Of a stretch of 64,000 bases of DNA, positions 1 through 64,000 are shown piece after piece. Location of the stretch: the NCBI RefSeq assembly GCF_006345805.1, contig NC_043016.1, positions 18,910,001 to 18,974,000 of the forward strand, given 5' to 3'. Position 1 is the stretch's first letter. Every line of letters begins with the position of its first letter. Below the pieces are notes generated by a model. The model saw only the letters and a list, made by a program, of their open reading frames with translations. It made no database searches and was not told the origin of the DNA. The translations under genes were made by a program, and so were the position numbers. This DNA comes from Octopus sinensis (Eukaryota).

Positions 1-110
1 ATGAAAGGCAAAGTCGACCTCGGCGGAATTTGAACTCACAACGTAACGCAGACGAAATACCGCTAAGCATTTCGCCCGGCGTGCTAACGTTTCTGCTAGC
101 TCGCCGCCTT
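1..110 (-). mobile_element. tRNA-derived SINE family A, 5' portion (cut by window edge)
   Basis: Reverse complement reads aaggcggcgagctagcagaaacgttagcacgccgggcg...gagttcaaattccgccgaggtcgactttgcctttcat, near-identical to copies at 9386, 31290-31445, 50094 and 54048; B-box-like GAGTTCAAATTCC. Confidence 0.85.
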
Positions 111-124
111 AATTAATAGTAGTA

Positions 125-175
<51 letters not shown>

Positions 176-285
176 TAATAATAATAATAATAGTAATAGT
201 AATGATGATGATGAGGAGGAGGAGGAGGAGGGGGTGGATGGTGGTGGTGGTGGTGATGATGTTGATGATGATGATGATGCTGATG

Positions 286-316
<31 letters not shown>

Positions 317-333
317 TAGTAATAATAATAATA

Positions 334-364
<31 letters not shown>

Positions 365-381
365 TAGTAATAATAATAATA

Positions 382-419
<38 letters not shown>

Positions 420-466
420 TAATAATAATAATAATAACGATAAATAATAATAATAATAATAATAGC
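111..466. repeat. Compound trinucleotide microsatellite (AAT/GAT/GAG/GGT)
   Basis: Direct reading; source of the poly-I/N/M ORFs in the track. Confidence 0.95.
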
Positions 467-599
467 AGTTAGAGAAATAAATTATTAATAAATAGAATCC
501 CTAATAGCGAGGCAGTCCGCTTAGAGTTATTTAAGGTAAATCTTACTCAAAAGTCCCAGATTACTCTGTCAACCGCAATGCATGGAAGATGTTATCCTC

Positions 600-1750
600 C
601 AGTTCCTTTTCTCCTACTAAGAAAAGCATTCTCAGAGTAGATCCATTCAGTCTCACTAGCCTTGCCACTCTCATCCACCTTTTGATAAACACACTACAAG
701 CAGCACCTCCCTCTCAACGTCACCTTCCTCTTCAAATGATATTTAAATACATTGATGAGGACTTGGCTAGATAGGAAAGTTCCTGTCTTCAAAAATTCCA
801 AATGGATCCACCACAGCCTTTTTTTTTTTTATTGCCACAGTCACTAAGTAGAGAAAGATCTGCCTTCCTTCTCTGCTAACGGAAGATAGTGAATCGATCT
901 TCAGCGGACAGCTGGATTGGTCTTATATGACAATGAAGCTGTTCAAAACAAGCTCAGAATTCTAATGCGCAGGAACTGAGCAATTGCATGAAGGGCGGTT
1001 TCGTCCCCATGCATGCATCTCGGACACGTTCGGCTGTTGGAACATCCATGTCTGAAAAGCTTTCTCGAGTAGGTGATGATCCCCTCTAAAACCACATGCC
1101 GAAGACTTTTGGAAATTGTTCATGAGCCTCGCCCAAAATACTCCGAGAGAGATCACTCATATTATTCTTGCGATGCCCAGAGTGAACCCGAGGCTATCGT
1201 TGCTCATAGACTCAACTATATAAATCTTGCGTTGTTTTCCTGCTACAAGTTCTGTGCCAGACAACATCCTAGATGCCAAACGCCCAATCTTGGTGTACGT
1301 TTCACACATGACTGCATCTCCGTCCGTCAATGAAATCAGCTGCAGGAAGACGTGTCTCATGAAGGACGCCCACATCAGTTCACCTTTGTTTTCGTTGCCT
1401 TCGTTCACACCATCCCGGTGATTTAGATACTTCTGTAGTCACATCAGCCTCAATACATGGAGCCGCATCATCAAGGATGGCATCCTAAGCCTGCCACAGT
1501 GTGGGTGCTGATTCTAGATGGATTTTATGACCAGCGGAAACTGACCCACAAATCTGCTCAGTGTTTCCTCGGGACAAGGTACGACGGCTAGGCGGTAGTA
1601 CACAATCGAGGCGATGAATGATATTCACTACTTTCACCTGGCCTTTTAGAAACAGATTCCTTTCTGCTAATTTATGGGTGTGCTTGGCGACCCTAACCAT
1701 GACATCTTCCCTGTTCCTATCTACCTACAGATCTGATCTAAACCAGATTA
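600..1750 (-). mobile_element. Old Tx1-clade LINE remnant (post-RT and C-terminal part of ORF2, multiply frameshifted)
   Basis: Minus-strand peptides LAERNLFLKG, FIASIVYYRLAVVPCP, RMPSLMMRLHVLRL, CPRCMHGDETALHAI and LWWIHLEFLKTGTFLSSQVLINVFKYHLKRKV align by eye to ORF2 at 17140-18130. Confidence 0.8.
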
Positions 1751-1772
1751 TGTTATAATAATGATAATAATA

Positions 1773-1980
1773 ATCCTTTCTACTATTGGCACAAGACCTA
1801 AAATTTTGGAGAACGGGGTGAGGCGATTACATCGACACCAGTGCTCAGCTTCCATCGACTCTGAAATGATAAAAGTCAAAGTCGACTTCGGGGGAATTTG
1901 AACTCAGGATCTAAAGACGGAAGAAATACCTCTGAGCATTTTGCCCGACGTACTAACGATTCTGCCAACTCACCACCTTA
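1773..1980 (-). mobile_element. SINE family A, diverged, A1-type tail (…ttgtgccaatagtagaaagg(ATT)n)
   Basis: Head and core similar to other family A copies (gtcgactttgacttttatc, gagttcaaattcc). Confidence 0.75.
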
Positions 1981-2719
1981 TTTACTACTAATAGTAATAA
2001 TACTGATGACGATGGTGGTCTTTGGTGACGGTTGTGGTGGTCGTCGTGATAGCAGTATTTCTGGATGTGGTTTTCGTGGCAGTGATGATATTGGTAGTAG
2101 TGATGATGATGATGATGATAAATGACGACGACGAAGATGATGATTATGATGATGATGATGATGATGATGATGATGCAGAGGATACGAATGAAATTAATCT
2201 TTAATATATTAGTTAATATAAATAATACAAAAGGAAAAAAAAAAGTCTATTTCAAATAAATGAATCCGAGATTGTAGAGAAAGACATGCATTATAAATAG
2301 ATTGGTTTTGAATGAAAGTAGAAAATAGCGCGGAATAAGTGTAGTGGAAGGCGAAGGGAGGAATATAGAGTATAATAAAAGAAAGGAGATTGCAAAGTAT
2401 AGCAGGAGGCTGAAGATTATGCTGTGTGTAAGTCTGTTTAGGGTAATGATAAAAAATGAAAATTACAAATTTGGAAAAATGAAGTATAGATAGAAGGAAA
2501 GCAGGTTTAGGTTTCATTCATTCACAGCTCGTTTGTTTACTTATTTCCTTATGTCTTTCATGCTCGTTTTATTTTTTCTGTCTGCGATTCTCACTCTCTT
2601 TCTCCCACCTCATACATCTCTCTCATACTTATTCTCTTGCCTGTTTATTTATTTTTTTATTATTTTTTTTCCAGTTATTTATCTGTAAAATTTCTGCGCC
2701 ACAGCCATTCAGAATTATA

Positions 2720-2778
2720 TACACACACAAACAAAAAAAACACACTGCAATGTGTGTGTGTGTGCGTGCGTGTGTATT

Positions 2779-2815
<37 letters not shown>

Positions 2816-2950
2816 TATGTGCGTGCATGAATGCGTGCGTGGATACACATACACACAGTGATACATACGTTTATACGTAGAAACATTATTTAAATAAATA
2901 TTAAGCACACACACACACTCTCACTACACACGCACGCACACACACACAAC

Positions 2951-2981
<31 letters not shown>

Positions 2982-3012
2982 ATACACACACACACTCTCA
3001 CTACACCACGCA

Positions 3013-3052
<40 letters not shown>

Positions 3053-3090
3053 ATACACACACACACTCGCGCGCACACGTTTTGCAAGCA
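2720..3090. repeat. (TG)n/(CA)n compound microsatellite
   Basis: Direct reading. Confidence 0.9.
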
Positions 3091-3724
3091 TAACTGCATA
3101 TGTGTTTCTTTTGCATAGTTACGGTGGGAAATGTTTTCAGGTAAATAATTGAGAAGAGGTAAGTGTGAGAGAAAAGTACGGGGTGTGAGTAAGAGAAACA
3201 CGGCACACCGACACCACACACACACACTAAAAAAAAGAAAGAAACGAACAAAGCAAATAAGCAATTGAATGAAAGAGAATTGAGATACAAGTGAGGATGA
3301 GAAAGAGAAGTGGCAAAAATAACCGTGAATAAAATAGAAGTGAATTAATAATAAAACAGAAATTTGCATTGTGTGTAAATGGTGAAATGGTAAATTGAAT
3401 TAAATTTTTGAATAATAGCAGATTTGGGGAGGCAGTTTAAACATCTGATTTTACATAGCTACCTTCGTGCATAAGTATTATTATTTTCTTATTTTTTTTT
3501 TTTCATTTTCACTTTTTTCTCCTTCATTTTCTTACAGTTTCTGTCTCTAAGACTTACGTTCATACTTACTGTCTGCTTTACCAAACTTCACAAATACAAC
3601 AATGCATATACACATATATGCAAAGACGAACACGCTAACACGATATATATATATATCTTATATATTACATACATACATATATTATAATATATATATATTA
3701 ATTATATATATATATATATATAAC

Positions 3725-3756
<32 letters not shown>

Positions 3757-4627
3757 TATTATATATATATGTATATAAGAGTTTATATATATGTATATAA
3801 GAGTTTCGCCATGGGCTCTTAGGAGCACAGTTCGATTTGTTTTTTGCTCTGCCTCTGTTCTGTTTTTGTTTTTCAACGGATTTCCTTTTTTCTTCCTGAA
3901 GAGAAAGACACAATATGGTCCCATTATTCAATCGGATTTTGGTAATTTGTGCCTTTCGAAACACGTATAGAATGAAATAAAACGATTTCTGTTCAATCTG
4001 CGTTCAGCTCCATTTCTTCAATTCAACCAATAATGTTTTAATTTCAATTATCCGCACCAACGCACGGTTGCAAACCCAGATGGTTGTACCTCCAACCGTG
4101 CTGTTCACTGCTGTGATTTTTGCTACTAAGGTATCGGTTAAACTTTTGATTAATCTACACAAGATTATTCATCTTTCTATTTCACATTCTATATATAATA
4201 TATATATAATATGTATGTATATATATTTATATATATATTATATGTGTGTGTGTGTGTTTGTATGCATGTATGTATGTTTGTGCGTTTTATCTATGTGTTT
4301 AAGAGAAACATTATGGGTATGTATGTATATGTTAATGTGTTTATATGAGTCTGTGCGTCTATGGATACATATAAGTATTATTGTATTCCTTTAGATCAAT
4401 CAAACAACAGAGCAATCAATCAATAGATGCCATTAATCAGTTTATCTATCTATATATCTTTCTGTCTGTCTGTGTGTCTGTCGGTGTATTAGTATTTTGT
4501 ATGGGTGCTTCTACGTATGTATATAAGTATGCATATGTGTGTGTGTATATATATACATATACATACATGGATACATATATACACACGCGCATAAAACATA
4601 CATATATAGATATATATATATATATAA

Positions 4628-4642
4628 TATAGATAGATAGAT

Positions 4643-4703
<61 letters not shown>
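4628..4703. repeat. (GATA)n microsatellite
   Basis: Direct reading. Confidence 0.95.
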
Positions 4704-4859
4704 TACATAGCAGATATAGATATATGAGAACATGAAAAACAGGAAAAAAATATGTAACAAAAATTAGTCCTACATATAAAATATGTTTATATATTCCATA
4801 CAGGCATGCATATATGCACATACAGTCATTAGATTTATAATATGCATGTATACGAACAT

Positions 4860-4959
4860 NNNNNNNNNNNNNNNNNNNNNNNNNNNNNNNNNNNNNNNNN
4901 NNNNNNNNNNNNNNNNNNNNNNNNNNNNNNNNNNNNNNNNNNNNNNNNNNNNNNNNNNN
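4860..4959. other. Assembly gap (100 N)
   Basis: Run of exactly 100 N, typical placeholder for a gap of unknown size. Confidence 0.98.
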
Positions 4960-5760
4960 ACTACTTACCACTACCATCAAAACCACCTCAACCACCACAA
5001 TCATTGCTACAAACCATTAACACAGAGCAATCTGAAAAACTACTACTGGTATTTCCACTTCCACAGACTACACTACTTCCTCCTTTACTACCTTTATTGC
5101 GAGTAACACCAGCGCGCTAACACCACATCACTCCAACTACAACAATAACAACAACAACAACAACACTGCAAGCAACACCATTGTCACCGCCATATTTTTC
5201 ACCACCACCGTCGCCACATCACCTTCCGCTGCAACCAGTATCGACACCACCACCACCAGCAGCAGCAACATCGCTATTATAAGAAATAGAATCATCTCAT
5301 CGACGCCTCTGAGAAGTACCACCATAATCAACATTTGCGTCTTCACTGAGCCAATGCAGTTATTAGTTCTGTAATAACATCACCAGCAATTACACCAATG
5401 TCGCATACATCATTATGATCAGCAAAGTTGTTAACAATACTCAGTGATGAAGAATGTCACCACCACTACCTTACCACTAACCACCTTCTTCATTACCACA
5501 CACACACACACACACATGCACCACCAGCACAAATAGTCAGTACCACTATAAACACACCAGTGTATATCAATGAACGTGTGTGCGCGCGGGCGTACATCAA
5601 TGCACATGTGAGTGTATGCATGTATGTATACATGCATGCATATCTGAAAACACACACAGAGATACACACTCACACACATAGTCCCTTTCTCACACACAGC
5701 ACATACATATGTGTGGCATATGTACCTACTAAAACCACCACACTACCACTCCCGATACCA

Positions 5761-5862
5761 CTATTCTTTTCTACTCTAGGCACAAGGCCTGAAATTTTGG
5801 GGGAGGGGGCCAGTCGATTAGATCGACCCCAGTACGTAACTGGTGCTTAATTTATCGACCCC
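5761..5862 (-). mobile_element. SINE family A, 3' half (A1 tail)
   Basis: ggcacaaggcctgaaattttggg…gtcgattagatcgaccccagtacgtaactggtgcttaatttatcgacccc matches family A core and tail. Confidence 0.75.
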
Positions 5863-5945
5863 TTTTGGCCCATTTATAGCAGATTATACCGCGGCTTGGA
5901 TTAGATTGCCTGTTAAAAAAAGAATGAATGTGTTTCGTGTGTTTA

Positions 5946-5989
<44 letters not shown>

Positions 5990-6084
5990 CACACACACAC
6001 ACATATATATACATACAAACGCATACATGCACACACGGAAATAAGTTATGTCTTCGAAATACAGTGTCTGGAAAAAGTAGGTTA

Positions 6085-6740
6085 GCTCAAGTTAGCTGAA
6101 GAACAGTGTGACTTCCACTCTGACGCAGCTCAACAGACCAAATATTCATTTTATGACAGATTTTCGAGAAGTCGAAGAATTATTGCCAAGAGGTGTATGC
6201 TTGCTTTGTCGGCCTCGAAATGGCAAATGACTGCGTACCGTGGGGCATGTTGTGGAGGGTTTTACAGAAGGTTGAGTTTAATGGGCAAACTTTGATTGTC
6301 GTGAGTCCCCATATGAATACCTAAATGTCTGTGTTCAAGTAACTGGTGCGAACTCAAAATCTTTAAACGTGAGTGTTGGACTTTGGCAGGGATGCGTATT
6401 TTCAACTCTTCATTTCATAATTTTTATGAACTGGATTGACATGCGCAACCGTTGTAAAAGCAGTATCAGAATCGTAGAGTGTAGGATCGGTCGGCTGATA
6501 CTTGCAGACGACCTAGTGTTACATGACTAATCGAAAGGTGATCTCCCACTGAATTAGTTCGCTGTCGAGTGCTGCAAGGTAAGGTTGAGAAATAATCAAG
6601 TGTTGCAAAGACTGATAAGACCGATACATTGGTCCTCTCGAGAAACTTTACCTAGTTCAGTCTGTATGTTAGTAGAACTGCAGAAGTTTACATATTTACA
6701 CCACCCACTCGGGATTGAATTGCTTTCTCACAGACTTAGA
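6085..6740 (+). mobile_element. RTE-clade LINE remnant (RT domain, decayed)
   Basis: Translates with breaks to LAEEQCDF..TDQIFIL.QIFEK..YACFVGLE..VGLWQGCVFS.LHFIIFM..RLILADDLVL. Confidence 0.7.
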
Positions 6741-7476
6741 AATATTTTCTGTAATTTTTTTTTCTAAACCTGTTGTATTTAATGAGCTTTCTGCAATCAG
6801 AGAGAAATTATAATTCTTGATTTCGTTTCTTTCTTCTCGTTCCACTTTTGCACCAACATTCTTCACGTTTTTCTTTATTTTCTTACTGCCCGGAATCAAT
6901 GTTTTTAAAAATTAGACATGTTTTAAAAGTATATTTGTGAATTTTAGCGATCATTCTAAGATGTATAGATAAATATAAACTCGCACCATATTCGGTATTT
7001 TTGTTTTTTGGGGCGGGAGCATTAACCGGACTAACTTCAGTCCTGTGTTGAGATTTCATTAGTTACTGAGTATATCTATTGATATATATATATATATATT
7101 GATATATATTACATAACGTTTGACCGAAATATTGTTAATGTACTAATTCATTTTTAATCGAACATGCTGCCAAATATGCTTTTTTTTTGTAATATGCAAA
7201 TCGATCAATCCACTTTACTTAAGCACTTAGTTATAGTAGGTTTACAAGTAATGTCCCATCTTGGTTTTCTAGCTCAAATATACTTCGAATACCAACAAAG
7301 AATTCGATCTAATCTGGTTGATCCTTCTTTTCCTCCCGACAAATGTACTCCACATGAATATATTAATATTTATATTCTGCAGTAGGTGTATATATATATA
7401 TATTATATATATATATTATATATATAAATATATGTATATAAATACATACACATATGCATATATATATATATATTAT

Positions 7477-7507
<31 letters not shown>

Positions 7508-7922
7508 CATATATGTATACATACATACGCATATGCGCGTGCACACGCATACACACACACATTAGCCTGTATACATACCAATATATTAGCCTTGGAATTA
7601 CGAAATATCTAATTATAAACCATTATATCTTGAGATTAATATGCAGCAAGTTATAAATACATGCATTTGTATCGATAGATAGATTTAATGGACGTACATA
7701 TTAACATTTATATGCCAAGAAATACAATCATATATATATGTGTGTGTATGTGTGTGTGTATGTGTGTGTGTGGATGTGTGTGTGTGTGTGTGTGCGTGTA
7801 TGTGTGTGTTCACTTAAGTTAATTTACTGCATATATATATATATATCCGTACCTATATTCATATGCATATGTGCACACAAAAATAAATACACATGCATAT
7901 AATAGCGTACAATTATATATAT

Positions 7923-7965
<43 letters not shown>

Positions 7966-8876
7966 GACAGACAATACATTCACGCGCATTGATATGTGTA
8001 TGTGCATAGTTCTCTGTGTACACATTTGAAGTCGACATTTGAGTAGCTATTTTCTTCGTTCCACCATTTATTTATTGTACTTTCCCCCTTGAACATGCTA
8101 GCGCATATGTCGAGTTGGGTGAACACAATACGTTTCTGGGTTTATTGTCAGACAGATGGGATCAGTTGCTGACAAGTATCTTACATCAACCTAAGCCCCT
8201 GGATGTAATCAGCAAAGCCTAACAGATCTGTGAATAAGTAAATAGCAAAATAAAATAAAATATAAAAAAAAAAAGGCCGGTCGATTTGTTTGCTCAGCAT
8301 CATCCGAGCAATCTATAGCGCGCAACGGTGTTATCTCCGACGGAAATCCTTCTACTGTCCCTGAGCATTATAAGGACAATCTTAAATTACTTGAACAAAC
8401 GACGCCATTATTTTAGCAAACGCACAACCTTCTCGAGAACAGGTGCGATTTGTTTGCCGGGGTTCAAAAGAACAATTTTGCTCGTGTCGCGGTCAAATAT
8501 TGGAATTGTACTCCAAGTCAGTTTCTATCCAATTCCTGCTTTAATATTCATATCGTCTTAATACGTTTGCTTTCTTCTCAATGCCAACATTTTGAATGTG
8601 CAGGGCGACGACAGCAGACAGCTTGCTATCCACTCGACTCGAGTCGACACGAAAATAGAAAAAGAAGTGTAAGTGCTTCTTGTTAATGAACTTGATGGCC
8701 AAGTGGCGGCAGAGTTCTAAGACCTGCTTAAGAGATGTTCAACTTGGTAAAAACCACAAAGTCAATTTGTGTAAACATGCAAATGCTGCCCACATTCTTC
8801 TTATTTGTAATTGGCTTAAAAATAAAGCAACAAACAAAGAGCTGACGCGCAAACACATAGCAAACATACAAGAACA

Positions 8877-8916
<40 letters not shown>

Positions 8917-9160
8917 TACACACAATAAAGAATAAATTAAATATATAAAAAGTAAAAAAAAAAAAATACAAAATATTTCGGGTGACAAAATATAGCGGGT
9001 GGTAATGGTAGTGGGCTGCTGGTGGTGAGGTGCTGGTGGTGATGTGCTGCTGGTGGGTGTTTAGTAGGGGCATGTGAGGTGTAGGGCAATGACGGGGGCG
9101 GTAACAGTAATTTTAGAGATTTCATTCAAATAAAATCAATAACGAAACAAATAAAATGGC

Positions 9161-9385
<225 letters not shown>

Positions 9386-9612
9386 TAGGCGGCGAGCTGG
9401 TAGAATCGTTAGCATGCTAAAGGATTAGTGAAACACTTAGCGGCATTTCGTCTGCCGCTACGTTCTGAGTTCAAATTCCACCGAGGTTGACTTTGCCTTT
9501 CATCCTTTCAGGGTCGATAAATTAAGTACCAGTTACGCACTGGAGTTGATGTAATCGACTAATCTCCTCTACCAAATTTCAGGCTTTGTTCCTAAAGTAG
9601 AAAGAATTATCA
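9386..9612 (+). mobile_element. SINE family A, full length, A1 tail
   Basis: ggcggcgagctggtagaatcgttagc head, GAGTTCAAATTCC, core gttgactttgcctttcatcctttcagggtcgataaattaagtaccag, tail ccaaatttcaggctttgttcctaaagtagaaag. Confidence 0.85.
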
Positions 9613-9732
9613 TAATTATCACCATCATCAACATCATCGTCATCATCATCATTATTTTTATACCTGTTTCCTTTATTAGCCACAAGGGTCATCAAAATAT
9701 GTCGTACAAAAGTGAGGTATAGAAATGTAGTA

Positions 9733-9804
<72 letters not shown>

Positions 9805-11109
9805 TAAATACATACATACGAATAAATAATATATATGTATGCATACACATACGCACATAGACGCTTGTATATATATATTTGAGTGGGGATGGGTTAAGGC
9901 AAAAACATAATCTAAATTCAGATAATTTAAGAAATGAAAAGTTAAGAAAATGTATTCACGCAACTTTTTGATTGTTGTTGGACTCTGAGCTGGTTTTGCT
10001 CGGAGGTAAAACTGATGTCTGAAAACAACAGCATTTGTCATGGTTTTCGATTTATGGTTTGTTGATGTTGCTATTTCTAAAATTTGTCATTCTTTTCTTC
10101 ATTTGTTTTTCTTGTTCTTTTGTGCAAAAAGTTTGAAGTTTGTTTAGGATCACATATGCTAACGAGGCCTTCAAACTGATCCACCAAACTGATTGAATGC
10201 ATATTTGTTCCCGTAATAGGTAACAATGAAAGGCACCTAGATAACTTGGTGGTCATCAGACATTAGTACCCGGGCGTTCGTACATACCTCTTCTAACCGT
10301 ATATTAATCGTGATCCCCTCTGTGATCACAAAATGTCTCCACTATTGTACAGGCGTAACAATAAGCCAGGAGCCATTGTTGGTACTAACACCTTTGGCTG
10401 AGATCATCGACTAACTGAAGCCTACTTATGTCGCATGAACTGCTGGCTTACTACGCCCGTCTGTTTCCTCGGATGATTTTCGGTCTTCAAAACTAGTTAC
10501 ACAGTTCCATATATGTTACCGCATATCAGCCAGAGCTTTCTCTTATTCATGTTTGAAAAACATAAATATGTCGTTTTTCTCATCGTCCTGTTTCGGATAA
10601 ATGAGTCCGGCATTATAGCTCATCCATTCTTACAACTTTTCCTTGAGTTGGTTCAAGTCAAGTCGCTCTGTTTGACTTACAACGTTTGCAAAACACAGAA
10701 CCTTGATGTTGTCGTTGCTGTGAGTTCTGCTTTCTTCCTGTCAAATTATTGTTTGCAAAATTATTGTTTTATGTCCTCCAGTGTACTGTCACTAGTTTCG
10801 AAGTTCTGTTTGTTTGATTTTTATTTTCATTGTTTATAATGATTTTAATTCTGACATTTAAAAAATGATATAAGGGAACATTTGTTTCCCGTATTCAGGC
10901 TACTGCTTCCTCTAAGGCGGGTACTCTTCCTGCTAATTCTCAAATTATTTCGAATCTGGAATAGCAGTACAAATGGCAAAAATAGGGTCTAAAGATAAAA
11001 AACATTTTAATCTATTCCAAAATATGGAGTGTACTTTCAAATAGCTTGAAAGATTTTTTTCTGTTAGTAAAACTGAGTAAATATAAAACAAAATCTTTAT
11101 CATAGGGAT

Positions 11110-12120
11110 TAAAATATTACATTTTCACGGAGGGCTGAATGAAAGGTTCACTATCTTTAGCACATAACAAGAAAGACAGAGGAAAAAAGAAAAACAGAAG
11201 AATAAAGAGGAGGTGGCCGATGTGAGAGTGAGGATGAGGATGACGGGGAGGAGAAAGAGGATGTTGGTGGTGATGATGGTGGTTGTGGTGGCGGTAGTGA
11301 GGATAGTGACAGTGATGACAATGAAATAGAATAAAGAAAGAGACCAAAATGCAGACGAAATTCAGGAAAAAGGTGCATCGTGTGAACTAGTAGAAAATGT
11401 GGTTGAATGACCAAGATCGTTGAGAGAGAGGTAAAAGAGAAAGAATAAGGGAGTTTTGCTATTGAGAAAGAGCTTGAGATAGAGAGATGTGTTGACTGCA
11501 AGAAAGTGTAAGAAGGGTTAATAAAAACTAGAACCAAGGGGAAGAGAGATGAAGGAAAAAAGAGAAATAAAGTAAGAGAAAGTAGAAGAGGGTGTGAGTG
11601 GGGTAGGTGGAAGAGAGAATAGGAATGAAAGAGAAATTAGAGAGGGAGAGTGATTTGAAAAAGACAAAAAATATGAGGTAATTATAACGAAGAAGACGGG
11701 GATATGGTAAATAGAGGTTCAGTATGAAAGAACATAGCAATAGTTAGAGAAGAAAACACTGAGATACAGAATATGCTGGAGAGAACGGGATGAGTAACGA
11801 GATTAAGGGAAATAAAAGAAAAGAAATGTGAAATTCCTCTAAATTTATGCGTGTGGGTGTGAATGAAAGAGGGGGAAAGAGCAAGACGTAATAGAAAGAG
11901 ATGAAGAAACGAAGACGACAAGAAAAGAGAGAAATAGAATGAGAGTAATAGGAACAGGGGGAGAAAAAGGGAGTAAATATTTTAAAGGAAGATAGATAAA
12001 AGAGAGTGGAAAGAGAAAGCACCTGAATAAAGAAATCGTGAAGGACAACGAGTGTGATATAAATAAGGGGGCGTTGAGGGAGACGATACAGAAGGAAGTG
12101 ATTAGAAGAGAATGAGGTGC
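11110..12120. repeat. Purine-rich (GA) strand-asymmetric low-complexity tract
   Basis: About 1 kb dominated by A/G on the + strand with no clean repeat unit. Confidence 0.7.
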
Positions 12121-12549
12121 ACAGAATATGAGAAAAAAGTTACGTAGTCAACTCCTTTAACTTCAGAGACTAAGTAGATTGGTACAATGTTGATGAATGT
12201 TTTCAGGATGATAGATTGAGCATCTTATACGGTCTTTGTACTGTCAATGAAGAATAAATTGAATGAAGAAAATAGAAGGTAGAGAGAAAAAGTAATGACA
12301 AAAGGACGGCAATAAAAAGTAAACAATTAAGCAGGGAAATATGAAAAAAAAAAAATAATAAGTGAGAATCTAAGAAAGAAATCTTTATTAAATCAACTAT
12401 CATTTACGCAATGTCACCATATCGTGATGTGCTTAAAACAATAACATAAAACTGGTGTCGTTGTTTAGCCACAAGTCTGTGCCGACACAACAGACATGAT
12501 CATGTGGTGTTTTCATTTATCCTGACATTGTGTATATAGAGCTGCAGAA

Positions 12550-12556
12550 TATCTAT

Positions 12557-12632
<76 letters not shown>

Positions 12633-12637
12633 TTATC
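12550..12637. repeat. (TATC)n microsatellite at 5' junction of Tx1 LINE
   Basis: Direct reading. Confidence 0.95.
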
Positions 12638-12836
12638 GACGGACGTGTTGTCACCTCGGCTCCGAAGGTAATCGTTTATTTTGACTATTTATAGCCCATA
12701 TTTTGTGTACATTTTTGTAAATAAGGTGTGTAAGGCACCCAACTTTCGTTCGAGTGCTTTTCCAAGGGAGGAATTCGCCCCTAGGGGCAGTTTCAACCCC
12801 ATTTAATTTGTATATTTTTCTTCTCGACATTAAAAA

Positions 12837-14736
12837 ATGTCGAGAAATGTTATTGTAGAACGCTGGTCGCATTCCTTTATGGACCAGCATTTTCCTAGTG
12901 TGGAAACGCTTGGAGAAAAAAAGAACTTATGCACGCAAAGTGCAAACCTGAATGACGTGGTAGTGAACGCTGCAACCACTTGCGGTAACAGCCCTGTCAC
13001 CACCACCACTAACAACAACAACAACGAGACTACTACTGCTACCACCACCTCCACCACCACCACGACCAACATAAATGATAAAAATGAAACTCGCGCGAAT
13101 ACTATTAACAAAAACAACAACAACAAGAAGAACAACAATAAAAATGAAATAAATATCTTACTATCTAATAGTGAAGATGTTAATATAAAAGAATCAACAA
13201 CACCAGTAAATTTCGCTGACACTCTGCGTCAGAAAAAAGAAATAGTAAAATTTACGAATGAAGAGTTAATAGAAACGAGAGCACTCTTTACAACACAAGG
13301 GCAGGATTTAGTGCTGCATACACCTCAACACATAAAGAAACAAATAGAAAATAAGACAATTATATATAAAATTATAAGAAAAAACAAAATGAACAGATTA
13401 CAAAAACGGACATAGAAAAGTGTTTAAAAAGCATAACGAAAAAAAAGAATATATAAACTGGGGTCCCCAGTTTAATACAGTGGTGGTCCGCTTCCCTAAC
13501 CAGGAAGTGATAAAAAACCACTCTACGGAGTCTTTGCAAAATGATGAAATCATCATGTTACCATATTACAAAGGCCAGAGAGTGAGTAAAATTAGCATTA
13601 AAAATGTACCCCCCGAGACACCAAACAAATGGATAACAGGGGCAATCTGTTACCATTTGAAAAAGATAAATATATTAGAAAACGCCGTGTACAAAAACGA
13701 CAATTGGGGTGGTAAAACAATAGTAGTGACCATCCAGATTGAGGGGTCCTCTATCGAGAACCTACCTGATAGGATCCATTTAGAAAATGAGCAAATAGAA
13801 AATGAGCAAAGCCTATATGTTGTAGCAGAAGGCAAAAAGCCTAGATGCTACAACTGTGGCAGCCCAGAACATTTAATTGCCAAGTGCGCTCTGACACAGA
13901 AAAAAACGAGAAAGAACAACTCAGAAAACAAATAAAAAACCCTTGTTGCCAACACCAACACCAACACCAACACCAACACCAACACACTCAATTATGGAAC
14001 AATGCCAAGAAAAACAACAAACCAGCAAACAAACCCCAACAACATCACCAAGAAAAGAAACAGTACCAACATAATCACCGTTGACGTCGCAACCAATTCA
14101 ACATACTGAACCAAAATATAGACCAACACCAACACCGAGGACGACAATTAAAAAGACAGAAAACAGTGACGAGAAAACAAATTCTACCCCTAACACCACA
14201 ACAACGCAAACACCGCACAAACATGAACAATTTCTACAAGCATACATATTAAAGCAAATGCTTTGCCTTTACCCCTTTCTGATTCGTCGGACGACGAAAG
14301 TTCGACGGAATGGCAAATAGCCACAGGGGGTAAAAGGGAAAGATCAAAAAGCCCCACCAAACAAGGAAGTAAAGCAAGGAGATATTTAACTCCGGACAGC
14401 ATCCCCCTAGACAATAAAAAAATCAATGAACCCGCAAGACCACACAGACAACTAACTGCAATAGACACAGACAATAAAAAATTAATGGATTACATTGCAT
14501 CCAACACGGACATCTGTGAAGATGACTTTAAGACAAACAATCATCCACGCACCACACCATCGAAACACATAAGAATTGTACACATAACACAAACACAACA
14601 CTATACACTGAAAACAATATTTCCAAATGCGGTAAGCGGGTTTCAACGATACCTCTCCAAAAAACTATACAAACACTTCGTCAAAGACACTACAAAAGAA
14701 GAAGAAAAAAATGAAACTTTCGAAATGAGTAAGTGA
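12837..14736 (+). pseudogene. Tx1 ORF1 (gag-like nucleic-acid-binding protein), disrupted
   Basis: Track ORFs 12837-13415, 13420-13935 and 14263-14736; zinc knuckle CYNCGSPEHLIAKC (CX2CX4HX4C) at 13846-13887; low-complexity N/T/Q/K-rich flanks; stops and frameshifts between segments. Confidence 0.75.
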
Positions 14737-14802
14737 CCTTCCCTTTTGCCTCTTGTCTCTTCCAATGTAGTGTGTGAAACACAATTTTCGTAAACGTCAA
14801 TT

Positions 14803-17800
14803 ATGCTTAAATTAGGTTGTGTGAATGCGCGTGACTTGGCGTCGGCTTGGAAGCAAGGTTACCTTCTAAACGACATCAAGTCACTGAACCTGGATATAGT
14901 AGCTATCAGTGAAACCAGACTCAGCAAGCTGCGGGCCCTCGCGTCCATGTTTGGCGATCAGTTTGACATTTATTTTTCTCCCTGTCTGCCGAACATGGGT
15001 GGTGAAGGTACCGCGGTGCTTTTTCGAAAGAGTCTAAATGTAAAAGTAAGAACAATATTCCTAGACCCGGAGGGTAGGCTCGTTGTCTTGGACGTGGATG
15101 GCAGAAATGGGTGTGCATTCCGTCTGATGGCAGTTTATGCACCGTCCTTAACGGGTCGGGCGGATTTCTTCAGACGTCTAGAGGTTTTCCTGGGTACGTC
15201 TAGACCTTTACTGTTAGTAGGGGATTGGAACGCTACCTTGGACACGCATCTAGATTATGTGGGAATGGATAGGAATAGAATGGGATGTAAGTGCCTCAAA
15301 GACCTACTCGGACGTTTCCATTTGTCTGACAGGTTCCGACTCGACCATCCGAATGTGCCAACGTCAACTTGGACAAACCGCGTTGGATCGTCGAGATCTT
15401 ATCTAGATAGAATTCTATGCAGGACAGCGGATAGGGATAGTGTAGGATGTCCACAATTTAAAATAGTTAGCTACACAGATCACAAATTTGTAACGTGTAC
15501 GCTCGACTTAGATAAGACACATAGACAGGGTCCCGGTTACTGGAAACTGAACACGTCGCTCTTAGCGCAACAGGTTAACAGGAACCGGATTAGCGAGTTA
15601 ATTAAGAGGGCGCTGACGGGAGCCGTCGTTAACAACCGCTGGTGGTTCGCCCTGAAAATGGCAATAAAATCGGAATCAATTAGGTTTAGCAAGGAATTAG
15701 CGATAGATCGAAACAGAGTAGAGAGAGACCTAGTTAAGAAACTAGAAGAGGCATTTACCACTGGCAGCGCAACCAACGTGCTGGCTACGAGGATGGCCCT
15801 CGACCAACACCTCAACGCCAAGCACGAAGGTTGCGTCGTCAGAGCTAAAATGCGTGCCTTAAGGAACGAAGGGATCGAAGCTGCGCGAGAGGCCCGGGTA
15901 GCGGAGGCGCAGCGTGGCAACGGAGCCACCATTCGGTCTCTAATACATCAACAGGGATGCAGTTTACTCGAACCCGAAAGGATGTGTGAGGCCTTTCAAC
16001 AGCACTTTGCTCGACTGTTTGGTGCGAGTGGTGGGTCGGAACGCGGGATGGATTTCAGTGCCTACCTGACCGACCTGCGGCGGCTCTCGGCAAGAGAAGC
16101 GGAGTGTTGTGAAAGTCCCATCACAGCCGCTGACGTGCGGGATGCGATGGCGGGCTGCGCGAGGGATAAGTCGCCTGGATTGAATGGTTTACCCTATGAG
16201 CTGTATTGTCAAATGCCAGACTTGTTTGGCGACCTCTTGGCCTCAGTCTACTGCAACTGGCAACAAAACGGGAGAATCCCCGGTTTCGTGAGCCGAGGTG
16301 CAGTGACGTTGCTGAAGAAAGACCCAAACAAGGGGAATTTTATAGATAATTTCAGGCCCATCACTCTGCTCAACGCAGATTTAAATATTTTGGCCAAAGT
16401 AATAGGTTGGCGCTTGTCATTGATAAACTGGTCGACAGGGCGCAAACATGCGCCGTGCCGGGCAGAACCATACATGACAACCTCCATCTGATGCGCTACA
16501 TTGTGGACAGGGTAGTTAAGGATCCTGGCATGAGTGGGGCGCTGATCAATTTGGATCAATCTAAAGCCTTAGATAGGGTCGACCATCGGTACTTGGCGGC
16601 CGTCCTCAGGGCGGCTGGCTTCAGTCCCGCCTTCCGCGGTTGGGTCGCTGCCTTGTATAGCGGCATCCGATCGGTGATTCGGGTGAACGATCACCTGTCG
16701 AAACCGTTTGACATCACGCGTTCGGTGCGTCAGGTGTGTCCCCTGTCGGCGCTTCTGTATGTATTGACTCTCGAGCCGCTACTGCGAAAGCTGGCGACAC
16801 TGAGGGGCATCCCATGGGAACTGGGTTGCGGGACGAGCGTGTCGGTATATGCGGACGATATCACTGTTATAGTGTCGAGCGACAAACACATCCAGATGAT
16901 AGGCGAGACACTAAGAAAATACAAAACGGTGATGGGAGCGAAGATTAACCCGGAAAAGTCAGTGGGTTTGCTACTCGGCACCTGGAGAAGCAAACCCATG
17001 CCGTCCGACTGCGGCTCAGTGGTGGGACGCTGGACGGAGGGACCGGTTAAATTGCTCGGGGTCTGGTTCAGTCCGGACCTCCAAGTGGAGAAGAACTGGG
17101 ACGAGATCACGAGTAGAGTGGTCGCTCTCAGCCAAACATGGGCCGAGAGAAAGCTGTCTCTAAAAGGCCGGGCGGAGGTGGCGAACGCGTACATTGCATC
17201 CGCCATTGATTACCGCCTGACCGTCGTGCCTTGTCCCGACGCCACCATCACCAAACTAGAACGCATACTGTGGAAGGGTGGCGTTCCGATGGTGAGGAAG
17301 TCCATTTGCTGTCAACATCCGTTGAATGGAGGACTGGGCATGCCGTGGTTGATGATGCGCAGACATGCGCTGAGACTGCGACATCTCTGGAACTTCATCG
17401 ACGACGGTGAACAGGTGTGGGCGCCGTTTGTGAGGCGCGCCTTCCCGCAGCTCGTCTCACTGACCGAACTGCAAACGTGGATCAAGAAGAGACCGAAACT
17501 GGGCGATTGGCACCGAGAGTGTCGCCAAGCTCTACAGCAGCTCTGCCGACCGGGGTCAAACTTGTGCAACTTTCAAACGACTAAAGCGTTCTATAGAGGA
17601 CTAGTGGAGGGGAGGTACGACGACACACTCGGGGCAAACCTGAGCGTCGACGAGAAATTCCTAACCCGCCTGTTCAGGACGACGTTCGGGCCGGGGCCTA
17701 TGGACAACTTCCAGAAATCCCTGGCTTGGCAGTGCTATCGAGACGCACTACCTGTTCGAGAGAAGAGCTACAGGCACGGTTCGAAAACCATCACCGGACC

Positions 17801-18224
17801 GACCTGCCCGAGATGCGGTCAGAGCGACGAAACCGTTCTGCACGCACTCGTGCAGTGTCCAGATATTTCAGAGCTGTGGACCTTCGTCGAACAGCTGTTG
17901 TCACGTGTAGGTCGGGCCCGCCTATCGGCCGAGTCTATCATTACTATTGTTCCACCACCTTCCTTTAAACGGGAAAAGAAAACGGTTTTCGTTACGGTGA
18001 TGGCTATGGCGAAAGAATGTGTGTGGTGGACGCGTTTGAAAGGACTGCAAACAAACACCTTCCTCTCTGGTCAGTCTCTCGTCAACTTTTTCAAGTACCA
18101 CTTGAAAAGGAGGATGAGAATAGAGAGGAAGGCTTTGTCGAACGAATGTTTTAATAAAAAGTGGGTAAAAGTGGCAAAAATGGTCAGTATGAAAGACGAC
18201 ACTATTTTAAGCATAAATCCGTAA
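14803..18224 (+). pseudogene. Tx1 ORF2: APE endonuclease + reverse transcriptase + C-terminal zinc motif; one frameshift near 16400
   Basis: APE motifs CVNARDL, AISET, VGDWNA, SYLDRIL, TDHK; RT motifs KSPGLNG, FRPITLLNAD, LDQSKALDRVDH, SVRQVCPLS, YADD; CPRCGQSDETVLHALVQC; split over ORFs 14803-16491 and 16407-18224. Confidence 0.93.
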
Positions 18225-18520
18225 CCAAAAGAGACAACGAGAAGTAAGGCGACTTACTCATGCGTTCATTTTCGAACTGTCTGAGGTGACCTTGGTCTTT
18301 TTTGTAAGTTTTTCTTTCCAAGATTACACCTAAACTGTGAACCTTATATATATATATATATATATTGCTTTTTTATACACCACACAACCCACAGATCCCT
18401 ATTGATCAAAGGTTTTCTTTTTTCTGTGCCCCACCCATCCCACCTCGAAAAGAAAAAATTCTACATTGTATTTCGTCCATTTTTATTCTGTGTTTAGCCC
18501 TGTGTGGCTACAATAAAAAG

Positions 18521-18521
<1 letters not shown>

Positions 18522-18594
<73 letters not shown>

Positions 18595-18597
18595 GTA

Positions 18598-18662
<65 letters not shown>
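18522..18662. repeat. (TATC)n microsatellite between the two Tx1 copies
   Basis: Direct reading. Confidence 0.95.
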
Positions 18663-18663
<1 letters not shown>

Positions 18664-20543
18664 GACCTTTCGACATCGCACGTTCGGTCCGTCAAGGATG
18701 CCCCCTCTCGTCGCTTCTATACGTGTTGACTCTCGAGCCATTATTGCGGAAGCTGGCAACTTTGAGGGGCATCCCGTGAGAACTGGGATGCTGGACGAGC
18801 GTGTCTGCATACGCGGACGACGTCACCGTCATACTGTCTAGCCACGAGCACATCGGCCAGGTCGGCGAGACACTGAAAAACTACGATGCGGTGACAGGAG
18901 TGAAAATCAACCGGGAAAAGTCAGTGGGCTTGCGACTAGGCACCTGGAGAAGCAAGCACATGCAGTCCATCAGCGCCTCCGTCGTGGGACGCTGGACCGA
19001 CGGCCCGGTCGAGTTGCTCGGGGTCTGGTTCGGTCCGGACCTCCAAGTGGAGAAGAACTGGAACGAGATAACGAGTAGGGTGGTCACTCTCGCCCGGCAA
19101 TGGGCCGAGAGGAAACTGTCCCTAACAGGTCGGGCGGAGGTGGCGAACACGTACATCGTGTCCGTCGTCTACTACCGCCTGACCGTCGTGCCTTGTCCCG
19201 ACCCTACCATCACCAAACTAGAACGCATTCTCTTTCGCTTCTTGTGGAAAGGATGCGTCCCGATGGTCAGGCGATCCATTTGCTGTCAACACCCGTTAGA
19301 AGGAGGACTAGGCATGCCGTGGTTGATGATGCGCAGACACGCGCTGAGACTGCGACATCTCAGGCTCTTCGAAGACGACGGTGAACAGGTGTGGTCACCG
19401 TTTGTGAGGCGCGCCTTCCCGCAGCTCGTCTCCATGACCGAACTGCAGTCGTGGATCAAAAAGAAGCCGAGGAAGGGCGAATGGCACCGCGAGTGTCGCG
19501 TTGCTCTCAAGCAACTCTGCCGTTCCGGGTCGACCTTGAGTGACTTCATCACAACCAAAGCATTCTATAGGGGATTAGTGGAGGGCATGTACGACGACGA
19601 GCTCGGGGCGAACCTGGACGTCGACGAGGAGTACCTGACCCACCTGTTCGGGACGACTTTCGGAGATCCCTGGCCTGGCAGTGCTACCGAGAAGCGCTAC
19701 CCGCTCGGGAAGCTCTACAGACACGGCTCGAGAAACACGAGGTCGACCTGCCCGAGATGCGGTCAGAGCGACAAAACCTTCTGCACGCACTCGTGCAGTG
19801 TCCAACAATTCCGACCTGTGGGCTTATGTCGAACAACTGCTGTCACGTGTGGGACGAGTCGGTTATCAGCTGAGTCTATCGTCAATATTGTCACGCCTCC
19901 TTCCTTCAAACGGGAAGGAAGAGCTATTTTCATCATCCTTGTGGCTATGGCGAAAGAATGTATCTGGTGGACGCGTCTAAAAGGATTGGAGACAAACACT
20001 TTCCTCTCTGGTCAATCTCTCATCAACTTCTTCAAGTACCACTTGAAAAGGAAAGTGAGAGTAGAGAGGCAAGTTTTGTCTAGCGAATGTTTTCAAAAAC
20101 GATGGGTGAATGTAGCAAGGATGGCACGTGTGAATGACGAAGCCACCTTGAGCAAAATCCTATGAACCCAGAAATTGAAAACAGAGGGTTACCCACTTGC
20201 AAACAAATGTGGTAACATATAACAATATTGACCAAGGTTACCGTGGTCTTTTTCGTAGGCTTTTCTTCCCACGGATAAACCTTACTTGCTTTCCCCTTTA
20301 CACCATACATTATAACACTGTGATACACGATCCCTATTGATAGTTTTTTTCCTCTTCCCCTTTTTTCCCCTTTTTTCTTCTTTTTTTCATTTCTCTTTTC
20401 TTTTGTTTTTTGTTCTTTTTTTCCCTTTTACGATCGAAAACCTACGCCACCTTTTTTTTTGTTTTTTTCATCCCCCAAAAGAAAAGCCCTACCTTGTAAC
20501 TTGTTCCATCTGTGTGCAGCCCTGTGTGGCCAATAAAGAAACT
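18663..20543 (+). mobile_element. Tx1-clade LINE copy 2, 5'-truncated within RT, distinct subfamily
   Basis: Starts at [16 protein letters not shown] immediately after (TATC)n; ORF 18801-20165 (YADD onward) parallels copy 1 with many substitutions; ends ccctgtgtggccaataaagaaac into tatctatct. Confidence 0.92.
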
Positions 20544-20565
20544 TATCTATCTGTATGTGTATCTA

Positions 20566-20629
<64 letters not shown>

Positions 20630-20631
<2 letters not shown>

Positions 20632-20922
20632 ACGTGATCACGTGACAACCAGACCATCAGATATTGCTACACATCGCTGGTCACAATGCGTTCGCATTGT
20701 TTTAGCCATCGAATGACGCCGCCCCGCTGGCTAAGCGAGCAGGCCAACAGAAGAAAGAGTGAGAGAAAGAGTACAGCAGGGATCACCACCCCCTGCCGGA
20801 GCCTCGTGGAGCTTTTAGGTGTTTTCGCTCAATAAACACACACAACGCCCGGTCTGGAAATCGAAACCGCGATCCTACGACCGCGAGTCCGCTGCCTAAC
20901 CACTAGGCCATTGCGCCTCCAC
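20630..20922 (-). mobile_element. tRNA-derived SINE family C, flanked by (TA)n
   Basis: Minus strand ggcgcaatggcctagtggttaggcagcggactcgcggtcg…gtttcgatttcc (A- and B-box-like), unique body, 3' end tcacgtgatcacgtga. Confidence 0.8.
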
Positions 20923-20969
<47 letters not shown>

Positions 20970-20978
20970 GTCTGCTTG

Positions 20979-21010
<32 letters not shown>

Positions 21011-21157
21011 CCTCTCTCTCCCTCTCTCTCCCTCTCTCTCTCCCTCTCCCTCTCTCTCCATCTATCTTTTTCTCTCTCTATTTTTATTTCTTTCTTCCTC
21101 TTTCTCTTCCTCCCCCTCTCTCTCTATCTCTATTTCTCTCCTTATATATATATATAT

Positions 21158-21280
21158 ATGGTCCCGAACCACATAGTTCCGGATTCATTTGGATTCTACT
21201 ATAGACTTGGCTCGACCAAATCATTGTGAGTAAATTTGGTAAGCGGAAACTGAATAAAGATCATCGTCGTGTGTGTGTGT

Positions 21281-21322
<42 letters not shown>

Positions 21323-21560
21323 TATGTATGTATGCATGATTATATTTGTCTCAGTGTTTGTGTTCTTCACCATTTCTTAAAAACTAGAGTTGGTTTGTTT
21401 ACGTTCCCTCATGAGGTTTGGCAAAGGAGGTCAATAGAATAAGCAAGCAGAAGGCTTTAAAAATAGTAGTGAGGTCCGGGTAGTTCGACTAAACCCTTCT
21501 AGGCGGTGCTCCAGTGTCACCGCAGTTCAATGACTGAAACATGCAAAACATAAAAGATAA
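21158..21560 (+). mobile_element. SINE family B, degenerate copy with internal (GT)n
   Basis: aaccacatagttccggattc…ttgtgagtaaatttggtaagcggaaactga + (GT)n + second half ending gactgaaacatgcaaaacataaaaga; parallels 42490-42892. Confidence 0.65.
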
Positions 21561-21996
21561 AAAAAACACATGCATACATACTTGCATTCATACCCCCACA
21601 CACACACATATACACACAATTGATGTACTAAGGAGCAGATTTTGGCGAGCGAAACTGAACTAGTGGATCAAGTAAGATAAACTTTTTAGACGTCAATGCG
21701 AGGTTTAAATAAATATAATGGACAAATACAAATAAATAAATAGTTCTGCCCAATTTTTTTTTTCGTGTATAGGAAAAAAATTGTAACTGACCTGGTCAGT
21801 TTCCTCCAATTCAGTCACATTCGCCATTGTCTTTTGACCGATAAATAAATAACTGTAAGTATAATCAATATAAATAAGGATTTTGATGAATCGACAAACC
21901 TGATTTCCATAAATTGCATTTGTGCTAGTAGCAAAGTCAATTAACTAACATTCGTTGCACTAAGACGAGGATTTTCGTAATGTAAACGTTCAGTAT

Positions 21997-22888
21997 GATA
22001 AACTTAGATAAACTTAGATATGTTTCGACCAAAGATTGGTCCAGGCCATGTCTAACTTAATAGCACCACCTGATAGGATTATTTGAATCCTGTTTAAGTC
22101 AAGTTTTGTTTATGGTCCATTCAAGTAGTGAGTTGTATCCAATTATGGGTGGCTTATCTGGTATTCCTTGAAGGAATCTATCCAGACTCCGTTTAAAGTT
22201 GATGGGATCCTTTTCCTCTTTGATCACTTTCGGGACAATATTAAATATTCCTGTTGAGGAAAAGAAATTATGTTGCAGTGTACATGTATGCTGTGATTTT
22301 GAATTGGGCAGGGGACGTATGGCCCGTGGTCCCAGTCTTGGATGAACCTTGAAGCTAATGTTCAGGTCGTTTGGGCAAAGTTGGCGGTATATTCTCCACA
22401 TCGTACAAATGATGTACCGCTCACGGCGACGCTGGAGAGAGTAGAGTTTCAAGGCTTTAAGGCGATCCCAATAATCGAGAGCAGCCATGCCTTCAATTCG
22501 TTTAGTGAGTGCCCTCTGGGGTGATTCAATCCTCGAGATATTTTGTCTTGTATAGGGAGACCACAGTGGGCAGCAGTATTCGAGGTGTGGCCGTACAAAG
22601 GAGGAGAAAAGTGGTATGATGACACCTTGTTCTCTGGACCGGAAAGTTCTTAAGATCCAGGAACTCATCCTACGAGCTATATCGAATTCTTGTTGATGTG
22701 TGCACTCCAACTGAGATCGTCATCAACAATTACACCCAGGTCTCTGATATTGTTAGAGGCTGTGAGCGGTTCCCCTGGAGGAAGAGAGTATGGCTGTTTT
22801 AGTGAGGAATTTCTTCCAAAATGCATCAGCTCAAATTTTCCCTCGTTCAGTTGCATTTTATCCCCTTTCAAGACTTGCATTTTCTATC
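21997..22888 (-). mobile_element. CR1-group LINE, 5'-truncated 3' end of ORF2
   Basis: QLNEGKFELMHFG, IRDLGVIVDDDLSWSAH, FVRPHLEYCCPLWSP, LKLYSLQRRRER; 3' tail of tandem tatctaagtt units at ~21997-22020. Confidence 0.85.
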
Positions 22889-22949
22889 TGCAGTATATAT
22901 ATATAAATACACACACACAAACACACACACGCACACACACATACACACA

Positions 22950-22996
<47 letters not shown>

Positions 22997-23077
22997 CACA
23001 CACACTATATATATATATCCACATATATATAAACACATACATACACGCACATATATATACATATATACAATAAATAT

Positions 23078-23195
23078 TCGACGGGCTTCTTTCAGCTTCA
23101 ATCTACCAAATTCACTCACAAAGCTCTGGTTGACGCAAGGCCATAGTCGAAGAAACTTGTGCAAGGTGCCACGCAGTGGGACTGAACCCGAAATT
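23078..23195 (-). mobile_element. SINE family B fragment
   Basis: cgacgggcttctttcagc…ttgtgcaaggtgccacgcagtgggactgaacccg. Confidence 0.75.
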
Positions 23196-23212
23196 ATATA
23201 CATGTGTATATA

Positions 23213-23246
<34 letters not shown>

Positions 23247-23356
23247 AGTCTTACCATGCTTTTGGCGGGGAATCTGAATCACAACTATGTATGCAATCGA
23301 TTGGACCACATGGGTATTTGACGCTTGTGAGGGTCTAATAAATTTTATCGAAGACA

Positions 23357-23433
23357 AATGCCGCTGATGATTTATAGATAATATGTGAGTATAATTGCAT
23401 ATTATATTAATAAAGAAACAATTGTTCGGCATT
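23357..23433 (+). ncRNA. Minimal type-I hammerhead ribozyme motif (HHR-1)
   Basis: Stem I aatgccg/cggcatt (7 bp); CUGAUGA 23364-23370; stem II tttat/ataaa plus aatatg/catatt; GAAA 23415-23418; palindromic stem III ACAATTGT; cleavage triplet GUU. Confidence 0.85.
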
Positions 23434-23639
23434 AATCTACCTGTTCGTTGTATTTCACTTTCCTTACGTTGAAGGTAATGTTATTTCTTGGTGGAAACAA
23501 CTTCGGTGGCTATACCAGAATAAGGAGCGCTTTTTAGCACTAGAGTTAACCACTTAGCGGTAGCGGTAACTCTCTTATATTTATGTATAAATTTGTATTG
23601 TCTCCCTGGTTTTTATGTGCTAAACCACTTGGTGTTAAA

Positions 23640-23661
23640 CAGTCTAAGTTGGAATTTCATT

Positions 23662-23725
<64 letters not shown>

Positions 23726-23757
23726 ATATATAGTCAATGAAATTCCAATTTAGACTG
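23640..23757. repeat. 25-bp inverted repeat (24/25 identical) flanking a (TA)n tract
   Basis: cagtctaagttggaatttcattgac 23640-23664; (TA)n 23665-23732; gtcaatgaaattccaatttagactg 23733-23757. Confidence 0.93.
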
Positions 23758-23796
23758 ATTTTCACGTTTTAATATTTACAATTTTACAATATTGAA

Positions 23797-23839
23797 ATAA
23801 ACTAGTACTTTCATGCGTTTACGCAATCATCAGGTTTAT
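23797..23839 (-). ncRNA. Minimal type-I hammerhead ribozyme motif (HHR-2)
   Basis: Minus strand ataaac-CUGAUGA-t tgcg taaa cgca t-GAAA-gtac-UA-gtttat: 6-bp stem I, 4-bp stem II, palindromic stem III AGTACT, CUA triplet. Confidence 0.85.
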
Positions 23840-24489
23840 GTAGTGACAGTCGTGTTCCACAATTGACAATTATAGCGAAATGGTTGGATTTATCCTATAA
23901 ATACCGTCCGATAGGCTCCAGCAAGTTGAAACTTACGGACTGTATTTTGATCAATCAGCATGCGGCTTAGATGTCGCGGTTTGCTGACCGCCTCAACTAA
24001 GTTCAAACTGTATTTCTACGAATTAGTAAGTGGCTTAGACATCACGGATTCGTGGGTACGTCAAGGATTCTTTACTTTGATTGCACCTAAAGGAATAATT
24101 GTTTGGCTATATCCTTGCTTTCATTGAATTCTATTCTGTTGTGTCTGAGGAGAGTCATTTTCTTTTTGTGCCTTATAATGTAACACAGTCACCGGTAAAA
24201 TTTCCACTTGTTTTTATTTTTCCTAAAATTTTCGTTGCGTCTTGCAAACTTTTCAATAGTCTTGATTCTCTATGTTACTCCAGAAACTTTTACATTTCAA
24301 TTGAGCCAATGTTCATTTGACCAACATTACTACCCCCCCCATCACTTTTATTATTTTTGTTTTTGGTGTTACTAATGGCGGTAGTCGCAGTAATAATACC
24401 TGTAGTATTTATTATTATTATTATCACCACTATCGTCATTATAATTACCACTGTTACTCCGACTGTCACTATAGTTATCACTGTTACCA

Positions 24490-25990
24490 TAACTGTCCAT
24501 TTTCTCTGACTTTTCTCTCAATTTCACTTGAGCTGTGCAGTCTGTAGAATGGAAATATTATAAAGTTTTTCGGATCTTTTCGGTTTGACCGGCAGTTTTT
24601 TCTAGCGGTGTCATATGAAATTGTCACCCATAATTATGACCCTAGTATCGATCTATTGCATTTCAATCTGTTTTAGGGTTAGGGTTAGTTAGGGTTAGGG
24701 GTGGGGGGAAGGGTATCTTTTTTTTTTCTTCACTAATGCAAATAAACCCAATCTGTTTCTTAAACGAGGGACATATTCATACGGCGCAGATGTTTTTTTT
24801 TACCTCAATAGACGTATTTGATTGGTTGAAATTGCCGAAGTGCAAGAAATTAAAGACCAAATATCTTACAAACTATAGAATTTTCTCAATAAAGCCAAGA
24901 GAAAAACATGTTTTATAAACACATTCTACCAGTATACGAAGTTTAAAATTTTTTAGTTACCTAAAAATTATGTTAAAAACTGCCGTTCAAACCGAAAAGA
25001 TCCACTTTTTCTGACCACATGTTCCAGGTGATATCTGACGAACATCAGGGTCCCTAATTTGCTGTCGGTGCACACGTGAACACTCCGACAATGCATTCCC
25101 AATCTGACCAACATATATCTCTTCACAATCCGGGGTTTTGATGCAGTAAATTAAATTTCTGCTTTTGCACTTCATATTTGCATTTGCAATTATGCTTTCG
25201 GTTTTTGTGCTCATTTATTGACCGGTATGTATGAACTGATATGTATCACATCGATTATCATTGCATTTAGATACAATGAATGAATTGTCATTGTTGCTTA
25301 GGTCAAACTTTGCCTTTGTTAATTATTGTTTCAAGTTCTTCAGCTGTCTTTTATTTAGAATCATAGCCCGATCCGTGATTATATCCTTTAATTCATTGCT
25401 TGAAGCAACTATCGGCAAGTTTGCTTTGACAATGCTAAAGATATTTTGGTGACACGGATTGTGTGCCACTATAAATGGTATGACCTGTTCTTGTTTTCCT
25501 CCTTTTGGGGTTACCCTAAGTCATTTATGGGTATTTCTATAAAACGCTGTATACATTTTCTAAAAGTAGACTTAGATATATTTGTTTGAGTATAAATTCA
25601 TTGAGTTTTGTTAGGCGTTTGTTTCTGGTATTTACATCTCCCCACTATGGTACAAATTTTTCTAGCTAGGCAGTATGGGATACCGCGTTTTGTATGTGTT
25701 GGATAGCACGATTTAAAGTTCAGGTATTGCCACTTTTAATTACCATTATGTCTTGAAATGGTAATTTGGTACTATTCATCATTATAAATTGGAGAGTTGG
25801 GTGTAGATTGTTCAGAAAGATATTAAATTCTTCCAGAGTATCTGAAGAATTTGTCTAGATAATGAAACAATCGTCAAGGTATCTCTTCCATATATATACC
25901 CTCTAGATTCAGTGCCGTAATATTCCTCTCCTCTTTGATAGAGTTGGGATGTAACTGATGACGTACTCCTGCGGGCGGCATACATAGAAT
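24490..25990 (-). mobile_element. Penelope-like element remnant (RT + GIY-YIG endonuclease), interrupted by a MITE
   Basis: YIWKRYLDDCFI at ~25860-25900; NLIYCIK..EIYVGQIG..RVHRQQI in ORF 24987-25214; continues after the MITE as NFIIFPFYRLHSSSEIERKVRE. Confidence 0.8.
24572..25003. mobile_element. Non-autonomous TIR DNA transposon (MITE) with internal TTAGGG repeats
   Basis: 29-bp TIRs ggatcttttcggtttga(c/a)cggcagttttt at 24572-24600 and 24975-25003; 8-bp flanking repeat agtttttc/actttttc; ttagggttagggttagttagggttagggg at ~24673-24701. Confidence 0.88.
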
Positions 25991-26289
25991 TAACCAGGAG
26001 ACACCTTCACCTTAAGTTGAAGGCAAATCTATACAAGGTCACTCCACCCAACGCTGTATTCCAGCACCCCAACACTGAGATGGGGATTTCTCCATACGCA
26101 TACTAGGAAGAGGAAGAGAGGAATTTAGCCTCAAAATATCAGACACACTATATTGACAAGCAGGCTCCTAACCTGAACCACCGTAATGAGCTGGAAGCGT
26201 GGAAACACGTCTACTGCTTCCAGGATCTTTAATCGTGAAAGAGCAAAACACTAACCATAATCTTAAAACGCTCAGTCGAAAGCTTTCAC

Positions 26290-27140
26290 AAAAGAAGCCA
26301 GAACTTTTCAATATTATTTTATTCACTTAACTTTAGAAATTTACACTTTTATGGCCTTCAAAGTATTCTCTGTTTGAAGCAATGCATCAGTAAAGACGCA
26401 TTTTTCGCTATTTGAAGTAGTGCTGGATCCCTTGCGAAGTGATGCCTTTTAATACCTTCGTTTTTTTCTTCACCTTTTCCACATCTGCAAATTCCGTAGC
26501 TCCAGCTTTCGACACCAGCGATGACCTTCGAAAGAAGGTCCGGATCAACTTCCAACTGTTTTTTTCAGTTCACTATACGTATTCTGTCGTGACTGCTTTT
26601 GATCTTCCGTGAGCAAGCTAGGCACAAAGTTTGCTGCAACCTCTTTTCATTCACAATTCCCCGCTCAAAATTTGTTGGTTAAAGCTCCTGGATACACCAG
26701 TCATATCAATAAGTTCGTCACTTGTTCGGTGATGGTCGTCGAAGATCAGTTTATAAATTTTCATGATGTCTTCATTCGTTCAGGAGGTTGACGGACGCAC
26801 TTGACCATTCCTAAAACGTAAAAACCACTTGTAAATTTGTGTTTTGCTCGAAGCAGCGTCCTTGAAAGGTATTTGAAGTATGACAACTGTTTCCCCGGCA
26901 GAAAACAGAATTTTACAGAAGCAAGTTGCTCCCTCATTCCAGCCATAGCAAAATCGATGAACAGGAGAGAAGTACTGCAAACAAAGAAGCACCGCGTGAC
27001 ACTAAGACTTCACTCGACGACGCCGGTCGGCATACTGATGTCTTGGGGGTAGCATCAAGTGGCTTCTAGCAGCTGAAGCCTAAACTACAGCCGCCTTGTT
27101 CCACAGCGAATGATTCCGGTTATTTTGGGGTACCTCCTCG
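26290..27140 (-). mobile_element. mariner (DD34D-type) remnant with internal deletions
   Basis: MAGMREQLASVKFCF, ETVVILQ..SKTQIYKWF.RFRNG, KVIAGVESWSYG; 5' TIR cgaggaggtaccccaaaataaccggaat ending 27140 followed by TA; other TIR only vestigial. Confidence 0.75.
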
Positions 27141-27264
27141 TAACATCCTGCAACAAGTCTCACCCCCAAGTCACACGCCACATGTAGAGTAAACAATCTA
27201 GCCTTCCATCTACATACCCAACAATTTATCTATATATCTATTAATCCACCTGTCAATCCTTTTA

Positions 27265-27298
<34 letters not shown>

Positions 27299-27301
<3 letters not shown>

Positions 27302-28380
27302 GGGTTGGACAAAATAATGGAATCACCTTGCATTATAGCATCATAATTTTGAAAATATCTATAAAACCGTCAAAAGCTTGTTTATTTATATGTTTTTTTT
27401 TTATTTATTATTAGTGTTGCTTAATATGTTTTGCTAAAATTGCTGTTTCTTTTCAGATATCATCAGAAAAAGGTAATTAAAATTCATTAAAATCATAGAT
27501 CTATCAGACTTTCAATGAGGTCAAATTGTTGGTGCTCGTATGGCAGGCGTTAGCGTAACGAAAATAGCCGAAATGTTTGGTGTATCAAGAAGTACTCTCT
27601 CGAAAATAATGACAGCCTTTGAGAGAGAGGGAAAATCTCGTCGAAGCAAACTCCGGAAGAAAGCCAAAGCGTTTAGATAGGGACCGTTGGACTCTTACGC
27701 GAATTGTTAGAAAGGATCACAAAAGTACAGGTCCCAAAATTACTGCAGAGCTTAATGACCACCTCGAGAACCCAGTTTCAACAAAAACTGTTCGCCGGAA
27801 GCTGCACAAAGCCGGATTTCATGGGAGGGCTACAATCAGAAAACCACTACTTTAAAAAACAAACGTTGCAAAGCCTTTAGAGTGGAATTAAAACCTACAG
27901 AATTTGTCCATAGAGCAGTGGGAAAATGTTATTTTCTCGAGCAAATTATCCTTTACCTTATTTTCGACTACCGGCCGAGTATACGTGTGGACACAGCCAA
28001 AAGAAACATTTGATCCAGACTGCCTTCTTCCAACTGTTAAACATGGAGAAGGATCTGTGATGATCTGGGGGCTATCTTAGAAATCCGCCGGTCCAATGTT
28101 TTCCCTTCATGGAAGAATTAACAGTCAAGACTATTTAAGCATTTTATCTAACCAAATTCATCTTATAGTTGAGCATCTTATCTGGCCACCACAGTCGCCA
28201 GATCTCAATATTATTGAAAACTTATGGTGCATTTGAGAAAAACATTTAAGGAGTCGATATCCTCGACCATCACTACAAAACTGAAGACTGTTGTAGCTGA
28301 AGAATGGACAAAAATTCCTTTCGAAACAATTTAAACTTCTGTTTGAAATTTTAAGGTGTTTCCATTATCTTGTCCTACCC

Positions 28381-28383
<3 letters not shown>
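27299..28383 (+). mobile_element. Tc1-family DNA transposon, internally deleted, flanked by (TA)n
   Basis: TIRs caggggttggacaaaataatggaatcacc and ggtgtttccattatcttgtcctacccctg (26/29); transposase remnants SGRKPK, RKPLL, TVKHGEGSVMIWG, WPPQSPDLNIIENLW; second catalytic Asp region deleted. Confidence 0.9.
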
Positions 28384-28410
<27 letters not shown>

Positions 28411-28411
<1 letters not shown>

Positions 28412-28575
28412 CGACGGGCTTCTTTCAGTTTCCGTCTACCAAATCCATTCACAAGGCTTTCGTGTTGGGCCCAGGCGATAATAGAAAACACTCGCCCAGG
28501 TTACCACGCAGTGGGACTGAAACCCGGAACCATGTGATTGGTAAGCAAGCTACTTAACACACAGCCATTCCTACG

Positions 28576-28578
<3 letters not shown>
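28411..28578 (-). mobile_element. SINE family B (tRNA head + CORE-like segment), first half
   Basis: Minus strand ggcgtaggaatggctgtgttaagtagcttg…ggttccgggtttcagtcccactgcgtgg…ggaaactgaaagaagcccgtcg(TA)n. Confidence 0.8.
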
Positions 28579-28627
<49 letters not shown>

Positions 28628-28717
28628 GTATGTATATACATATATATACATATATATATATATATATTATATATATATACACACACACACGTATACACAC
28701 CACACACATTATATATA

Positions 28718-28869
28718 TACTTTATTCAAAAGCAGCAGAAATATCACAAAAACTGTTACTCAGAGTTTCACGTTCCCGTTCGTCGGACAGTTTTGTTAGA
28801 ATTCTAACAAAACTATCCATCGAATGGAACAGTTTTTGTCATATTTCTGCTGCTTTTAAATAAAGCGTA
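28718..28869. mobile_element. Short foldback (palindromic) element carrying a hammerhead
   Basis: Outer arms tactttattcaaaagcagcagaaatatcacaaaaactgtt / aacagtttttgtcatatttctgctgcttttaaataaagcgta; centre gttagaattctaac. Confidence 0.8.
28749..28794 (-). ncRNA. Type-I hammerhead motif with U4C core variant (HHR-3)
   Basis: Minus strand aaaactgt-CCGACGA-acg GGAA cgt-GAAA-c tctga g-UA-acagtttt: 8-bp stem I, GNRA-capped stem II, near-palindromic ACTC(T)GAGT stem III, GUA triplet. Confidence 0.72.
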
Positions 28870-29061
28870 TTACTCTACCTCTGGTATCCTAGTATTCTTT
28901 TTTCCACCTTGCTTCACATTTACGTGCTTACTCCGGTATATTTAACATTATAGTCGATTTGGATATAATCATATTTGATAATAGAGTTTATTATAAGTAA
29001 AAATATTATATTATATATATTATTTATATATTAAAAATATTGATTATATTTTAGATATTTA

Positions 29062-29130
29062 AACCACCTGAAGAATGACTGTAACTCGAAAATTTTAAGA
29101 ATTGAACAGCCATGAAACAATCGTAGTGTT
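29062..29130 (+). ncRNA. Minimal type-I hammerhead motif (HHR-4)
   Basis: cac-CUGAAGA(29068-29074)-atgactgt…acagccat (7/8 bp)-GAAA-c aatc g-UA-gtg; stem III ACAATCGT is one change from a palindrome. Confidence 0.72.
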
Positions 29131-30009
29131 ATATTAATTATCTTTTTTAATAATTTTGATATATATTTAAATAATATAAATTAATTATCTTATGTATTGG
29201 CTTAAGTTTTTCATTGTATGATTTGCCTAATAGTGGTTTTATCTCTAATTTAATATATATATATATATATATATTATCTATATTATATATGATTTATTTG
29301 CTTTTATTTTTAGACAAATGTATTTCATTGAAGCTGTATTTCCGTTAGTAGGAATCTCAGCCCAAGTCATTCATACGTGTATGAATCAATGCTAAGGCGT
29401 TAAAACTGTATAGATATAATAATGTTTATTAGTTATTTTGAGAGAGCTTATGTATTATGTAAATACTTTTACTTCATTCAAATTTCTATTATTACATATG
29501 AGGATGAACGACAAGACAAATAATTTCGTTTTTCTTGTCAAAGAGATATTAAATAGGATCCAGATTTTCTCGGTATTGCCAAAAAAAATAAGTAAGGTTT
29601 TTAATGATCCCATGACGTGTAAAACCTGTGTGATCTTAGATCTATATTTATTAGCTACTGAAACCACAATCACCAGTGATACGAGGTACTGGGAAACAAT
29701 GTGAAGTGTCAGTTGTTTAATAACTTCTCTCTGACACTCGTCATCTCTGTAGTCATGGTTCTTAGCTCTCAACGATTCAATATACATGGCTGCAAACAGG
29801 TCCCACATAATAGTACAGCTTACTTAGTCATGTCCATTATAATGGCACATAACTGTTAACAACCTAATAGCATAGGTATAAACAAATACCACTGCATGCT
29901 ACCGTTAGTAGTACTTTTTCTTCACATCCAATATATATTTCTTTACTACCCACAAGGGGCTAAACATAGAGGGTACAAACAAGGACAGACAAAGGGATTG
30001 AGTCGATTA

Positions 30010-31284
30010 CGAGGGGCGTTCAATAAGTAATGCCTCTGACCCACTTCCCATAGCAGTAGAGCAACGACACTTGGCACAGTTATTAGTCTTTTCCTACATA
30101 GGAACTGCCCAGAGTTACGCATTTCTCCCATCGTTTGATACAGCTCTGGAGACCGTTTTTGTAGAAGACCCCAGATTGGTCCTCCAACCACGACGTGACT
30201 TCAGAAATCAAGGCTGCATCATCTGGGAAACGCTTTCCTTTCAAAATCAACTTCATGGCTGGGAAGAGGTGAAAATCAGAGGGTGCAAGGGGAGGAGTTC
30301 ATAGCTGCACGCCTGTGCTTCTGATCTGGCGACACGCGAGTTGTGGACCGGAGCGTTCTCCTGCAGGAGGAGGATACCTTTGCTGATCTTGCCCCGCCTC
30401 TTGATTTTGATAGCTTCTCTTAATTTCCTCAAAAGTGAAGCATAATAGGCTCCTGTAATTGTGGTACCCTTTGCCAGGAAATCTGTCATCACTACTCCGT
30501 CCTGGTCCCAGAAGACTGTGAGCATGACCTTGTCAGCGGAGGGCTGCACCCTTGCCTTCTTTGGAGGAGGTGAGTCACGGTGTTTTCACTGCATTGTCTG
30601 GGCTTTGGTCTCTGGATCATCGTGATGGACCCAGGTTTTATCCTGTGTAATCAGTCTTTTGAAAAATTTTGACTCATCTTCTTGGCACATCTCCAAATTC
30701 ATCCTCGAGCACTCAACGCGTTCTTGCTTCTGGAAAGGTGTAAGCAACCTGGAAATCCATCTGGCAGACACCTTTTGCATATGCAAATGGTCATGAATGA
30801 TAGTTTCCACAGACCCGGTACTAATCTTGACTTCATGGGCTATTTGGCGAATAGTTATGCGTTGACCTTCCAAAATGGCAGCCTCAACTTGACGGACAGA
30901 CGTCTCATCAACGGCAGAAGGGGGCGACCAGATCTGGGAGCTGTTTCCACAGAGTTCCGACCATGTTTGAATTCACAATGCCAGCGTTTTACAAGGTCAT
31001 ATGATGTGGCATCATCACCATAAGTTACGTTACATTCATTTCATCAAAAGTCTCCCGTGGTGTGCGTCCTTTCAAATACAAAAACCAGATCACTGCTCGA
31101 CACTCAACAGGCTCCATTTCACACTTCACTCAGTTCAAACACCTGTAAATCAGAAACCACAATTAGTTCAGAGCTGTAATTCGCCACTTAATCTACAGAG
31201 GTATAAATAAGTGCACATGCAAAATTTCAGCTAGATCAAACAACTGCAAGTGGGTCAGGGGCATTACTTATTGAACGCCCCTCG
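30010..31284 (-). mobile_element. mariner DNA transposon (DD34D), full length with TIRs and TA TSD
   Basis: 37-bp TIRs cgaggggcgttcaataagtaatgcc(t/c)ctgacccactt at both ends, TA on each side. Confidence 0.95.
30083..31117 (-). pseudogene. mariner transposase, disrupted
   Basis: MEPVECRAVI start at 31117; KVSARWISRLLT, LITQDKTWVHH, KVMLTVFWD, LLQENAPVH; the HPPYSPD motif is deleted; ends RWEKCVTLGSSYVGKD*. Confidence 0.88.
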
Positions 31285-32299
31285 TACATCGACCCCAGTG
31301 CGAAACTGGTACTTAATTTATCGACCCCGAAAGGATGAAAGGCAAAGTCGACCTCGGCGGAATTTAAACTTGGAACGTAACGACAGACGAAATATGGCTA
31401 CGCATTTCGCCCGGCGTGCTAACGTTTCTGCCAGCTCGCCGCCTTCACATCCAATATAGGGACTAGTCGAGTGAGACATATGTTGACAACGCGTTTAACT
31501 TTGTCCATAATGTCTAGCTTTTTGTTGCTCTACGTGCCATGACGCTTAACTGTCAACAGTCCCCTCAACCTAGCATAAAGCAGATAGTACAATTCAATAT
31601 ATTTCACAATATTGTTTTAGGGTCAACTGTCTGCAGTACAGCACCTAGCTGTCAGTAAATGAGGTCTATAGATCATTGCACAATGACCATAGCCAAGGCA
31701 CCTGACTGGAAATTCAGTCTGCTCAGCTACAATTAGTACCAAAATGTCGTGTAATATAGTATGCAGTTCCCAGATAAAAATACTTATCAATATTCTACAC
31801 TATATAGCTAGATAATATAGTTAACCATTTTCAAGTAATCAGACTAGTTGAATGAACAGTCTATTGATTGGTTTTAAGGTCTGTGTCCAAATCATCCCCT
31901 CAGAAAAGCTAAGTGTTCATCATCTTAAGCACATAAAATGCATTTTTCATCTAATCAATAACATAAATACGTAGATGGAATAAAAGAAGAAAAGAGAGAG
32001 AAGTGAAATGCAAGCTCATAATTAAAACTCCAATCATATTTTCAATACTTAGTAACAATATATGTCTTTGTAAAACTGAATTTAAAAATATTGAAGAAAT
32101 AGAGGTAATAAGATCGTAATATATTGCAGCTATATAACATAGACCCAATATATGATTTACTTCATATGCAGCAAGACATATATTACACATCATATATTAT
32201 ACATTGTATTCTACCGAATGCATACGCATCATATAGTTTACAGAACGCACTATACAACCTTTTACACAACGCACTACACAACACATAAATCAGACGCCA

Positions 32300-33960
32300 G
32301 ACATTTTTTTAATGTTTTGCTATCAAATGTAACAAGATTACTTTCTCCGATGATCTCAAGGTAAAGACATTACTGGTGAGCTACGCCCGAGAACAGATTT
32401 GATTCTGTGTATGCCATCATCAGTACATGTCTCACTCCCTAATGAGCGAGGAACGAGAATTACGTTCATGATGGAAATGATTGTTGACAACTACGTTTTT
32501 AACTCAGTTGAGATGTTTAAAAAATTTGGGAAAGGATACTTTGTGATGTGCTTTCAAAATTTAAGGTCGTTTTATGAGATGGGAAGGTGAGAGAGGAAAG
32601 AGGGGGATATTGTAGCAACTGATGAAAGTAGGATCTTACTCTGCGCAGAAAATGTTGAATATGATGAAAGAAGTGCCATCCAGAGTGGTTGCAAAGTTTT
32701 CATGGAATTATAAGAGGAGTTTCTACACGCATCAGTCTCGTGTATGTGGTAGCTACTTTGAAGCAAGGCATATAAGATGAGTATGAAAAGAGTTTTTTGA
32801 GATCATGTGTGAAGGATTGTTGGCGAAGAGAATGAAGAATGTGGAAGTTTTAATAGTACTGCTGCTTACAGTTCTATCATGATTGCGAAATGGTATCAGA
32901 ATTTGTATTAACTCTCTTGGTGTGAAGGCTTTCCTGCAAACTGGGAGGTGAGAAAATCTTAGATGTGTAATCTATGAAGACATCTGTTACCTTTTTACAT
33001 TGCAGTATTTCAGAAATTACAGTCGTAGTTAAAGCGCCCCCGCCCCAGTTAATAGTGGTGTGTAACCTACTTCAAGGCTTGTAGGTAGTAAACATTTACT
33101 TGTATTAGTTTGGAGAGTTATTGGCTCTGGTTATGTTAGACATATGAATGAGTGTCCTAAGCAAATGGTTTAGATCACTCACTTAGCTATCTCAAATGGT
33201 GTGTTAGCTAACGTAAGCAGTAGTATGATTAGAATGAAAGTGTGGTGTGTCGTAAGAATTTGTGCGTCGTTTTGGCTTCATTAAGCCGTGATATGACAAT
33301 TTCAATAGTACAGAGTCAGTGATTGTCGGATAAAAGTTAAGTTTTGAAGAACACCAATTCGAACGATGTTTAATATTTAGAACAGTATTAGTGTTTTCTT
33401 GCATTTATCAGAAATACAATGTTTACTCAATGGTAAAGTTAGTTAAAAGATGGCAAAAAATTCATACTCTGTAACAATAATGCAGAATAAGGATACCACA
33501 AAAGTAGTGTACATTAATGCACCGGGCATTATTAGTTCAGTGAGGTGAAGTATGACAGACGATGTTTTCAATACAGGAAGTGAGATAGTTGAATAGTTGA
33601 TGGTGGTTGGAGGAATTTGAGATACGTTAGATAATTTGGCGGAATAGTGAAAAGAGACTTAGAGCCAGATTAAATATGCCTTTGTCCTTGAATTCAAGGT
33701 GAAAGAAGTGAATGGAGAGGAAAGAGAATTCTACATATGGTCAGTCACGACCTTTCGAAGTTAATCTGAATTATTGATTATGGCTTGAGGAGTAGAGATG
33801 GGTTATAGAGAAGGAGAGATTTGTGTCTCAGATAAGAATAGAATGTGTGGTTTGTGTATTGCTATGAGAGGTGAGGGTGATCTAGGTTAGACCGAAATCC
33901 ACGTAAGTTAGCAAAGAGTATTACATGGCAAAGATATTGTTGAAATGAATGCCGACAACA
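32300..33960 (-). mobile_element. Highly decayed CR1-group (L2/Crack-like) LINE remnant
   Basis: Minus strand FANLRGFRSN and ILFLSETQI (APE N-terminus) near 33850-33930, QLFNYLTSCIENI, broken GDFNVH-like motif; rest barely translatable. Confidence 0.45.
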
Positions 33961-34546
33961 TATAAGAACCTACTATTTGTTTGGTTGAAATTGAATTACG
34001 GTAGTGAAATCTATAAGCAATGGTATTCAGACAGAGGAGGTCAAGTGCATGAATCAAGAACAATGATACGATGCAAGAAATGGACAATGTAGTATTGGGA
34101 AATTTCTGAGAGAAGTTCTGAGAACGGAAGCGTGTGTATGTGTACGTATTTGCGTGCGTGCGTACTTGTGTACGTGCGTGTGTGCGTGCATGCGTGCATG
34201 CGTGCGTGCGTGCATGTGTGCGTGCGTGTCTGTATGTATGCGTTTGTGTGTATGTGTGTATGTATGTGTGTGAGGCTCATCTCTGATTTGGCAACTGTTG
34301 TACAATGAATACAACTGCATAAGTACAGAGCCATGTGCATATTATGTATATGCGATGGTGTGAGCTGAGAATGATCTATCCTGTATAAGTAAGCTATAAT
34401 ATATTTATATATATTAATACAATATTTAAAAAATGTTATATAAAAAAAAAGCAAATAGGTATGGATGTGGCAGTCTTCTTCGATGGAGCTTATTGTTAAA
34501 CATTATGATTGCAATCAGGTTTTGAGCTGGATGTAAATAATATATA

Positions 34547-34584
<38 letters not shown>

Positions 34585-34800
34585 CATACGCATAACACAT
34601 ATATATATATATACATATATATATGTATAAACATGTATATATATGCACATAAATATATATACATACATGCATACATATACACACATACACACATACACAC
34701 ACACACACATATAGTTGAAATTTATAGACAAACAAAATACGAAGAGAGGTGTATGAACAACAAGCAACTGTATTAATTTAACGCTCGGAAAAATGAAAAA

Positions 34801-34839
34801 GTTTTTTACGTTTCGTGCCTACGCTCATCAAAAGAAAGG
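34801..34839 (-). ncRNA. Degenerate hammerhead-like motif (C3U)
   Basis: Minus strand ttctt-UUGAUGA-gcgtaggcac-GAAA-cg-UA-aaaaac; ACGT palindromic stem III but weak stems I and II. Confidence 0.4.
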
Positions 34840-34920
34840 AATGATAGAGAAAATTAATGAAACAGAGAATGAAAAAAACTAGTAGATTTCAGCGGTGCAG
34901 TTGAATGTATATATGTATAG

Positions 34921-35102
34921 GAGCACTCCGTCGGTTACGACGACGGGGGTCCCAGCTGATACGATCAACGGAACAGCTTGCCCGTGAAATTAGCGTGTAC
35001 GTGACTGAGCACTAAACAGACACGTGTACACTTAACGTAGTTTTCAGGGAGATTCAGCGTGGCACAGAGTGTGACATGGCTGGCCCTTTGAAATACATGT
35101 AT

Positions 35103-35141
<39 letters not shown>

Positions 35142-35362
35142 TACTACTACTACTACTACTACTATTATTATTACTACTACTACTACTACCACTACTAACT
35201 ACTACTACTACTACTACTACTACTCATTTTTGCCAATTGAGCGGACTGGAGCAACGTGAAGTAACGTGTCTTGCCCAATGACACAGCGCGTCGCAGGGAA
35301 TTGAACTCACGACCTTACGAACGTGAGTCGAATGCCCTAACCACTAAGCCACGCGCCTTCAC
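34921..35362 (-). mobile_element. tRNA-derived SINE family D with internal (TAG)n tract
   Basis: Head ggcgcgtggcttagtggttagggcattcgactcacgttcg…gagttcaattccc; gtgtcattgggcaagacac; (ACT)n at ~35100-35225; 3' part ending gtcgtaaccgacggagtgctc. Confidence 0.75.
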
Positions 35363-35426
<64 letters not shown>

Positions 35427-35529
35427 ATGCATAAGTATATATACACACGTATATATAGATACACACACATATTTATACATATAAAGGATTGAACAGACAG
35501 ATCACAACAAGAAGAAAGATTTACACAAA

Positions 35530-36497
35530 AGCAGTTCAAACCGACCTTATGAAAATGATAACAACCTAACTATGATAGCCTTGAAAATAAACCAAGGGGT
35601 AAGCCAAAATCAGTTATTCGGCATGATGGATTAAGTTCTTTGGTTGAACAAAATCCGAGAACAAATGTTCGAAATCTTTCATCAGAACTCCAAACATCTC
35701 GCTTAACAGTTTTGGGACACCTGTAAAAAATTGGAAAAGTCAAGAAAACGGATAGGTTTGTTCCACATCAATTGAACGAGATTAAAAAAAAAAGCCTATG
35801 CCTCGAAGTGAGCTCCTTATTGCTTTCTTGGCTAGAAAAAGGCCATTTTTGCATCAAATCATTACTTGTGATGAGAAATGGTTACTCTTTGACAACAGCA
35901 GGAGAACAGAACAGTGATTAGATGCAGAAGAATCACCAAAACACTACCCAAATCCACCATTGCACTCTAAAAACTTAGTGGTCACTGTATGGTGGTCTGC
36001 GAAGGAAGTTATTTATTATTCATTTTTGCGACAAGGAAAAATGGTAATTGCAAAATCGTATTGCAAGGAAATTTATTGCATGCATGAGAATTTGAAAAAA
36101 AACCAGACTAGTGAATAGTGATGGCCAAATTTTGTTCCACGACAATGCACGTCATCACATTCTTCAAGCTACGGTCCAAAAGTTGCAACATTCTCCCTAT
36201 TCCCCTGATACCCCTTCTACTGATCATCACTTATTCTAGTATTTTGAGCTTTTCATAAGCAATAAAACATTCTTAACTAGAGAAGAGGTGATTGAAGCAT
36301 TCGGACAGTTTATCACAGGAAAAGATAAATTGTTTTGTTTTTTTTTAAAGATGGAATATATGACATAGAGAAATGTTGGGTTAAACTTCATAAATGAACA
36401 TAGATCATACTTTGATTAAATAAATCAGTTCTCTAACACTTCTGAAGCATTTTATTGTTACCTTTCAAATACGAAATTTCATGTGAAACAACTAATA
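35530..36497 (+). mobile_element. mariner (DD34D) remnant, second lineage
   Basis: LENKPRGKP, FVPHQLNE, IITCDEKW, NLVVTVWWS, LFHDNARHH; degenerate 3' TIR ending …gaaacaactaata. Confidence 0.8.
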
Positions 36498-36710
36498 CGT
36501 AGAAAACTGGATTTAGCAATTCAGTCAACTCTGCTAGAGGTTTTTCCTCTACTGCAGATACTCTTCTTTTTAGACGTACTATACGTCTACAAATTATCTT
36601 TCCCGAGACGAATACCGAAATAGTGTGATGTTATTGTGGCATCTTCACGTTAAGTAACATATGCAGAATGCTAATTCGATTATATAATATATTTCCATCG
36701 ATAATAAGGA

Positions 36711-36795
<85 letters not shown>

Positions 36796-36855
36796 GATAT
36801 ATATATATATATAGATATATTATATATATATATTAATATATATATATATAATATA

Positions 36856-37126
36856 CAATTGCAGCGTGGAATGAACCATTAAAAACACACAAGAACCGTT
36901 AGGTTCACTTCACACTTAATTTAATTTGCCAAAATATATTTTTCGTCGCTTTGAGACCGCAACTGTTCACTGACAAAATTCCGTGCTGCACTGACTTTGT
37001 CAGTGAACAGGTTGCGGTCACAAAGCGACAAGAGTATTTTAGCAAATTAAATTTAAATGCTGAAATGAATCTTACGGTTTTTGTGTGTTTTTAAATGGCC
37101 TATAAACACCTTCCACGCTGAAATTG
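36856..37126. mobile_element. Palindromic (foldback) repeat element next to (TA)n
   Basis: caattgcagcgtggaa…gttcactgacaaaatt / actttgtcagtgaac…ttccacgctgaaattg; arms of ~125 bp pair throughout with scattered mismatches. Confidence 0.85.
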
Positions 37127-37639
37127 CTTTTGTTTCAGCACACTATCTCAGATCAGGTCACTTGCTATGCAAGTACATCTCCGTAATATATATATATACC
37201 AAAATGTAACTACACGTGGACTATTGGCAATTTTTCCTCCTTCTGCAATTTTTTTCCTCCTTCCTTTTCTTTTCAACTTCTCTATATCTCCCGTTTCCGA
37301 AGAAGTGCTTTACTCGAAACGTAAAACAATCACTATTTCTTTCCTTCTCTGAACGTCTTATTAATATTTTGCATTTACCACATACTCACGTTGTTGTTTT
37401 TTCTTGTTGTCTTTCTTCGTTTTTTTTATTAATTATATATATATATATTCGTCATTTGCGGTGGGCAAATCGTTACCATTTTATAATTTTAATTTCGTGC
37501 ATGCGCAGTATTTGTTATTTGATTTTGTCGATTGCACAATATAGTAGGGTCAGTTGGGCACCGCTGCAAGGAAAAAAGCATTATGACGCAATCTACACTG
37601 CCAAAAATTTGGAATCAACATGCTGTCCTGCTTGGCATT

Positions 37640-38211
37640 CGCACTGGAAGCTCCAATACGAACATATACCGAGGATGATAAAAATCAAACATCCAGTCAG
37701 CATCATCTTCCCACACAGCCTCAGACTCAATTCGGTGACCTACATCAACAGCCTGGAGGGTGGCTACAGGAAGACCCTATGTCTGGCAACTGGACTCTGA
37801 ACCATGCCAAACAAGCAGAGGAACCCAGTCATGTATGTCAGACAATTTCTACAACCACATCATCTCTAACATCAGACCAACTCTCGAGACTGCAACCCTC
37901 TTATTATTATGATTGGGGTGCAGTTGAGCAAGACACCATAAAAACTCCTTGTAACACCAAGGATGAACTGAAGGCAAGGATTATGGCAGCCTTCACCAAC
38001 TTAAACAAGGAGACCATCCAGAAGAGTTGCAGGAGATTCCGAAGTTGTCTGGAGGCCGTGGTTGAAGCCAATGGCGATTTTATCGAATAAATTTACTTAT
38101 TAGTATTTCAAGATATTTATATGTAAATTTGGTAAATATATGTTAAAATGAGACGTCAGTATAATTTTCACTTTTGTGTGATATAGCTGACAGTTAATTC
38201 ATCACACCCTG
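37640..38211 (+). mobile_element. maT/DD37D-type Tc1-mariner 3' remnant
   Basis: KIKHPVSI, FPHSLRLN, GRPYVWQLDSEPC, WGAVEQDTIKTPCNTKDELKARI…VVEANGDFIE*; ends tcatcacaccctg followed by (TA)n. Confidence 0.75.
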
Positions 38212-38243
<32 letters not shown>

Positions 38244-38307
38244 GTAATGCAATACGAAAGTATTGCTTTCCAGTAAAGAATAGCCCGCGAGGGAAAATTA
38301 TACATAG

Positions 38308-38792
38308 AAGTAGATATATGGCACAACGAAGTACCGATATTTACTGGAAATAGCGAACGTAATAATACGACGCTAATGTATAGCTTCACTGCGTATGTAC
38401 TAGCAAAAATGCGTGAGTGCAACAAACTTGAAAGAAATTGTCTTACCTCCAGCGAGAACATCTGAAAGATGAAATACCTAGAAAAGAATAATGTGGGACC
38501 GGAGCCGGTTTCAGATTCTTCAAGATATGCCTCCACACATATACTTGATCTATCTTCATCAGCCAAACATATACCACGACAACATTTCAGATGTTACCAC
38601 ATTAATGCCATATCCTTTTCTAGGTATTTCATCTTTCAGATGTTCTCCCTGGAGGTAAGACAATTTTTTCAAGTTTGTTGCACTCACGCATTTTCGCTAG
38701 TACATACGCGGTGAAGCTATACATTAGCGTCGTATTATTACGTTCGCTATTTCCAGTAAATATCGGTACTTCGTTGTGCCATATATTTACTT
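38308..38792. mobile_element. ~180-bp inverted-repeat element with hammerhead in the spacer, flanked by (TA)n
   Basis: Arms 38308-38486 and 38615-38792 are reverse complements with only a few mismatches; spacer 38487-38614. Confidence 0.9.
38491..38570 (-). ncRNA. Type-I hammerhead ribozyme motif (HHR-5)
   Basis: Minus strand atg tt tgg-CUGAUGA-agat…tcaag..atatg/catat cttga…atct-GAAA-ccg gctc cg-GUC-ccacat; stem III ACCG/CGGU, GUC triplet, bulged stem I. Confidence 0.83.
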
Positions 38793-38824
38793 ATATATAT
38801 ATAATATATATATATATATATAAT

Positions 38825-38887
<63 letters not shown>

Positions 38888-39802
38888 TAACATATATTAT
38901 ATATATACATACAAACATACATACATACAAGCATACACACACACATATATATATATAATTCAAACTTTCATTAATTTAATTTGTAATTGTTATTTGTACA
39001 TCAAGTTCAGCGAAGAGGTTGAAAAGTTTGAAAACTGTATCACGGCTGAAGGAACATCAATTCTAGCGTTGAAACAAACCTTCGTTATATATTTAATTTT
39101 TTAAATTTATGAATCTCTCACCCCACCGTTATGTATGTATGATGTATGAATGTATGTATTATGTATATATGTATGCACGTATGCATGTATGTACGTACGT
39201 ACGTACGTACGTACGTATGTATGTATGTATGTATGTATGTATGCATGCATGTATGTATGTATGTATGGGTATTTGTGAGTGATTGTGTGTGTATGTGTGT
39301 GTGTGTGTGTGCGTGTGTGTGTGTGTGTGTGCGTGTGTGTGTGTGCGTGTGTGTATGTGTGTGCAAACAGTTATGGTAGAGGTAATGGATCCGATCGCCC
39401 TAAATTGCTGGTACTATCATTTGGTTACATCCCCTCTCGGAAGTGTTTTGGTTTTTTTAATTCTTTCTTTTTTCGGTGACAGGTCGGATTTGAACTAAGA
39501 ATATGTTGAACCAGAAAAAAAAAATACCACAAGGCATCATGTCCGATACCTTCACGATCCCACCAATTAACTGCTCTCAACAAAGTACTTTCTATCGACA
39601 TTCAAAGGGATATTTTTGAATTCGAAAAAAAAAAAGAATAATAAACGCAAAGACCGCAACAAGCAACAACACCAATAGTCATATCTACCATCCCTTTGTG
39701 TTATCATCATAGAGGAAATATTCAGTCAGACGATCTTTGAAATTCTGAGACACGAGAAAGAACTGATGACGACAATATATACATACATACATACATACAC
39801 CC

Positions 39803-39868
39803 ATAAAAATATCACAAAAAGCTGCTACTCAGAGTTTCACGTTCCCCTTCGTCCGACGAATGGGAACA
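39803..39868. mobile_element. Truncated copy of the 28718 hammerhead foldback family
   Basis: aatatcacaaaaagctgctactcagagtttcacgttccccttcgtccgacgaatgggaac; refolded around ttcgtc c gacgaa. Confidence 0.7.
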
Positions 39869-39869
39869 C

Positions 39870-40218
39870 ATATACGTACGTACATACATACATTCATACA
39901 TACATACATACATACATACATACATACATACATACATACATACATACATAAATACATATACATCTATATATATATTTATACATACATGTATACATACATG
40001 CGTACATATCTACATGCATACATACATAGATTTATACATACACGCATGCAGGCACGCATACATACATACCTACATACATACATACATACATACATACATA
40101 CATGCATACATGCATACATACATACATACATACATACATACATACATACATGCATGCATACATACATACATACATACATACATACATACATGCATACATA
40201 CATACATACCTACCTACC

Positions 40219-40252
<34 letters not shown>

Positions 40253-40432
40253 CATACATACACACAAACACACATACATACACACATACATACATACATA
40301 CATACATGCATGCATACATACACATACATACATACATACATACATACATACATACATGCATACATACATACACATACATACATACATACATACATACATA
40401 CATACATACATACATACATACATACACATACA
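39870..40432. repeat. Long (TACA)n microsatellite array
   Basis: Direct reading; source of the YIHT/MYVC ORFs. Confidence 0.95.
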
Positions 40433-40574
40433 TGACGATTGCTTCATTTTGACAGATGACAGACATCCCATTAACACACAGATACACACACACACACACT
40501 ACATCCCATCATTCAGTACCCCTCAGATGACTTTTAAGACCAGCTGCTGACTGACAGGGTTTAAAACACAAGTG

Positions 40575-42260
40575 ACAGATATTATTCAAGTTTCTTCTAC
40601 ATCTTTGCCCTTTGAAATCTGATTCTGAAGAATGCTTTTGTGAACTAGCATATGTCTTTTAAGTCCAGATATTGTCTCACAAGTTTTGTGACATATGACA
40701 CAAGTCGTAAGAAGCGGTCGGTGTTCAAGATTATTACCTACCTGGGCATTTCGAGTTTCATGTGACATAATATGATTCACGTAACATGTTTTTGACAATA
40801 GAACACGATCACATATAATATATATCCAATGTTCGCTGTTGATTACAGTTTCAATTGTTCCTTTGCGACGGGCTCCTTTTAAGCTCAGAGTATTGAATCA
40901 TCTTTTCCTGCTAATCATTGCAACCAGTCCTAACAGCACCTCACCACTTGATCCGGAACATCATTTTTCCAATCACTTCTGTTCATATCTAGTTTCTTCA
41001 GGTTTTCTTTCTTACAGTCTTTATAACTTTTCCTCAGCTTATGTTGTGATCGCTTACCAGATTTGACAATCGCTCGTCTTTGACAATCGCTCGTCTTTCA
41101 TTCTCATAACATGTCCGGCCCATCTCATTTGAGCCAAAATAACATGTTGTTCAATTGAGTTACAACATGCCATGTGCAAAACTTCTGTATCTGGTATGAA
41201 ACATTTCCACTTGACTCCTAAGATACGCCTGAGACACTTTTGATTAAATCTCTCCAGCATTTTTATATGACGCTTGTAGGTGGTCCACGTCTCACTTGAA
41301 TGAGCAGTCAATACAAAGCTTTATAGACACTGATTTTTTTCTGCAGGGTAATACTTTAATCCACCCATACTGGCTCTTCGAGCTTTTCAAATGCAACACT
41401 TTCCGTCCTTATTCGATAATATATCTCTGCATCAAGACTACCATCTTTTTACAGTTTGCTTCCAAGGTAAACAAAGGTGTCAACGACTTCTAACATTGTT
41501 CCATTCACAAAAATGTTTGGTTGAAAATATGTTTGTCCTGGCACGGGAGTAAACATTACTTTGGGTTTCTCCAGACTAATTGTGAATCCGAAATGTACAC
41601 ATGCAGTGACAAATCTGTACATTGAATGTTGCATATCCCTCTCTGAATGTGCCAACAAATCAGCATCATCAGTATAAAGTATTTCTCTAACAAGCATTTT
41701 GAAAGTCTTTGCTTTGCAAGTAAACCGAGTCAAATTAAAAATGCAACCAGATGTCTGAAATCTGATTCCGATTTCCCTGTTGCAATCATTGAAACCATAC
41801 CAAAGCAATGCAGCAAATTACATAGAGAAAAGTGTAGAAGCAGAAATATCTCCCTTTCGACACCATCGACCACCGAAAATTCGTGAGATAGTGCACCATT
41901 AAAGGCTACCTGTTTCTGGGTAGTTCATTAAAGATGCTCACAAAATGCGTTGGGCAACCAAGTTTACACAAAACAATCTACAGCGTCTCCCAGTTAACCG
42001 TGTAAAATTCCTTAGTTAAACTTATGAAGACCTGGTATAGTGACATTTGTTCCTCTAAGTTCTTATCCTGAACCTGCCTCACGGAAAATATCAAGTCCAC
42101 TGTTCCTTGTGGAGGTTTAAAACCACACTGTTCTTCAGGAATCACATGTGGACACACAATCTCAACGAGACGATCTAGCATGATCCTTGAAAGTATCTTC
42201 TCGGTATGTGTCAGGAGAGTTATCCCTCTAGAATTACGAAACGTTACTTTTGGGCCCTTC
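40575..42260 (-). mobile_element. RTE-clade LINE remnant (RT to C-terminal C2H2)
   Basis: IPEEQCGF, DLIFSVRQVQDK, ILYTDDADL, FVYLGSKL, SETWTTYKRHIKMLERF, RWAGHVMRM, CVICHKTCETISGLKRHMLVH. Confidence 0.88.
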
Positions 42261-42317
42261 TAATTCCGTTATATTTTCTAATTCCGTTGTACATGCATTT
42301 TAATTCTATATATATAT

Positions 42318-42485
42318 ATACGACGGGCTTCTTTCAGTTTCCGTCTACCAAATTCACTCACAAGGCTTTGGTTGGCTTGTGGTTATAGTAGAAGACACCT
42401 GACCAAGGTGCCACGCAGTGGGACTGAACACGGAACCATGTGGTTGGGAAGCAAATTTCTTACCACACAACCACGTCTGCGCCGA
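42318..42485 (-). mobile_element. SINE family B, first half
   Basis: ggcgcagacgtggttgtgtggtaagaaatttgcttcccaaccacatggttccgtgttcagtcccactgcgtggcaccttgg… ending cccgtcg(TA)n. Confidence 0.85.
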
Positions 42486-42489
42486 TATA

Positions 42490-42892
42490 TGTTCTTTTAT
42501 TCTTTTATCTGTTTCAGTCATTTGACTGCGACCATGCTGGAGCACCACGTGTTAGTCGAAGAAATCGACCACAGGACTTATTCTTTGTGAACCTAGTACT
42601 TGTTCTATCGGTCTCTTTTGCTGAACCGCTAATTTACGAGTACATAAACACACCAACATTTGTTAAGTGATGTTGGGGCGACAAACACAGACACACACAC
42701 ACACACACACATATATATGTATATATATATATATATATATATACGACGAGCTTCTTTCAGTTTCCATCCGCCAAATCCATTCACAAGGCTTTGGTCGGCC
42801 CGAGGCTATAGTAAAAGTGCTATGCAGTGGGACTGAACCCGGAAACATGTGGTCGGGAGGCAAGCTTCTTACCACACAGCCATGCCTGCGCA
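42490..42892 (-). mobile_element. SINE family B, full length with internal (TA/TG)n
   Basis: Head at 42745-42892, microsatellite 42690-42742, second half ending gactgaaacagataaaagaataaaagaa. Confidence 0.85.
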
Positions 42893-44762
42893 TATATGTA
42901 TCTTTTTAACACATTGATTATGAATTTACCGTGGTTGGAGAGATGCAATGTAAATTTTCGTTTTCTTTCTGAGAGGAATGCTATAGTATAATACGGAGAT
43001 CCATATAACATCCAGGAAATTAACTTCTTAAACTCTTCTTTCGAAAGAGAGGAAAACGATATAGGATTTAAAGAAGTGGCGCAAACTTGTACGTGGTTTT
43101 TTTAGCGCTGATGGCATATGATTTAAAACACTTAAAGAGACTAACCTCTACAGAGCATATTCCAAGGCGTTGAATTTATCGTTTAGTTGATGTAAAAAAT
43201 AATAATTCCACCAAGCGAATGGCCTGCGTTGCGACAGATGATTCCACTGTGATTCCAAGTATGTTATCACTTAAATTTCCTAACAAAATGTCATTCTTAG
43301 CATATTGAGGATTTTTAAGAAGTTGTAATATTATATTGTAATTTTTGCTGTGAAAATAATGGTGTTGTTTAGGAGTACAAGTGATTTAGAAGAGTAGTAG
43401 ATATCTATATAGAATTGAGAGACAGGTGTATTGTGGTTAACACTCAAGTAAATAAGCCAATCTAATAATTCATTCATACTTTGCTATATGGATGAACTTC
43501 ATCAGGTTTTTCACTTTATGTATAATTATGTTTAGTATGATTTGTACTTAATCTACCTATATCTGATTCAGATCGACAAATTAGCCGAAGAGTGCGAATT
43601 ATATAAAAATCTGGTATATGGTTTACTATATGTAGTATACCTTATACCAATACTGAAATTAATATAAAAGACACTAGAAATTGATGTGAATGTAGAATTG
43701 CCAATTAATGTATATTTGTTAATTACTCTCTCAGAAAAAGAAAATATCGCACGTCAATGTAAAGTCAATACCCGTAACACACTGAGACAATATACGATTA
43801 GAAGATTTTCTTCCAAAATTATCTGTAATTCCTCGCAGAAGCGCTCCTTCACTCGTACCCAAACTAAAGTCTTTGACAGCACCGTCAGAATACCTATGCA
43901 GCCTTAAATCCAAGGATATCAAATTCAAACACAAATGCGATATTTTAAGCCCAGTAAAATCAAACGTTGTTAAAGGGCATGAATGTCGTTTGTACACACA
44001 CGTAACTGTACAAACTTCACTACCAAATAGTAACATTAAATAAAAAGATGAACTTTTAGTTAAAAGTAATCATAATATACAGAATGCATTTAAATAATGC
44101 GGAAGAACTTATAAATCAAAACAACGGATCATAAAGTGAACAGCCGATATTTAGAATGATAAAACTTGGACTTAATTGTTACACAGAATTCTAGCAATAA
44201 TAATCTAAATGCCATGATTATTCTAAAAAATAATTCTTGTGAACACAATATAATTTATCCGTATAGTTTTCCTTTACGTAGCTAGGATAACGTTCTTGTG
44301 TGTGTGTGTGTGTGTGTCTGTGTGTGTGTGTCTGTGTGTGTGTCTGTGTGTGTCTGTGTGTGTCTGTGTGTGTCTGTGTGTGTGTCTGTGTGTCTGTGTA
44401 TATACATGACTTGTATTAGATTTTCTTGTTTACTAATTTTATAAGGGCCACATCAGCGCGGTATTTGTCCGACCTTATTTCCAGTAGCGGGTGTCCTCTT
44501 ATCTCCAGATAATAACTATGTCTTTTTCCTTAATGACCTCTCAACTTTAGAGAATTTTTGAGTTTTTGAGATTATCTCCTTTTCGGTATGCCATTAATAA
44601 TTGCGACCTATCTTCCTGACTCAGAGATAATTTTAATAAATCAAGAATTTATGTTGTATGGTATTTGATATACCTATATTTGTCTGTGTCGTTCAAATGT
44701 ATGCCACTGACCACCCAGAGTTCTTTTAGATCATTTTGTTTCTGCATACATACATACATACA

Positions 44763-44796
<34 letters not shown>

Positions 44797-45984
44797 CATA
44801 CATACATACAAGGACCGGTCTAACACGAACTTTACAGATACGATCTGTAAACAGAAAAATAAAGATATGTAAACTTTTTCTTGATGTTCGATGGGTAGCA
44901 ATTATCGTTGTATTCATTCAAACTTAGTGATGGAGATTCTGCTTCTTGTTAGAAAGCAGTTCTCTCATTCTAGAATGAACAAAATCAAGAAAAATAATGA
45001 ACAAAATCAAGAAAAATTGTATTTGTCTGTGAATGTATTTATGTATTGTTATATAGTTTAGTAGTAGCCAGAGTAAGAGTATTTAATACCAGAGGCAGAA
45101 GTAAATTATTCCTTATATAAATTCAATTAAGTATGTCGGTATCTTTAGTTTTGTGCCCGCAAAGAAAATATTTGCCGTGCTCGTACTGTCGTTAGAATTT
45201 CTTGGGCCGCAGTTAGTAATACCATTGTAATTTAAGCAAAACTATTATCATTAATATAATCCTCATTAAAGCAATTACCATCAGCAAGAAAATCTTCATC
45301 ATTACAATCCCCTTGAAAATAAGAGCTTAGTTATGTGTTTGACATAACCAGATACAACTATTGTAATAAAACATTTTACAGTATATTTTTCTCCGGCAAA
45401 TATATATTCATATTTTGACCTTCCAATATTAACATCGTTAGATATGTGAAAATAATACAGCGAGTATATATATCCCTGCCGTTTAGTTAAGGGAAACAAC
45501 TGTAGTTTACGGTTTTGAGTACATTTGGAATTAGTAAATTTAATTATCTACTCATCCTTTGATATATATCGTTGTTAATGCATTTTGCGACATATGCAGT
45601 CTGTGACTAGGAAATCGATTAATTTTGTTATACATTTCAATCAATATTATAAACAGTACATACTCTAATCAGCAAGGCTAGTAAATGAAATAGTTTAAAA
45701 TACGTGCTACTCCTGTACATCTAGCTAGAGAAGGAGTCGTTGAAATATTGCTGATTTAGATCATCTTGCTTAGCTATGGGTTTGTGTTACGGCTATGGTT
45801 ACTATCATCTAAATTTACATTAAAAACAAGGCCATGGCACTCATTAGCATAGAGTCAATGTTCGACTCATTTTAGCGTCTGATTCATAAGTATGCTAATT
45901 CTTGCGTCCGCTTCATCTATCGCTATAACCATAGCTTCTAATTCTCTGAAATAGCTGATGGTATATCCCTTCCGTTAGGCCATG

Positions 45985-46150
45985 CCATCAACCCATCATT
46001 CTCCTTCCGTCACCCCAACTTTGTTTCTTCTCTCGCAGCCACTCTACACATATTGTATAGTTTCTTCCTTGGACTACCGACTGAAATTCCTTCCTCTTCT
46101 ACTTTTTTATTGCTCGAACATTGACTAACACGCATCTACTGCATCCAATT
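45985..46150 (-). mobile_element. Possible RTE LINE 3'-end fragment
   Basis: Minus strand VEEEG..GSPRK-like segment resembling the RTE G.RP.GRPR..W region; short and decayed. Confidence 0.3.
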
Positions 46151-47339
46151 TCACTAGTGGAACATTTCGCACCCTCCCTTTACTAACTTCTAATAAATTA
46201 GTTAAGCGTAGCTATTATGTAGAGATACAAACAGTGTTTAGCTGACTAGCAATTAAGAAATTCTAATTTAACCTGTGTTTTGTACGGCTTTTGGAAGAAA
46301 TCTGAATAAAGAAAGCCGAAATTACGAGGAAGCCCTGCCCTGCTAGAAACTGCAACCACGATCTCCTCCAAATGACATCAATAATCTTGGTTAAATATAA
46401 TGGTATACATTGGACAACTTAGTCTCTTACATCTAAAAATGGTATGGTTGCGGTTAGAATACCTATAAATCGCAAGACCAACTATGGCTAAATAACAACA
46501 AATATAAGTTTCCTGTAGTTCTAAGAAAACTAGTACTTCTGCAAGTACCACAACTGCATGACTAATTAGGATCTGATTAAAGCATATGTAAGATAACTTG
46601 AAAAAAAATATTTCTGACTGCTTCATCTTCTATGAGAAACAGTATGTGTCATGTGCGCTTCTGTACTGCAGAAAATTATTTTACTGATACAGGTAGATAA
46701 AAGTTATAGGTGATTTTGATGGAATTTGATAACAGATTGCGGAGAACCAAGCCATATGGTTAGAAGTACAAGAGATTTTGCCAACTCGCTTATAGACCTA
46801 AAGGAAGAAAAAAAAACGATTTATTTTAATTAGACAATTTGAAAGCAAGAAATATACGACACTGAACCAAACTGTTTAACAGCTGCTTAATGCATTGACT
46901 CTGAGGTATCAATAGTGAGGTTCGCGTTGATGGTATTTCAGATCAAAATGTTGGGTTGAGATTAATATTGTAAGGTATTTCAATGGTTTTACCAAATCAG
47001 TAACTTCATAGAATAATTAATTATCGATTAACGAAGTGATTATATAAAATCATAAGAATTACCAGAACAGACATATGCGAATTTGACTTTACTTGAGTTA
47101 TTCATATTTTCCATTTTTAGAAGAAGTATCTTGAAACAAACATCGACTAGTTTAAATGGTTAAAATAACAGAAAAATAATTAAGAATTTCAACAATTAGG
47201 AATTTCACTGTGTAAAATATTAGACTGGAAATAATTATACTCTAGTATTTGTGTAATACACATATGCTTCAAGAAATGTGAATATGGATGAAGCACGTCT
47301 GGAGTTATCTCGCGTGCTTAATTGGAATTGAAAATATTG

Positions 47340-47545
47340 CTTTCACATTTTGGCACAAGGCCAGCAAATGCAGGAGAGGAAGAAAGTCGAATACATCAAC
47401 ACCAATTCCCGACTGAGTATCAACCTCAAAAGGATGAAAAGCAACGTCGACCTCGGCAGAATTTGAACTCAGAGTGTAAAGATGAACGAAGTGTTGTTAA
47501 GCATTTTGTCCGGCGCGTTAACGATTCTGTAAGCTTGCCACCTTA
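47340..47545 (-). mobile_element. SINE family A, diverged
   Basis: ggatgaaaagcaacgtcgacctcggcagaatttgaactcag…aacgattctgtaagcttgccacctt. Confidence 0.7.
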
Positions 47546-47739
47546 ATTGAAATTGAAAATATTAACCTTTGACTAATATTGATTCTTTTAATGAAGAAGT
47601 ATATGTGACTAGTTATCTTTTTTGAAAGTTCATGTACTGAAAATAATGCAATGTGAAGATAACGTTTGTATCAACTGATATGGGTAATTTATATTACACA
47701 TTTGGTTGAGTACCTTTCCTCTCTCCTTCATTGCAGACA

Positions 47740-48560
47740 AATAATGGACCTTCAACAAAAGGAATGTTATTGAGTTTTCACAGGTTATTTACGGAAATGA
47801 CACCAATGACAAGCGATTACTGACACGAATCGCAGGTGAGTATACAAATTGATTGGTTTGGACAGATGAATCACAATTCGTGGATTTGTTACATAGTTGA
47901 ACTGATCATGACCAAATTGTATATCGGAAAGTATGTGCAAAGCAGTAATATCGACAGTAGAGACCTGACACAAAGGAAAACGGATGGAAATCTGGTCTGA
48001 TCAGAGGGTGGCATTTGAAGCCAATGAAAACACTTCCTTTTCAGATAAAAGGTAATGAAATGTAAGTTTTATGATGCAGAAACGAAGGTTCATTTCGTAG
48101 AATCATGGCACCAATTTCTCCAAAGCATAAGAAGTTCAAGAGACAACGATCGGTACAGGAACTCATAGAGAATGTTTTGTGCAGATGGCAAGCACGTCAT
48201 TCACTTTAACTTTCTGGATCGTGAATAGCAAGTGGTAGATTGAAACACTAGACCGAACGAGAATTTTAAAACGATCAACATTGCACCGTGGTAATGTGTA
48301 ACCACACACACCTATGACAACAATCAGGAAATCGGCATCTTTAGTTGACCAATGGTCACCGTCCATAATACAGCCAGGATTTCCATGTATTATTTTGGTT
48401 CTCAGAGGAATAGTCTTCAGGGACAATGATTTAATCACAGTTGAGAAAAAAGTAACTGAGAAGAAACGGGCGCAACAGCACACTTGAATATTTTCAGTTT
48501 CGAGAATGATCTACAACGAGAACACGAATGCATTACTTATGACGGACAGTAATGAATCAC
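47740..48560 (+). mobile_element. Possible decayed BEL/Pao LTR-retrotransposon integrase region
   Basis: Broken peptides CKAVI..ET.HKGKRM, RRFIS*NHGTNFSKA and NHTPMT recall BEL R.VI..C..C, RRF.ARRG..SDNGTNF and N.RPLT in the correct order; many stops. Confidence 0.3.
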
Positions 48561-49395
48561 ATATGATGCTGCATCACTTATAATGTTGAGTAATACTTTT
48601 ATATATTCTGTACTCTACCAACATGGGAAACCTGAATGACCTAAACCAAAAATATGTGTTGTCCTCTTTTAACATTACTTTCGGTACAACCCTCGAATTA
48701 AATATATTAACACCCATCCAGTTATTGTCTTTCATTAGAATGGCATCCCTGAATCCCTAAATTTCTAATGAATTTTATGTCCTTAAACCACTAAATACAC
48801 ATTATTATGCATTTATTTAATAATTCATCCATCACTATATCAGGAAGTCCAGTGTAAGCTATTCCCTGACGGTAAGGTTAAAATTTGTCCAAAACATACC
48901 CGAAGATTCTTTTGCTCGCTGGTGACTGCTATAATGGCAGTGCGAGAAAGAGGGAGAGAGAGAGAGTAAGAGAGATTTTATGAGCTTATTGAGAGATAAT
49001 CTCTTCTAAGTATTTTTCTGGGGGGTTTTTGTTGTTGTTTGTTTTTTTTTTGTTTTTTTCGGAGGTCTTATATTGCTTGAAACTAATAGTAGTATTTCAA
49101 AAATATAGAGTTAGACTTTCTTTCGATGCTGCATATATTAAATGCTTTAAAATATTTATCTGTTTGTTTATGTATCTACTACAACTTTCAGAAATCACAC
49201 AAAGCTTGAGATGTCTAGCGAATTCATGAATTTTATAGACGAAATTACACAAATTTGTCTCATCGAAATTTGTACAAGAACATATGTAACCTTGTGTTAA
49301 ATATATTTCTCTCTTTACTGTGTTAAGGTATGAGCATGTTCAATTGCTTGTCAAATAAAAAGAGCGACTTCAGCATCTGTTTCAGAGTGTTTAAA

Positions 49396-49612
49396 TTACT
49401 CCTTTCCACTATTGGTACAATACCTGAAATTTGGGGCAGCGGGTAAGTATTTTACATCACCTCCAATACTTAACCGGTACTTATTTCCTCGACCCGGAAA
49501 GAATGAAAGGTAAAGTTGACTTCGGAAGCATTTGAGCTCAGAACGTAAGACGGACGAAATGCCACATACCATTTCGTCCGTCTTTAAAGATTCGGCTTTC
49601 TCGGCGCCTTTA
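49396..49612 (-). mobile_element. SINE family A, diverged, A1 tail
   Basis: cctttccactattggtacaatacctgaaattt…gaatgaaaggtaaagttgacttcgg…tttgagctcagaacg. Confidence 0.7.
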
Positions 49613-50093
49613 ATGCCACTACGATCTTTCCGCGGTGTTTGCACCCGAAGTTTGCAGTGATATGAGACTTAGATCGTATAACAAAGATAGTACACATACA
49701 TACATAATGTATACAAATACACACACACATATACACACATACACACATACACACACACACACATATATATATATATATGTATGTATTTATGTATGTATGT
49801 ATGTATGTATGTATGTATGTATGTATGTATGTATGTATGTATGTATGTGTGTATGTATGTATGTGTGTGTGTGTATGTGTGTGTGTATGGATGTGTGTAT
49901 GTATATATATATATGTACGTATGTGTATACGAACATTCTCTCTCTCACATACGCACGTGTGCGTATGGAATATCATTTCATCTCAAAATGAACTCCTAGA
50001 TCCTAAAGATGGAGATTGTTTCCAACACAGTAAACTGGAGTAACGCGTATAGAAGTGCCTTGTGGAAGAATATTATCCATCTATATGACTATA

Positions 50094-50325
50094 TATTTCT
50101 TTATTGCCCACAAGGGGCTAAACATAGAGGGGACAAACAAGGACAGACAAAGGGATTAAGTCGATTACATCAACCCCAGTGCGCAACTGCTACTTTATTT
50201 AACGACCCCGAAAGGATGAAAGGCAAAGTCGACCTCGGCGGAATTTGAACTCAGAACATAACGGCAGACGAAATACGGCTACGCATTTCGCCCGGCGTGC
50301 TAACGTTTCTGCCAGCTCGCCACCT
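50094..50325 (-). mobile_element. SINE family A (A2 tail), full length, with TSD
   Basis: Complete head, core and tail; gactata repeated at 50087-50093 and 50326-50332. Confidence 0.9.
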
Positions 50326-50779
50326 GACTATAGACAATGTAGATGAGAAACATACATACGCTCTTACACGTATAGTATGTATGCCTCTATTTAGAGGGCT
50401 AGACATACCAACTTATGCATATGTTTGCATACACGAGTCAAACCATACAGATAACAAATACAATGAGTTACATGTATGTGCACGCATAAATTTATTCACA
50501 ACCGAACATTATGCATCCTTGGAGCAAATAATTAAAGCATCAAGTTTCCTGGAACATACTGTCATGCTATTAGGGATACATGCTTGGACATTTTGCACAG
50601 CTTTACTGCAACACATCGTAAAGTTTTTCTGGTATTCAGCAGGTCATGCGTGGACATTTTGCCATAGCCCTTGTTAATACCAACAACTTTGAAGATAGGC
50701 AGAATAATCTCACATCATCGCCATCATCATCGTTGACGTCGTCATCACCAGCAATATCACCACCATCATCATCATGGGC

Positions 50780-51570
50780 TGTTTAGGTTACAATACATTT
50801 TGGCTTGTGCTTTCTTTCCCACATAGTTCCATGTTAACACTAGCTTCTACATTTCCTCTTCTGCTGATAATCCTCGGGCGTCAGATAATCCTCGGGTGTC
50901 TGCTTTACCTTTTGTTTTTGAATTTCAATCCAAAGCTTGCCGTGATAAAGGTCTCCCAAATTTCCCTTCACGTATTCGCTTACGTTTGGAATTTGTTGTT
51001 ACCCTGTGAATTCTTGCACGATATTAGCTTGGAAATATTTACTACTCAGTATTTTTAGATATTTCATATTTCGATGTGTCTGTTTGAGAATGATTAGAAC
51101 TTTCCAAGAATATTTACGTTTATTCGTTATAGCTCGGCAATCGAAAACTGGAAGAATTCCTTGTCGTTATTGAAAATTCTCAACTTAACACGACTAGCCA
51201 GAGGTTTGCTTATGAGAGAGGTTTTTAGGGTCTTACAGTGTCGCTTTCCTAATTCAAATTCGACAGCCTCTTCTACACCTCCACTTGCGGATACCATGCT
51301 GTCAAGGTTCGTGAAACACTACTTTATTCAAAGTGTGAACATTTTTTACCAGTACAGAGCCGGGATGATCGCTTTGAATTTGCCTTTCTGCCTTTCCAGT
51401 TTTCCAGTCCAGTTTTCATTGCTTTTTTTGTTAGCTTGTCAATATTGCTCTACATATCTTACACTTGAATGTCAGACAAATGTTCGCAATGTTTAAATCC
51501 TCTCGAGTCTTGGGCTTACCTATATCTGCTCTCTTCATCTGTCGCTTCACGAATAAAGAAGGATAGAAAA
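50780..51570 (-). mobile_element. Decayed RTE-clade LINE remnant
   Basis: EDLNIANICL (cf. EDLDFADDICL), LDSMVSASGGVEEAV, RVKLRIFN. Confidence 0.55.
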
Positions 51571-51900
51571 TATTAGATTTGTAAGCCCTAAAATTCACTA
51601 CATAATTGCCCACGGACATATGGCGTAGTGGTTAAGAGCGTGGATTCCAAGCAGTGACCTGAACACTAATGATAACAACAACAATAACAACAACAATAAC
51701 AACAACAACAACAATAACAACAACAATAACAACAACAACAACAATAATAATAATAATATCAACAACAGCAACAATAATAATAAAATCGAAAAATACCTTA
51801 GGAAAAACCCAGGTTCGAAATTTCCCCAAGACACCTGAAATATCAATCCAATGTAAATAATGTACGTAATTCCTTATCTCTTACATATAGAACAATAAAA
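51560..51900 (+). mobile_element. Solo 3' module of the 55-kb Penelope element (ORF end + tRNA-like head + (AAC/AAT)n + deleted hammerhead)
   Basis: gaaaatattagatttgtaagccctaaaattcactacataattgcccacggacatatggcgtagtggttaagagcg… matches 55655-55870; two internal deletions. Confidence 0.85.
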
Positions 51901-51932
51901 TATTGGCTGTCATGTAGCACAGTAAAGCTAAT

Positions 51933-52080
<148 letters not shown>

Positions 52081-53503
52081 GACTAGATAAGACAAAACAC
52101 ACAAATGAAAGAGAAAATAAAAAAAGAATATTATAGACGAGTTAGATCAATACTAAACACAGAGCTCAATGCTAAAAACAAGATAATAGGTATCAACACT
52201 TTAGCTGTCCCAGTTATAAGTTACAGCTACAATATCCTTAACTGGACACGAAATGAACTGACCAAAATAGATAGGAAAACAAGAAAAATAATGACAGGAT
52301 CTAGGATGCATCACCCAAAATTTGACATAGAAAGACTATATATACAACGTATAGAAGGTGGTAGAGGCCTTATACAGCTGGAAAACTACTATAAAATAAC
52401 CACCATAGGACTGCAAAAATATCTACTTTAGAATGAAGGAAAACTGATCCAGATAGCGGCAAAACACGAGCAAAACAAAAAACTGTTCTCAGTATTTAAG
52501 GAAGCTGACAAATACAAACAAGAAATCATACCACCTAATAAACATGAAGAAGAAGAAGAAGATGAAGAAACAACAAAAGCTATAAAACAAATGAAATCCA
52601 AACTAAAAATAGAACAGCAACGAACCATGATAAAACGATGGCAAGAAAAGCCCCTTCATGGTAAATACTGGACTAAACTAAACGCAAAAGAAATAGACTA
52701 AGAAAAATCCCAGCAATGGTTGAGAAGCTCAGGACTCAAAGCAGAAACAGAGGGACTTTTAATTGCAGCACAAGACCAAAGCCTCCCCACCAGAAATTAC
52801 CAAAAACATGTAATGAAAAGAAATATTACAAGTAACTGCAGAATATGTGGAGATGGACAAGAAACAATAAATCATATTATCTCAAGCTGCCCAGTCTTGG
52901 CTAAGAAGGAATATATTCACAGACATGACAGAGTGGAACCTACATACATTGGAAGCTATGCCAACATTATGGAATAACAACAGAAAAAAGATGGTATAGG
53001 CACACACCAGAAAAGGTCACAGAAAACGAGAAAGCAACCATACTCTGGGATATGCCGATACACACAGATAGAGAAATTAAGGCCAACAGACCAGATATAG
53101 TTGTCAGAGATCATGAAGAAAACAGATGCTTTCTAATTGATGTATCAATACCGGCTGATGACACCGTGTCTCTAAAAGAAATGGAGAAACTCTCAAAATA
53201 CAAAGACCTGGAAATAGAGGTAACTAGAATGTGGAATCTGAAAACAGAAACAATTCCTATCATAGTAGGTGCATTAGGCATGATAAAAAAATATTCAGAC
53301 AAATACATAACAAAAACACCAGGACTTACAAACACATATAACATACAGAAAATTGCACTACTAGGCACTGCACACATCCTACGCAGAACACTTTCCATAC
53401 AATAACCATCAGAGCATCACAACAAATCACAGCACATACCCAAGGCACACAGAGCTGTGCTCGGTAGTGAAGTGAAAGCACGCTATAAAAATAAAACTAC
53501 TGA
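52081..53503 (+). mobile_element. R4/Dong-clade non-LTR retrotransposon (RLE type), 5'-truncated, few lesions
   Basis: NKIIGINTLAVPVISYS, RLYIQRIEGGRGL, IAAQDQSL, CRICGDGQETINHIISSC, RHDRV, RPDIVV, LIDVSIP, KLSKYKDL; two premature stops and one frameshift. Confidence 0.9.
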
Positions 53504-53575
53504 ATAATGATAATAATAATAATAATAATAATAGTAATAATAATGATAATGATAATGATAACGATAATAATAAAG
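53504..53575. repeat. (AAT/GAT)n microsatellite at 3' junction of R4-like element
   Basis: Direct reading. Confidence 0.9.
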
Positions 53576-53879
53576 AAATAAAGTCAAAAACTGCTTCAGT
53601 AGAAGAAAAGAAAATACTAGCTAGGTGATTTATTTACACGGATATGGATGTAAATAAAGACAAGGAAAGACAATTTTTTAGAAACACACAGAGAAAGGAA
53701 AGGTGACATAAAAAAGCAAACTCGAGATCTCTGTGTAATATTTCAACAAGTTTAACAGGGACACGCCCAAACTGATAAACACCACTAGAAGTGTCATTAG
53801 GCCAGCGAACTATGAGGAAATCAGAGCAAAGTGAAGGATAGTACTGTCCATATACGAACAAGTTTTCAACTAGCTACCT

Positions 53880-54420
53880 CCGAACTTTGGAGAGCCAAAA
53901 AAAATGACGAAATCATAAAAAATGCTGATAAACAGTAAAGCAGCAGATAATATCCCATTCAACTTCTTGAAATCACATATCAATACCAACACCAATTCAG
54001 TATCCCTCGCTGCTAAACGCGGTATGAAAAGAAGATAAATAGCCTACAAGGTGGCGAGCTGGCAGAATCGTTAGCACGTCGGGTGAAATGCTTAGCGTTA
54101 TTTCGTCTGCAGCTACGTTCTGAGTTCAAATTCCGCCGAGGTCGACTTTGCCTTTCATCCTTTCGGGGTCGATAAATAAAGTACCAGTTTCACACTGGGG
54201 TCGTTGTAATCGACTTAATCCCTTTGTCTGTCCTTATTTGTCCCCTCTATGTTTAGCCCCTTGTGGGCAATAAAGAAATAGATAAATAGCCTACGGAATG
54301 CAAGAAAGGCTTAGCGAGGACAAAAACCGATGAAGAATTATCTTTCTCTCAATATCAAATAAAGTGTTCACAAGGATCATTCATGAGGGACTGGAAAATG
54401 CTGTTGGCATTATGTAAAAA
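53880..54420 (+). mobile_element. Old RTE-like RT fragment interrupted by a SINE
   Basis: KMLINSKAA.DNIP before the SINE and IIFLSISNKVFTRII after it resemble RTE KAAG.D.IP and GITLLS.PSKVF.RII. Confidence 0.4.
54048..54279 (+). mobile_element. SINE family A (A2 tail), full length, 15-bp TSD
   Basis: Perfect TSD agataaatagcctac at 54033-54047 and 54280-54294; complete head, core and tail. Confidence 0.95.
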
Positions 54421-54619
54421 AGAGAGGGCATGTAAGATTTAGGAAGGACTTTTCTTTTATTGATGAGATACTTATATTCGAGACAATTGTTAAACTCCAC
54501 CCGCCATCGACTTCATTCATTAAGAAATGAAAAACTTCTGATTTCGTAGAGAGTATTTGGATCTATCGCACTACCAACGGAACTCTCGCCACACTCATTA
54601 AATATTATGCAGCAGCTGA

Positions 54620-55080
54620 GCAATGAAACTCGATGTCAAGTGATTCACATGAGTATCTCGTCGTGACCTTTCAAAATAAAACTTATATTCTTTGCACGAT
54701 GTTTTAGGCACTGAGCAATCCCACTCTTTATACTGTATGGATGGTGAGAATTGAAGTTGAGATATCGTCCAGTAAAAGTCGGCTTGCGATATATGGATGT
54801 CCTGAATCCATACTTGGTGCATTTTATTAATACGTCCAGGAATGCCAGCTGATTGTTTTTTTCCTTTCCCATTGTGAACTGTATGGATTGCTTTATTGAG
54901 TTCACATGATATAACAGCACTTGGACATCTTCCTGGTGGGGCCGGAGTAAAAAGGTGTCCTCAACATATCACAACCATAGGTTTAGTTTTAATGGTGTTG
55001 ATCCTAAAGCCAAATTCTGAAAGTATTCCATGTATATACATGGAATACTTACAGGTTATAATAGCGAACCCATAGCTAAA
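54620..55080 (-). pseudogene. Penelope-like RT fragment (inverted 5' segment)
   Basis: LAMGSLL.P, LWL.YVEDTF, FLDVLI, IYRKPTFTGRYLNFNSHHP, HRAKNIS. Confidence 0.85.
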
Positions 55081-55084
55081 ACCT

Positions 55085-55691
55085 CCTCTTTTCGATAACG
55101 CTCTTTTAAGCAACAACTACCCCAAAAGTATACTATCCTCTCCAATTATGAAGAAGAGAGAGAATGAGGCCAATAAAGTGTCCACAGTCTGTCTACCCTA
55201 TGTGAAAGGCCTCTCCGAAAAGATACAAAAGATATGCGGCCCATATGACATCAGGACAGTATTCAAGAGTAATACAATACTTCGCAAACATCTCCTTCGA
55301 GCAAAACCACCAAATAGAAGAGAATATGACCAAAGATCGTGTGTACTCCATTCAATGCAGCTGTGGTAGGTTATACAAAGGCAAAACATGCCGCCTCCTC
55401 AAAATAAGGGTAGAGTAACATCGCAAAGCTATGACACGACGAGATATTGATAAATCGTGTATAACTGATCATGTATGGGAAAATGGAGATTACCTCTCCC
55501 TGTGGTATGAAGTTAAAATAACAGACAGAGAACACCACTGGAAAATACGAAAACTAAAAGAAGCAGTACATATGCTAGGACACAACAACCTCCTAAGCAT
55601 ACCGAGTGCAGATATGAGTAGCGTATGGGAGCCGGTATTAAGGAAGGATCGAAAAATATTAGATTTATCAGCCCTAAAATTCACTCCATAA
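55085..55691 (+). pseudogene. Penelope-like linker + GIY-YIG endonuclease
   Basis: LLSNNYP, VCLPYVKGLSEKI, VYSIQCSCGRLYKGKT, HHWKIRKLKEAVHM, stop at 55689-55691. Confidence 0.88.
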
Positions 55692-55699
55692 GTGCCCAT

Positions 55700-55772
55700 G
55701 GGCATATGGCGTAGTGGTTAAGAGCGCAGGCTACTAACCTCAAGACTCCGAGTTCGATTCCAAGCAGTGACC
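55700..55772 (+). promoter_or_regulatory. tRNA-like Pol III internal promoter within PLE 3' region (not a tRNA gene)
   Basis: A-box TGGCGTAGTGG 55707-55717, B-box GAGTTCGATTCC 55750-55761, CT-ACT-AA loop between; acceptor stem does not pair well. Confidence 0.7.
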
Positions 55773-55869
55773 TGAACACTAACAATAATAATAACCACTA
55801 TAACAATAATAACAACAACAATATCGAAAAATACCTTAGGGATGAGAACCAGGTTCGAAATTTCCCCAA

Positions 55870-55916
55870 GACACCTGAAGAAGTCTGTAGAGTTATATCA
55901 GCCGAAACATTGTGTT
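55870..55916 (+). ncRNA. Degenerate PLE hammerhead motif
   Basis: gacac-CUGAAGA-a gtctg…cagcc-GAAA-ca-UU-gtgtt; two substitutions from a canonical fold (stem II mismatch; ACAT instead of palindromic ACGT). Confidence 0.6.
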
Positions 55917-56332
55917 AACAACAAGCAAGATGAGGACAAATATCCGTTGAATATTTTATTATTGGAAATTTCTACCATTTCACGAGTACTTCAGTGCAAG
56001 ATATTTTTGTGAAAGTCACTTAACGGTGTTATTGTTTGGTGTATTATTAAGCCATACTCTTGTACCTGGAATCTCTCTTTTATTAGTGTAAAGGAGCAAA
56101 CCTAATTTTCTTTCGCTTCATAATTCAGAAAATAAAATACGTGGTACACAGACGGAAGTAGGGACGCAATTAATTCAAGTTTTGTTTTAATTGATAAAAT
56201 ATGAAGCCATACCAGCATTGTGATATTCAGATAGTTTGTATGCATTGTATGCATTGATGTGTATATAAGTTAAATCAAAATCCACCCATACAATGACATC
56301 ATTATGTGCACACATAGGTACATGCATGTGTA

Positions 56333-56375
<43 letters not shown>

Positions 56376-56629
56376 TACATAGGTGCAAACATATATGTCT
56401 ACCAAGATAAAGACATCCGAGTTCTAGGGTGAGAGAAAATATAATCCAAAGCATGTAATCTCAGAAAAATTCTACACACAGACACACAAACACACACACA
56501 CATATGTATACGTATGAGTGCGTGTATATATAAATGCATACATACATACACACGTACATACATACACACATACATACATACATGAAAATACATACATACA
56601 TACTTAAAATGTGTCATATGAAGGCACTG

Positions 56630-57920
56630 GGAATAAAGACAGAGTGACTCGAGAACATTACACCAGATTTATGAAAATATAGCAATCGGTACTCTTTTCT
56701 TACAACAAAACAACATCACATAATGGATTTGCAGTACCAGTGCTGATCCCAACATCTGGGGTACTTGATTGGTCTGAAGAGGAAATCTACTCCATAGATA
56801 TCAAAACCCGAACAATCCTGACTTCAACTGGGAACTTCCACTGAAACAGGCTCTACCTAAGAAGAAATGAAGGTGGTAGAGGTCTGAGATCAGTGCAGAT
56901 GGCCTTCGAATGCCGTATGGCATCACTCAGGCAGCATATGCTGAACAACAGGCCGCAAAAATAAATATATAAATACAGTGCTGAAAAGTGAAGTGAGCAA
57001 CATTGTACGAGTTGCCAGTGAGCTCTTCAAAAAGCACTCTTTTCCTGATGATCTATACAGCCTCAGAACAGCTGGGCTTTCTTACCTCAGAGAAGACCTG
57101 GATGGAAAGCACTCAGTATGCAAAAAAAACAACAAAAAAAAAAAGACTATGGATATGGATATATTGCCCGGAAGCCCGAAGAAGACCAGAATTGACACGA
57201 AGTTCAGCTTCTCTTGGACACATCATACTTTGAAAGCTATACGTTTACAATCCAGGAACAGGAGATTGCCGCAAAGTGCTTGGCGAACAAGAGAGACAGT
57301 GACGCTCTCGTAATCCCAAGGTGCAACAATATAAAGACTATGTCATGTCTTTATGGAAGACATCATGCATGTGATTAACATATGTCCTAAGATGTCGTCA
57401 CGTTACTACTTCCCTATGCGGTACGATGTTGTTGCTAAAACAATTTACAATGCCATCCGCAAAAAAGACTGTCCTGAAATAAACTTAGAAAATTCCTCTG
57501 TTATGGAATACACTCATAAACACCAACTCAAGGAATATTAGTGAAATACTCCCATCAAAACGTTTGTCAAATGTAAACATACTAGGCCGGATATTGTTTT
57601 GGGGACAGAGGGCCCAAGGTATGTACCGTCATAGAAGCCAGCTGTCCTGCAGATATAAATATCTCTTTGAAAATCACAGAAAAAAAGGATATCTATGGAC
57701 AACTGCTTTAAAACATCCAGCTTCTATATCTAGACTACGAAATCATATTCATACCAATAATTATTGGAGCATTAGGTTTTGTTAGTAAATAATGAAAGGA
57801 GAAACTGGATAAATCAGGATTTTCAGAAACAGGAATCAACCGGCTACTTCGTACACGTGCAAGCTGTGGGTGGAACAGTAAAAATATACAAGACTTTTCT
57901 CAAGTTCGAAATGTGAACAT
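56630..57920 (+). mobile_element. Older R4-clade LINE remnant (different subfamily)
   Basis: GFAVPVLIPT, IDIKTRTIL, RLYLRRNEGGRGL, EDIMHVINICPKMSSRYY..RYDVVAK, RPDIV; many indels. Confidence 0.7.
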
Positions 57921-58227
57921 GTCTGTGTTAACTACATCCCAAAGATGGAACGTTATATCTTTGTTGGAAACAGGGTCCCTTTTCAGCGGAAGATTTATAA
58001 TAATTAAAAAATACAAGACATGCATACAAGCAGCCCGCCACTTACGGTCACAAATATTATAAGGGAAATAATTATTTCGTTATATTTATGAAGCAAAATT
58101 AGAAATCTCAAACCGAAATTAAGAAATTATATGGAAAAGGGGCAATAGAATTCGCATGTGTACTCGGTATTTTTATATTTTACTTTTTATGTTTATATTT
58201 TATTTTTGCTGTTACAAAGTTCTTAAT

Positions 58228-58295
<68 letters not shown>

Positions 58296-58429
58296 ATCAA
58301 CACACTAGGTATCAAAATTTAATCTATTTCCCACACCTCCTGTTTTAGATATGGTACATTAAGTCTTACCAAAATTATATAGGGTAGGTAATTGTGAATT
58401 TCGCAAACTACAGTTAGAACTTTTTTCCC

Positions 58430-61460
<3,031 letters not shown>

Positions 61461-62028
61461 ACGTCGGGGCTTGTCTGTGTGACTGTTTGTAAACATGAAT
61501 GTTTATTTTTACATATGCATGAAATTTTATTATTTAGATCTGAGTGTAAATATATTTAACGCATACACACGCACCTGCACCCCACCTTATCGTGCTATAC
61601 GCAAATTGACACAAAAAGTATGTTAAAAATCTACGTAATCTTATATACATTTGTATGATATACAGACACGCATTCTATTAAGATCTATATAAGCATGTCT
61701 CGTGGTTAAAACTTTCGGTTCGCGTACTGGTGGATCAATTTCGATCTCGATGCCCATCACTCATGAATGTCTTTTACTAAGGTTTCGAGTTGGCCATCAT
61801 CAGCTGCTTGCAAACCGATTGACAGGAACTGTCCAAAAATCCGATGCTTTTTTTTTTATGAATCTGTGCCTACCTTTGTATAAATACTTGATAGACTATG
61901 CTAAAAAAAAACCTGACTTAATCCCTCACTAAAATGCAGAGCAACGGGAGGTGAGTAAGCTTAATCTTCGAAAGTAGTGTCGGAATAACTGAAAGCTGTA
62001 AAAAACAATAGACACGTGTGTTCGTGCA

Positions 62029-62062
<34 letters not shown>

Positions 62063-64000
62063 TGTGCGTGTGTATGCGTGTGCATGCATGCATGTGTACG
62101 TGTGGGTGGGGCGGAGCATTTCTTTATGTTTACTATTTTGGTTGTTGATTTAGACGGTGTCTACCTCCAGCTGAATTCTCACTGAGCAAGCAAAATGAAA
62201 ATTATCCCAGCCTTGACCACTCGTTGCTTACATATTATACAACGTGCTCCTTCCTTACGAAGAATCTAGGGTAGTCGTCTCAACTGCTTCCATATAACCC
62301 TTGGAGGTCCATATAAGATTTTGTTGTTAAAATTTATCTGCAATGTGTTGGTTATACTTCTACAATACACAAACTATTTTAATAATTACCTTTCTACAAT
62401 TCCTAATAATATTTATTTATAAAAATATGATAGGATTTTCTTTTACACATGGAGCGTACATTTAAGTAAAATAGGAATCAGAGGGGCCCGTAGGTAATAA
62501 ATGGTCGAGAAACGCTGATCTAGGATGTGATATATAGGAAATTTGGCAGTTAGTTCCTGCAGATCTAAAGACAACAGAGACCCCGTTATGCTCTGTGTAC
62601 ATACATCTATATTATAAAATAGAAAGCTGCTTATTAATTAGGTTTATATAACAGTTACTAAATGTATTAAAAGAAAGGAATTATTAAAGGGTTAGCTGTC
62701 TGGATTTTTTTTTTTTTTTTTGATAAATTCATATTCTAAGAAATTTCCTATAATTTCGATTTCTCAAGTTAATAGAATTTTTTAACTCCAGTTTCTCGCA
62801 AATTTAAATATTCATTGCATTCACTGCGTCTAATTCTTCACAAATTTAGATATTCATTTCATTCATTGCGGATTGTTCCATTTTCATTTGCAAAGTCTCT
62901 CACGTTCTCTTTCAATGTTTTCATTTCAAGTTTTGATTCGCTATTCGGAAAACCGACAGTTTATTCTATTAATGTATACGTAATGTAAAAACATTATTTA
63001 TTGAATGAAATTTTTTTTAATACCCTTATAAATTTTGTAAAAAAATTTTTTAATGTTTTGTTATGGCTGTTTGGAATGCTACAAGCCTTACAATAATAAC
63101 TATCCGGACCGATTTTAACCATTTTCTTTTTTAACTTAAAAACCGTGGGAAGAGCCTTTTCGATAAAAAAAAATTGTAAATATTTTCAGAGGAAAAGGTG
63201 AGCAATTCCATGGAGGTTCCGCTGGTGTTTCTAACATAATCCAAACCACCCTCTCTTTTCACTCTCACATGTATTGATGTTTTTTTCAATACTTTTCTCC
63301 AGTTAAACATCTTATGGAATGATGATGCAGAAGTAACATGTGTGTGGTCCATTATATTATATTATATTATATATAAGCAGCAGAATGAATAGTAATCTAA
63401 ATTTCTATCCCAACTCAATCAAGCGAAGCCGTGTGTGTGTGTGTGTATGTGTGTATGTGTAAGAAAGACATTTTCTAACAGAAAAGTATGTTATTAAAAT
63501 GAATTATTGCTAACTTAACGTTTTTAAATAATTGCTGCGGACAAATGCCAGCAATGACCTTCTCAAGTTCTCAAATATTTTAATTTCTAAACAGAAACAA
63601 TCGCAGCCAGGGAGTGGAGTTGCAAAAAATTCATAATTTCTCAAATTTACCTTCTTATAGTATATAAATATATTTATGGAGAAAAAAATGCTGAAAAGCA
63701 TCAATACATACGGAAGTGATAAAGAAACGAGGAGGATTGTCTTTGGATGTAAAGAAACAGCTGCCAAATCGCCCTTAAATCACTCACTTTTCCTTCTGAA
63801 AACATTAACAAGTTTTTTTCTTTTACCTAAAATTCTCTTTCCATGGTTGTCACATATATTTATAGATAAATTCCTTTATTTATATAATATCGAGGTCTCA
63901 TTCATTCTTTTGTTGTCATATTATTATTACGAGCAAAACGCCCCCCCTCCCGTCAAATGGACGGTGTTGAGTAATCAAACATTAAAACAAAATTTTCCCA

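What the first reader, a model, noticed from the sequence alone, without database searches (positions are those of the whole stretch)
20492..20541. SINE subfamily A2 shares its 3' terminus with the Tx1 LINE: candidate Tx1-mobilised SINE
Seen: the A2 tail ccttgtttgtcccctctatgtttagccccttgtgggcaataaagaaa (copies 50094-50325, 54048-54279, 29938) aligns by hand with the Tx1 copy-2 end ccttgtaacttgttccatctgtgtgcagccctgtgtggccaataaagaaa at 39 of 47 positions plus a 3-nt gap. It matches copy 1 at 13/14 over tctgtgtttagccc, and both stop at the same point. Established: SINEs driven by stringent LINEs carry the partner's 3' end, usually from L2, CR1 or RTE, while L1-type partners usually recognise poly(A). 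Inference: a stringent Tx1-SINE pair, which is an unusual partnership. The SINE copies here have 7-15-bp TSDs and are not in TATC, so any partner may be a non-targeted relative.
Basis: partly seen in the sequence, partly recalled or inferred. Interest (0 to 1): 0.85.

Follow-up and report, generated by a model that had tools for sequence, protein, structure and literature searches.

The report
Octopus SINE tail copied from LINE
A short parasitic repeat (SINE) of an octopus-like genome ends in about 50 bases that match the end of a long L1-like repeat (LINE) in the same window; this most likely lets the SINE borrow that LINE's copying enzyme, a well-known trick used here with an unusual kind of partner.

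Summary
The last ~47 nt of SINE subfamily A2 (three copies) align with the 3' end of LINE copy 2 (20492-20541) at 39/47 plus a 3-nt gap, and both stop at ...AATAAAGAAA. The alignment score is 45. 5000 dinucleotide shuffles gave 14.4±2.7 (maximum 28), and 25,090 other window segments reached at most 25.

The tail is ancestral to the LINE family. Two window subfamilies (78% nt identity), a metagenome relative and two Argonauta hians copies all carry it. In Argonauta the local SINE tail is 85-95% identical to a LINE 3' UTR fragment. A covariance model built only from Argonauta tails picks LINE copy 2's end and the three A2 ends as the top four window hits.

A second SINE tail type (A1) matches the 3' UTR of a second LINE lineage of the same group. 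A three-part terminal hairpin is predicted repeatedly, but its energy and covariation support are weak. SINE target-site duplications mostly start with (C/A)TAT, echoing the LINE's (TATC)n target.

The "Tx1" label could not be tested. The LINE is L1-like (APE, RT, zf-RVT, CCHC ORF1) and appears microsatellite-targeted (two copies). Verdict: a convincing new SINE/LINE tail pair with a rare L1-type partner. Mobilisation is inferred.

The parts
20492..20541 (+). 3' terminus of LINE copy 2, the segment shared with SINE A2. It ends ...GCAGCCCTGTGTGGCCAATAAAGAAA.
   Evidence: Alignment 39/47 plus a 3-nt gap. Score 45 against shuffles 14.4±2.7. Best window hit of the Argonauta-only covariance model R1, 28.6 bits, E 1e-5.
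18664..20541 (+). LINE copy 2. It is 5'-truncated inside the RT domain and holds the C-terminal part of ORF2 plus a 376-nt 3' UTR.
   Evidence: ORF 18801-20165 hits RVT_1 (C-terminal part). It is 67% aa and 78% nt identical to copy 1. The junctions were read.
12638..18520 (+). LINE copy 1. It is full-length but defective. ORF1 carries a CCHC knuckle; ORF2 carries APE endonuclease, RT and zf-RVT. The 3' end is ...TTCTGTGTTTAGCCCTGTGTGGCTACAATAAAAAG.
   Evidence: Pfam hits: zf-CCHC (13420-13935), Exo_endo_phos (14803-16491), RVT_1 and zf-RVT (16407-18224). The ORFs lie in different frames or are broken by a stop. The tail aligns with copy 2 and with the SINE. R1 hit 18482-18521, 12.9 bits.
12548..12637 (+). 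(TATC)n microsatellite on the 5' side of LINE copy 1, read as target sequence.
   Evidence: Unique DNA lies upstream, so this repeat is not the tail of another copy.
18521..18663 (+). (TATC)n microsatellite between the two LINE copies.
20542..20600 (+). Degenerate TATC/TGTC/TC repeat on the 3' side of LINE copy 2.
54050..54278 (+). SINE A2 copy. The LINE-like tail is 54232-54278. The TSD AGATAAATAGCCTAC lies at 54033-54047 and 54280-54294.
   Evidence: R1 hit 54240-54278, 23.8 bits.
50096..50324 (-). SINE A2 copy, 93% identical to the 54050 copy. The TSD TATAGTCA (element strand) lies at 50325-50332 and 50086-50093.
   Evidence: R1 hit 50096-50134, 23.8 bits.
29938..30009 (-). 3' part, including the tail, of a third SINE A2 copy that is split by a mariner-like element.
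   Evidence: R1 hit 29938-29976, 24.7 bits.
31285..31443 (-). 5' part of the same third SINE A2 copy. The TSD TATATTGGATGTGAAG flanks the whole copy.
9668..9703 (-). Orphan tail fragment ...TGACCCTTGTGGCTAATAAAGGAAA, probably a very short 5'-truncated LINE or SINE copy, next to (CA)n.
   Evidence: R1 15.2 bits, E 0.09.
5762..5862 (-). 5'-truncated SINE copy with the other (A1) tail ...CCCCTCCCCCAAAATTTCAGGCCTTGTGCCTAGAGTAGAAAAGAATA. This tail matches the 3' UTR of a second LINE lineage (locus L087).
   Evidence: 29/32 identity to the L087 3' UTR, score 47 against null 16±2.
9388..9606 (+). SINE copy with the A1-type tail, lying in a trinucleotide microsatellite.
1774..1977 (-). SINE copy with the A1-type tail.
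47338..47542 (-). SINE copy with the A1-type tail and a 21-bp TSD ATATTTTCAATTYCAATTAAG.
49400..49608 (-). Diverged SINE copy with the A1-type tail.

Best explanation
A2 is a subfamily of the abundant octopod SINE of about 230 bp. It has a box-B-like GAGTTCAAATTCC motif and a body that, from memory, resembles the CORE domain.

Its last ~50 nt were acquired from the 3' end of an L1-superfamily LINE family, probably the group annotated as L1-Tx1 in octopus genomes. That family is represented in the window by two copies inserted in a (TATC)n microsatellite.

Proposed mechanism (all inferred):
- The LINE's ORF2 protein recognises the terminal module of its own RNA. The module is a U-rich strand (UCUGUGU), a short G+C hairpin with a CUUGU or CUGUGU loop, and AAUAAAGAAA.
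- Reverse transcription starts exactly at ...GAAA(U), at a nick made by the APE endonuclease.
- The Pol III SINE transcript carries the same module and is copied in trans.
- The LINE copies here lie in TATC repeats. The SINE lands at dispersed sites whose duplications mostly begin with (C/A)TAT or TAT. This fits the same or a closely related endonuclease and priming step acting with relaxed context.

Shown:
- Homology of the tails and an identical 3' terminus.
- The tail is present across diverged LINE subfamilies and in a second octopod.
- SINE and LINE tails are nearly identical in Argonauta.
- There is no poly(A) on either element.

The exact partner subfamily of A2 was not sampled.
For: 1. 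Tail homology is far beyond chance: score 45 against 14.4±2.7 in 5000 dinucleotide shuffles and at most 25 in 25,090 genomic segments, and E 2e-5 in blastn.
2. Both elements stop at the same base, AATAAAGAAA, with no poly(A).
3. The motif is integral to the LINE. It is present in copy 1 and copy 2, which are 78% nt and 67% aa identical. The similarity between the two LINE copies continues upstream of the SINE-like part.
4. The motif is also present in relative L003 (P0002, 69% aa identity...GGGCCCTTGTGGCCAATAAAAGAAA). In Argonauta hians L001 it follows directly after the ORF2 stop and 3' UTR in two copies.
5. Argonauta SINE tails are 85-95% identical over 30-67 nt to the Argonauta LINE 3' UTR fragment, with E down to 4e-11.
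6. Covariance model R1 was built only from 7 Argonauta tails. With filters off, its four best window hits are LINE copy 2's end (28.6 bits) and the three A2 ends (23.8-24.7 bits). Each hit ends at the element terminus.
7. In the last 38 nt, A2 is as close to LINE tails (30/38 to copy 2 and to L003) as LINE tails are to each other (24-31 identities).
8. The same SINE body carries a second tail (A1). It matches the 3' UTR of a second LINE lineage of the same group (L087/P0073, 40% aa identity): 29/32, score 47 against 16±2. Tail swapping on the SINE side points to transfer from LINE to SINE.
9. The same three-part hairpin is the minimum-energy fold in 9 of 12 tails. 91% of cells pair, against 45-60% when partners are slid.
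10. 6 of 7 determinable SINE TSDs start with (C/A)TAT or TAT. The background for TAT at offset 0 or 1 is 5-9%.
Against: - No experiment shows mobilisation.
- The best LINE match to A2 is only about 80% identical, so the real partner subfamily is unsampled.
- Both window LINE copies are dead: copy 1 has frameshifts and a stop, and copy 2 is truncated.
- Hairpin stability is not better than shuffles for most tails (z from +0.6 to -3.2).
- Only 2 of 12 pairs show double-sided changes, and the structure was derived from these same sequences.
- The TSD preference rests on 7 copies with hand-set boundaries.
- The Tx1 clade assignment was not tested. Three homology searches returned no protein named Tx1.
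- Only about 120 kb of cephalopod DNA outside the window could be examined, so 3' ends of other LINE clades (RTE, CR1, Dong-R4) were not compared systematically.
Confidence: 0.72

Rival explanations
1. The tail is a relic. A2 once took the tail from this LINE family, but its amplification was, or is, driven by another LINE (RTE, CR1 or Dong-R4, all active in octopus), or through some feature other than the tail.
For: O. vulgaris has several active LINE clades besides L1-Tx1 (PMC13282606). No LINE tail more than about 80% identical to A2 was found. The SINE copies are not in TATC repeats.
Against: The tail and its exact terminus are conserved in all three A2 copies. They are also conserved in the Argonauta SINE, where they track the local LINE tail at 85-95%. 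SINE TSDs start with TAT-like bases that resemble the LINE target. No other LINE-like 3' end in about 180 kb scored with R1.
Confidence: 0.15
2. The direction is reversed, or the match is a juxtaposition. Either 20492-20541 is a 5'-truncated SINE fragment lying next to the LINE, or the LINE captured a SINE tail in these copies only.
For: Very short 5'-truncated tails do occur, for example window 9668-9703 and the tail-in-tail arrangement in Argonauta L001 1457-1528.
Against: LINE-LINE homology runs without a break through the 3' UTR into the tail. The tail is found at the end of LINE 3' UTRs in four further independent copies from at least two other sources. LINE tails carry their own diagnostic stem (AGCC/GGCT with a CTGTGT loop) rather than the A2 stem (GCCC/GGGC). 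The SINE body carries two different tails, each matching a different LINE lineage.
Confidence: 0.05
3. Convergence on a common signal. Both elements independently carry AATAAA (a poly(A) signal) preceded by a GU-rich segment or hairpin, with no partnership.
For: AATAAA is a generic signal. The tails are pyrimidine-rich, and the hairpin is thermodynamically weak.
Against: The similarity covers 47-67 nt, not just the hexamer, and survives dinucleotide shuffling. A Pol III SINE without a poly(A) tail has no use for a poly(A) signal. SINE and LINE tails are nearly identical within Argonauta.
Confidence: 0.05
4. The similarity is due to chance or base composition.
For: Both regions are short and pyrimidine-rich.
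Against: z = 11 against dinucleotide shuffles, and no genomic segment comes close. There is independent recovery by a model trained on another species.
Confidence: 0.01

Closest known systems
Stringent-type SINE/LINE pairs with a common 3' tail (eel UnaSINE1/UnaL2, MIR/L2, CORE-SINE Mar-1/RTE; Okada, Ohshima, Kajikawa)
   Same: The SINE ends in about 50 nt homologous to the partner LINE's 3' end. Both have the same terminus, a predicted terminal stem-loop and no poly(A). One SINE body carries tails swapped between LINE lineages.
   Different: The partner here is an L1-superfamily LINE, not L2, CR1 or RTE. The hairpin is short (3-5 bp core). The LINE copies seen sit in a microsatellite, whereas the SINE is dispersed. 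No assay has been done.
L1-clade pairs with shared tails in plants and algae (maize ZmSINE2/3 with the monocot-1a L1 lineage, tobacco TS SINE, Chlamydomonas SINEX-3_CR/L1-1_CR; PMC3472496, PMC3747384)
   Same: An L1-type LINE lineage has a conserved last ~45 nt that forms a hairpin, and SINEs carry the same end. These pairs are exceptions to the poly(A)-based 'relaxed' L1 rule.
   Different: Those are plants or green algae, and most still end in poly(A). This case is an animal (cephalopod), with no poly(A) and a microsatellite-associated LINE.
SINEU / Tx1-Mar in crocodilians (Kojima 2015, PMC4494074)
   Same: SINEs are proposed to be mobilised by Tx1-clade LINEs. The Tx1 relatives are target-specific, including microsatellite targets such as (TTCC)n/(TTTC)n, Kibi (TC)n and Koshi (TTC)n.
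   Different: That partnership was inferred from shared target preference and shared 5' heads. SINEU ends in poly(A), and no LINE sharing its 3' terminus was found. Here the link is the 3' tail, and the SINE does not share the LINE's full target.
Octopus CORE-type tRNA SINEs (OR1/OR2, Ohshima & Okada 1994; 'tRNA-Core' in PMC8967140)
   Same: Same host group, same size class, a box-B-like motif and a body that resembles the CORE domain.
   Different: No LINE partner is named for octopus SINEs in the papers searched.

Membership tests
SINE | Short (<700 bp), non-coding, dispersed in multiple copies, flanked by target-site duplications | tested here: met
   About 230 bp. Three A2 and six A1-type copies in 64 kb. 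TSDs of 8, 15, 16 and 21 bp.
SINE | 5' head derived from a Pol III RNA (tRNA) with internal A and B boxes | tested here: inconclusive
   A box-B-like GAGTTCAAATTCC motif is visible in the sequence. ARAGORN and Rfam found no tRNA in the window or in the SINE copy.
CORE-SINE superfamily | Conserved ~60-bp CORE central domain | not tested
   Resemblance of ...TTTCATCCTTTCGGGGTCGATAAATAAAGTACC... to the MIR core is recalled from memory only. The literature says octopus SINEs are mainly tRNA-Core and tRNA-Deu (PMC8967140).
Stringent-type SINE/LINE pair | SINE 3' end homologous to the 3' end of a LINE in the same genome, with the same terminus | tested here: met
   Also met in Argonauta.
Stringent-type SINE/LINE pair | Conserved 3' stem-loop supported by compensatory changes | tested here: inconclusive
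   The same fold is the MFE in 9 of 12 tails, but z is only +0.6 to -3.2. 91% of cells pair against 45-60% when slid. Only 2 pairs have double changes: G-C to C-G in A2 and C-G to G-C in A1. A distant relative, L086, has a different stem of the same architecture before ACAATAAAG.
Stringent-type SINE/LINE pair | The tail is required for retrotransposition by the LINE's protein | not testable with these tools
   Needs a retrotransposition assay.
Tx1 clade of non-LTR retrotransposons | The RT domain groups with Xenopus Tx1L and Keno/Kibi/Koshi in an RT phylogeny (RTclass1) | not testable with these tools
   No named Tx1 sequence could be retrieved. The best solved structure is human L1 ORF2p, E 1.4e-17, against R2 at 2e-12. 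O. vulgaris annotation lists L1-Tx1 as the only L1-type group among active LINEs (PMC13282606).
Tx1 clade of non-LTR retrotransposons | L1-like architecture: ORF1, then ORF2 with APE endonuclease, RT and a C-terminal Cys/His zinc motif | tested here: met
   zf-CCHC in ORF1. Exo_endo_phos, RVT_1 and zf-RVT in ORF2. Relatives carry the same Pfam domains.
Tx1 clade of non-LTR retrotransposons | Target-specific insertion (typical of the clade, not defining) | tested here: met
   Two different subfamilies lie in the same orientation in one (TATC)n array, with repeat on both sides of the full-length copy. n = 2. Relatives L003 and L005 end next to (ATT)n and (CA)n. The Argonauta copies are not in repeats.
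Relaxed (poly(A)-dependent) L1-type SINE mobilisation (Alu/B1-like) | SINE and LINE end in poly(A) and share no other 3' sequence | tested here: not met
   No A-tail on any A2 copy or on either LINE copy. They share about 50 nt.

The most novel reading that the evidence does not exclude
The dominant octopod SINEs, about 11% of the O. vulgaris genome, may be driven by microsatellite-targeting L1-Tx1-type LINEs. These LINEs would recognise a specific 3' stem-loop rather than poly(A), and SINE subfamilies would arise by swapping tails between LINE lineages. That would be the first animal example of stringent 3'-end recognition in the L1 superfamily. It would support the idea that stringent recognition is ancestral to L1-type elements. 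It would also show a target-specific endonuclease acting at relaxed (TAT) sites when working in trans.
Probability: 0.4. Interest if true: 0.6.

Novelty: new member of a known kind. Interest (0 to 1): 0.45.

Why it matters
SINEs make up roughly a tenth of octopus genomes, and their expansion has been linked to cephalopod genome evolution. None of the papers I could search names the LINE that moves them.

A tail-based link to an L1-type, probably L1-Tx1, LINE would name that engine. It would add a rare animal case to the handful of L1-clade pairs with shared tails, which so far come from plants and algae. It would also give a testable model: a short terminal hairpin plus AAUAAAGAAA as the recognition element, and TAT(C) as the nick and priming context. 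That model could show how a target-specific LINE mobilises a dispersed SINE.

Tried and rejected
1. Clade labelling. Three homology searches returned no protein named Tx1: the window RT, a profile including vertebrate, amphioxus and arachnid hits, and a turtle hit. The third search was swamped by turtle copies. A paper supplement listed only an accession number for Tx1. I fetched a turtle relative (P0140, L088) to see whether it sits in (TTCC)n/(TTTC)n like crocodilian Tx1. It ends in A24 with no microsatellite, so it gave no label.
2. More cephalopod DNA.
   - A protein-pattern scan of metagenome contigs confirmed no relative of the query by tblastn.
   - The tail pattern in metagenome contigs gave 28 hits and in prokaryote genome contigs 50 hits. 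Both counts are close to chance, and none has upstream similarity.
   - A SINE-body pattern in viral contigs gave 0 hits.
   - P0005 was not on record.
3. tRNA origin of the SINE head. ARAGORN and Rfam found nothing.
4. Thermodynamic support for the hairpin was not significant for most tails.
5. A simple 4-bp hairpin search by regex misplaced the loop. I replaced it with the covariance-model alignment.
6. Other window ORFs of at least 150 aa gave no Pfam hits, so no other LINE clade in the window was available to compare.
7. The weak tail-like site at 816-856 and 824-836 (GGCAATAAAAAAA...) is followed by an A-run and has no SINE or LINE body. I left it unassigned.
Full report
**Setting.** The window is AT-rich and full of microsatellites. 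Its longest ORFs belong to a LINE whose closest protein relatives are cephalopod: Argonauta hians at 60% identity, Acanthosepion, and unnamed contigs at 67-69%. It therefore comes from an octopod-like genome.

**The LINE.**
- Copy 1 (12638-18520, + strand) is full-length but defective.
  - It has an ORF1 fragment with a CCHC knuckle.
  - Its ORF2 carries an APE endonuclease, a reverse transcriptase and a zf-RVT zinc motif, spread over different frames.
- Copy 2 (18664-20541, + strand) is truncated inside the RT domain.
- The two copies are 78% identical in DNA and 67% in protein, so they belong to different subfamilies.
- Both lie in the same orientation inside one (TATC)n array, and the repeat flanks the full-length copy on both sides. 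Unique DNA lies upstream of the 5' repeat.
- This looks like microsatellite-targeted insertion, but n = 2.

**The SINE.**
- A ~230-bp element occurs nine times in the window.
- Three copies form subfamily A2: 54050-54278 (+), 50096-50324 (-), and 29938-30009 plus 31285-31443 (-).
- The third copy is split at a TA by a 1275-bp mariner-like element with 25-bp inverted ends.
- The A2 copies are 90-93% identical and have TSDs of 15, 8 and 16 bp.
- The other six copies carry a different tail (A1).
- ARAGORN and Rfam do not recognise a tRNA in the head. A box-B-like motif is visible.
- The body resembles the CORE domain. I recall this from memory and did not test it. The literature describes octopus SINEs as mainly tRNA-Core and tRNA-Deu.

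**Checking the observation.**
- The A2 tail aligns with LINE copy 2's end at 39 of 47 positions with one 3-nt gap. Both sequences end at AATAAAGAAA.
- Copy 1 matches at 13/14 over TCTGTGTTTAGCCC.
- The score of 45 compares with 14.4±2.7 (maximum 28) in 5000 dinucleotide shuffles. It compares with a maximum of 25 among 25,090 other 55-nt segments of the window.
- Copy 1 scores 31, which 2 of 5000 shuffles reach.

**Is the tail the LINE's own?** Yes, on four grounds.
- The two LINE copies are homologous through the 3' UTR into the tail.
- A relative on a metagenome contig (L003, 69% aa identity) ends ...GGGCCCTTGTGGCCAATAAAAGAAA and is then followed by (ATT)n.
- In Argonauta hians (L001) the ORF2 stop is followed by a 270-nt UTR ending ...CAGCCAGGTGGCTAAGAAAGAAA.
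- A second, 5'-truncated LINE copy in Argonauta ends ...CGGCCCTTGTGGCTAATAAAGAAA. Its UTR is 77% identical to the first.

The motif is therefore shared by LINE lineages that are only 60-69% identical in protein. This rules out a recent capture of a SINE tail.

**Independent confirmation from Argonauta.**
- The same 22-kb locus holds at least seven SINE-like copies. Their tails...CCTTCTGTGTTCGGCCCTTGTGGCTAATAGAGAAA, are 85-95% identical over 30-67 nt to the Argonauta LINE UTR fragment, with E down to 4e-11.
- I built a covariance model from seven Argonauta tails only and scanned the window with filters off.
- The four best hits are LINE copy 2's terminus (28.6 bits, E 1e-5) and the three A2 termini (23.8-24.7 bits). 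Each hit ends at the element's last bases.
- The next hits are an orphan tail at 9668-9703 (15.2 bits) and LINE copy 1's end (12.9 bits).
- In the last 38 nt, A2 is as close to LINE tails (30/38) as LINE tails are to each other (24-31 identities). So A2's tail lies inside the LINE family's diversity, but its exact donor subfamily was not sampled.

**A second tail, a second LINE lineage.**
- The least-diverged A1 tail (window 5762-5830, minus strand) matches the 3' UTR of LINE L087. L087 encodes P0073, which is 40% identical to the window RT and comes from an ENA assembly without this SINE.
- The match is 29 of 32 positions, CCCCTCCCCCAAAA..TC.AGGCCTTGTGCCT. It scores 47 against 16±2 (maximum 28) in 1000 mononucleotide shuffles of the SINE tail.
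- Other A1 copies are too decayed to reach significance on their own.
- One SINE body with two tails, each matching a different lineage of one LINE group, argues for transfer from LINE to SINE and for repeated tail exchange.

**Structure.**
- The tails can form a three-part hairpin. Its outer and middle helices are UCU/AGA and UGU(U)/(A)AUA.
- Its core is 3-5 bp of G+C (AGCC/GGCT, GGCC/GGCC, GCCC/GGGC or AGGC/GCCU) closing a CUUGU or CUGUGU loop.
- This is the minimum-energy fold in 9 of 12 tails. Stabilities are ordinary, with z from +0.6 to -3.2.
- On the model-fitted alignment 91% of cells pair, against 45-60% when partners are slid. Only two core pairs show double-sided changes. The structure was derived from these sequences.
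- A distant relative (L086, 44% aa identity) has a different stem, GGTTGGT/ACCAAC, just before ACAATAAAG. This echoes LINE copy 1.
- I treat the hairpin as plausible but not established.

**Insertion sites.**
- Neither the SINE nor the LINE has a poly(A) tail.
- Of the seven SINE copies with a determinable TSD, six have TSDs that begin with (C/A)TAT or TAT. The seven are three A2 and one A1 copy in the window, and three copies in Argonauta.
- The background for TAT at offset 0 or 1 is 5-9%.
- The LINE junctions read GAAA-C-TTATCTATC and AAAG-TTATCTATC.
- In Argonauta, SINEs also sit directly after other tails.
- This suggests a shared nick and priming context, TAT(C). The sample is small and I set the boundaries by eye.

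**Clade.**
- I could not obtain a named Tx1 reference, so Tx1 membership is untested.
- What is shown is L1-like architecture. Human L1 ORF2p is the best solved-structure match, E 1.4e-17, against R2 at 2e-12. Insertion into a microsatellite was described above.
- Published O. vulgaris annotation lists L1-Tx1 as the only L1-type group among active LINEs, with 13 families.
- The label is probable.

**Comparison with what is known.**
- Tail sharing between SINEs and stringent LINEs is textbook. L1-clade cases are rare: 3 SINEs among more than 800 L1-clade LINEs, all from plants or algae in the sources read.
- The reported Tx1-SINE pair, SINEU/Tx1-Mar, has poly(A) and no shared tail.
- Known microsatellite targets of APE-type LINEs in those sources are ACAY, AC, TC, TTC, TAA and TTCC/TTTC. 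TATC is not among them.
- No paper in the searchable library names a LINE partner for octopus SINEs. Repbase and Dfam could not be consulted.

**Verdict.**
- The partnership reading is well supported by sequence evidence from two species.
- The Tx1 label, the stem-loop and mobilisation itself remain inferences.
- This is a new member of a well-known kind with an uncommon partner clade, of moderate interest.

Noticed in passing
window 12548-20600: Two LINE copies of different subfamilies (78% nt identity) lie head-to-tail in the same orientation inside one (TATC)n microsatellite, with repeat on both sides of the full-length copy. (TATC)n is not among the microsatellite targets listed for APE-type LINEs in the papers read (ACAY, AC, TC, TTC, TAA, TTCC/TTTC).
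   Followed up: partly
L003 1990-2105; L005 1740-1781: Close LINE relatives end next to other microsatellites: (ATT)n after ...AATAAAAGAAATC in L003, and CA-rich sequence after ...GGCCAAT in L005. Subfamilies may differ in microsatellite target or in tail repeat.
   Followed up: no
window 30010-31284: A decayed mariner-like DNA transposon of 1275 bp is inserted at a TA inside an A2 SINE copy. It has 25-bp inverted ends CGAGGGGCGTTCAATAAGTAATGCC and transposase-like ORF fragments on the minus strand.
   Followed up: partly
window 5762-5830 (-) and L087 14100-14140, L035 12690-12740: The other SINE tail type (A1) matches the 3' UTR of a second LINE lineage (P0073/P0008, 40-42% aa identity to the window LINE) at 29/32. 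The match comes from an assembly in which this SINE was not found in the ~45 kb examined.
   Followed up: partly
L086 4760-4800: A distant relative from a TARA Oceans metagenome (44% aa identity) has a hairpin GGTTGGT-GCAT-ACCAAC directly before ACAATAAAG. The architecture is the same as window LINE copy 1 (TAGCC-CTGTGT-GGCTA, then CAATAAAAAG), with a different stem sequence.
   Followed up: no
L001 14800-15320 and 1457-1528: In Argonauta one SINE is inserted directly after the end of another, and a 15-nt tail fragment sits directly after a SINE tail. Element ends (…GAAATCTAT) may themselves be preferred targets.
   Followed up: no
window 1-470, 1774-1790, 9130-9680: Several A1-type SINE copies lie in or beside trinucleotide microsatellites (AAT/ATT, GTT, ATC). 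It is unclear whether these are targets, SINE-borne tails that expanded, or coincidence in a microsatellite-rich genome.
   Followed up: no
window 9668-9703 (-): An orphan tail, ...TGACCCTTGTGGCTAATAAAGGAAA, has no SINE or LINE body upstream and is preceded by (CA)n. It is probably an extremely 5'-truncated copy.
   Followed up: partly
protein P0005: A protein deposited as 'MAG: zinc-binding domain-containing protein [Herbaspirillum sp.]' is 61% identical to the C-terminal part of this cephalopod LINE ORF2. It is most likely host contamination in a metagenome-assembled genome.
   Followed up: no
window 816-880 (-): ...GACTGTGGCAATAAAAAAAAAAAAGG resembles the tail core but is followed by an A-run and lacks a recognisable SINE or LINE body. 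Left unassigned.
   Followed up: no
L088 7340-7400: The turtle (Caretta) relative of this LINE group ends in AAATAAATTTCTTTTCTGTTTT followed by A24, with no microsatellite. More distant vertebrate relatives therefore use poly(A) ends.
   Followed up: partly
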